NCBI GenBank assembly: GCA_951406725.2
Contig: OX597814.1
Location: 29,698,001-29,762,000, forward strand
Source: Octopus vulgaris
Lineage: Eukaryota
DNA length: 64,000 bases
Direction of reading: 5' to 3'
Shown here: piece after piece, positions 1 to 64,000 of the stretch
Layout of the letters: every line of letters begins with the position of its first letter
Position numbering within the stretch: the stretch's first letter is position 1
Notes under the pieces: model-generated
What the model was told of the DNA's origin: nothing
The model's input: the letters and a program-made list of their open reading frames with translations, nothing else
The model's database searches: none
Position numbers and translations under genes: made by a program

Positions 1-436
1 CCCTTTATTATGTTTCTGTTTAACCTATGCAAGTATGGCAAAGCAGATATAAAATGAACAAGCAAATGAACAAAATGCATAGACATTAAACTGCACACAC
101 ACATTCCTGACTAACTTGTTTCAATCGCTTTATGTTTTAGTTAAGAAAAATTTTATAAAAATAGAACCATACTATATCTGCAGATACACACACACATCCA
201 CATATATATTTATGAAAGAGAATGGGTGGCAAAGAGAATAGAGTATCAGACAGCTATCGCGTGTGTTGACAGACAGCTAACTCTCTGGTGTTGTGGTCTA
301 ACTAGTAGCAAATAGATTACTGCAGGGTAAGCAGTAATGTAAAACTTATACAGTTGTTTAGCTCTGACTGAGTGCAGTTATGTAGCCTAGTGCTTACAAA
401 CTTGCAATCAAAAAAGTTGTGGGTTCAATTCCTTAA

Positions 437-774
437 CCCTTTTGTTACCATATTTCTGCTGAGATGCTCTGTGTTTATTTCAAGGCGTTAGGAAGGGCAT
501 CCAGCCATAGAAACACTGCCAGATCAGACTGGGCCTGGCGCAGCCTCCTGGCTTCCCAGACCCCGGTTGAACCGTCCAACCCATGCTAGCATGGAAAACG
601 GACGTTAAACGATGATGATGATGATGTAGCAAAGAATTTAGTAAAATAAAGCTAGAGTTAGGAACGTGAATTGTGACTAAGGTTTGGTGGAAGATTTTAG
701 TTCAGAACTTTTGAAAACAAGGCATTTGTATCACAGAGCCAGAGGCGGTTTCAGGCAGGTTGGTATCAAAAGGG
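437..774. mobile_element. piggyBac-like TTAA MITE (family A) containing a SINE fragment
   Basis: TTAA|CCCTTTTG...CAAAAGGG|TTAA termini; internal SINE piece at about 484-626. Confidence 0.75.
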
Positions 775-1253
775 TTAACTGAGCTGTGGGTTGTGTTTTT
801 AAGCAAGGCACTTGATTTCACATTGCTCCAGTCAACTCAGCTGTAATGAGTACCAGCTGAGTGCTGGTGCAGCTGTTTCTCCCTCTATTTATCACATTCT
901 GGATGTTCCACTGGATCAAGGGTCGGCTGAGACTACCAAGACAGTGTTTATGCTTGCTTGCAATTATACAAGCATCTAAAATAATTCATGAAAGCATGGT
1001 ACATACAATTATATACGTCTTTGTGAGTGACTTGTTTTTTGCTTGTTTTTCCTAGTGGAACAGACCTATGATCAAGCCATTCATGACCAACTCTTCATCC
1101 TCAGATATAGTTTGTCATGGCTTTCCTCTTTCAAAGACATTGTGATATGAGTGGTTCAGCTACAATTCCTGGTGGGTCATCAACCAATCAGAGGTTACCT
1201 CAATAGCTTAGTTTGTTGAGTTGAATTAAAATTCTCCTCTGGATAAATCTTAA

Positions 1254-1473
1254 CCCTTTCGTGACTGTATTTATTTTGAGATGCTCTGTATTTCTTTCAA
1301 TTACTTTAAATATAACAAAGAATTTAATAAAATAACTTAGTTATCATTTAGCTAGTGTTAGGAACATAAATTGTGACTAAGATTTGGTAGAAGATTTTAA
1401 TTCAAAACTTATGAAAACAAAACATTTGTACTCAGAGCCAGAGCTGGTTTCAGCCAGGTTGGTAACGAAAGGA
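1254..1473. mobile_element. piggyBac-like TTAA MITE (family A)
   Basis: TTAA|CCCTTTCG...CGAAAGGA|TTAA; collinear with copies at 21905 and 37462. Confidence 0.8.
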
Positions 1474-2829
1474 TTAAAGAGTGATGAACGCTACTGATTT
1501 TACTTAAGGTAAATCTCATGAAAAGGAAGTTTTGATGATAATCTTATGATCCATTTTTTTTTCATGGATTTTGTTACCATTATCTTTTAACTTTTACTTG
1601 TTTCATTCATTGGACTGCAACCATACTGGGGCACTACCTTGAAGGGTTTAATCTAACAAACCATCCTCAGCACTTATTTTTAAATCTAGTACTTATTGTA
1701 TCAATGTCTTTTGCTGAATTACTAAGTTATACTGACATAACCAAACCAACAATCGTCAAGCAGTGGAAAGAGAGTAAACGTAAACCCAAAGATATGCACA
1801 CGTAAACAGGCTTCCACACAGTTACTGTCTGCCAATTTCACTCATGAGGCATTGATTATCATCATTGTTTAACGTCCGTTTTCCATGCTAACATGGGTTG
1901 GATGGTTCAACCAGGGTCTGGGAGGCCTGGAGGCTGCACCAGGTTCCAGTCTGATCTGGCAGTGTTTCTACAGCTGGATGCCCTTCCTAAAGCCAACCAC
2001 TTCGTGAGTGTAGTGGGTGCTTTTTACGTGCCACCGGCACAGGGGCCAGGGGAGGCTGGCAAATGGCCACGATCAGTTGGTGCTTTTACGTGTCACCAAC
2101 ACGGATGCCAGTCAGGCGGCACTGGCATCTGCTACGTTTGGACGGTGCTTTTTATGTGTCACCGGCATGGTTATCTTAACTACAATTTCCATTTATCCTG
2201 GGATATTGAAAAAATTACACACCCAAGGTGCTGCAAAGTGGGACTTAACCTGAAATCATGTGATTGAAAAGTAAGATTCTTAGCCACACAGTTATGCCTG
2301 CACCTGTATCAATAACAGAACAATATTATTTAAAATATTTGCTTTTTCACTGACAACATATTGGAAGTGTCAGACAGAAATCTCTCCAAAGTTAAGAGTT
2401 AAGGAAGTGATTATTTGCTATAGATTATTGGTTTAAAATTTTGTCACAGGGCCAACAAGTTCAGGAGGGAGTAAGTCAGTTACATTGATCTCCATTGGTA
2501 CTTATTTTATCAACCCTGAAAGGATGAAAAGCAAAGTCAACTCAGAACAGAAAGACACATGAAATGTTGCTAAGCATTTTGTCTGCCATGCTAATGGTTC
2601 TGCCAGCTCGGCTCATTTGCTACAGATATTGCATTCATTATAAGTAAAGCATAAAATGACAAGCCATCAGAATTATTTGCACATTGACGAATATACTTAG
2701 TGACATTTCTTCTGATTCTTTACATTTTAAGTTCAAATCTTGCCAAGGTCAACCTAGCCTCTCATCTTTTCGGGATTGATAAAATAAAATAACAGCCAAG
2801 TAGTTGGGCCAATGTAATCAACTTGCTCA

Positions 2830-3400
2830 GTGCATGACTCTGGGCAAGATCTGAGATCCAACACACCACCAAAGTACGGATCTACCAAGCACTAGTGCAA
2901 ACAATTCTCCTTTACGGCAGCAAGTCATGGCCAATGAGAGTGGAAGATATTAAGCGACTAGAATCCTTCGATCACCTCTGTCTACGCCGTATCCTTCATG
3001 TCCAATGGCATCACTTTGTCTCCAACAATTCGGTGCGACACCAGTGCAGAATCACCTCCCTCCGACAAGTCATCCTAACGAGATGTCTGCGTTGGCTGGG
3101 GTCATGCCCTCCGTCGTCAACCAGGAGAATTCATCTACGAAGCAATTTCCCCAGCTCCCCTTCAGGGCTGGTGAAAGCAATGTGGTGGACAACGAAAAAC
3201 CTAGCTGATGACAGTCAAGGCTGATCTGGAATCCGACCTAGGTCCCCATATCTACAGCGTTCACAGCTGGAATAAGGAGTGGTTGGAGATCACGCGGTCG
3301 TTAGCCTCAAATCGCCAGGCCTGGTCGACATTTGTGAGAAATGCAGCATTGAGGATGAATGAAGCCAGCTCAACCCACCCTGGGTGAATGCTGTAAGAAA
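2830..3400 (+). mobile_element. RTE-like LINE 3' fragment
   Basis: TKVRIYQALVQTILLYGSKSW...LESFDHLCLRRIL...LRWLG, typical of the RTE C-terminal region; frameshifted. Confidence 0.8.
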
Positions 3401-4630
3401 AAGAAGAATCAACTTGCCCCACCATCCTAAAATTTACTGGCCTTGTGTCGAAATTAAGAATTGTAAGCCAGGTACTTAACTATACTCAATTTAGTCTTCC
3501 AGTGCAACTGCATAAATTTGAATAAATAATTAAAAGAAAAACAGTCTATTTAGTCAGTGCACATTGCTTTCACAAGTCTGAACAGTAAATTATAGGATTG
3601 GTGTTCAGTTTCAATCTTTGTAGAAAAATGTCAGAGATGGATAAAATTGTTGTGAACTATTGTATACAGTAATAGATAAAACCATCCCTATTGTACAGAA
3701 TTATTTGCTTGCTATAGGTAGCTAGATAGCTAATGATTTACAGCGATATGAAAAAATTTTATCATAAATAACTAAAAAAAGTTTAATAGGTATTAGAGGA
3801 AGGGGGATAAAAACTGCTGGTATTGTAACTTTTTCTGGTATTGTTACAGATTTTGATTGCTGGGAGAATGACAACATAAATGAAAAAAACATATATAAAT
3901 AAATAAAGGAAAAAGTATACGGGTTGGGGTGGGGGTAAGACAAGAATCATATTTCTTAAAGATAACAGCAGCCATAAAAGTAGCAGTTTTGCATTCTCAC
4001 ATATTAGATACACAAACAGCAGCAACAGTAGTAGCAGTAGTTTATAGGATATATGCAAACTACATTTAAATTATCAATGTTTTATGTCTGTTTTCCTCGT
4101 TGGCATAGATTGGTTTGGTGGGTCCTCGTCACGGCTGGAATTAGCATGCACTCAGGGATACTGCTCCCCTAGATGGGTCAGGGGACCTCATCTTGCTCAC
4201 ATTATATTTTTGGCTTGGTTTTTACAGCTAGATGACCTTTCTAAGACACCAACCACTTTACAGAGTATACTGGGTGCTTTTATCACAGCACCAGCACTAG
4301 AGAGGTGCCATGTCCTTGACAAGACTAAAAGGTTTTCACACTCTCACACTTTATAGAGTGTACTGGGGGTATTTTTCATGACACCAGCACTAGATTTTGT
4401 ATAATGAATAGAAATAGGAAACAAGAGTTTAGTGAATTATTTTTTACCTCATTAGAAGCACCACATGCAGTATATCATATTCTGGTAGAATGGTTAATTG
4501 ATTGTAGCAGTTCTGATACCCAGTAAAATTAGGAATTGTAGTTAGACAATTGTTGAATAATGGCTAAGATTTCTTTCTTTCCAATGCGAGAGGGAAAAGT
4601 TAAAGAAACCAGTACATCAGTAGGCAATAT

Positions 4631-4987
4631 TACTCTTTTACTTGTTTCAGTCATTTGACTGCGGCCATATCGACCCCGGGACTTATTCTTTGTAAGCCCA
4701 GTACTTATTCTATTGGTTTCTTTTGCCGACGGGGACGTAAACACACCAGCATCGGTTGTCAAGCAATGCTAGGGGGACAAACACAGACACACAAACACAT
4801 AATATATATATATACATATATACGACAGGCTTCTTTCAGTTTCCGTCTACCAAATCCACTCACAAGGCATTGGTCGGCCTGGGGCTATAGCAGAAGACAC
4901 TTGCCCAAGATGCCACGCAGTGGGAACTGAACCCGGAACCATGTGGTTGGTTAGCAAGCTACTTACCACACAGCCACTCCTGCGCCT
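4631..4987 (-). mobile_element. SINE family 1 copy
   Basis: Reverse complement of 5212-5615 with small deletions. Confidence 0.85.
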
Positions 4988-5211
4988 GTTTGTTTTTTAA
5001 CAAAAATTACAATGAAATATTTTAAAGAAGTGTGATGATGTTATATGGCAACAAACTATGTGGCAGTATGAATGAAGAAGTTCTTCAGCATCCACTGGAG
5101 GAAATTGATATAGTTCTTGAGATGTACAATATTATGAGAAAGGTTAAATATCATTGACTGTGAAAAGCAACAGGGTATCAACTATATTGTCCAATGCATG
5201 CAAAACTCTAT

Positions 5212-5615
5212 AGGCATAGGTGCAGGAGTGGCTGTGTGGTAAGTAGATTGTTTACCAACCACATGGTTCCGGGTTCAGTCCCACTGCGTGGCATCTTGGG
5301 CAAGTGTCTTCTACTATAGCCTCGGGCCGACCAAAGCCTTGTGAGTGGATTTGGTAGACGGAAACTGAAAGAAGCCCGTCGTATATATATGCGTGTGTGT
5401 GTTTGTGTGTCTGTGTTTGTCCCCCTAGCATTGCTTGACAACCGATGCTGGTGTGTTTATGTCCCCGTTACTTTGCAGTTCGGCAAAAGAGACCGATAGA
5501 ATAAGTACTGGGCTTACAAAAGAATAAGTCCTGGGGTCGAGTTGCTCGATTAAAGGCGGTGCTCCAGCATGGCCACAGTCAAATGACTGAAACAAGTAAA
5601 AGAGTAAAAGAGAGA
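5212..5615 (+). mobile_element. tRNA-derived SINE family 1 (CORE-like body, internal TA/TG microsatellite, LINE-like tail)
   Basis: A box tggctgtgtgg, B box ggttcagtccc, ttgggcaagtgtc body, tail ...gactgaaacaagtaaaagag. More decayed copies at about 1593, 7725, 8660, 12185, 23710, 51458 and 59385. Confidence 0.85.
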
Positions 5616-8349
5616 GAGAGGTGTGGTTATGTAGCATAAATGCATTATGTGTATTAGGAGAAAGAGTGCCAAGATTTAGTAGTGGGATGTAGCTTTGAAG
5701 ATATAAGCTGAAGGCTTTGCTGTGTGGTTATGAAGCTTACTTCCCAACCGTGAGGTCTCAGGTTGTCCTACAGTGTGGCACCTTGGGCAACTTTTTCCAA
5801 ATATTGCAAGTGTTTTCTACTATTTAGTAGATCAAAAACTGAAAAAAGCCCATCATATGTATGTGTGGGTGTACCTTGTCTTGACATCACATAATGGTTG
5901 TAAATGAGCATCACCATCATACAAGCGATGCTATTAAATTTCTAGTCCTCTGGCAAAAACATGTTTGGTCATGGGGAGAAAATATTACCTTGCATGGAAA
6001 ACAAGTGAGGGTTTGTGACAGGGAGAGCATCATGTTGTGGAAATTTTGCTTCAATAAATTTGTCTGACCTGAGTCAGATTTTTCATCTGCCTTCCTCTGG
6101 AACTTTTTAGGAGGAGGAATCAAGTTGATTCCATTGACCTTGGTACTTGGCTGTTATTCTAAGTTGCAAGGATAAGTGGAGCTTAAATAATGATGATGAT
6201 GATGATGATATTGAAGCTTGGGAAAGAACAGCAAGGATAGACAAGAGCAATGGAGTCCAGCTTATTCGCTTTGCAGCTGAAATGACAAACTTTCTATCAA
6301 CCTGATGAGTTGTGGCACACCTGAATACTATATACAATATTCTCATTAATAATCCTCTCCCTCAAATTTTAAGCTTTGTACTTATAGTAGACAGGATTAT
6401 TATTATTATTATTATTATTAAGGCAGAATCTTTAGCATGCCAGACAAAACGCTTAGTGGTATTTCAGCGGCGAGCTGGCAGAAATGTTAGCACGCCGGGC
6501 GAAATGCTTAGCGGTATTTCGTCTGCGTTACGTTGTGAGTTCAAATTCCGCCGAGGTCGACTTTGCCTTTCATCCTTTCGGGGTCGATAAATTAAGTACC
6601 AGTTACGCACTGGGGTCGATGTAATCGACTTAATACCTATGTCTGTCCTTGTTTGTCCCCTCTGTGTTTAGCCCCTTGTGGGTAATAAAGAAATAGGTAT
6701 TTCATCTGCTGCTACATTCTGGGTTCAAGTTCTGCCGCGGTTGACTTCACCTTTCAGGGTCGATAATTAAGTACCAGTGAAACACCAGGGTTTGACGTAA
6801 TTGAGTAGTCCCTTCCCACCAAATTTCAGGCCTTGTACCTAGAGCAGGAAGAATTATTGTTATTAAAGCACCCACTACACTCACGGAGTGGTTGGCATTA
6901 GGAAGGGCATCCAGCCGTAGAAACACTGCCAGATCTGACTGGGCCTGATGAAGCCTTCCGGCTTCACAGACCCCAGTTGAACCGTCCAACTCATGCTAGC
7001 ATGGAAAACGGACGCTAAATGATGATGATGAAGGCAGTGAGCAGGCAGAATTGTTAGCACACCAGAGGCATTTTATCTGTCTTTATGTTCAAAGTTCAAA
7101 TTCTGTTGAGGTTGACTTTGCCTTTCATCCTTTAGGGATTTATAAAATAAGTACCAGTTGAGCACTGGGATTGATGTAACCGGCTAGTCTGCTCCATCAA
7201 GCTTGATACGATAAAAGATTTCAAGCAATACTCGTGAATCTATGTAGACAAGTAACAAATATGCTTTTTCAACAACAAAATCAAAGTATTTCTTCTGTCA
7301 ACTTACAGATTTTATAAATATAACATATCTCCTATTGCTCCATGCCATGTAACTTGAAGGAGTCCTGAGAATTAAACTCAACATATAAATATAGATATGT
7401 ATAGTGATAATGGTTTTAAAAGCCAGCCACGCCTGGCACCTGTGCCGGTGGCATGTAAAAAGCACCCACTACACTTACAGAGTCGTTGGCATTAGGAAGG
7501 GCATCCAGCTGTAGAAACACTGCCAGATCAGACTGGAGCCTGGTGCAGCCTTCTGGCTTCCCAGACCCCTGTCGAACCATCCAACCCATGCTAGCATGGA
7601 AAACAGACATTAAACAATGATGATGATGATGTCATAAATATATCTTTAAAAGTAAAATCTGCAATTTCATCTAATGTTCATCCATTTCAAGAGCCATCCT
7701 ACATTTCAGTTAGGAATATATATATTGGTGCAAGCATGGCAAGAAGTTTGCTTTCCAACTACATAGTTCTGGGTTCAGTCCCACTTTGTGGCACATTGGA
7801 CATGGATTTTGTAGTATAGCCTTGAGCCAACCAAAGCTTTGTGAGTGGATTTGGTTGATGGAAACTGAAACAAACCCATTCTGTATATATATGTCTGTTC
7901 TTTGCAACATTTGACATCTGGTGTCGGTTCATTTACGTCCCCATAATTTAGCAGTTCAGCAACAAACTAATAGAATAAGAAGCCAGATTTTAAAAAATAA
8001 GTACTAGGGTCAATCTTTCAAGGAGGTGGCCCAGCATAGCAGCAGTACAATGACTGAAACAAGTAAAAGATGAAAAAAAAGGTGTAATCAATTTTATAAA
8101 CCTAGTAATTTTTGCCAATTTTGTGTAAAGCATGTGGTTACTTCAATAAGTCAAACTTGGATCCATGTCACATTAAACAATCCTGAAAAATAAATCAAAA
8201 TACTGAAAACAAGTTAAAAAAGCAAACAAACCACACACACACACAACATGACTAAAGAGGAAATCCTATTTTCTTTATTTTTTCTAGAGTAAATATTTTG
8301 TTTAATCCTTTCCATATTAGCTCATATATTTAAAAATATTTTTTTATAG

Positions 8350-8496
8350 CTTAGTCAAGATGGAAGGGCCCAAGACTCTTTTCAGGCCCTTGGTACTAAT
8401 GAAGAGGAACAGAAAGTTTATTGTCAAACCAGAAATCTTGCAAGAAAGTGGAATCCATTAAAGACAACAGATGACCAAGTAGTAGCATTAAATCAG
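8350..8496 (+). CDS. Candidate 147-nt exon of an unidentified plus-strand gene
   Basis: Poly-T acceptor tttttttatag, 49 open codons (LSQDGRAQDSFQALGTNEEEQKVYCQTRNLARKWNPLKTTDDQVVALNQ), then CAG|gtgtga. No recognisable domain. Confidence 0.2.
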
Positions 8497-9269
8497 GTGT
8501 GAATTATATTCTAGTCACCCAAGGAAGCCATGGTGGAATTTGGACCCAGAATGTAAAAAGTCTTAATATAGCAAAGCATCCCATCTAATAATTCTACCAA
8601 ACCTCTGCCCTAGATTGGTGCTTATTGATCCTGGAAGGATGAAAGGCAAAATTGATCCCAGTACTTTTTTTTAAGCCTGGTACTTATTCTGTTGATCTCT
8701 TTTGCCAAACTGCTAAGTTACAAGGATGTAAACACACCAACACCGGTTGTAGAGGACAAACACACACATACAGATATATAATATGGCCATTTTTCAGTTT
8801 TTGTTTATTAAATCCATTCACAAGGCTTTGGCCAGCCTGAGGCTATAATAGAAGACACCTGTCCAAGGTGCTACATGAAGTGGGACTGAACTTGAGGTCA
8901 TGTGGTTGGGGCAAACTTTTCAGTGAATGTTTTTATAAATCTTATTTTAAAAATTAAAATATTGAGGCCATATATTTTTGTTAGGAATACGGTCACAGAA
9001 GCGTAAATAGAGGTTGCTCAATTAGTAGTTAATAATAATAATATTGGCTTCAAATTTTGGCACAAAGCCAGCAGTTTTTGAAGGGAAGGAGGGGTCGATT
9101 ATGTGGATCCCAGTACTTGACTAGTATTTATTTTATCAACTCCAAAAGCATGAAAGGCAAAGTTGACCATGGTGGAATATGAACTCAGAACATAAAGACA
9201 GATGAAAAGCATTTTGTCCGGATTGCTAAGGGTTCTGCTAACTCATCTTGTTAAATAATAATATAAATG

Positions 9270-9515
9270 GGCCCTTTTAAAGCCTAGCCAGGCTCATGGG
9301 TCCAGTTTCCCGGTTTCAATGGCGTAAGTGTTCTCCAGCTGGATGGGACACCAGTCCATCGCAGCGTTATTCATTTTTGCCAGCTGAGTGGACTGGAGCA
9401 ACGTGAAATGAAGTGTTTGGCTCAAGAACACAATGCGTCGCCCGGTCCAGGAATCGAAACCACAATCTTACGATCATGATGCTGACACCCAAACCACTAA
9501 GCCACGCGCTTCCAC
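9270..9515 (-). mobile_element. tRNA-derived SINE (head like the 55437 copy, tail like the 30394 copy)
   Basis: A and B boxes, CORE-like body, ctgcgatggactgg...ctggctaggc tail. Confidence 0.8.
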
Positions 9516-9935
9516 AAATAATAATAATAATATTGGCTTCATATTTTGGCACAAGGTCAAAAATTTCAGGGGAGGGGGTTAAGTTGATAACATTAAACAC
9601 AGTCCTCAACTGGTCCTTATTTTATCAACACTGAAAGGATGAAAGGCAAAGTGAACCTTGACAGAATTTGAACTCAGGACATAAAGACAGATGAAACGCT
9701 GGTAAACATTTTGACCAGATTGCTGATGGTTCTGTCAACTCACCACCTTGTACTTAATATTATTAAATATCATAAACTCTCTAGATGAATTTTCACATTA
9801 ACATCAACATTAATGAATGTAACTCAATTAGAAGTCAGTGATATTTAACACTTTTGATACTAACCTGCAGAGATCACCTTTTTATTTCTGTGATACTAAC
9901 TTGGAGTGACTTAAATCTAACACACTAACATTTAA

Positions 9936-10156
9936 CCCTTTAGCATTTAAACCGGCCATATCCGGCCAAAAGTATTCTGCCTGTTTTATGTTCAAACTGG
10001 CCAGATCTGGTCACTCACACCAGCCCTACAATATTGTTTTAAAAATTAACAGCTACCTCATCAAAATCCCATAGCTACAAGATAATGCATGATTAGTTCA
10101 AAACAATGTGGATGAAGAAGCATTAATTTTGGCAGAATAATGCGAACACTAAAGGG
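9936..10156. mobile_element. piggyBac-like TTAA MITE (family B)
   Basis: TTAA|CCCTTTAG...CTAAAGGG|TTAA; highly similar to 44622-44842. Confidence 0.85.
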
Positions 10157-10589
10157 TTAAACTGGTCATATTTGGCCTCTCACACCTAAACTACAAGGTC
10201 ATTCTAAAAATAAACAATCAATCATCAAAATCTTGAAGCTATGAGATAATGCATAAGTAATTCAAAGCAATGTAGATAAATAAGCATTACAGTTGACAAA
10301 ATAATCTGAATGCTATCAAAATTCTGTTATGTTTTCTAAACACCAGCTTGATAAAGACAAACTTACTTTACTATAGCCATTACTTTTGAAATCAATCGAA
10401 ATAAAGGCAAGGTATTTTAAAAGAAATGTTCCTATATTTAGATACATTCTACTCCCATTGATAGCCAAGCGTAACAAATTTTGTTTGAAACAGTAAATGG
10501 TGACATTGTAGCAACAAATCTTAAAACACACACACCCCTCTGACTCATGTCTATGTAGGATAACTTAATCTAATAACAAACTTATTTTT

Positions 10590-10848
10590 CGTTTTTGGAT
10601 TTGGTTTGCAAGATTCTTTATGTGAGTTCGTGTGTTGAAGCATATTCTGTTGTGTCTGGGGGGAATCATTTTCTTTTTGTGCCTTACAGTGTAACACACT
10701 CACCGGTAACATTTCCACTTATTCTCCTATTGAAAAGGTTGCAAGACGCACCGAAAATTTTAGGAAAATTTTAAGTGGAAATTTTACCGGTGAGTGTGTT
10801 ACATTGTAAGGCACAAAAAGAAAATGATTCTCCCTAGACACAACAAAA
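10590..10848. mobile_element. Penelope-like remnant forming a long inverted repeat
   Basis: Arms of about 76 bp (10645-10721 and 10772-10848) are reverse complements; the spacer has a hammerhead-like core. Confidence 0.55.
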
Positions 10849-12783
10849 CTTATTTTTATTTCAAGCATATTCAAAGTGATGAATATAACTGTCTGCTTCA
10901 TCATAACTTGAAGATTTATTTCTGCAAAAACAAAAACCACTTAAAAAAAAAAATTTCAAAACAGAAACAAACTTGCTGATTACTTTTTACTTCTCTATTT
11001 TATGTGCCAAGTCTCATTTGACTTGGTCAAAAGTGAAACTTCTTCTATTACCTCTCCGTGCCGGTGGCACGTAAAATACACCAATCCGACCATGGCCGTT
11101 GCCAGCCTCGCCTGGCACCTGTGCAGGTGGCACGTAAAAAGCACCCACTACACTCACAGTGATTGGCGTTAGGAAAGGCATCCAGCTGTAGAAACATTGC
11201 CAGATAAGACTGGAGCAGCCTTCTGGCTTTCCAGATCCCCGGTCGAACCGTCCAACCCATGCTAGCATGGAGAACGGATGTTAAATGATGATGATGATGT
11301 TTACATCAATGTCTTTGTGCCCGTGTTGTGTTAAAAGCACATGAGCTGGCACCACATTAAAAGCACTCATGCCATTTTATGAAAAATGGCACCCAGTACA
11401 CTCTGTCAAGTGCTTGGCATTAGGAAGGGTATCCAGTCAGAGAAACCATGCCAAAACATATAGGAACCCAAGCAGCTTCCCAGCCAGCCAGTTCCTGTCA
11501 GCATGGAAAGTGGATGTTAAATGATGGTGTCTTTTGTCCTGTCATTTCCAACCATATCCACCATTTTTCTAACAATTGGAAAATAAAATACTCTGCTTTA
11601 ATATATCTCAATAAACCTACACATTCTCCATGAATCAAATTTGTAATGTATTTCACATATTCTTTTCACTATCAACTCCAGAAAATAGAATCAAATTACA
11701 ATCTTTCTACACAAGGTTAACCTACTGGAAAGTAAATAGCTTTTGTACTGCTAAAATCTTTAGGGATTATATTTGAGAGAGAGAAAGGTGGATTGAAGTA
11801 TGAAGAATATGTATGTGGGACAGAGAAAGACAGAGGGAAGTAGAATTAAGCAGTATGTGTGAGAGTAGTAGTTGTTTAGTCCCAGTGTCAACTCTGAGCA
11901 ATCTTATGATCAAAGGTATTCCAGCCATGACAACCCCATCTTTTTTTCATATATTAATAATGACACGGTTTAACAGATCCTAAAAAAAAGGGTAAAGTGT
12001 GATGGGAAAAATTTGGTTGCTATTTCTTGCAGGCCAAGCAATCTCAAAGGGGTTCCTTGGTGGTACAGCAATGTAGTCCTGAACAGTGACATTCTTTCCC
12101 CAAACCTAAATCAACCCTCACTATAGGAAATTGCTCTGATAATTGGGCAAAAATCTAAGATATTGTCACTAAAACATATCTTATCTTTTACTTGTTTCAG
12201 TCTTTGGTCTGTGGCTATGCTGGAGCACCACCTCGAAGAGTTTAGTTGAACAAATCAAAATCTATACTTAGTTTTTTCTAAGCTTTGTACTTATTCTATT
12301 GGTCTATTTTCACTGAACCACTAAGCTTTGGGGATATAAACAAACCAATACCGGCTGTCAAGTGGCAGTGCAGAGAAATACAAACACACATATATAATCT
12401 ACACACAAGATAGAATTCTTTCAATTTCCATCAAACAAATCCACTCACAAGGCTTTAGTCAGCTCAGGGATACAGAAGGCACTGTCGTGGGATTGAACCA
12501 AAGACCACATTGATAGGAAGCAAACTGTTACCAAATACCATTTCACAGCTGATCTTATTGATCATGTGTCTGCAGGAGCATCACCCAATATCTAGGAGTG
12601 TGATTTCTTTTGTTAAGTCATGGGTGTCTTATTAAGAATTGAATTTGCTAACACATGAATCTATCATACTACTTGGCAGCTTCGTCAAGGGTCTTTTACC
12701 ATAGCATTCAGATCATCAGTGCTTTGTGAGCTGAATTTAGTAGTCAGCAAATGAGTGGAAGCCAGTTGTGTATAAATATATAT

Positions 12784-13000
12784 TTTTTTTACTACCCACA
12801 CAGAGGGGACAAACAAGGACAGACAGGCGGATTAAGTCGATTACATCGACCCCAGTGCGTAACTGGAACTTAATTTATCGACCCCGAAAGGATGAAAGGC
12901 AAAGTCGACCTCGGTGGAATTTGAACTCAGAACGTGACGGCAGACAAAATACCGTGAAGCATTTTGCCCGGCGTGCTAACGTTTCTGCCAGCTCGCCGCC
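12784..13000 (-). mobile_element. SINE family 3 copy with TSD
   Basis: Flanked by ttgtgtataaatatatat direct repeats. Confidence 0.85.
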
Positions 13001-13369
13001 TTGTGTATAAATATATATATATTATCCATTCATTAAACATCTGTCTTTCCATATAAGTTATTTGAGGCAGGATTTTAGGGTTGGATGTGCTTCTTGGCAA
13101 CAATCAACTGTTTTACAAGAGATTTTTATATTCCACCTGTATTTCAAAGGATAGAGCAACTAATCATTAACATTGTTTTGTTCATGCAGTGACAAGTGAA
13201 ATAATGCATTCATTTGCATATACATTACATACACTTACAGGTGAAACTTGGAGTAACAAGAGACTGACTTGACTAAAATAAAATATATCATTAATATCAG
13301 CTATGGTACTGCATACTATTTTTTCCAACAGTTAACAACTGTGTGTGTGCGTGTGTATATATCTAAAGT

Positions 13370-13650
13370 GTGGAGGCGCAATGGCTCAGTGGTTAGGGCA
13401 GCGAACTCGCGGTCGTAGGATTGTGGTTTCAATTCCCAGATCGGGCGTTGTGAGTGTTTAACGAGCGAAAACACCTGAAGCTCCACGAGGTTCTGGCGAT
13501 CCCTGCTGTACTCTTTTGCTGCAACTTTCTCTCACTCTTTCTTCTGCTGGCTTAGCCAGCAGGGTGGCATCATTTGAAGGCTAAAGCAATGCAAAGAGCA
13601 TTGTGACCAGCAATGTGTAGCAACATCTGATAGCCTGGTTGGTCACATGA
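13370..13650 (+). mobile_element. tRNA-derived SINE (head like the 30394 copy, different tail)
   Basis: gtggaggcgcaatggctcagtggttagggc...gagcgaaaacacctgaagctccacgagg. Confidence 0.75.
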
Positions 13651-14339
13651 TCATGTGATATCTAAAGCACTTGGGCCAGTGCCATGTAAAAAGCACTCAG
13701 TACACTCTGTAAAGTGGTTGGTGTTAGGAAGGGCATCCAGCCATAGAAACCATGCCACAACAGACAATCAGAGCCTGGAGAGCTCCCTGGCTGGCCAGCT
13801 CCTCTCAAACTGTCCAACCCATGCCAGCATGAAAAACAGATGTTAAACGATGATAAATTCCCATTTGACTCAACCCTTGCTCTTGAAAACTATATCACTC
13901 TAAAACTCACCGTTTAACCCTTTTGTTACCATATTTCTGTTGAATACAATGCCTTTGTTTTAATTAATTTTGAAAAATTATGTAAAAGAGAAAAAAACTT
14001 AAGTATAAATGATAAATCCAGTGTTTAGAAAATAACATGATTTTTTTTACAGGTTATAATTTAGACATTTTAACCTTTTAGCATTCAGATTACCCTGTCA
14101 AAAGTAATGCTTATTTATTCACAATGTTTTGAATTAATTCTGCATTATCTTGAAGCTTCAAGAGGCTGGATCTGGTCAATTTTAAACATAAAACAGAATA
14201 TTTTGGCTGGATATGGCCAGTTTAAATGCTAATGAGTTAAATCAAGAACTTTGCATCATAGAACTAAGAGTGGTCTCCGGTGGGTTGGCATCAAAAGAGT
14301 TAAATTCACTGGTCAAATATTAACACAGAAACTAAATAT

Positions 14340-16545
14340 TAACCGGGTAGTTTCAACTTTTGGTGGGGAGGAAAATTACAAGATTTTTTTCATAAATATC
14401 ATATATAGATTCAGAACATCAATTTCTGCTACTATAATTATTTACAAAGATTTACTTAAAAAATGTCTCAAAATCATTGCATTAGTCATATTAATAAAAT
14501 CCACTCTTAAAGTGAAACTTTCTTGTATATTAACAAATTGAAAAGAAAAAAAAAAGAATTACATAATTTTAATAACAGTTTATCATATCAATGGTTTATT
14601 TTTTCTCAAGTTTAGTATCAGAAATTCCTATTTCAAAATGTATAAATGTTTTGAAAAATTTCTTGTGTATTATTAGCAAATTGAACAAATAATTATATCA
14701 TTTCAACAGCAGTTTATCAAATCAGTTTTTTTCCCCCAGAAGTTTAAAAAGTACCAGAGGTTTCTAAATTTCATAATATATAAAAATTTTTGATGGGGAG
14801 AACAATGATTAGGACAAATTTTATTTTATATATTTTCAAACATTCTATTTTGGTACCTTATCAAAATGCATTTTAATTTATTCATATTGTTCCTTTGATA
14901 AGAACAACAGGTCCATCAAATTACATATATATTTCTAAAAAGATGTAGATGAGGAAAAGAGAGTAGACTAGTAAATTTTATTAAATTTTAAGAGCTGGCA
15001 TTAGGCATGATTTAGTTAAAAACAGATGTAAGAAAGAAGGCAGTAAAACGGAAGGCAACAACTGTTAAGAAATTAAGGGGAAAATCCACCTAGTCATTAT
15101 TTGGGATATAAGATATGATATACATATGATCCCAAATAAGAAGACCAACAAATAACAGACTAGAAGGCTTAACTAAACCTATTTGATAATAGTACATTTC
15201 TTTTCCAATATTTTTTATCTCAAACTTGAGCTTCTCTCTATAATAATAATAATAATAATGTTACTGGCATTGAACACAACATGCAACAAGTGTGTAACAG
15301 AACTAAGAACAACACAAGGAAACAAAACACCTCACATATACACGCTTTTATACATATTAATCAAGCATATAGCAGTAAATTAGAGAAAAAAACCCCAATA
15401 TTAATAGATTAAAGTGCATTTATTAAGAAATAAGCTAGTGAGCTGCTAATTAAAAAAAAAAAAAAAAGGTTTTGTTTAGAGGCTGTTGGAAGGTGAATAT
15501 CCAGTGTAATTTCATGTGTGGAATTACTGAGTTCTTGGTCTAGGCATGGTCTTATATACTCAACAAATGGAAAATGATTTGGAGAAAGGTAGTTCAACAG
15601 AAATGTCTAGAAATTACAAATGAATGTGTACAGTTATAATCATAGAATAAGTTATAATTAAAAGATGAAATATTTATCTTCGTAGTAGGTATCTATGGCA
15701 GCAGCAGCAGCAGCTTTACAGTCACTTCAAAAACTATTAACTTAAGTTCCATCAACTCCCATTTTTACTTGTGACTGGAGCATGATATTTTCTTTCTTGC
15801 TTTCTCTTTCTCTCACTTGTGCTCTCTTGCGCTCACCTTTTATTTAAAGAAACCAAACTAAATTTAGAATTTGATAGTTGACTTTTGGCAAACTACTTCA
15901 GCATTTTATTTCGTTATTTCCAATGCAACTGATGAAAAGCAACATGATGTCCAGCTACTGGTGGCAGCAGCAGATCAGAAATAATTTATTAGCTTTATGT
16001 CAGAATAAAAGCAGTGTTGGTTGGGAAAAAAAAAATGTAATGTAATGTAAAAACCTTTTAATTGCGTGCAGTGATGGAAAGAAATTTGGCAGTCAATTCA
16101 AAAGGTTTGGTACAAACATCAAAACCAGCAAAGAGAGAACAATAGTCAGCCAGCATACTATGAATAGTAAAGTCAAAAAAATACTGTTTTTGGGGAGAGG
16201 GTTTTTGTTTTTATTTCCGCGGAAGCATGTCGCTCCACCCACTTTCCAAAAACAAATATATATACAGGCTTAAATGATATAGATTTTGGTTGTAATTGTT
16301 TGATCCATGAAAGGTTTGTGTATTTTTACAAATTTATATTCAATAAACAATATTCAATAATTAACAAGTCATCAAGTAAAAAAATAGCCATTTTATACAA
16401 TAAAACCATTATTGGTTTTTCTAAATTTCAATGCATTATAAGGAATTACGATGATTGCAAATGGACACAAACGGTAAGGAAGCAAGTTCTTCCTCACTAA
16501 AACCAAGCATAACCACTCTCTAGAAATAAAGATTAATATAAATAA
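14340..16545 (-). other. Probable TRAF 3' UTR
   Basis: About 2.2 kb directly after the stop with no recognisable SINE or MITE, unlike the flanks. Minus-strand AATAAA signals occur (e.g. 15419-15424). The true 3' end cannot be fixed from sequence. Confidence 0.45.
14520..14792. repeat. Diverged ~140-bp tandem duplication
   Basis: Two units both starting tcttgt.tatt...caaattgaa, with cagtttatca and gta.caga in register. Confidence 0.65.
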
Positions 16546-17280
16546 TTAAGGGGTAAAGTTGACTGGCATTCGTTCTAGTCCTGTAGTATCAACAACTACT
16601 TTGAAGAAAGCTGTATTACTTTTCACATATGTATTTGGAGAGTTAAGCTTATCGAGTGACAGGAACAAAGGACAGCCACTTGCAATATTCATCTTGTTTT
16701 CTGGACGTTGAAATGAAGTACTTTTAGCATCAGGTCGGAAGCTGTCAATAACATGCTTTGTTCCTGATTGATCCAGCATCATTAATGAAACCTTTTGTTG
16801 AAAAGGCCACGCCAGAAGTGCATCATATGAGCCTCGCATGACAACAAAAAAAAGTGATATATATTTTCCTTTCCCCATGCCATCGCCATTTAGGTAGAGT
16901 CTAAGACACATCTTGTAACCGTACTTGCTAGTGTAGAATGGGGTTGAATATAAACTAGGACATGTTCCTTTTACTGCATCTTTACGCCGTTTTTCAAAGT
17001 CGTCTAATTTCCAAATAAATGTTCCATCATAACTAGGAATGTTTTCAAGTAGTGGTTCTTTCAAAGAGAGAAGTGGTTGAATTGTGCTAGTTAATTTTTT
17101 TAAATCAGACTGGAAAACTCCAACTAATTTGTCAATTTTAAGAAAATTCTTTTCAAATTTTTGACACCCCATTTCACTGTTTCCAGAATTATTCTTGCAT
17201 TTTTCTATATTCTTTTTTAAAATCAACATGTGTTCTTCAAGCTGTTCAAGAAGATGGTTTGATACTAATTTTGAGGAAAT
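16546..17280 (-). CDS. TRAF2: TRAF2-like terminal exon (end of last zinc finger, coiled coil, MATH domain, stop)
   Basis: Acceptor tttttcatttttacacag|ATT. ISSKLVSNHLLEQLEEH runs into the 227-aa ORF with YDGTFIWKL, GYKMCLRLYLNGDGMGKG, WPFQQKV and MNIASGCPLF. TAA at 16548-16546. Confidence 0.95.
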   Translation of the reverse strand: MSSKLVSNHLLEQLEEHMLILKKNIEKCKNNSGNSEMGCQKFEKNFLKIDKLVGVFQSDLKKLTSTIQPLLSLKEPLLENIPSYDGTFIWKLDDFEKRRKDAVKGTCPSLYSTPFYTSKYGYKMCLRLYLNGDGMGKGKYISLFFVVMRGSYDALLAWPFQQKVSLMMLDQSGTKHVIDSFRPDAKSTSFQRPENKMNIASGCPLFLSLDKLNSPNTYVKSNTAFFKVVVDTTGLERMPVNFTP

Positions 17281-17558
17281 CTGTGTAAAAATGAAAAAGA
17301 TACAAATAGTATAAAAGGTATGGTAATGTATTAATATAACTTCAAAACAGAAACAGAATTAAACATTAGAAATATTTTATGTGTTAATCAAATCACAAGA
17401 AGAATTGGCTGTGTGGTAAGTAGCTTGCTTACCAACCACATGGTTCCGGGTTCAGTCCCACTGCGTGGCACCTTGCGCAAGTGTCTTCTACTATAGCCTC
17501 GGGCCGACCAAAGCCTTGTGAGTGGATTTGGTAGATAGAAACTGAAAAAAGCCCGTTG

Positions 17559-17611
<53 letters not shown>

Positions 17612-19718
17612 CTGTCTGTGTTTGTTCCCACCAACATCGCTTGACAACCGATGCTGGTGTGTTTACGTCCCCATAACTTACCGGTTCAGCAAAAGAGAGC
17701 GATAGAATAAGTACTAGGCTTACAAAGAATAAGTCCTGGGGTCGATTTGCTTGACTAAAGGCGGTGCTCCAGCATGGCCGCAGTCAAATGATTGAAACAA
17801 GTAAAAGAGAGTAAAGAGAGTTGTTTTGTTTCATGAATAAAATAATTGTTTAATAGAACTAAATGGTTTTCTGTCAATTTCAACAATGAGTATTTCTCAG
17901 TTGTTTGATCAACACAACCCTCTATTCACTGAATTACAGCACAAGTGGCTTAATATCCCTCAGACACTTATATATCTTTAATTCAATTCTTAAGCAGAAT
18001 TAATGTAATTGTGTGTGACAAGGCTTTCAAGTTCTTTTTACCCAGTTTTACTCACAAGGTTTCATATGACTTGATGCTATGGTAAAAAAAACATTTGCCC
18101 AACCAATATGCCATGCAATAGGAATGCACCTGTGTTCTCATGATTGTAAAATTCTAAAACCACTTGATCATGACTACATCTATATACATATATTCACTGG
18201 CCCAAGATGTCACATAGTGGTACTGAACCCAGGACCTCACAATTATTGCAAAGCAATTTTTTTTTACTCATTCAGCTGTACTTGCATCAGTAAAATAAGG
18301 TCGCAATAATATAGGATATGTGATGTCAAAGGTTTATTTTATAAGTGATACTTTAAGAAAACATTTAAGTGTCAAATTAATGTAAACACATTTCTATATG
18401 CACGCATCTATACACAAACACTTATGTCTGCAGAATGTAAGCATCGCTTATTACTAAAACTATTTTGCTCTAATTCAGTTTTTTTACCTCTTCAGTTTAT
18501 ATATAAAAAAGTTTTGAAATAAAATAATTGCAATGTAAATTAAAGTATGAATCCCTTGATCTCAATGTTGCATCAAGCTTTCATACATTTTAAATCAAGC
18601 AGCAGATTCATTTAAGAATTAAAAATTTATTAAGGACACAGCCTTCTTTGATAAATAAAACTGAAAGTACAATGGAATATAAAAGAGGAGCTGCAGATCC
18701 TCACTCATCATCATCATCATCATCATCGTTTAGCGTCCGTTTTCCATGCTAGCATGGGTTGGACGGTTCTACTGGGGTCTGTGAAGCCAGAAGGCTTCAT
18801 CAGGCCCAGTCGAATCTGGCAGTGTTTCTACGGCTGGATGCCCTTCCTAACGCCAACCACTCCGAGAGTGTAGTGGGTGCTTTTTACGTGCCACCTGCAG
18901 CTGGCAAACGGCCACGAACGGATGGTGCTTTTTATGTGCCACCGGCACGAGGGCCAGGCGAGGCTGGCAATGGACACGAAACGGGGCGGTGCTGGCAACG
19001 GTCGCAAAACGGAAGGTTCTCTTACATGCCACTGGCACTGGTAACACATCTGCAATTTCCATTGATCGATTTCGATTCTGATCCTCACTACTTGATTTAA
19101 ATTCACTCATTTGAAGTAATGAGGAAAAAGAAAAAAATTCATTATGATAGTAATGAAGAATTTCTTCTCTTCTATTTTTGACCCAAAATATCTGGAACAA
19201 TATGAAAACTAATGAACAAATGTGCTTGCAGTGGCAAATATAAACCATGTCGAATTGTAAATCACACAATTTCTATAGGTATACAACAGACAGAGTTTTG
19301 ACATCCGAATCGTGGCCGAAGCCAGTGCTGCCTCGACTGGCTTCCGTGCCGGTGGCACGTAAAATGCACCAATCCGACCGTGGCCAATGCCAGCCTCGTC
19401 TGGCACCTGTACAGGTGGCATGTAAAAGAGCACCCACTACACTCACGGAGTGGTTGGCGTTAGGAAGGGCATCCAGCTGTAGAAACATTGCCAGATAAGA
19501 CTGGAGTCTGGTGCAGCCTTCTGGCTTCCCAGATCCCCGGTCGAACCGTCCAACCCATGCTAGCATGGAGAACGGACGTTAAACGATGATGGTGATGATG
19601 TACATGTTTGGTGTTTTACTTCAATAAGTTAATGTGTAATTAATAAAAGGAAGAAAAAAAATATTCACAACAAGGATTAAATAAATTGAAGGCTCTCTTT
19701 TGTTCCTTCAATTTATAT

Positions 19719-19762
<44 letters not shown>

Positions 19763-22700
19763 GAAGGAAAACTTGTAGTTTGCTTGAAGCATTGTGATAC
19801 AGAGGTAAAATAACAAAATAAGGAAGACAGACAGTGTCTTACAATGCTAAAAGGAAAAGTTTAGTAACTTTTATATATTTTAGGCACAAAGGCCCATTAT
19901 CAGAAATGAATGGAGTTAAGAAAGCCTGAAATACATAAAGGTTACTAAACTTTCTCTTTTTGCATTGTAAGAAGCTCTCCATCTTCATTATTTTATTATT
20001 CAACTTACACATCTCAGATTGTTAATAAGTACATTGTTTTGTCAAATGGTAGGTATTATATTGGGTTCGTCCCACCTCTCCAAGCTGCCCTTGTGGCAAA
20101 AATTTGAAATAAATTATATTGGGTTGGTGCATAATTAACAACTTATATTTTATTTTGGTGTTTTATTTTTGAATAAATTTAGAATAAAAAAAAGGAGTCA
20201 TTAGTTATGCACTAACCCAATATTTTAAAGAAAATGTCTCCCAAAAATCTTTTTGACAAAAGAAGATGAGTTAAACAATTATCAATTTAAATATCATGCT
20301 TTACAAATCTATATCATATAAGTGGAAATATTACTTAAATATATTTATGATACACAATACAAGACGTAAAAATTTCATTTCATGTTACATGTCCTCATGC
20401 ATTCTGGATTTCAAAATTATACAACTTCAGAAATTATACAATAAAAATGAGAAAATTGTGCACTAGTTTGTAATTCTGTCAGAAGCCAAAGAAAGCAACT
20501 TTATCAGCAGAGTGACAGAAGAGTCAAAATAACGGTAAAAGAAAATAAAGAAAACAAACTTTGAAAATATAATTGCAACCTGTAGAGTGTGTATTTACAA
20601 TACAATCTACACTATAAAGTTAAAAAGCAGTTTGAATGCTTCATTACATTGCATGTTAATGCTAATTAAAATGATAAATCTGTGTTATATGACAATCATA
20701 AATGTAAACAATACAAACCTTTACACCGCAGTTAAGAGGACAATCAACAGGATAGGGGCAATCTTTCTTATGGTTCTCCATCTAGTAAATACGTAAAATG
20801 AAGTTAAAGTTAATGACAGCTATGCATCATAATTAAATAACACATACAATATTGTTGCTCTTCCAATTCTGTCATGTTACTAAAATGCCAAGATAATATA
20901 TTCATTTTTTTAATCACATTAATTTTAAGCCAGATTCATTTTTCACACATACATTTCCATATTTGCAAGGGGTAGATATTTTTTAAAGATCATTCTTCAT
21001 AACGAATCATAGATTTTGAAAGTTAAATACCTTCGTTAATTTTAAATTAACAACTGCACATAAAAGACAATATAATGTTGTTCATGATCCGAAAATTAGA
21101 AGTGTAAGAATAGCCTCAACTCTTTGTTGCATTATATCTTTATGAATTTAATATTCTATTTAATAGAATCATATGCTAATTTTTCTACTCTATGTTAGGA
21201 GACATAAAAACCACACCCACCACCTTGACGCAAGTATGACTTGGTAGCATGTATAAATAATTTTTTAAGTACTTATTTGGACTTGAGTAGACTGAGAATT
21301 TTGTCCTCTCACTTTTGACCCAGTTGGACATCAAGGATATGATGGTTGGAGAAGGCTGCATAGTACTTAGCTGGTACTTATTTTTAACTGAGTGACATGA
21401 AGTACCACCAGGCTCTCGAAATGAATCCACAACCTTATGACAGTAACACTATATCCACAATGCCATATGCCTAGAGTATATCCAAAAGTTGGGTTAATTT
21501 TAGACTACAATCTTATTTTATAAACCGACAGTAAATCCAAAAGAATCACTGATTTAGAGATTTTTTAAGGTTTATACATTTGCATTAATAAGAAAATTAT
21601 TTGTTATGAATTTCATTTTGACCTCTCCCTAGGATACATAACTATCTCTTTATGTACATATTCAATATATCTAAAACCTGCATAAGTCCAATGCAATACT
21701 TTTTAAAATAATCTTCAAATTCTAATGTGATCATGCAATACGTTTAATGAACCTAGGCAAATATTTCATAAAAATATGAGCTCTTTCTTATACATAAATT
21801 TAGCAATATTTATACTATAACAGAGTAAAACTGAATATAAAAGGGAGGAATAGTCAATGCAGAATGAAATAACAGAGTGGAATAATGAAGAAATTAAACA
21901 TTAACCCTTTCGTTACTGTATTTATTTTGAGATGCCCTGTTTCTTTCGATTAATTTTAAATATGACAAAGAAGTTAGTAAAATAACTTAGTTATCATTCA
22001 GCTAGTGTTAGGAACATAAACTGTGACTAAGGTTTGGTGGAAGATTTTAATTCAAAACTTATGAAAACAAGACATTTGTACTACAGAGCCGGTTTCAGCC
22101 GGGTTGGTAACGAAAGGGTTAAGAATTGAACCTGGTAAACATAATATGCAAATAAATATGAAATTTTGTTAAGTTGTGTGACTGAAAACATTATGTTACA
22201 ATTATGATTTCCCTTGGAATTAAGAAGAACGATGGCCAACTGTCTGCGAAACAAAGTAGTGACAACATGGCAATGGAGACAATGATATGAAAATCCAGAC
22301 AAGTTTATGGGAAGCAAGCTGTGTTATGTAACTTGCACCAGCTTTGTGTAAGTATTATCAATTTAAATGAAAACTATTTCCAGATTTTCTACAATCTGAA
22401 TCAAATCACACTAGCTTGTATGAATTGAACTCAGACAGCAAACTGTTTAGTATAAAGTTATCTAGTTTGATATTTGACAACAACAGGGATTAAACTGAAT
22501 TGAAACAAGTTAAAAAAATAAAAAAATTCATTGCACCATCACAATTTTCTTTACTTTACTTACTTCACACATAGGAATCTTCCCTTCGAAACATCTATCG
22601 CATACTTCTGGTCTCCACTCACAGTTTCTGCTGTGCTGCTGCTACAAGAACAAAAGCCATGCAAATAAGTAAATAATACTTCACATCTATTCAGATCTGA

Positions 22701-25700
22701 AACAAAAGTTTTTAACCAAAAAAAAAAAAAAAAAAAAACAACCAAAAAACATTGTATGTTGCAACAATCTGTGAATTGTTCCATAATACTTTAGCATCTA
22801 TATCCCCATGTGTGGGATTTAATGGAAAGGACTAAGACCACTCAATACATGAAAGCAACAACACACAGCATAAAGAAAGCTTTGTTCTATAAATAAATAA
22901 ATTTTTTTAAAAATGCAACATAATGACCAACCTTCTACATTTTAAAATCATGCGTATAAACTCTATCTTAAAATATTTACAAATAAAGCAACTTTAAGGG
23001 GTTTATTTTGAACATCATCTTCCTATCATGTTCATTTTTTCCAATGTTGGTATGGGTTGGATAAGTCACGCAGTGTCTTGTCACTTGTTCACTATCTTTG
23101 TTATTTGGCATGCGCAGCTACAAAGAAAACCCAGCTTTCTTTGTTACTGTGCTAATATTTCTGCATGGTAAGGTGGCAAGCTGGCAGAAACGTTAGCATG
23201 CCGGGCGAAATGCTCAGCAGTATTTTGTCTGTCTTTACGTTCTGAGTTCAAATTCCACCGAGGTCAACTTTCATCCTTTCGGGATCAATAAATTAAGTAC
23301 TAGTTGCGTACTGGGGTCGATGTAATCGACTGGCCCCCTGCCCCCCAAATTTTGGGCCTTGTGCCTAGAGTAGAAAAGAATATTTCTGCATGGTTTTTAA
23401 GGGTGGATGTCTGTCATCCTACCAAGAATTTTATAGCAGATCAGATGCAGTTTTTGTAATCTTAACACTAGAGAGGTTGTCTCCAACAAGACTAAATGTC
23501 CCCACTGTCCTATGTCACCTTTATTCCTTCTTCTTTGGCATGGCTTTTACAGTGAGCTGGCCTTCATATCACCAAACACACCATAAAGTGTGGATTGGGT
23601 GCATTTTATTATGTCACTGGCATTAAAGAGACTGCCATTCATAGACAATGAAATATTTGGAGACTTTGCATACATTAGAATTACTATTAATAATTAAATT
23701 AATACATAAAGGCACAGGCATGGCTGTGTGGTAAGAATCTTGCTTCCCAACCACACGGTTCCAGGTTCAGTCCCATTGTGTGACACCTTGGGCAACTGTC
23801 TTTTACTTTAGCCTTGGGTCAACCAAAGCCTTGTGAATGGATTTGGTAGACAGAAACTGAAAGAAGCCCATCTGTGTTTGTTCCGTCACCACTTGACAAT
23901 TAGTGTTGGTGCGTTTACGTCCCAGTAACTCAGCGGTTCAGCAAAACAGACTAATAGAATTAGTACTAGGCTTAACCCTTTAGTATTTAAACTGGCCATA
24001 ATAGTTAATCTGTTTTATGTTCAAACTGACCAGATCCAGGCTCTCACACCTACCCTACAATGTTATTCTACATTAAGTAATTACACCATCAAGATCTTGA
24101 AGATATGAGATAATGCATGACTAATTCAAATCAATGGGAATCAATAAGCATTATGTTTGATAGAATAATCTGAACACTAAAGGGTTAAGAAATAAGTCCT
24201 GGGGTTGATTTGTTCAACTAAAACCCTTCAAGGTGGTGCTCCAGGATAGCCACAGTCAAATGACTAAAACAAGTAAAAGAATAAAAGAAAAATTAAATAG
24301 TGAAAATACGGTAATTTTTTTTTTAGGTGCATTGAGAATGTTTCCTATCAGTACAGAGAGCCACAAACATGAAAAATAAAATGGAAGGGATAGTGTAAAC
24401 ATTAGAATTAGCATAGTCAGTCATACAAGAAGACCGAAATATTTGGAAATTTTGTATATTTTAGAATTGTTAGCAATAATGAAAATATTGTTCTGATTAC
24501 AAATATTGTTCTAAGTACATCGTTCTAATTACAAATATTGGCTATAACACCGGAGTACACAAAATGGTCATCAGTGGGGTTTTAGGTTAGGTGGCCATGT
24601 GAAGACTGACTGTGCCCTGGGAGGAACATATAGAGGCTCATGAGAGGAAACTTGCCATATACCAGAGGCTGGTAGAGCAGTGCAGAAAATGGGGTTAGAA
24701 GGCATGTTGCAAGCCAACTGAGGTGGGCTGCAGGGGTTTTGTAGGTGCATTCATTCTGCAAAGCTCTGATTGGCACAGCAGAAAGGAGGGTCATAACTTC
24801 CATTGCTGAAGGTGTAGAGAAGGCCACTAATTGGCTTTAGATAAAGTGGGCAGATCAGTGCTTTGCTGCCACTGGGATGCCAGTGAGGACTTGATCAACT
24901 TCTGGTGGGTCAACTGGATGAAAGGCTCTGCCCTCTGACGTTAAAGATCTGAAACCCCCCCCGAGACTCAAGAAACACTATTGATGACATCCCAGAGATC
25001 CGTGAAATATATCTTGAAACAGATTTTGGTCAGAAATTCTATTTTGAATCTATGTAACTAATGTTTTCTGGTCAGCATTATCAATCCAATTACCAAATTT
25101 TCTTTCCCTCTGACTCAAAGACTTTAGTAATTTACTGTTTCAGAAATTATTACAACCGAAGAGAAAGTTAAGCAAGAGGGGAAAAAAAATCTCCTGCAAA
25201 GTGAGATTTTTCTTTTTTGCTTTTGTGATTGGTTGATATCTCATACCAGTTTAAGAAGTGTGAACCTGCAAATTTTGGTTTTAATTACTATTAGTCTTAT
25301 TTATCTGTGATAGAGAAGCCTAGTAAATACAGCGACGTGGTCTGACACGTAGGTCGAAAGAATCAGACCCGTAAGCTTACGGGTCGGCCCACACTGGATA
25401 GTCACGCTCTAGGTGACCGTCGCACCCCAAGGGGGTCAAGACTATATTGAGGGCTTGCAGGTGGATGTCTCCGGGATCGTTCGGCAGGATGCCCGAGACG
25501 TCAGCCTAAGAAGCCTAGAAAACAATTTATTTACCAAGTAAGTCTCCATTTGTGCTACCCTGTTCCCCACTTCTTTGATACCTTCTTATCTCTCTTGTCC
25601 TTTCTCCTATTCATAGTACCATGCTGCTCATGTAATAAGCAATATTCCTGTATTGAACCCATATCACTAACCTGATCGCCATATCTCTCTCTCTCTCATG

Positions 25701-28700
25701 ATGCTTGAATAATGAGAAATTAAATCTGATTTTTTTAATAACTGATACGCTATTACCTTTTTGTACAGGTAGCTATCATTCCTTCTTCACCAGGTGTCTT
25801 GTCATTGACACCTATCTCTCACTTGCTCTTTCTCTCATCAGCAAACATGCAGCTATCACAATTGAATGGATACAATATAGAACAGTAAGGTATCCATTAA
25901 CCTTTCAGGGAACAAGGCAACCTCGTTGGTGTTGCTCTCACAAGAAATTACACTCAGTACGCATTATAAAGCTGTAGGCAAATAAACAATGCAGGAATTA
26001 GAGTATCTTTTAGTCCTACTGAGTACATGATAACCTCTCTAGTGCTGGTACCACATAGTTTGTAGAAGACTAGAACCATAATGATCTGTTCAACCTATGC
26101 GAGCATGGAAAGCAGACATATGATGATGCAGCTAAGCTAAATTTTCATTTCTTATCACAAGGTGTTTTTCATTCTAAGATTTGGCAAGCTAAAAGTACCA
26201 AAAAAAAAAAAAAAAAAAAAAAGCAATCAATGATGACATTTCTGTAGGATTCAAATCTAAACCTAAAATTCACTGAACCAAGAACCTGATACTTGTTTAA
26301 TCCTTCATAATAATAATAGTGGTAAGTATGAGAAAATTATATTAGAAAATCATAAAAATTATGAAGCTCATCAAAATATAGGGCAAACAAAATACGGTAA
26401 GTTTGAATAGAAAGCTGTCTTATCAAGTCAATTTGAATATTAACCTTTTGATACCAGCAAACTTGAGACCAATCTGAGTCCATGACACAAACTTCTTGTT
26501 TTTAAGTGATCTACATGAAAATCTTCTATCAAAATTTCAAACACCAGATTAATAACATCAAAGTTATTTTACTAAATTCATTATTTTCAAAATTAATTGA
26601 AACAAAGGCAGTTATTTCATTAGAAATGTGGTAATGAATTGGTTAAAGAACTAATCCTTTTCTCACTACATTTCTGCTGAAATACACTACCTTTATTTTA
26701 ATATGAGCAAAACGCTCATATTCCTTCCTTCCTTCATGCCAAGTTTGAAGAAAATATCTCTTTTGCATCTTACTTTTTTGGTCTCTTAAATATACTGATT
26801 TTTTTTGTGGCATTATTTCAAGCCAGCTGGCTTTTTTGTGCAAACTGCACGTGCATTTTTCTCGCGGACGCATAGTATCAATTGCAACAGCTGATGTACT
26901 TGCACGTACAAATGCACGTTCCCATGGCTTTATCGATCACATTCTCATATGGAATCGAGTTTTGTAATATTTTCAAGACTTATACACGCCATGATACCGT
27001 CGGTATCTACATATCAAATTTGAACGCAATCGGATGGAGGATGCCTGAGATCCTAGAAGACACACACACAGACAGACAGAACGGATTTTATATTTTAATA
27101 TATTTTGAAAATGACTTTATCAGTCTTTAGCTGGTATTTGCAATGTAAATAAATTTACATGAAATTTAGAAGGTTTTCAATAAGATTTTTTAAAACAAAA
27201 AATTGGTATTAGAGAAGCAGGGGGTGGTTTCAGAAGGATTTGTACCAAAAGGGTTAATTGGTGATTTTAGGAACAAGAGTTTTAAGGAACAATACCTATC
27301 CAAATACCATCTGAGGTTTTAATGTAAAATGAAATTGTACTTATCTTCTAGCTAGGTGATGTTGCACATCATTCAGAGATATCTCTCAGTTACAGCTTAT
27401 CCATAAAAAGAAAATATTTAATTTTTTTTTAATTGGATCAGGAGAGAGAACTCCTCTCTGACAGGTCCCAAGGTAACTGATAAGAGAATGGCCTCTAGAT
27501 AACAGGATTAGAGGCAAGTATGGAAATAAGCTCTCCTGGATTTAACAGTTTCAGCAAGGGATAGCACCTGACAACCACTCAGTCTGGGATTACAGGTGAA
27601 GCCATGGGAAGCAATATGATAGATGTGTAATTTTATGTGAAAGAGTAATCCACTGGCCAATAGCACTACTCATACAATACAGTAAATGGCCAGGATCACC
27701 AAGTTTGCAAAGCGTATCATTGCTAATGTGTTTAAACCTAGCAAATCATCATCATTTAGCGTCTGCTTTCCATGCTAGCATGGGTTGGACGGTTCAACTG
27801 GGGTCTGTGAAGCCAGAAGGCTGCATCAGGCCCAGTCTGATCTGGCAGTGTTTCTACGGCTGGATGCCCTTCCTAACGCCAACCACTCCGTGAGTGTAGT
27901 GGGTGCTTTTTACGTGCCACCCACACAGGAGCCAGACGGAGCTGGCAAACGGCCATGGACGGATGGTGCTTTTTACGTGCCACCGGCATGGGGCCCAGGC
28001 GAGGCTGGCAACGGCCACGAACGGATGGTGCTTTTACGTGGCAATGAAAGATTAATCCAAGAAAGCTCAACCAGATGATCCTTTTTTTAAAAAAAAAATA
28101 CAGGAGTGGTCACTTTAGGTGTTGAACTTTTAATTATGTAGTCAAGAGTTTAAAACTTGCTTATAGCATTATGCCATCAACCCAGATATAATAATTCCAG
28201 TTGTCATTATGTTACTTAGCCTGTCACATGATTAGAAGAAAAGAGAGAAAGAAAAAGAGGGAGAGAGAAGCATCCATGACATGGTAGGGGGAACATAATA
28301 TATATTACGAGGTTAAAAAAAGTTAGTTGACGGTTGTGGTATAGAGGAGAGTTAGGAATATAATTTTAGCAGAGGGGTGATGTTCAGATGGTGAGATTAA
28401 AGAAAGGCAGAGAAAGAGAGATGACGATGGTGATGGAGGTGGTGAGTGCATAGTGAAAGGTATTTTTTTTTTTTGATTAGACTAAATTTTTTTTTTATCA
28501 CCTATTACTTAATGCATGCACATCCCAAAGTTGCCATTCACTTTAGAAAGAAACCAGTTTTTGTTTGCCTGTCATTTGCAATGACTATCAACAAATCACA
28601 AGGGCAGTTATTTGATAAAGTGGGGTTGTTCTTGCTTGAACCTGTATTCAGCCATGGACAGCTATATGTTGCATTCTCAAGGACTTGCAAATTATCTGAT

Positions 28701-31700
28701 GTGAGAGTTAAAGCTACCAATGCCGACAAACAAGGGAAAACTTACATGAAGAACATAGACTGCAAAGAAATATTGAATTGAAGGGTGTATGCAAATTGAA
28801 ATGTGTATTGGTTCTGACCCATCGCCATGGATAAGTTACCAACAACGTAGTTTTCAGAGCATACCATGTTGCATTAAATTTTTACTCCGTGAAATTGTAA
28901 CCCCTAAATTTGACATAAGCTGATACTGTTTACTTTGTCTTCTGTCAATGAGTGTTGAAGGAATGAATTTAAAATATTCAGGGTGATTCAGTTTAGACAT
29001 TTTCAAACTAAATGGCATTTACTCATTATCATTATTATTTTACATCCATTTTTCTATACTGGCATGGGTTGGACAGTTTGACAGGAGCAGTCAAACCAGA
29101 AAACTATGCCAAGCTTCGTTGTCTGCTTCAGCATGGTTTCTACGTTTTGATACTCTGAAAGCAGACGTAATCTGAACTCTAATTTCAATCCTAGCTTTAA
29201 ATATTTATACTGTATAGGGCTACTGATATTGTTGTTATCATCATCATCATCATACCATGATTTTATGCTAACATTTGTAATCATCCCACTGCATGGCACC
29301 ATGGGCAAGTATCTTTTGTTGCCTTAAGCTGACCAATGCCTTCTGAATGAAATTTGGTAGATGGAAATTGTATGCACACATATTTTTTCTAGGTGTCTCC
29401 ACACTAACATCAAGTGAGCAACAGTGGCATCATGCTTGTATTTCTAATAAACAATAGTTTCTGTAGCTCTGAAGTTTTGAGGTGTGAAAGCTAATTTGAA
29501 TAAATATTCCTTATTTGAAAATCAGGTGACATTTAGAAACAGAAATGGTATCCAGTGGTAGAATACCACTTTAATAAGTCTTGTTCCATACATGTCAGTA
29601 CAGAAAAAGTGAATGTAAAACGATACCAATGCTTTTGCATTTCACAAGTCACAACATTTGCAACAATATGTTAATTTACTTATAGATGTTATTTTAATTA
29701 GAGTAAGGTTTCATAACATTAACATCTAAGTGTTAATCTGCCATGCTTCTTTCATGCTTCTGCAAACATCACTTACCCATCCATACCACTTATATTCAAT
29801 TTCTTGTAAAACTTGAGGGTATGCCCTGACACATCTTCACCACCATCCTCTTTTCCAACAGGATAACCATGTCTCTCCCTTACAGCAAGACATCTGTTCA
29901 TGTCCATCTGTTATACTTTAATCTCTCATCACCTGGTATAGAACCACCTCCTTCAATACTATTCCCCCCCCGCGTTGTAACTTACTTGGAGACCTCATTC
30001 GTGCCAGTGCCATATAAATAGCACCCAATACACTCAGTAAAGCAGTTGGCGTTAGGAAAGGTATTCAGTCATAGAAATCATGCAGGTATTGGTGCTTAGT
30101 GCAGTACTCTCGCTTGCCAGCTCCCGATGAACTGTCCAACTCATACCAACCCGGAAAACATTTGTTAAAAGATGGTGATGGAGCGTTTTAAAAAGTTCAA
30201 GGGATAAAAACCCCGCAGTGAGTGAGATGCGTCAACAGTCTCAGCCAGCTAACGGAATGATAATGTATTATTAAGACGAAAGTAAATCAGAACTTACAGC
30301 TTCTGAAAGAAGAGTATGAACACTCTGGAGACAATAAATTCTATAACATTTACAGCAAGAATTAATTCTCAATATGTTAGTATGTCATGTATTTTTTTTA
30401 TCTATGTGCCCTTTTCAAGCCTAGCCAGGCTCATGGGCCCGGTTTCCTGGTTTCTATGGCGTATGTGTTCCCCCCCAGCTGGACGGGACACCAGTCCATT
30501 GCAGTGTTACTCAAGAAACAGGAAGAAAGAGTGAGAGAAAGTTGGGGCGAAAGAGTACAACAGGGGTCCCCCCCCCCACCTGCCGGAGCCTCGTGGAGCT
30601 TTAGGTGATTTCGCTCAATAAACACATACAATGCCCGGTCTGGGAGTCGAAACCATGATCCTCCGACCGCGAGTCCGTTGCCCTAACCACTGGGCCATTG
30701 CGCCTCCACATGTCATGTATTAAAGATCTTATTTAACAAGGTACAGGGCAGTTTTATTTGGAGAAAGAATTATAGTCCTTCAAATCAATTATAGTATACT
30801 ACTAATAATTATTTACAAAAAAGAAGATAGAAAACAAAGATTATGCATAGTTGGAACTTCAATTTGACTTCCTGTTGTGCATACCAATCCAATAGTCGAC
30901 GAAAAACCAATAATCTTCAAGGTAGAAAAAACAAGACACAAAGTAATTTTCAAGAAAATAAAGTGGTGTAAGTGAAATGGCCCAAAGTAGTTGAGAACAG
31001 GCATCTCACAAGCTTGTCTGGTGCTCTCCATTTATTTCTTTAAACAAAAGTTTTTCAGTATGGTGAAAGAAATTAAGCAACCAACACGCCCTCTATATAA
31101 TTGCTAGGAATAGCAGCCAAATTTCCTTCAAAACATACCTACTGTCTTAAAAATTGGAAGGACACTTATAATTCTGGAAGCACTATGCTTTCAAAGGAAA
31201 GATGGATGGTCAAGGCCTTTAATCATAGGTCAGCTCAATCAGAGCTGAGCTAGAGCTAAACAAGTGCTTTATATATTTATAGATATATACAGGGTGCAAT
31301 GGGTAAATTGGTGCCATTTTATATTTTTAATTTTGTGCAAGCGCACTGTTTTTGATTTTGTTGACTACACAGTATAGTAGGGTCAGCTGGGCACCATCTG
31401 TGAGGAAAACAGCTCCATTATGCAATTCTCTCAGCCAGAAATTTGGAAATGACGCTGTACTGCTTAGCATTCATGCCAGAAGCCCCAATATAAACAGATA
31501 GTGAACATACAGAACAACTGTTGGCTTGCTGTGTCCCCAAAACCTGTACCAAGAGTGATAAAAATCAATCATCCAGTCAACATCATGGTGTTTGGAGAGA
31601 TGGTGATGTTATGCCTCCATTCGTCTTCCCACATGGCTTCAGACACAACACGAAGGCCTACATCAAGTGCCTGTGCTTGGCAACAGGACTCTGTACCATG

Positions 31701-34700
31701 CCACATAAGCAGGAGAACCCAGTCATGGTTGTCAGACAATTTCTATGACCACATCACCCCCAACATCTGGTCACCTAACTCCCCAGACTGCAATCCCCTT
31801 GATTATTATGTGTGGGGTGCAGTTGAGCGAGAGACAAACAAAACTCCTTGTAACACCAAAGATGAACTGAAGGCAAGGATTAAGGAAGCATTCACCAACT
31901 TAAACAAAGAGACTGTCCAAAAGAGTTGCAGGAGATTCCGAAGTCACCTGGAAGTTGTGAATGAAGCCAATGGCGATTTTATTGAATGAATTTACTCTTT
32001 AGTATTTCATGCTATTTTTATGTAATTTAGATGACAATATATTCACAGCACCCTGTATATATAAATAAATGACAAGAAAACGGGAGTTACATAATCCCCT
32101 TTATTAACTTACAGCCATTTCATTTTTAAGAAGCAGTGCAACATCCTATGTATTTAAATGATTTCTGAAATAAACATACTTCGTTGTAAAGGCTCCAAGG
32201 AAGTCATAAGATGTTGCACAAGCACTCAGTTCTGAAACAGCTGTAAACTAATGAAGGTGATTATGATACACTTGTTCTCTTGTCATTCATTAATTGATAT
32301 TAAATCTACTTGCCTAATGCTTTACTCTAAAGTTTACGCATATGGAGTTCTATAAACTGATTATTAGTATTGCTGAGCCAAAGCAAAATAAGAAAATATA
32401 TGTAATGGGCTGGCAACAGGAAGGGATCTAATCACAGAAACCAAGCCACAATATGTGGTGTGTGAGCAAGACAGGCTCTCCAGTCTATGCAGGAGGGCAG
32501 TTAAGCTCTAACTTGGACCATAACAACCTATCCAGCTCATATCAGCATCAAGAAATGGATGTGAAATGAAGACACACATAAAGATGAAATTTAACAAAAA
32601 AATTATATGTGCAAAAGACATTTATGTTGAAGGTTTGCAAATCACAAGCGAATACTGCACTGTTCTTACATGGAGAAAAAAGAAGTTTGCAAAGCAACTA
32701 TAGATACATGAATACAGAAGACTAGTTTATAGCCTTTTTTTAAATAATTTTCTTTTAATCATGTCAAACAACAAATACCAGAAATATTAAAATGCAGATA
32801 TAAAGTAAATGTATCAAAAAGAATTTAAAATCTCTAAGAAGCAGCTTCTTTTTTATGAGAAACATCTTAGGGTGACAATGATTCTTTGTAAAATAGCCAA
32901 GATGTTGAAAGTATACCTATATCTAACGAAATGATAAACAATTTTAAAAAATCCAGAAGACTTATAAATGATTGCAAACTCAGTGGAGTATACAAGTCTT
33001 TATCATGAAAAATATTCTGAAAAAGGAAGTTAACTTCCACCCTTTAGCATTTAAATTGGTCATATCCAGGCCCAATTTTTCTAGCTGTTCTATGTTTAAA
33101 CCAACCAGCCTCTCGCACCTATACTACAATGTCATTCTAAAACTAAACAATCACATCATTGAAATCTGAAAGCTAGGAGGTAATGCATGATTAACTTAAA
33201 CCAATGTGAATAAATAAACAGAACATTTAACAGAATAATCTGAATGCTAAAGGGTTGAAAAGTAGATGTAGATGGCAGGGAGGAGTGAAAAATGCAACTT
33301 TTGAAATTGGTAACCAAGAATTGATATTTTGTTGTGAATTAGGGTTAAAAGAAAGGTGTATAAAGAACTTTATGATTAAATATTTTTTTCAGGCTCCACA
33401 ACAATTGCAAATATTAAAAATCACTATTTTTGGTCGAATTTTGGATTTCATGGATTATAAGTCACAACGACTGCATATTTCTGCACAGCAGAATGCAAAA
33501 CAGTGAATATAGTGTCCTTAAGAGGTTGCATACCAAGTTTCAATATAATCGACTAACTAATATCTTGAGGTTCCACACTGACTATAAAGAGAATGGGAGT
33601 GTGAACCACTGCAATGGTTGTTGCACATAGATGTACATTGTACATGTGTGAATTTTTCTGCTTTATACCTTGACTTTAGGCCATTGTATTAAATTTAATG
33701 TTGTTTGCATTAAGTGATGACCCATAAGCCAATAACATGTCATGATACTGAATGCCCAATATTTGGTACTCCATGTGATCTTAGTGAGCGAGTTTTGCCA
33801 ACTTACACGGACGTATTAAAAAGTGTTCTTTTTGAATGAGAAAAAGAAAAGAATGTAGTTAAGAAAGATCCTTCCTAAGTTCTGAAATCTGCACTTGGCT
33901 TGCAAAAGGAATCGTTACTAATTAGATGCTGAAAACAAAGTTTAAGAAAAGCAGGGCTGTGGAGTCGAAACAAAAAACTTTGACTCCAATTCCTGTACTA
34001 TTGGTGACTCTGATTCCGACTCCTCTTTATGTAATTAAGTGATTGTGGTCTATATATCCCATAAAGCATATGCATACGCTTGTACTTTGAGTAGGCCTAT
34101 ATGTTATAACTAGTTTATCATCATCATCGTTTAGCATCCGCTTTCCATGCTGGCATGGGTTGGACAGTTCAACTGGGGTCTGGGAAGCCAGAAGGCTGCA
34201 CCAGGCCCAGTCTGATCTGGCAATGCTTCTACAGCTGGATGCCCTTCCTAACACCAACCACTCCAAGAGTGTAGTGGGTGCTTTTTACGTGCCACCGGCA
34301 CAGGTGCCAGATGAGGCTGGCAAACGGCCACAGTCGGATGGTACTTTTTACGTGCCACCAGCACGGAGGCCAGGCGAGGCTGACAATGGCCACGATCGGA
34401 TGGTGCTTTTTAAGGCGAGGCTGGCAATGGCCACGATCAGATGGTGTTTTTTACGTGCCACTGGCACGGAGGCAGTCGGGGCGGCGCTGGCAATGGCCAT
34501 GTTCGGATGGTTCTCTTATGTGCCACCGGCACTGGTATCACAGCTACGATTTCTATTGATGTTGATCGATTTTGATTTTGTTTTTCACTTGCCTCAACAG
34601 GTCTTCACAAGTAGAGTTTTGTGTCCCAAGAAGAAAAGGTATGCATAAGTGGACTGAGGCTACGGGTTATGGCCTCACTTGTCCTACTGGGTCTTCTCAC

Positions 34701-36791
34701 GCACAGCATTAAAGAATAAAGATATTGTGAGTTGGAATCAGTTTTACCAACTCCAGCTACCCCTTAATAGTTTCCGACTCCAATTCCAGAGCCCTGAAGA
34801 AAATGTAATTTGAAGTAAGAATTGGACACAGTATTTTGAATGGAATCTCAAGTGGATGGTAAGGTTCAAAAGGGATGATGGAAGGAAGAGAGAGGAGTGT
34901 ATTGAATGAGTTAAATTGGATTGCTACGTCTAGCAACCTGAGAATTGACATGTGAAAAATACCACATTAATATAGAGCATGAAATCCTCAAGTCCTAATA
35001 ATCTGGTCCTTCAACATTGGGTGTGATAAAAATGTTAAGGAATGAAATAAATTACTTCCAGACAATTCAAAACAACAGGAAAATACTTGAAGGAATTCCA
35101 GATAAATATCAAAGCTGGTTAGCCAAAGTCTTCCAAGAACATAAGAAGATGCTTGAGCATCATTAAACTAGTTACAGACATCATTATTTTTCTTTTATTT
35201 ACTGGTTTGGCATAGGGAAAGGAACTGGACTATATATAATGACCATCACAGGTTCTTCAAGATGGGAACATAGATCATCATCATCATCGTTTAACGTCCG
35301 TTCTCCATGCTAGCATGGGTTGGCCGGTTCGACCGGGGATCTGGGAAGCCAGAAGGCTGCACCAGGCTCCAGTTTTTATCTGGCAATGTTTCTACAGCTG
35401 GATGCCCTTCCTAACACCAACCACTCCGTGAGTGTAGTGGGTGCTTTTTACGTGCCACCTGCACTGGTGCCAGGCGAGGCTGGCATCGGCCATGGTTGCA
35501 TTGGTGCATTTTACGTGCCACCGGCACGGAAGCCAGTCGAGGCGGCACTGGCTTCGGCCACGATTCGGATGGTGCTTTTTACGTGCCACCAACACGGAAG
35601 CCAGTCGAGGCGGCGCTAGATGTAGCTAGCATTCTTCTTGGACTATTTGGAGTTGATGGCTGTAGATATAATCTCACATAGAAGTGGAATTATAGAGGCT
35701 GATATTGAAGAGAAGAAGGACTGAGCATAATAGTTAGTAGGTGGTCTGGTATGGTGGACACAAAATAGTGACAAAATAAGAGTGAGTAAAGAGGATGCCT
35801 GAAAGGAAATGACATGAACCCAGCCAGCTCCAAGGAGCAGAGGCAATTATAGAAGCAGTAGAAAGATAGAAAAGAGACAGCATATGTGGACCAGAGGTCT
35901 GACTGTGTTGGTGTTTAATCACATCCCAATCAGTTGGATGGTTTTTCTTTGAATCTAGTCTAGGATGTCTGTAGTGTGTAGCAGCAGCATTCCAAATGTA
36001 GGAATAGCAACTTGTAGGTTTCAGCTAAGCTTTGTAGATGGTTTGTATTAATAGTAGTTGTAATCTACAGTATTTTCTAGTCATGAAGATGACCTGGTTA
36101 TGTTGAGGATAGGGAGGATGATAGTGAAGTACTGCTATTTGTAAAGGAGTTAAGTATAATGTTACAAATGTGTATGAAATATATACACACATATGCTTGT
36201 TTCTTTATTTTAAAGAAATTTTAAGACTAACAACGGAACATTTCTTGACAGGGAGAATTGTTTACTAAGAGTAAAGTTAAATTATCATGATTTTAGTTTT
36301 GAATTAACTATTAGACAAAACAAAGTCCTAGTCAAAATCAAATTTATAATACACACTTATATAAAAGTTAGGGATCAAGAAGACTCATGACTATTGTACA
36401 ATTAAAATAATTAACAAGCAAATCTCTAAAAATATATATCTTCAAAGCATAAAAGTAATTTCAAAGCAACAATGTCTAAAAACTAATAATTGCTTGGCTC
36501 AATAGACTTAGGCAAAACTAGGGAGAATGATAAGTTTTAAGTTCTGACTGAAGCCGGACTGTTAATTAGATCTCTTTTCCAACATTACTAAATCACCACA
36601 AAAAGAGATATAGTTATGATTTATAACATAAGTATGAAACGTACTTTAGTAGAAATGAAAAGAAATTGTGGTTTTGAAATATTTTCCTAAGTTAAACATT
36701 AAATATAACAAAGCATGAAAAGAAATAAAACTGAAGAAAATAGTAGTTTTGAAGGAGGTAGGAGAACATCAAATGCCAATACCCCCCACAC

Positions 36792-36825
<34 letters not shown>

Positions 36826-39800
36826 TAGATAGATAAAAATGATAAGACAACAAAAGATAGAAAGAGGCCTCGATATTATGTAAATAGAGGAATTTATCTG
36901 TAAATGTAATATGTGACAATTATTCGGTAGCCATACACATACACAAAATATGTACACACATACACCCACATATACACACTAAATATATACATGATGACAT
37001 TGCTGCAAATCAAGAGCAGGCCATATAGCCCACATACAAGCTGGCCAGATGATTACTGCACAAGAATAGTCAATGTCGACTTATGACTGACAGCCAAAGA
37101 AGAGATACACACACACTAATTCTTTTATTTAAAAATTTTAAGAATAACAATGGAACATTTCTTGATAAGGAGAGTTGTTTACTATGATTTAAGTTAAATT
37201 ATGAATTTAGTTTTGAATAAGCTGTTAGGCAAAACAAAGTCCCAGTCAAAACCAGATTTATAATGCACACTTATATAACTCTAGTCCAATAGACCTTAAC
37301 AGCCTTATAATAATTTCTTTATTATAATTAGACACAAGTTCAATTTTGATAAAATGGGAATCTAATGAATGGAGGTAATAGGTTTTTTAGTGCTGTGGCA
37401 CTTAAGAAAATCTAATTCTTGAAATTTGCTTTCACAAACTCAGCTGTCATTACTTCCTTAACCCTTTCGTTACTGAATTTATTTTGAGATGCTCAGTGTT
37501 TCTTCCAATTATGTTAAATATAACAAAGAATTAAGTAAAATAACATCATTATCATTAAGCTAGAGTTAGGGACATAAATTGTGACTAAGGTTTGGTGGAA
37601 GGTTTTAATTCAGAACTTTTGAAAACCAGACATTTGTACTAAAGAGCCAGAGCCGGTTTCAGCCGGGTTGGTAACGAAAGGGTTAATAACATTAAACAGA
37701 AGGGGATTGTAGAAACAAAACCATGGTTGAAACATATCCAAAGAAACAATGCTATAGGTGAAAACTAAATATTTAATCCTTTTGATACCAATCTGTTTGA
37801 GACTGTTCTTGGTTCTGTGTTAAATACTTCCGGTTTTATAATGATATAAATTAAAACCTTCCATGCAAATTTCATTTTGATTTATGTTGTAAATACCAGC
37901 TAAATTCTTCATGATTTTCAAAATTAATTGAAATATGCAGTGTATTTCAGAAATATGGTAATAGAAGGGTTAACAAATCAATGACTAAAAAAACGAATGC
38001 AGAGGATTGTCTGGAATTAATGGCCTGACAGTTCATGTAATAAGAAATATAGCACGACCTACAAACATTAGGGCTCACCGGGGCAATGACAAGTGACTGA
38101 GACCTTTGGAGATATGCTGTGCTTGAGAAGATCCGGCAAGCCAAGTGAGACCATAACTGTAGCCTATGCTAGTGCTGTATAACCAGCCCATTTAAGAGTA
38201 TCCTTCAATCATTGGACAATAAACTACACTTGCGAAGACCTGTTGAGGCAACTGAAATCGTTGTTGTGGCCAATGACAGTACTGCCTGATTGGCACCTGC
38301 ACCAGTGGAACGTGAAAAGCACCATTCGAGTGTGATCATTGCCAGCGTTGCCTGACTGGTCCCTGTGCCGGTGGCACATAAAAAACACCATTCGAGCGTG
38401 GTCATTGCCAGACAGGTTCTTGTGCAGGTGGCATGTCAGAAGTACCATTTGAGCATGGCCGATACCAGTACCGCCTGACTGGCCCTCATGCTTATGGCAT
38501 GTAAAAGCACCCACTACATTCTCAAAGTGGTTGGCATTAGAAGGGGCATCCAGCTGTAGAAACTTTGCCAGATCAGATTGGAGCCTGGTGCAGCCTTCTA
38601 GCAAGCCAGCCCTGGAAATGTTCAACCCATGACAGCATGGAAAGTGGACATTAAATGATGATGATGATGAAGTATATGGAGCTATGGTAAACTACATCAT
38701 TTCTGGAAAAGACATCCCCTAACACAACAAACTACAAACACAATTGTAGTGGCATGTTTACATGGCAAGAAAAAACAAATAAATTAATTAAAAAATTGCA
38801 AAAAAATGTTAACAACAATCCTAGTATAGGAAGGTTGGGAGTCATTAAGTCTATTATAATAATGTAACAGCCAAATTCAGGATTGACATATATCATAAGT
38901 AATTGAACACTTTCTAAACTGAATATCAAGTAGTCATAAAATCATCGTTACTGTTAATACACCTGCTTTTTCTACGCTAGAGTGGATTGGATGCAAATTC
39001 TTATATCAGTTTTCTACAGCTGGAAGTCCTTCCTGATGCTAACTCTCGTTTTTAAGCAAGATACTTTATTCCACACATCAAACCACTGAGCTCTTTTGTT
39101 TATGTGGGATATATAGCTCAAACAATGTCAATGTGAAGATATTCAGAAAAAAGAAACACTCCTCCCCCTTATGGGTTTCCATACTTTATGTGAATGCACT
39201 TTTTGCCCCAAAACGTCTTTAAAAAAAACCCCTGGGTCCTACGTGAACTTGGGCAACTAAGCTTAAATGCATTAATTTTTTTTTTCCTCCTGAATGTGTT
39301 GCTGAAATTGGAGTGCATCTAATGTACACAAGACAAAACTGCTTGCATCCAAGTACATGGGGAGGAGTAGTGGAAAAGGAGAGAATAATGGTTTCAAATT
39401 TTGGCACAAGGCCAGCAATTGTAAGGGAGGAGCTAAGTCAATTACATTGATGCTAGTGTTCAACTGGTATTTATTATATTAACCCTGAAAGGATGAAAGA
39501 GAAAGTCAACCTTGGCAAACTTTGAACTCAGAATGTAAAGACAGACAAAATGATTGTGTTTATGAGTCTGCCAGCTTGCCACCTTAAAGGAGAAGACAAC
39601 AATAATAATAATTCCTGAAATTAGCACAAGACGAGAAGAGGTGAGTGAATTAACCTGTGAATTAAACAATGAATTATATGCAAGGAGTTGAAATTTAATA
39701 ATGAACTTACTTTATAATCCTTGAATTTGCCTTTCCATGAACACCCTGGATATAAACACTGAGCAGGGTGTTTGTCAAGTTCTTTCCGAAGGTAATAATC

Positions 39801-42800
39801 AGGAGTATATGGTTGCTGCAAGTAAAATGGCATAACTCTTTAGAAGAAGCCATGTCTAACTGATAAATACTTTATCAATAAATTGAAGAACTTTGGGAAT
39901 ATATTTATAAAAAAACAATAAAAAGAAAAGCTGATTTGCATATGCTATAATTTATAACATCACAAATATACTAAACTAGCAGTATCGCCCGGCGTTGCTC
40001 AGGTTTGTAAGGGAAATAACTATAAAGCATTTTTAGAGAGTTATAGCCAAAAAATAGCAAAAAAATGGAAAAAAAATGATGGTAAATTTTTTTTTTGAGA
40101 GTTAAAAAAGGTGGAGTTGCTTCCCCTAGACGGTCTGTGGTTTGGGTTTCTGATTCTCGACCCCATGTCGAATTTATCGATTTTTTTCAGAACTGGGGGA
40201 ACTTTTCAAAATTTTCGCTGCGTTAGTTTTGAATTATGACATTGGGCTATGTGTGTGTCAAGTTTCATCAGAATCGGTTGAAAGCCGTGGTCAGAGTGAG
40301 GGTACGAGAAAACAGACACACAGAAAACGCACAGACAAACTGCCGTTTATATAGAGAGAGATAATTTATTTTATTAATAAAACGGTGCAAAATAAGGTTA
40401 TGGTATTGAGTTATTATGGTAGTAATGTTAACTCAATATTCTGAAAAACATGTTTTAGTAAAAGTACTAAAATCCAGTGTGTATTATAAAAGCTAAGGTA
40501 CTGGATTGCCAATTCTTGGTTTGAGCTGAAATTCATGTCATTTTGTTTCAAATTTGGACTAAAATATTTTTTCTATATCCTTCCTTTAGCTGTTAAGATT
40601 AGGTATCAGAACTTCAGAGAAGCTTTCTTGTGTTAGACTAGCATTTAAACAAGGGAGTTATTTGTCTCTTATTGGATTCTTACTCAGCCAAAGACCAACT
40701 TTTGTACAGAGGGGATACAAATGTATCAACCACTGCATATGACTGGCCTTTACTGAAGAGCAAAGTCAACTGTTTAGGTTTAAACTTGGGACATGGAAAA
40801 CAAAATAATGTAATGTATTTAATCAAGAATTGTCTTGATCAGTTTCACTGTCCTGATAACTAATATCAAAACGGATACAAAAATTATAAAGACATACCTC
40901 GTTTTTGGAAATCAGCATACTGATAGTGGGATCAATGGAATCAGATTCATTTGACACATCTTCCAAACATTTTTCACAGATGCTATCCCTGTAAGACAGA
41001 AAATAAAATAAATTCCACAAGATGTGTCTTCAGACAAATGAACCCATGTCAAGAGAGTTGTTCTTTATGAGATGTCATTAAAAGGTTTTATGAACATACA
41101 ATTCTTCAAATTCCAATACTAAAGTCTGGTAGACAAGTGCTGAATAATAATCTGCCAAACTGACCCTAATACCCAATTTTGAATACCAAATATGTATTTT
41201 GTTTTGCTCTTCTAGGAATTGATTCTCAACATTCTGGTATAGATTATGGCATTGTTTTTAGAAAATAATACAATACTTAATACCATTATTTCAGCCAATA
41301 ATATTTAGTGGCCGCCCAGATAAATTGTTGGGTAGCTTCAAAAACCTACTCCTGCTTGATTTTACTGACAAAATGCATGAAGAACTTTCTGGAACATTTT
41401 ATTTTTCATGTAACTAAGATTCAGTTTGAACCTCTCACTAGAATTTGCCTTAATAATGACTGGAGTATCTGTCCTCTCAGTCAGGCTGTAAAAAATGATT
41501 CTCACACAATTTGCATTCTATTTCCTCAAGCTTACACACTATGTGAGGCAACAACAAATAACAAACATGCAGTTCTAGTATTTCTATCTTGTACATATGA
41601 ACAAAAAACAAAAAAACAAACAAACTTATATTAAATTTTAAACTGAGAATCAAGCATTTCTTGGATTTTAACAGCTTTCTGATAGTTACGAATAAATTTG
41701 CTTATTTGAGAGCCTATCATTATCTTTCTCATTCATCCTTCAAAAACACAGGATTCTCTTCTATGTTACATTTGGTGACAACTAGACATTTTCATTCATA
41801 TTTACTTAGTTACATTTACCAACTTAACATTTTATTCTCAGTCAAATTTGCAATGCTAATTTCTTAGAGGAACGCGCAAAAGTTAGACAATCACACTTCA
41901 TAATCCATAAGTGGAAATAAATGAAAGGAACTTTAACCCTTTAGCATTTAGATTACTCTGTCAAATGTAAAGCCTGTTTAATCACAGTGTTTTAAATTAA
42001 TTGTACAGCATCTTGTAACTCTGGGATATTGATGATGTCTATGTTTATTTTTAGAATGACTTTGTAGGGTAGGTGTGAGAGGTCAGAGCTGGCTGGTTTG
42101 AGCATAAAACAGGAAGACAATTTTGGCCTGATATGGCCGGTTTAAACACTAAAGGGTTAAGCAAACAAAAATTATTCTGGGGACACACCTTATGAGAGAT
42201 TACTGGAGTGCTAGTGCAATAGATAAAAATAATTGCATTAATTACAAAGATAATATGTAACTAGAAGGCAACTCAATAGCATAGTATTCATTTCAAAACT
42301 GAAACAGACCGTTGAACACACCTAGTTTATTTTGAACACGAGTCAGTAAAGATATAAACACATCAACAGCAAATCATACTGCTTTACGTAATTTGTATAA
42401 ACTGTAGAGCATTATCAGTGAACAGTGGTAATGTTCTGTACTGATTGCATAAGATCTAAATGAGCAAATATAATTCCTCTTGAGTCAAATCTATATTTAG
42501 CCCTTTAACATTCAGATTACCTTGTCAAATGTATTGAATTAAACATGCATCAATCTCACAGCTTTGACGTTTTTATGATGTGATTGTTTATTTTTCGAAT
42601 GGCATTGTAGGGTAGATACAAGCCAGATTTAACCAGTTTGTGCATAAAACAATATTTCAGCCAGATATGGCTGGTTTAAGTGCTAATGAGTTAAATATAT
42701 TACTTATTTCTTTACTACCCACAAGGGGCTAAACATAGAGGGGACAAACAAGGACAGACATAGGTATTAAGCCATTTACATCAACCCCAGTGCGTAACTG

Positions 42801-45800
42801 GTACTTAATTTATCGACCCCGAAAGGATGAAAGGCAAAGTCGACCTTGGCGGAATTTGAACTCACAACGTAACGGCAGACGAAATACTGCTCGACATTTC
42901 GCCCGACGTGCTAACGATTCTGCCAGCTCGCCGCCTTAAATATATTACTGCTCAGCTGTAACCATGCTTGTCCATATCTCTTGCTATTTAGACATTTTGG
43001 CAGATAAGGAGTGTATCATTCACAAAGAAAATTACTGAATTACAATGATTATTTACAAAAAGTTCAGATGATAGACATTAATTAGATATATCTAAAGTTC
43101 TTATTTTGCAATGCTATGGTTTTAAGCTTTTTTTTTTTTTATTATTGTTGATTATTCCTTTTGTCATTCGTTTTGTAAAGACAGCCATCAAGATACATTA
43201 TCATGTAATAAACCTATGAGCATCTAACATTAAACCAGACTACACATCGAGAGATGATGCATATGAATTCAAGACAAAGTGTGGAACATACAGAGTTTGA
43301 CAGTATGCCTGCAACCATCCATCCAAGAGTCAATACTGTGTGGCTAACTCTTACTTGCTAGACATGTGAAGTGTGTATTCAAAACACACTGCAAAGATGG
43401 CGAATAACACATAACCTGCAATTCATCTTAGTGGGGGGGGACTGAAAAACAAAAGTTATCATTATCAGCAACGGACACCCAAAAAGTTAATTGTTTTAAT
43501 TTCTATGGCATACAGCCATAAAAACTATGCCAAAACTGAGATGTATGGGCAAGGCATGGTCCCTCAACTTTAACTAAGAGGGCAATAACTCTAAATAAAA
43601 ATCAACTTAGTGTTGAACTGTTCAACCCATGCAAGCAAGGAGAATAAAAGCAAAATGATTGATTTTGTTGTTTAGCCCCAAGCTTGCTTGCTTGGATGTT
43701 TAACTAAAACACTCCAGCTGTAGCCCTTTCTGGGTTTTTAATATCAGAAACAACACTGTTCAGTGTGTGCTTTCTTTAATACAGTAGGATATATTTCAGA
43801 ATATTTGACTATATCTAGCAAGTTGGACAACTGCATAGGGCTTCCCCAGCTGGCACAAGTTAAAATTAGTTTTGTTAAATTTGACAATACTCCAAGTGTG
43901 TATTATACTATCGTAAGTCAAGTCAGTATTAGAGACATCATGCATAGTATCTATGTAATTAGAGCAAAAGGTTTTATGGCTAGCTGCCCCTTACTGTGCC
44001 AACCTTTCAAACTCTCTTCATTGCTGTCAATGGGTGTTGTATCATTATATGTCTAATTAATATTACTTATTCAGTAGCAAAAGGCATTAATACAATTTTT
44101 CATTTCATTAGTCAATAACTGCAGATTCATGCTTAATAAAAATACTATTATATTACTTGTTTAGTTTAAGCAAGTTGTTAGTAACAAAGACAAGGACTTA
44201 TCATTTCCATTTATTTTTATCTTGGCATTCACTTTGTACAGTTATATCATATGTAAATGATGCCAGAACAGAAACCTGTTATCATTCATAAGAGGATACC
44301 ATTTCTAATGATGAATTTCAATAATTTAGATGAATCAACTGATTATAAATATCTTTGACCAAACAGACCTAACCACAGCTAGGTCTGTTTGATCAGGGCT
44401 GACCTCAAACAAAATAACAAATGACTAAGTACATTTATGATCTCATGTAACTTCTATGAATTTTAATGTTAGTTTCTTGGAAAGATAAGCTTATTTTAAT
44501 TTCACTTTAATTTGTTTACTGATTATACTTCCTCATTTAAAACACAATTAGGCAAGTAGGACTTAACAAAAGATACTATTATTGGCTGCCTACCAAATAT
44601 AGGCAACTAAATCTCCCTTAACCCTTTAGCATTCAAACCGGCCATATCCGGCCTAAAGTATTCTGCCTGTTTTATGTTCAAACTGGCCAGATCTGGTCTC
44701 TCACACCAGCCCTACAATATCATTTTAAAGATTAACAGCTACCTCATCAAAATCTCATAGCTACAAGATAATGCATGATTAGTTCAAGACAATGTGGATA
44801 AAAAAGGATTAATTTTGGTGGAATAATGCAAACACTAAAGGGTTAAATCATGCTCCCTTGTTGTAAGGCAAGGATACACATTAATGCAGTTTAGATTGAG
44901 CAAGTGTTTTCTGCTATAGCCTCAAGCTGACTGAAGCCTTGTGATTGAATTTGGTAGGTTAAAGTTCCCCTTGTATGTATATGTGTGTGTGTGAATATGC
45001 TTTCTTTAATAGATAGGAGGGAAAACTATTGTAAAACAACAGGAGTATCTTTAACCAAAAGTTCGATCTCATTCAATCCGAGTAACTTGGAGCTAAGTAA
45101 CAACAAATGAACAAGTGCACTTATGATCTTAGTTTGCACTCATTAAATTTTGTAGACCATCAAAGACCTTAAATATTACACATACAGAAATGGTTCTTAA
45201 CAAGAAAAACATTTATTTGCAACACTAATGAATGACTGAGTATATATTACCTATAAAAAAAGTTAGGACTTTCCAGAGGTTTACAGATTTGAAAATATAG
45301 TAATGGTAAAGTGGGATATAGTCAGCATAATCATAGGAGAGAAAGCTGATTCAGAAAACGTAAGTTTTCCTCTCTTTTAGTAGATGGACACTGTGGGATT
45401 ATATGCTTCCCTTGTGAGCAAAAATAATATTATATCGATTTATTATTCCACTTCAGAAGATAGAAAATTAAATTAAGTTCTAGAGAGAAAAAATATTTTC
45501 TGTTGTAGTAGAACAAGACATTCGGACTTAATATTTTAAAATAACAAAAACAGAATAAACCCAATAATCAATTGCCAATATGATCTGTGCTTCAGATTAA
45601 GGAGGGGAAATAGCTTCTGATCCCAATTTATAAAAATCACATATTCCTCTAGTTCTGATACACAAGTGCTTGGATTTGCATTAAAACCTTCAGTCCTAAT
45701 TTTTGTAAGATGTTTGTTCCAAAGACTAATAATGTAAATGACAAAGATAACTACTAAACCACAACAAATTCTGTTTCTTGGAGATTTCATCACAGTCTTT

Positions 45801-48552
45801 TCTTTAAGACAGTAATTTGGATGTCATTTCAAACAAGTTCAGTAACTGCATGGAAATTGTTTTCTTTAAGGAGATAGAACTTGTACAAAGACAACATTCA
45901 TCTTAATGCAAGATTCCTTGCATTTGAGCCCAGTGTTCCACAACACTCCTATCAAGAAGTCTTCCTGTGAATGTGACCTGGGCATTACTGTCAGCAGCGA
46001 TTTGCGCTGAACGGAGCACATCTCTAAAATTGTCAAGAAGGCCGAGGGTGTCTTGGCATCACTCAGCAAGTCCTTTGTCAGCTGCTCTCCAGCTATCTAT
46101 TTAAGGCTGTATATGGCTATGGCACGGCCATACTTGGAATTTGCATCACCAGTCTGAAACTGTTACCTTGCTCAAGACACTGACCTCCCAGAAACTGTTC
46201 AGACACGTGCAACCAAGTGAATAACCTCCATCAGGCATCTACCATACTCTGAACGCCTTGCTTCACTGGGTATAGATACATTGAAGCTCCAACGTCTGGC
46301 AACTGACTTGGTAAACACTCACAAAATTATTAACCATCGTACCTGCCAGTTATTTCATTGACACATTTACTTTTATTAACAGACTTTATCATAAACAATG
46401 GTCTCTCCTCTAACATCACTATCAATATTTGTAATTTGTCATACTAAATAAAACTGAAATTAAAACTATTAGTTTTTTTAACTACTGAATCAATATTTGC
46501 AGCAGTTGATACTTTTTTTTGTAAAGAACAATTAAAGTCCATTGAAATTTATATTTTAATATGATAATGAAAATAACTTTAGATCACCTATTTGAAAGAT
46601 CTTCTAGGTAAGATACTTAAGCCACTAATATTGTATATTTTTTTATGTATGGCTTTGAGAAAGAAGGCCAACATCTTTGAGTGTTATAGAGCCACCAAGA
46701 AAAATAACCAAAGAAATCCCAGCTCATGTGTTGTTGCAAACATTGAGTTAATTTAAGTCAGAAAAACTCAGCTGAAATGGTTACAACAATAAACTCCATT
46801 AAAGGTATCCACGAACCAGGTAGTGATGATAACCAGCTAAAAGATTAGGTCTACCACTAAGAGCAGGTGGTACAGTTTATAAGGCGGCGAGCTGGCAGAA
46901 ACGTTAGCACGCCGGGCGAAATGCTTAGCGGTATTTCGTCTGCGTTACGCTGTGAGTTCAAATTCCACCGAGGTCGACTTTGCCTTTCATCCTTTCGGGG
47001 TCGATAAATTAAGTACCAGTTACGCACTGGGGTCGATATAATCGACTTAAAACCTATGTCTGTCCTTGTTTGTCCCCTCTGTGTTTAGCCTCTTGTGGGT
47101 AATAAAGAAATAGGTACAGTTTATCAGATGAGCTTCCACACATTTTTGATTACCCAACTTTAGTCTTCAAATCTTCGACTATATTGCCATTGCTTTATAT
47201 CAACAAACCTAACACATAAAAAGTATTTCATTAGCTTTGGCATTAGGAAAGACATCCAGTCACAAAAACCATGCCAAACCAGAACATTGGAGTTTGGCAC
47301 AAGTCCTCTGGCTCGCCAGTGATTATGATAAGGAGAAAACTAATCAAGCAGTATGATATTGCAACATAAAGTGTAATTAGCATCACAAGTTACAGATGAC
47401 TGCTAAGTGGCCCAGTGTGGAGGATTCTTTAGGATTTTGCTTTAAGACAAGTACCGAAAAGAGTATCCTAAGACTTTCAGATTAAATAGTTCTTCACTGG
47501 ACTATTTCAGCTTTATTGTTAATAATTATAACAATTAAATAGATTGCTTTAAATCGTTAATTAGTAGCAAAACTTCACAGGGTAAATAAAATGTTGTTGC
47601 TTTCCAGTTTCTGCCATACAAATAATATGAGTATGATGCTAGCCTCTGAAAAACATTACTGCTTATTCCCCAACTCAGTAAATGCCAATTTAATTATTTT
47701 GCTCTATTGTTCACTCCCAAAGCTGAATATAAAAACACACAAATGAGATTCTCTTTGTTATTTCCCTTAGAAAAGTAATCACATGACCAAGAAAGCAATT
47801 TATATGAAACTTATTTCATTCACAACAGCCTAATTTGCCATCCAACAAAATAAGCTACCAGAAAATGTTCCGACATCCATTTTAAATGACTATGCATAAC
47901 ACAGATTAGTTTCAGCTAGTAAGTTGTTTAGTCCTGGTTCAGCACTAATCAACCAAACTTAACATATGTAATCTCTAACAATGTGCTTCATTCTGTTTAT
48001 ATATATATATATATCTATATATAGGAGTGGCTGTATGGTTAAGTAGCTAAGCACAAGAGTGGGTGTGTGGTAAGTAGCTTGCTTACCAACGACATAGTTC
48101 CGGGTTCATTCTCACTGCATGGCACCTTGGAAGTGTCTTCTACTATCGCCTCAGGCCAACCAAAGCCTTGTGAGTGGATTTGGTAGACGGAAACTGAAAG
48201 AAGCCCGTCATATATATATGTATGCGTGTATATGTTTGTGTGTCTGTGTTTGTCCCCCCCCCCCCACATCGCTTGACAACTGAAGGTGGTGTGTTTACAT
48301 CCCCGTAACTTAGCGGTTTGGCAAAAGTACCCGATAGAATAAGTACTAGGCTTCCAAAGAATAAGTCCTGGGGTCGATTTGCTCGACTAAAGGTGGTGCT
48401 CCAGCATGGCCGCAGTCAAATGACTGAAACAAGTAAAAGAGTAAAAGGCATATATATATATATATATATATAGTTATAATATTTGGATTAGGCCACTTGG
48501 TGTGGAATAAATATACTATTAAATTAGTATCTAATTCTCTCACCCTTATTAA

Positions 48553-48605
<53 letters not shown>

Positions 48606-49942
48606 TCAGCATTATTTAACATCTGTCTACCATGCTGACATGGATTGAACAGTTTACTGCACCAAGCTCCAATCATCTGTTTTGGTATGGTTTCTGTGTC
48701 TGGATGTCCTTCCTAAACCCAGTCACTTTACAGGGTACTTTTTATGGGGCTTTGTGTGGGGCACTAGCATGGGTACCTTTTACATAGCATATATATATAT
48801 ATATACATACACACACATCATCCCATAAATAATGTGGTAGTTTTATACTTCTTTTATCTTTCAAAATTAAGATAAAGTTCTTTTTAAATCTAAAATATAC
48901 TCTTCTCCATTTTCTACAATGATCTTCCATCTATCTGGTTGACTTGCAAGGTCCCTCTTCCAAAATTCACTTGTCCAGTACTGTTCTGACCTCTTCTACA
49001 GAATTCATACTTTTTCCGTCCAAGTAATTTTGAAGAGTGCAGAATAAATGATAATCAGATGGGGCAATGTTCGGTGAATATGGTGCATGGGGCATTGTTT
49101 CCCATTCAAACTGCTCCAGCCTTTGGAATGACATTCTCACTGTATGTGGCCGAGCATTATCCTGATGGAAGAACCTCTTTCATCTTGAAAGCAAAGATGG
49201 TAGTTTTTCTTCTAGCACTGACTTAATTAAGCTGCCCAAAGTGGATTAAACCTTCCATATCCCACCAAACAGATAACACCTTACATAAGTGAAGACCTTC
49301 TTTAGCCTTGGGTGCTGGTGTGTCTTCTTTCCCTACCCACTGTCTTTGGCACTTGACATTTTTATAGAGAACCCATTTCTTGTCACCAGTCACTATTCGG
49401 TTCAAAATAAGTTCATTCGTGACAGCAAAGAAGAGCACACATTCACTCTCTGCATGAATTAGACTCGGAAAGTTTGTGAGGAACCCATTGACCCAATTTC
49501 CTGACTTTTCCGATGGCATGCAGGCTTTGATGAAAAGCTGAGTGACTAAATCCAAGTTTGTCTGCTAGTTTCTCAACAGTTACAATGGGATTTTGTTCCA
49601 CCAGGGTTTGCAGGATTTCCTTGTCAAGCTCTACAGATCTAAGACAAGGCTTGTCTTCTAGGCTGTAGTTTCTGGCTTGGAATTTCTGGAGCCACCATTG
49701 ACACTGGCTTATGTTTATTGTCCAATCCCCATATACTCGTTTACTTGTTTCAGTCATTTGACTGCGGCCATGCTGGAGCACCACCTTTAATCGAGCAAAT
49801 CGACTCCGGGACTTATTCTTTGTAAGCCCAGTACTTATTCTATCGGTCTCTTTTGCCGAACCGCTAAGTGACGGGGACGTAAACACACCAGCATCGGTTG
49901 TCAAGCAATGCTAGAGGGACAAACACAGACACACAAACATAT

Positions 49943-49990
<48 letters not shown>

Positions 49991-52900
49991 CCGGCTTCTT
50001 TCAGTTTCCGTCTACCAAATCCACTCACAAGGCATTGGTCAGCCCGAGGCTATAGCAGAAGACACTTGCCCAAGATGCCACGCAGTGGGACTGAACCCGG
50101 AAGCATGTGGTTGGTTAGCAAGCTACTTACCACACAGCCACTCCTGCGCCTATACTGCATTAATATTCCTTGCACTTTCCATTGCAGTGTCATCTTTATT
50201 GAACTCATGAAACAGCATACGCTGTATATACTCCTTTGTCACTTCCACTATAGCTTTGAAAAAATAACTTAAAATTGAACTGCACTCTTCAAAACTTGCA
50301 CTAGGAATAAGTACAAGGTAAAATTACTACCTGCTTTTATAGCAAGTTGATGCAGGTAGTTTATCCTGTTCCCTTTCGACTTTTAGTTCATGCAACTGAA
50401 AAAACTGCATTATTTATGGGAGGACCCCAATATATATAAAGCAGTAATATGTTTTAGCCTGCCATTTTGTTTTACACATCAAAGTACAATGCTACCCCTA
50501 CAATTTTCACTGTGGTGTTTTGCATTAAATTTCTAACATTATAGACAACTAAATAATAATATAATCAAAGGCACTCTAGCCAGTATAATCCTGTCTTCAG
50601 AGAATTATCGAAGACTACATTATTCAATGTCTTCTTTTTATTTAGAGATGGTGTGATTTGAGAGAGATTTAGTTATTATTTCTAATAGGTCAAGCAACCA
50701 GATAACAGTTCAAAGAAACAAATTCAACCATATTCAACACTGGCTGGATTGAAAGTAGATAATTGCTTTTTAATGATTTGTGATGTTTTTTCTTTTTTCT
50801 TTTATTTTTAATGTGTAAACCAGGAGGAGGAAGGGAAGAAGTTCTCCTCAGACCAGAAACCAGGTTTGGATGCTTGCAATAAATTGGACTCTACTAAAGG
50901 CACCCAAGGATCAGGTGATAGTGTTAAAATGGGTGGTATATTAAGCCTACCATTTAAACTAGAATGGTCACTCCAGTGGAATTCTATTTGAATAAGTGAG
51001 CAAGGAGTTACCACTGCAAAGAGCAAAGATTAAAGCCATTAGAAAACCGATTATAGCAGCGACTCCATCTAAGAATATCTGAAGAAAGCATATTATTCCG
51101 AAATATCATATCAGATTATGGATGGCTAAATTACAACAGGTATATAGCCCATTGTCTGTATTACAGTGCATTGTTGTACCATTCAAAACTTTTTATCCTT
51201 TACTATTTCATCTACCATTTTTCACTGAAAAGACTACAAGGTGCTAAGCAGTGGCATCAAACCCAAAACCATATTTGTGAATCTAAGTCCTAACCTTGCA
51301 GTCATGTTTGCATCAAAGCTGCTGTAGTATTTCTGCTCTATAATAAAATAAGCACATAATGGCCTACATGCAGTTGTTCTATTTGTTAGATAAAATAGCG
51401 AAGTCTCTTTTGACTCAGACCCTACTGTCTTGGAAAGAAAGAAAGAAAAAACAAACATATGGCTGTGTGGTAAGAAGCTTGCTTCCCAACCACATGGTTC
51501 TGGGTTTAATTTCACTGCATGGCACCTTGGGTAAATGTCTTCTACTATAGCCTCAAGCTAACCAAAGCTTTGTAAGTGGATTTGGTAGACAGAAACTGAA
51601 AGAAGCCCATTGTATGTGTGTGTGTACCCTCACGATCACTTGACAACTGATGTGCTTACATCCTTGAAACTTAGCGGTTTGGCAAAAGAGACCAATAGAA
51701 TAAGTACTAGGTTTACAAAGAAAAAGGTCATGGGGTCAATTTCTTTGACAAAAGACAGTGCTCCAGCATGACCACAGTCAAATGACTGAAACAAGTAAAA
51801 GTATAAAAGAATGTATTTCTACATAAAGTATATGTTTTTCTTTTACATTCAATTATTAGTTTGCTCAATCAGGGTTGACCTGGGGTCAAACAACAATAAT
51901 TACTAGTCTACATTAGATTCAAATGGCTAAAATATAGATTATATAGGACATACTGAGTTCATAGATCATCATTAAAAATTTCCAATAGTTATAGCCTATC
52001 TGAGCCACATACACATGCATACAATATAATATGACAACTTCACTATTTTGTTCTTGCCTGATCAAGAATATCTATGGTCAAATGCAGTTGAACTAAGGCC
52101 ATTATGTCCTTTTAGGTATGTACAAATATTATCCAGTGTAGCTTTCCTTTATTTAAGGTATGATTTGAAGATTTTTTTTACTGCTATTACCAGCAAGTGG
52201 AACTGCATACAAGTTCTTCCGTAGATTCTTGTTTGTTATTAGGATAAAGCAATTTTTTTCACCATTACTAACCACTACATGGTAATATGGCTAGATATAA
52301 TGAAAAACCATATGTAAAGGTGAATAATATATCTTGTCTCGAGAATTTATCAGTAAAGCATGCAAATCTTCATGCTTTTCAAAGACTGATATAATAGTAT
52401 ATGTTATAGCCAAACCATTAACCTGTTAATTGTTAATTAATGAAGTTAACATTTTATTAACAATTTAACTTTTAAGTTAACTTTGGAAATCATTATAGGA
52501 CTAACTTGAGTTAACTTCCATTAACTTCAATTCAATTGAAGTTAACGGATTTTACAGTTTTGGTACATTTTAAAGAAGTCTTTAAGTGGTTTTGGAGCAA
52601 AAACTGATTTTATGTTTTTTTTCTATAATAAAAATTAATATTAACAGTTTATCATAAAATTCTGTTACATTTTTAGAGAATTAACTGATTAACAATTATC
52701 GAAGTTAACTTTTTGATTAATGGATTAAAGGAGCTAACTTTTCAATTAATAGTGCCAACCTTTAGTTATAGCTCATTTCATCTCAATTATTATAAGACAA
52801 TTAATATCATTAAAACAGAACTTTTCTAAATGCAACTGCCTCTTTTATTTTCCTGCATTAGAATTCAAAGGGGGAAAAATATTAAGAGACAAGACTATTA

Positions 52901-55900
52901 AAAAAATCAGCATCATCTACTAAAAGGAATTTCTGTCTCATCAATAAGTTTTCATATTTTGCATTCAAACCAATTTTATTCTTTGAAGAAACTGCATTTA
53001 CCTTAAGGAAGGTTTTGATTATACAAAGTTTTCTGTACAACAGTAACCTTTACAGGAAATGCACCCAAAATATCTCAGGAAAGATCATTAGACAAGAACA
53101 CACTATATTAATACTAATGATTTGAGTATCTCTACTGCTATTAATATGTTAACATTCTCCAAAGAATTCTCTTTCCTGCCCAATCACAAGCAAACCATTC
53201 TTCACATACAATTTAATGGCACCAACTTGTTTTTTTCAGTATCTCAGCTTCTGGTTAGTATAACTGAAGCCAAACACAATATGATAATAATAATCCTTTC
53301 TACTATAGGCACAAGGCCTGAAATTTCGGGGAGAGGACAAGTCAATTGCATTGACTCTGAAAGGATGAAAAGCAAAGTTGACCTTGGTGGAATTTGAACT
53401 TAAAATGTAAAGATGGACAAAATGTTGCAAAGCATTTCGTATGGTGTACTAGCAGTTCTGCCAGCTTGCCACCTTATGTCATAATAATAACAGCAACCAC
53501 AGCAATTCCTTCCACCACAAGTACAAGGCTTGAAATTTTGGATGAATTTGCTAGTTGATTACATTGACCTCAGCACTGAGCATATACTGAAGATATTGTC
53601 AAAAATTATTAAGTCTGTTTAAGTTTCAGCCAAATGGCTTCTGTTATCAAGATTATTCTTAGAGGAAAAAAAAAAATGAATTTCTGTTATTAATTCACAC
53701 AAGTTTCAACAAATGAGGGTTCCAGTTGTTCCATTATTGGAACTACCAACCCCTACTGTTGAAGTTGATTCCCTGAAACTTCATGTGCCACAACAGTGCT
53801 ACCTTTAAAGTAAAGCCTATGTCATGGGCTTCTGCACAGTATCTAACTACCAAACTGTATTCACAAAGCTTAGTTCATCCGGAGGTTATGATAGAACACA
53901 CTTGATAAACTAATAAATCACTCAGTTACACATCCATTTTCACTGTAAGACATTTCAAAACATTAGGAATCTTATAAGTATCATTTCTGAGAAGGGACAG
54001 AAAACATTTGAGTAGTTTTATTAACTGACAAAAGCAAGATATTGAGTCAGAAAGAATAATCTATAGCTATTTTGAGAAAACAGGAAATGCAAAAGAAAAA
54101 ATTCCCATTAATAATGTCTGTTTCAGTTTCATAAAGTGAAAACAGCATTTCCCCAAATGTTAAAATAGATAAATAAATAGGTGTGGTTGTGCGGTAAGAA
54201 GCTTGCTTCCCAACCACATGGTTCTGAGTTTAGTTCCATTGCATGGTACTCTGGGCAAGTATTTTCTACTATAATCTGTTTAGTGATAACATTCTTAGGT
54301 ATCTACTGTATAGGATGGAAATCATGGAATTAATGAAAATGAATTAACTTAAACCTTATGCACAAGGCTAATTAACAAAGAGGGAGGTTACCATATTTAC
54401 ATGTTAATACACACTTTGAAGTATGAACGAAGAAATCTCTGAAAAATAATCGTTTGTATATACAGTGACTTTTCTTGAGCAGGGGCAGGGAGGTGGAGGA
54501 GTCAGATTTATTACAATTGCTGTACAAAATATATTGAAAATGTTCACAAATCTCAAAACAAAAAGCAATTTCAAAAGTGACTTTTAAATTTTGCCAGTGT
54601 AAACTGTAAAAATGCACCAGCTGTAAAGTCAACATTAAGGAGATCACATGAACACGTTTTTTTTTTCCCTGAGAAGATCAATCCGATTTTTGATAATGAC
54701 AGTGTAGTTGAGTTTATACATAATTTTACTGTGTACTGACGGAACAAACATTTAAGTAAAGATTAAAAAAAAAATATATCCATTACTTTGTTTATTATGC
54801 ATTTTTTTTTCAAAACTGCCTTTGGATTTTAAAACAAAAAAAATTTTTAATTATGCAATATATACTAACACAGTGCTAAAATGGCCTAATACGATGAAAA
54901 GAAGTGTTTTTATAAAAATTGTATGCATTTTAAACAATTTCAACATATTAAATATAAATTGCATATATTTCAAACAATTTTAGCATTAAATAATATATAT
55001 TGCATATAGGTAAAACAATACATTGACTAGCTGGTTAGAACACCTTTGTGTTACTACCTATTACAGTAAGTAATTGAAATACAAAACCTTAAGAAGCATA
55101 TGCTCTTATAGTAGAGTATATACAAACTAAGGTACATAGCAGTATATACAAAGCAGTACATTTTGTCATTTTGCTGTGTCAGTTTTACATTATACTTCTG
55201 AATCATTCTGATGTTAGTTAACAGTACATATCCTTGTTCAATATGATCTGTGACAGAGGTATACTTATAATAAACATTTTAATGCATTACCACTATCATA
55301 GAAAAATGTAACATTATTATAATGATTTAAACTCCCTTTTTATACAATTTGGATTGGACATTAAGTTACAACTTATGCCTCTTGAATATAGCTTTGTATA
55401 TGGAACTGGGAAAATAAGTAGTAACATAAATCCTATGTATGCTGCGGAGACCCCCTTCAGTCATGACTGACCATGGGATTGCACCTAGAAAGTTACCCTC
55501 CCAGGCACAAGTCCGGGCAAAGTTGTTTACAGAAGACCAGCAGTCGCCCATGCATACCAGCCTCTCCTCACCACGCCACCAGTGTTATCCAAGGGAAAGG
55601 CAAAGGCCGATACAGCTTGGCACCTGTGACGTCGCAACTCATTTCTACAGCTGAGTGAACTGGAGCAACGTGAAATAAAGTGTCTTGCTCAAGAAAACAA
55701 CACGCAGCCCAATCTGGGATTTGAACTCACAACCTCACGATCGTAAGCTCGACGCTCTAACCACTGAGCCATGCGCCTTCACAAATCCTATACATACATC
55801 CTAAATTTTAGGTAAAAAAATCTGGGGAAAAGTACATATATATAAATAAATATGGAATGCATAACTGAATTGACATAAGTATATTATTAATACTTATTTT

Positions 55901-56603
55901 ATCACAACAATGAGGGAGCTTCTGAACAACTGTTCAGTTTTGTAGAAACAGTAGTTAAATCACCCTCAACTCATTAACTATCTTTAAATCATAGTGGATA
56001 ATGTCCAAGATATGCTATGCCTACAAAACAGAATACAGGATGGTCACAGCAAGAAAGTCAAAGCTGATAATCATAGAGTTTGAACTTGGTACCAACATGT
56101 AATGTATTTAGACTGAGATTGTAATACATTTCAGACCATTGTGATTTTGGTCATACAAGTTCCAGCAGTTTTTCACTGCATAAAAAACTTCATAATGTAT
56201 AGTACTTGATAACATCATTAGAAATGACTGTAATACAAGCATAAAAATCTATTGATTCTATTTTTGCTGATGACAAGAATTGTATTTGATACAATGTATT
56301 AGTGTATCATAGGAGCTGAACATAAGCAAAAAAAAAAAAAAATACTGAAATAAAATTAAAGTAAAACCAGTATACTTACTGAGGTAATCCTTCAAAACAA
56401 TTTTTGCAAAAGCGATGACCACACATTCTTTGAATTGGGTCCCTAAAAATAAGATGGCACACAGGACATTTGAAGTGATCGGGAACACTTTTCCCGTCGA
56501 GACAAAGGATTTCAATGGCATAACCTTTTTGTAGATCACATGGTAACGAACCACTTGCACTGTCTTGATCCTCGTTGAAATCAGAAGGCATTGAATCTGC
56601 CAT
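16546..56603 (-). CDS. TRAF2: TNF receptor-associated factor 2-like gene, six coding exons, predicted 431 aa (RING, 3 TRAF zinc fingers, short coiled coil, MATH/TRAF-C)
   Basis: Exons 56603-56380, 40988-40898, 39815-39711, 22641-22564, 20781-20719 and 17280-16546 have GT-AG boundaries with matching phases (2,0,0,0,0) and join into one 1296-nt frame. MATH motifs (FYTSKYGYKMCLRLYLNGDG, HVIDSFRPD, SFQRP, MNIASGCPLF) look closer to TRAF2 than TRAF3 by eye. Exact orthology needs a tree. Confidence 0.85.
17405..17820 (+). mobile_element. SINE family 1 copy
   Basis: Collinear with 5212-5615; expanded internal (TA)n. Confidence 0.85.
18705..19090 (-). mobile_element. Retroposon family 2 ((GAT)n tail, internal hairpin minisatellite)
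   Basis: Shared ggcgttaggaagggcatccag...ggacgttaaacgatgatgat 3' part. Other copies at about 484, 1858, 6865, 7423, 11056, 13675, 27746 and 35274. Confidence 0.85.
19305..19600 (+). mobile_element. Retroposon family 2 copy
   Basis: Reverse-complement similar to 18705-19090. Confidence 0.85.
19805..20004. repeat. Long imperfect inverted repeat (80-bp arms), probable Penelope-like remnant
   Basis: 19805-19885 pairs with 19924-20004 around a 38-nt spacer. Confidence 0.7.
20119..20220. mobile_element. Mariner-derived MITE (about 100 bp)
   Basis: TA|ttgggttggtgcataatta...tagttatgcactaacccaa|TA terminal inverted repeats. Confidence 0.7.
20719..20781 (-). CDS. TRAF2: TRAF2-like coding exon 5 (zinc-finger segment)
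   Basis: Acceptor ttttacgtatttactag. Encodes MENHKKDCPYPVDCPLNCGVK. Donor AAG|gtttgt; 63 nt. Completes the exon 4 finger and starts the last finger. Confidence 0.82.
21905..22118. mobile_element. piggyBac-like TTAA MITE (family A)
   Basis: TTAA|CCCTTTCGTTAC...GTAACGAAAGGG|TTAA; perfect 12-bp TIR. Confidence 0.85.
22564..22641 (-). CDS. TRAF2: TRAF2-like coding exon 4 (zinc-finger segment)
   Basis: Acceptor ttttgttcttgtag. Encodes QQHSRNCEWRPEVCDRCFEGKIPMCE (H-x3-C-x6-C-x2-C). Donor GAA|gtaagt; 78 nt. This frame is not in the ORF track. Confidence 0.85.
23976..24184. mobile_element. piggyBac-like TTAA MITE (family B) inserted in a SINE
   Basis: TTAA|CCCTTTAG...CTAAAGGG|TTAA, splitting the SINE at about 23710-24290. 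Confidence 0.8.
24590..24995 (+). mobile_element. HERO/NeSL-like non-LTR fragment (restriction-like endonuclease C-terminus and 3' UTR)
   Basis: LTVPWEE...HERKLAIYQRLVEQC...EVGCRGFVG, a pattern I recall from HERO-clade REL domains; contains stops. Confidence 0.65.
25324..25508. mobile_element. Unclassified 185-bp GC-rich structured insertion with 10-bp target-site duplication
   Basis: AGAAGCCTAG at both 25314-25323 and 25509-25518. The insert is 57% GC with 15 CpG, has several hairpins and contains a perfect 20-bp palindrome at 25366-25385. Confidence 0.7.
26701..27095 (-). mobile_element. Helitron/Helentron-like non-autonomous element nested in a TTAA MITE
   Basis: Terminal hairpin atatgagc-aaaac-gctcatat (26701-26721). 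The other end has caaatttgaacgcaatcgg and (caga)n then ttttatat, a layout similar to the 39976-40361 element. Confidence 0.5.
28530..28781 (+). pseudogene. Helitron RepHel (PIF1-family helicase) C-terminal fragment
   Basis: [36 protein letters not shown] matches PIF1/Helitron helicase motifs V-VI. The upstream part is absent. Confidence 0.85.
30394..30709 (-). mobile_element. tRNA-derived SINE family 4 with TSD
   Basis: Head ggcgcaatggcccagtggttagggc...ggtttcgactccc; TSD atgtcatgtatt (30382-30393 and 30710-30721). Confidence 0.85.
31290..32055 (+). mobile_element. Internally deleted Tc1/mariner-superfamily element, DD37D (maT) type
   Basis: TA|CAGGGTGC...GCACCCTG|TA termini. The transposase remnant WQQDSVPCH...SPDCNPLDYYVWG has 37 residues between the second and third catalytic D. 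Confidence 0.85.
33952..34796. mobile_element. hAT-like MITE interrupted by a SINE
   Basis: CAGGGCT...AGCCCTG termini with internal gactcc/ggagtc subterminal repeats. 8-bp flanks aagaaaag and aagaaaat fit a TSD with one mismatch. Confidence 0.6.
34117..34710 (-). mobile_element. Retroposon family 2, long copy
   Basis: Same tail, about 4-5 internal repeat units and a 5' extension shared with 38060-38670. Confidence 0.85.
35640..36120 (-). mobile_element. Old Jockey/CR1-group LINE 3' fragment
   Basis: Degenerate IQRKTIQLIG...CS.ELA-type C-terminal motifs on the minus strand. Confidence 0.4.
36201..37278. repeat. Pair of diverged ~160-bp direct repeats (36201-36364 and 37120-37278)
   Basis: Shared ggaacatttcttga...gttaaattat...caaaacaaagtc...cacacttatataa. 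Confidence 0.8.
37462..37682. mobile_element. piggyBac-like TTAA MITE (family A)
   Basis: TTAA|CCCTTTCGTTAC...GTAACGAAAGGG|TTAA. Confidence 0.85.
38060..38670 (+). mobile_element. Retroposon family 2, long diverged copy
   Basis: Four internal units, (GAT)n tail and the longest 5' extension in the window. Confidence 0.75.
39711..39815 (-). CDS. TRAF2: TRAF2-like coding exon 3 (first half of zinc finger 1)
   Basis: Acceptor ttttacttgcag. Encodes QPYTPDYYLRKELDKHPAQCLYPGCSWKGKFKDYK, the typical TRAF PD..R.E...C...GC.WKG motif. Donor AAA|gtaagt; 105 nt. Confidence 0.9.
39976..40361 (-). mobile_element. Complete non-autonomous Helitron (386 bp)
   Basis: On the minus strand it starts TC at 40361 after a host A and ends CTAG at 39976 before a host T. 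A GC-rich subterminal hairpin (cctgagcaacgccggg) lies about 10 nt from the end. No TSD. Confidence 0.8.
40898..40988 (-). CDS. TRAF2: TRAF2-like coding exon 2 (last CxxC of RING)
   Basis: Acceptor ttttctgtcttacag|G completes the CAG codon split from exon 1. Encodes (Q)DSICEKCLEDVSNESDSIDPTISMLISKNE. Donor GAG|gtatgt; 91 nt. Confidence 0.88.
41937..42156. mobile_element. piggyBac-like TTAA MITE (family B, opposite orientation)
   Basis: TTAA|CCCTTTAG...CTAAAGGG|TTAA; interior is reverse-complement similar to family B. More decayed copies at about 14070-14240, 33040-33254 and 42500-42690. Confidence 0.8.
42705..42935 (-). mobile_element. SINE family 3 copy with TSD
   Basis: Flanked by ttaaatatattact direct repeats. 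Confidence 0.85.
44622..44842. mobile_element. piggyBac-like TTAA MITE (family B)
   Basis: TTAA|CCCTTTAG...CTAAAGGG|TTAA. Confidence 0.85.
45885..46340 (+). mobile_element. CR1-like LINE fragment
   Basis: Translates to DLGITVSSDL...HISKIVKKA...RPYLEFASPV with stops. Confidence 0.7.
46881..47112 (+). mobile_element. tRNA-derived SINE family 3 with TSD
   Basis: aaggcggcgagctggcagaa...gagttcaaattcc...gcctttcatcctttcggggtcgataaa; TSD ggtacagtttat (46869-46880 and 47113-47124). Other copies at about 6467 and 23171, plus many decayed ones. Confidence 0.85.
48050..48447 (+). mobile_element. SINE family 1 copy
   Basis: Collinear with 5212-5615. Confidence 0.8.
48819..50430 (-). mobile_element. Decayed mariner (DD34D) transposon interrupted by a SINE
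   Basis: WVPH, VTGDKKW and HQDNARPH...YSPNIAPSDYHLF (34-residue spacing), with frameshifts. TIR core tcccataaataatg at both ends and TA at 50431. SINE inserted at about 49738-50150. Confidence 0.88.
49738..50150 (-). mobile_element. SINE family 1 full-length copy inside the mariner
   Basis: Flanked by tatact repeats (49732-49737 and 50151-50156). Removing it restores the transposase sequence INAVYGDW. Confidence 0.88.
55437..55782 (-). mobile_element. tRNA-derived CORE-like SINE with TSD
   Basis: Head ggcgcatggctcagtggttagagcg...gagttcaaatccc, then ttcttgagcaagacact body; TSD aaatcctat. Confidence 0.85.
56380..56603 (-). CDS. TRAF2: TRAF2-like coding exon 1 (start codon, N-terminal part of RING)
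   Basis: MADSMPS...CPVCHLIFRDPIQRMCGHRFCKNCFEGLP. Acceptor ccttttcattctgtag puts the exon start at 56613, 10 nt before the ATG, implying a 5' UTR exon further upstream. Donor CA|gtaagt, phase 2. Confidence 0.9.
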
Positions 56604-56902
56604 TTTTCTAGTCCTACAGAATGAAAAGGAAATATTTTCTTTTTATGATAAAACTAAGTTTATTCATAAATATATCAGGATTATAGAGTTGATGATAAAT
56701 AGTACATTTAATATATCTATATAGCTAAAACTAAATCTACATTGCAAGGTTACGTATGATTTATTTAAATAAATTTTTGCTATGAGATATTTTATATACA
56801 TATATATATACATACATAGATAGATAAGGATAAGATCGACATTTAAATACCAATCTTATCAGGTGGCCAGCATGGGAATAAAAACCTCCAAAGGTAATAA
56901 TT

Positions 56903-56903
56903 T

Positions 56904-56939
<36 letters not shown>

Positions 56940-57149
56940 CACATGACACATATATATATATATACATACATACATATATATACATACACACACAAATATA
57001 TATACATATATATGCACAAATATATAAACACATATATATACTTATATATGCATATATACATACACGTATACATATGTACATATATATATACATACATATA
57101 TACACACACATGTATACATATGTAAATATACACATGTATACATATGTAC

Positions 57150-57180
<31 letters not shown>

Positions 57181-57195
57181 TGTATACATATGTAC

Positions 57196-57233
<38 letters not shown>

Positions 57234-57234
57234 G

Positions 57235-57280
<46 letters not shown>

Positions 57281-57477
57281 TGTATACATATGTACATATA
57301 CATATATATACACATGTATACATATGTACATATATATATATATATATATACACATACACATGTATACATATGTACATATACATACACACACGTGTACATA
57401 TACATATACACATGTATATATATACACACACACATGTATACATATGTACATATACATATACACACACATGTATACAC

Positions 57478-57508
<31 letters not shown>

Positions 57509-57715
57509 TACATACATATATATATACACACACATACATATATACACACACATACATACATATATATATACACACACATACATACATATATACACACAAA
57601 CACACATATAGATATGTATATATGCATACATATATACATACATTTATATATATACATATATATACATACACACACACATATATACACACACACATATATA
57701 CACACACACATATAC

Positions 57716-57748
<33 letters not shown>

Positions 57749-57925
57749 TATGTATACATACATATATAAACATACATATATACATATATATACACATATA
57801 TATGTATACATACATATATAAACATACATATATACATATATATACACATATATATGTATACATACATATATAAACATACATATATACATATATATACACA
57901 TATATATGTATACATACATATATAA

Positions 57926-57956
<31 letters not shown>

Positions 57957-57975
57957 CATACATATATACACATAT
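56903..57975. repeat. Compound (TA/CA/TG)n microsatellite array with a 52-bp higher-order unit
   Basis: Near-continuous purine-pyrimidine alternation; taaac marker at 57767, 57819, 57871 and 57923. Confidence 0.95.
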
Positions 57976-58910
57976 GTATATGGCCCTCTCAGATACGTCC
58001 CCCAGTGCCCGGATAGCCACCCTTACAAGCTATGCAGATGATACGAAAGTCTCGCAGAAAATACAGAAGCCCAGCGATGTTGCACACCTGCAGCAGGAGT
58101 TGGACTCAATTTACAGATGGGCTGAGGATAATATGCAGTTTAATGCTGAAAAATGCCAAGCCCTGCGCTACCAGCTTCCAAAATTGAATATGAAACTTAC
58201 AGGGTACACTGGTCCACAGGGAATTTCAATCCCAGAGCCTAACTCAGTGAGGGACCTGGGTACTGACATGAGTAAAGATACCTCTTTCCAAGTGCACATT
58301 ACCAGAATGGCAACAAAGTGCAGATGAGTGGCTGGAAGGATCCTGAGAACATTCGTCATCAGCTGCCTGGATTACTGCTCACAGCTATGGTCACCCACCA
58401 GTGTGAAATTAACAGCGGACCTTGAAGCAATCCAGAGAAGACTGTCTCTTTGCAAATGCTCAACAACTGGGAAAGGCTGAAACAGCTAAGACTCCACTCC
58501 CTGGAGAGAAGGCAGGAGAAGTACACAGAAATATACATCTGGAAGATCCTGGAAGGAATTGTGCCAAATTTTGTCACTGAAAGCTACACCAAACCCAGAA
58601 CGGGACGACACTTCATAGTGCCAAAGATCCCAGCAGCGCCATCATGCTTCAGGAGCAGTTACTGCAACAGCCTGGGTTTCAGGGGCACACAGCTTTTTAA
58701 TACTCTTCCAAAGAGCTTGAGGAACCTGCACAAAGTAGATGTAGGCGTTTTTAAATCAAAGCTGAACCTCTTCCTTTCGAAAGTGCCACATGAACCTACC
58801 TCACGGCAAGAAGTGCAAATGAGGGTAAGTACATCAAACTCCTTTCTTCACCAAGTGCCACATATTGGAGGAGGCTCTCAGTAATAACAGTGTAGCAAAA
58901 TGGCAGTGCA
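57974..58910 (+). mobile_element. Decayed CR1/L2-group LINE fragment related to 60911-62112
   Basis: YADDTK, RDLG and LERRQEKY...IYIWKILEG are collinear with the minus-strand copy; has an in-frame stop and deletions. Confidence 0.9.
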
Positions 58911-58948
58911 TAAGAAAAAAGAAAGAAACTACAGAAAGAGAGAAAAAA

Positions 58949-58991
58949 ATATATATACATACACACACACATATTCATACATATCTATAGC

Positions 58992-59039
<48 letters not shown>

Positions 59040-59385
59040 TATATATATACATATAGGAAAACATATAGACACACACATATATGCAAACATACACACAAAT
59101 ACATACATATATATACGTATACACATATGTACATGAACATATATATATATACATACACACACGCTCACACACATATAGATACAGATATATAATATTGATA
59201 TATATATATATATATATATGTATATACACAGAAACATACATGCATATAGATACATACGTATAAATACACAAACATATACACATACAAATATATAGATATA
59301 CATCGATACATATATATATACACGCATATATATATACATATATACACACATACATATATATACACATATACATGCATATATATAT
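58949..59385. repeat. Degenerate (TA/CA)n array
   Basis: Directly visible. Confidence 0.9.
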
Positions 59386-59584
59386 ACTCTTTTACTTGTT
59401 TCAGTCATTTGACTGCGGCCATGCTGGAGCACCGCCTTTAGTCGAGCAACTGGACCCTGGGACTTATTCTTTTTGTGAGCCCAGTACTTATTCTATCGGT
59501 CTCTTTTTGCCGAACCGCTAGGTGACGGGGACGTAAACACACCAGCATCGGTTGTCAAGCAATGCTAGGGGAACAAACACAGAC

Positions 59585-59691
59585 ACACACACATACATAT
59601 ATATACATATGTATATATATATACATATGTGTACATACATATGTATATATATGTATGTATATATACATACATATGTATATATACATACATA

Positions 59692-59729
<38 letters not shown>

Positions 59730-59737
59730 CATATGTA

Positions 59738-59775
<38 letters not shown>

Positions 59776-60584
59776 CATATGTATATATATATACATACAT
59801 ATATATACATATGTATATATATATACATACATACATATATACACATATGTATATATATATACATACATACATATATACATACATATGTATATATACATAC
59901 ATATATATATATACATATGTATATATACATACATATGTATATATACATACATATATATATATACATACATACATATATACATACATATGTATATATACAT
60001 ACATATATATATATACATACATACATATGTATATATACATACATATGTATATATACATACATATATATATACATACATATGTATATATACATACATATGT
60101 ATATATACATACATATGTATATATACATACATATGTATATATACATACATATATATATATACATACATATATATATATACATACATATATATATATACAT
60201 ACATACGTATATATACATATATATATATACATACATACGTATATATACATACATATATATATATATATACATACATATATACATACATACATATATACAT
60301 ACATACATATATACATACATACATATATACATACATATGTATATATACATACATATATACATACATATGTATATATACATACATATGTATATATACATAC
60401 ATATATATATACATACATATATATATATATATATATACATACATATATATATATATATATATACATATGTACATATATACATATATATCTATACATACAT
60501 ATATACATACATATATATCTATACATACATATATACATATATATCTATACATACATATATACATACATATATATCTATACATAC

Positions 60585-60617
<33 letters not shown>

Positions 60618-60910
60618 CATACATATGTATATATACATACATATATATATATATACATATGTACATATATACATACATATGTATATATACACATACATAT
60701 GTATATATACACATATGTACATATATACATACATATGTATATATACATACATATATATATATATATATACATACATATATATATATACATATGTACATAT
60801 ATATATATATATACATACATATATACATACATATGTACATATATACATACATATGTACATATATACATACATATGTACATATATACATACATATGTACAT
60901 ATATACATAT
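59585..60910. repeat. (TACA/TATA/TATG)n array, about 1.3 kb
   Basis: Directly visible; begins at the internal microsatellite position of a family-1 SINE. Confidence 0.95.
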
Positions 60911-62112
60911 TGATTGATTGATTGATTGATTCTAGTTTCAGCTTATGAGCTGTGGCCATGCTGGGGCACCGCCATTTGGTGTTGCTACTTGGTTTCACTT
61001 CATGGAGGCTTTCTAGCAACTGCTATTTGGTGCATGAGAGAGTTCGATGCAGCTGCCCTCATCTGCCCCTCCTGCCGTGAAGTTGGTTCATCTGGGACAC
61101 CTGACAGGAAGAGATCCAGCTTCATTTTAAAGACATCTGTATCCACCCCATGCAGGTCTCTCAGGTTCTTCGGGAGGATATTGAAGAGCTGTGGGCCTCG
61201 GAAGCCCAGGCTATCACAGAATCTTGTCCTACATCTTGATGGCAGGTTTGGAGTCCTAGGCACCACGCAGTGGCGCCCAGTTCTGGCATTTGCGTAACTC
61301 TCGATGCCAAAGTTCAGGACACTTCCCTCCAGGATCTTCCAGATGTATATTATGGCATATCTTTCCCGCCTGCGCTCCAGGGAATATAATTTTAATCTCT
61401 TGAGTCTTTCCCAGTAGCTTACATTCTGCATAGAGGCTATCTTCTTTGTGTAGCTTCGTTGGATCGCCTCAAGTTCTGTGATCAACTTGACACTGGATGG
61501 TGACCATAGCTGAGAGCAATAGTCAAAGTGGCTTAGGACAAGTGTCTTCCAGAGGACCATCATGGTTTCTTGTTCTCTTGTTCTAAAGGTTCTAAGAATC
61601 CATCCAGCCAGCCGTCTACATTTCATTGTCAGTTTAGCAACATGTACATGAAAGGTCGCGTCATCACTCATGTGAATACCCAGGTCACGCACTGATTGTG
61701 CCTCTGGGATTGCAATCCCTCCGGGTCCAGTGTATTCATTGGGTATTGCATTCAGTTTTGCATGCTGATAGTATAAAGCTTGAAACTTTCCAGCATTGAA
61801 CTGCATGCTATTCTTTTCAGCCCACTTGTATATTTCGTCCAGCTCACATTGCAGGTGTTTAGTGTCCTCAGGGTTCTGTATTGCCTGTGAGACTTTTGTA
61901 TCATCTGCATAACTTGTGATCGTGGCTCTCTGCGTGGCTGAGGGCATGTCTGAGAGGGCCATTATGAACAGTAGTGGTCCCAGAACAGTGCCCTGCGGAA
62001 CACCGCTCACTATTTGTGTGTTAATGGAGGTGGCCCCATTGGCTACTACCACCTGACTTCTATCCTTCAGAAAGTCATGAAGCCATTCTCCCAGTTTTCC
62101 AACTATGTTGAG
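60911..62112 (-). mobile_element. 5'-truncated CR1/L2-group LINE (RT C-terminal half, 3' UTR, (AATC)n tail)
   Basis: About 370 uninterrupted codons with [22 protein letters not shown] and DYCSQLWSP; stop at 61000; short 3' UTR and tandem tail at 60911-60930. The N-terminus of the 414-aa ORF is microsatellite. Confidence 0.92.
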
Positions 62113-62294
62113 ATATGTACATACATATGTACATACATATATACATATGTACATACATATATACATACATATGTACATACATATATACATACATATGTAC
62201 ATACATATATACATACATCTATATACATACATATATACATACATCTATATACATACATATATACATACATCTATATACATACATATGTACATAC

Positions 62295-62326
<32 letters not shown>

Positions 62327-62886
62327 GTATATATATACATACATACATATGTACATACATATATATACATACATATGTATATATATACATACATACATAT
62401 GTACATACATATATATACATACATATGTATATATATACATACATACATATATATACATACATATGTATATATATACATACATACATATGTACATATATAT
62501 ATACATACATACATATATATATATACATACATACATATATATATACATACATACATATATATATACATACATACATATATATATATATACATACATATAT
62601 ATATATACATACATATATATATATACATACATACATATATATATACATACATATATATATACATACATATATATATACATACATATATATATACATACAT
62701 ATATATATACATACATATATACATACATACATATATACATACATATATACATACATACATATATACATACATATATACATACATATATACATACATATAT
62801 ACATACATACATATATATATATACATACATACATATATATATATATATACATACATATATATATATACATACATATATATATATAC

Positions 62887-62920
<34 letters not shown>

Positions 62921-62929
62921 ACATACATA

Positions 62930-62970
<41 letters not shown>

Positions 62971-62985
62971 ATATACATACATACA

Positions 62986-63025
<40 letters not shown>

Positions 63026-63216
63026 CATACATATATATACATATACATACATACATATATATATATACATATATACATATACATATACATACATAAATAC
63101 ATATACATACATATATATATATACATACATACATATATATACATACATATGTATATATACATATATATATATACATACATATATACATATACATACATAT
63201 ACATATATACGTATAC

Positions 63217-63248
<32 letters not shown>

Positions 63249-63423
63249 ATACATATACATACATAAATACATATACATACATAAATACATATACATACAT
63301 ATATATATACATATACATACATATATATATACATATACATACATATATATATACATATACATACATATATACATACATATATATATACATATACATACAT
63401 ATAAATATACATACATATGTATA

Positions 63424-63456
<33 letters not shown>

Positions 63457-64000
63457 GCATACATATATATACATACATATGCATACATATGCATACATAT
63501 ATATACATACATATGCATACATATATATACATACATATATATATACATATATATATACATATACATACATATATATATATACATATACATACATATATAT
63601 ATACATATACATACATATATATATACATACATATATATATACATACATATATACATATACATACATATATATATACATATACATACATATATATATACAT
63701 ATACATACATATATATATATACATATACATACATATATATATACATATACATACATATATATATACATATACATACATATATATATACATATACATACAT
63801 ATATATATACATACATATGTATATATATATATGCATACATATATATACATACATATGTATACATATATATATATATGCATACATATATATATATATATGC
63901 ATACATATGTATACATATATATATATATGCATACATATATATATATATATGCATACATATATATATGTATATGCATACATATATATATATGCATACATAT
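62113..64000. repeat. (TACA/TATA)n array, at least 1.9 kb, runs off the window
   Basis: Directly visible. Confidence 0.95.

Follow-up and report, generated by a model that had tools for sequence, protein, structure and literature searches.

A polymorphic fragment of the rDNA intergenic spacer, flanked by a 10-bp target-site duplication, in an intron of an octopus TRAF-like gene

Introduction

What is the 185-nt, GC-rich segment that lies between two exact copies of a 10-bp sequence in an intron of an Octopus vulgaris gene, and by what route did it arrive there? A preliminary description of the 64,000-nt stretch of contig OX597814.1 analyzed here (referred to as the window, whose numbering is used throughout) portrayed the segment as an orphan, highly structured insert. 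It proposed that the insert is a recent retrocopy of an unknown structured RNA, made by target-primed reverse transcription, with a ribozyme-like or retrozyme-like mobile RNA, a viral untranslated region, or the end of an undescribed non-LTR element as possible sources. Here, we identify the donor of the insert, weigh the routes by which it could have been inserted, and ask whether its sequence bears the marks of a conserved RNA fold.

Results

The insert is flanked by a true target-site duplication and is polymorphic

The host gene is TRAF-like according to its Pfam matches (MATH and TRAF2 zinc finger), as the preliminary description had it. It is encoded on the minus strand and the insert on the plus strand; the insert is therefore antisense to it, in intronic DNA between the upstream zinc-finger exon listed in Table 1 and zinc-finger-like exons near 22.6 kb. 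The 10-mer AGAAGCCTAG occurs twice in the whole window, at the two edges of the insert, and the window holds no second copy of the insert, as was first reported. Our recalculation gives 56.8% GC and 15 CpG in 185 nt, in flanks with 34 to 38% GC and 6 to 7 CpG per kb, which agrees with the 57% GC, 15 CpG, and AT-rich, CpG-poor surroundings described earlier. About 550 nt upstream of the insert, a decayed frame on the plus strand (24603-24760) reads LTVPWEE...EVGCRGF, which would correspond to the C-terminal endonuclease region of HERO/R2-type non-LTR retrotransposons.

Table 1. Positions of the insert, its internal features, and the neighboring exons of the host gene
Feature	Position	Strand	Remarks
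TRAF-like last coding exon, MATH domain	16546..17358	-	
Left copy of the 10-bp target-site duplication, AGAAGCCTAG	25314..25323	+	Last G is also the donor base preceding the insert (1-nt microhomology; donor context CGGG/TAAA, slash at the junction)
Fragment of the head of the rDNA intergenic-spacer repeat	25324..25508	+	rRNA sense; 7-nt deletion and 4 nearly private substitutions
Part of the insert that, in every full rDNA unit, also immediately precedes the 5' ETS	25324..25453	+	Predicted RNA polymerase I promoter copy, from its position
20-bp palindrome	25366..25385	.	Found in one spacer variant and disrupted in that of the array
TATATTGAGGG, spacer counterpart of TAATATGTAGGG	25443..25453	+	Candidate Pol I start site
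Right copy of the target-site duplication	25509..25518	+	Leading AGA continues the donor (3-nt microhomology)
Upstream TRAF-like zinc-finger exon	39621..39839	-	

We compared the locus with 4 of the 24 listed sequencing runs (X2, X3, X8, and X18), all of DNA type. One contig of run X3 links position 25313 to position 25509, skipping 195 positions, with 10 letters that fit either side; this is an empty site with a single copy of AGAAGCCTAG, as envisaged in the preliminary description. The insertion also has the read support on which that description had made its case depend: contigs of run X2 cross each junction separately, with 0 differences from the window, and X2 yields no empty allele. In run X8, contigs end at 25327 and begin at 25509 with none bridging the two, and run X18 covers the left flank only. 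The flanks in X3 differ from the window at 21 of ~900 positions, which places the empty allele on a distinct haplotype or in a close relative, so that the event need not be very recent. Run X1 contains 0.97 of the words searched for, and the sequencing-run search has no matching RNA run on record. Summed contig depth over the insert far exceeds that over the flanks, a depth that does not equate to copy number. The duplication is a true target-site duplication, and the insertion is real and polymorphic, being present in one sequenced animal and absent in another.

The donor is a repeat of the host's own rDNA intergenic spacer

Searching the source genome with the insert returned 264 candidates, 40 of which were scored, and among the 42 matches listed, the insert included, the others are 82 to 93% identical to the 185 nt; the insert is thus not the orphan it had been called. 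The matches sit in CpG-rich arrays in which a head of ~265 nt is followed by subrepeats of ~200 nt. At one locus (L038), Rfam matches show the repeat cluster lying between LSU rRNA, which precedes it, and SSU rRNA, which follows it, both on the same strand. A tandem array on contig C20 holds eight 18S anchors at spacings of 17.8 to 23.3 kb, mostly about 18.4 kb (period, about 18.3 kb), and its units run in the order 18S, 5.8S, 28S, 141-bp repeats, four heads with subrepeats, a cut last head, ~1.6 kb of ETS, and the next 18S. Four whole homologs of the insert and one partial homolog are found per rDNA unit in three of the four array stretches examined, and a spacer-head anchor matches four to five times per unit across the eight C20 units, with the same period as the rDNA array. 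In 30 kb of array, the only Rfam matches at gathering score are rRNA. It is nearly certain that the insert is a piece of the host's own rDNA intergenic-spacer repeat, in rRNA sense, from between 28S and the 5' ETS, rather than of an unknown ribozyme-like RNA, a viral untranslated region, or a non-LTR end. Its GC and CpG richness is inherited from this spacer, which in the array has 65% GC and 15 CpG per 100 nt. We had also considered an 844-nt tandem unit as a retrozyme or subtelomeric satellite, a reading rejected because rRNA genes flank it on both sides. Our search of the open-licence literature found no paper on a cephalopod rDNA spacer.

The best full-length match of the insert, among dispersed or degraded copies, is 94% over aligned columns, whereas the assembled tandem-array variant matches in 84 to 85% of columns (81% by BLAST). 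Given this greater similarity to dispersed copies than to the array, an older or minor variant of the spacer, or else a further dispersed copy, probably served as donor.

Several other arrangements of the spacer repeat were observed. Two head variants coexist, a palindrome-bearing one in dispersed blocks and in the first head of some units (L003, L011, L038, and L039) and a non-palindromic one in the tandem array (L107). The ~52 kb of spacer repeats at G000:C33:177171-228743 (L035-L037, L104, L105, and L101) carry 34 exact head anchors, all on the same strand, contain no 18S or 28S anchor, and are inverted relative to the adjoining rDNA unit; this block is either a spacer-derived satellite or an over-expanded spacer. 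Scrambled spacer-repeat blocks of 6 to 11 kb, with many inversions and no rRNA match in Rfam, lie near the ends of contigs C16 (L031-L032) and C22 (L033-L034).

The spacer head is a candidate Pol I promoter copy

The last head of the rDNA unit matches insert positions 1 to 130 and then diverges into unique ETS, at a spacer/ETS boundary that reads TAATATGTAGGG. This direct passage from the last head into unique ETS makes it likely that the heads are Pol I promoter duplicates, and the spacer repeat is, judging from this arrangement, likely a spacer copy of the Pol I promoter. The candidate start-site sequence resembles a putative start site described for mussel (PMC6730533). Of 19 ETS-anchored loci, four have starts between -10 and +6 relative to the candidate site, but this start sequence is present twice in the ETS. 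Within the 5' ETS (L107), the first 200 nt recur at ~+411 relative to the candidate start, with ~75% identity.

Dispersed spacer fragments have scattered ends and no tails

We examined 43 loci; 2 lacked an anchor, and another 14 were set aside because they were duplicates or formed rDNA blocks that were long, complex, or open-ended. The 27 short dispersed fragments that were kept measure 55 to 834 nt (median, 239), their ends scatter, and none of the 27 carries an A6 tail. An exact duplication of at least 7 bp flanks four of them, this insert included, and is lacking in the other 23. Such duplications are in excess (3 of 26 fragments without the query versus 11 of 702 mismatched flank pairs, P = 0.008). 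Those seen at the other loci measure 9 bp (L020), 8 bp exactly or ~11 bp with an indel (L042), and 7 bp (L072), and appear to be target-site duplications. In four cases, the flanks could be matched to further copies of a repeat, and each comparison reveals a loss of target DNA, which is clear at ~30 bp in L013 and ~23 bp in L095 (many subjects) and less clear in L028 and L084.

A start could be placed in 34 of the 35 loci anchored in the head, and these starts lie between -597 and +9 relative to the start of the insert. Six of the 34 fall between -3 and +1 (one is the query itself and one an internal duplication), and the 12 newly anchored loci all start farther than 10 nt from the insert start. 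An apparent cluster of 5' ends was accordingly given up, being absent in the 12 new loci and perhaps explained by AT-rich junction matches, and an apparent cluster of 3' ends near the insert end, seen among similarity matches, faded with pattern-anchored loci. Counted as raw matches rather than as events, anchors of the two spacer variants match 79 and 122 times (many in arrays), compared with 64 for 18S, 45 for 28S, and 31 for the ETS. Separately, L060, L061, and L068 (on C48, C28, and C42) carry an identical spacer insertion with an internal tandem duplication and a common left flank, which was either duplicated with its host region or reflects redundant scaffolds.

Dispersed 18S fragments often start at the mature 5' end

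We fetched 20 of the 64 18S anchor matches (L116-L135) and located both ends in 18. The starts of eight of the 18 cluster within 5 nt at the mature 5' end (a uniform model gives P of about 1e-6 or less), which makes reverse transcription of rRNA into chromosomes likely; tailless rRNA-templated insertion thus likely occurs in this genome. None of the eight pieces starting at the mature end has a duplication of at least 7 bp, so that a duplication is not a mark of the RNA route here. Another 18S fragment, L125, has a duplication of 21 bp.

Capture of spacer DNA in a staggered break is the favored route

Based on these observations, we think it rather probable that the TRAF-like intron received a piece of rDNA spacer by DNA copying or capture at a staggered break. 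In such an event, a staggered break would open in the intron; an rDNA fragment, a circle, or another dispersed copy would provide the DNA template; the ends would be joined via the 1-nt and 3-nt microhomologies; and fill-in of the stagger would generate the 10-bp duplication. The inserted copy would presumably be inert. The donor context TA/AGACG, which underlies the right junction, occurs in 12 of 74 donor copies and is the commonest among those starting TA/A. Capture of DNA is favored by the scattered ends of the spacer fragments, their lack of A6 tails, the predominance of fragments without a duplication of at least 7 bp, and the missing target DNA at some loci. This mix of deletions, microhomology, occasional duplication, and no tail matches capture in break repair as portrayed in PMC2671141 and PMC5110952, and microhomology plus duplication without poly-A is a minority pattern listed among the repair-mediated duplications of PMC2671141. 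In addition, spacer anchors are as numerous as rRNA anchors, which a purely RNA-based route from what would be far rarer spacer transcripts does not predict. Other findings pull against capture of DNA. Duplications are said to be absent from human class 2 templated insertions (PMC5110952), yet the insert has one; duplications of at least 7 bp are in excess; six head fragments start within a few nucleotides of the insert start; and insertion from an RNA template does occur in this genome, to judge from the 18S pieces. Moreover, the 10-bp duplication and the 3-nt microhomology at the sense 3' end fit tailless target-primed reverse transcription as well, for which a stagger of 8 to 30 nt and pairing over 2 to 18 nt are given in PMC5322556.

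We take seriously, though we lean against it, the alternative that a Pol I spacer transcript, arising by read-through or from a spacer promoter, was reverse transcribed at a nick by a LINE-type enzyme primed on the 3-nt AGA, leaving a tailless retrocopy and the 10-bp duplication. The length of the duplication, the AGA microhomology, and the lack of a tail would all suit tailless retropseudogenes as characterized in PMC5322556; spacer promoters have been described for insects, amphibians, rodents, and plants (PMC5765358); and the clustered 18S starts and the excess of duplications among spacer fragments point the same way. However, the spacer fragments share neither a 3' nor a 5' end, the insert spans the candidate start site instead of beginning there, and the 18S pieces that start at the mature end lack duplications of at least 7 bp. 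The bottom-strand nick, CTTCT/CT, is only partly like TTTT/A, the spacer transcript would be a putative one, and spacer pieces are not rarer than rRNA pieces. Of the original proposal of a retrocopy made by target-primed reverse transcription, then, the real insertion with its duplication stands and an RNA template retains some likelihood, but the unknown structured RNA gives way to an rDNA spacer donor with no conserved fold and no common ends.

A bolder extension of this alternative strikes us as unlikely. It holds that transcripts from Pol I spacer promoters undergo reverse transcription and tailless insertion into chromosomes in the manner of mature 18S rRNA; dispersed rDNA pieces would then be a fossil map of transcript ends, and the insert would be a retrocopy of an undescribed spacer RNA that carried a whole Pol I promoter copy into the TRAF intron.

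The insert gives no sign of a conserved RNA fold

The plus strand of the insert folds modestly better than shuffled sequence (z = -2.64, with 2 of 200 shuffles folding as well), and the minus strand has z = -1.16. Among the 36 other copies, 11 fold at z <= -2.6, mostly of the palindrome-bearing variant, compared with 0 of 45 tiles of array spacer. The description of the insert as highly structured holds to the extent of this modest score, but copies in the array fold like shuffles (z of 0.2 to 1.4), and none of the 32 consensus pairs shows a two-sided change across 37 aligned copies, which are 84 to 94% alike and so closely related that the covariation test has limited power.

All motifs named in the preliminary description are present where it placed them. 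Two of them, GCGACG (25332-25337) and ACGTG (25335-25339), share 3 nt; full formation of the 6-bp closing stem thus excludes a complete ACGTG/CACGT helix, and vice versa. The proposed helix and pseudoknot require T25343 and A25347, each found in only 1 of the 36 other copies; they are complete in at most 1 and 2 of the 37 copies, respectively, and 0 of their 24 pairs covary. The pseudoknot thus relies on bases nearly private to this copy, and covariation among copies, whose lack the preliminary description had named as grounds for refuting its reading, did not appear. An alternative structure, formed by the palindrome and the 3' hairpin, has 92.2% of cells paired versus 91.3% in shuffles (0 of 500) and six two-sided changes (16 of 500 shuffles). 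A single copy, whose 3' part is unrelated, accounts for four of the six two-sided cells, and slid controls yield four to eight two-sided pairs. Scanning positions 25100-25750 against Rfam gave no match inside the insert even at E <= 10; four weak matches at this threshold all lie in the AT-rich flank. Pistol-like and hairpin-ribozyme-like readings suggested by its motifs were discarded, having no Rfam support and requiring pairs nearly private to the insert. Within the limited power of these comparisons, nothing supports a selected or conserved RNA fold.

It is very improbable that the repeat encodes a structured, possibly self-cleaving ribozyme- or retrozyme-like RNA that spreads as a mobile unit. 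The z score of the insert, the copies that fold better than any array tile, the slight edge of the alternative structure over shuffles, and the occurrence of tandem copies would be in keeping with such an RNA. The tandem copies, however, lie within rDNA units and fold like shuffles there, the dispersed fragments have no common ends, the two-sided changes trace mostly to one aberrant copy and are equaled by slid controls, and neither Rfam nor the consensus and proposed helices lend support; position and the lack of covariation already largely refute this reading. An assembly or contamination artefact is less credible still: rDNA is high in copy number and can be misassembled, X2 could be the very sample that was assembled, and the insert is not covered from end to end by any single X2 contig, but the X2 junction contigs are free of differences, X3 has a precise empty site in which the 10-mer stands once, and the insert bears private changes.

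Discussion

On present evidence, the insert is a real, polymorphic dispersed fragment of rDNA spacer, which is a known kind of sequence, and not a ribozyme, a retrozyme, a viral untranslated region, or the end of an element. The single event matters little, adding one more dispersed rDNA fragment that is usable as a presence/absence marker, and a false lead for a new ribozyme is removed. The work also yielded two by-products of modest value: the layout of this animal's rDNA spacer, with its apparent promoter duplications, and the evidence for tailless rRNA-templated insertions.

Retrozymes and ribozyme-bearing retroelements are small and GC-rich and exist as tandem and dispersed copies, some with duplications. 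The insert resembles them in each of these respects and differs from them in that its copies are part of rDNA units, with no ribozyme match, covariation, or fixed monomer ends.

The insert also has a likeness to tailless retropseudogenes as defined in PMC5322556, which have a duplication of 8 to 30 nt, no tail, and a 3' end that pairs with the target over 2 to 18 nt; the 10-bp duplication and the AGA of the insert fall within these bounds. Those retropseudogenes are presented there as L1 products of therian mammals with recurrent truncation points in defined RNAs, whereas the source RNA here would be putative and the ends of the spacer pieces scatter in sets of 27 and 34 fragments, which are small samples for recurrence.

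The insert is also like templated sequence insertion polymorphisms and repair-mediated duplications, as reported in PMC5110952 and PMC2671141, in being short and polymorphic, with a distant template, junction microhomology, and no poly-A. Neither class of the former, as set out in PMC5110952, fits cleanly. The poly-A or fixed 3' tail of class 1, of processed retrocopies, and of SINEs is present in 0 of the 27 fragments, and the insert has no clear TTTT/A site; class 2 has microhomology or a deletion and no target duplication, and most of the sister fragments likewise lack a duplication, whereas the insert, with its 10 bp, does not.

The donor repeat, in turn, is arranged like the rDNA spacer promoters of Xenopus, Drosophila, rodents, and plants covered in PMC5765358, in that repeated blocks duplicate the sequence just upstream of the ETS and are separated by short subrepeats (~190 to 200 bp). 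Unlike in those systems, the promoter role here is predicted from position, and similarity of sequence to them is not expected.

Finally, the insert and its relatives resemble the dispersed rDNA pieces, or orphons, of the human genome as reported in PMC5381670, where short and long pieces of 45S and intergenic spacer lie scattered outside the arrays. Compared with that genome-wide account, the present locus offers a single event with both junctions and an empty allele resolved, together with the identity and orientation of its donor and the lack of a conserved fold.
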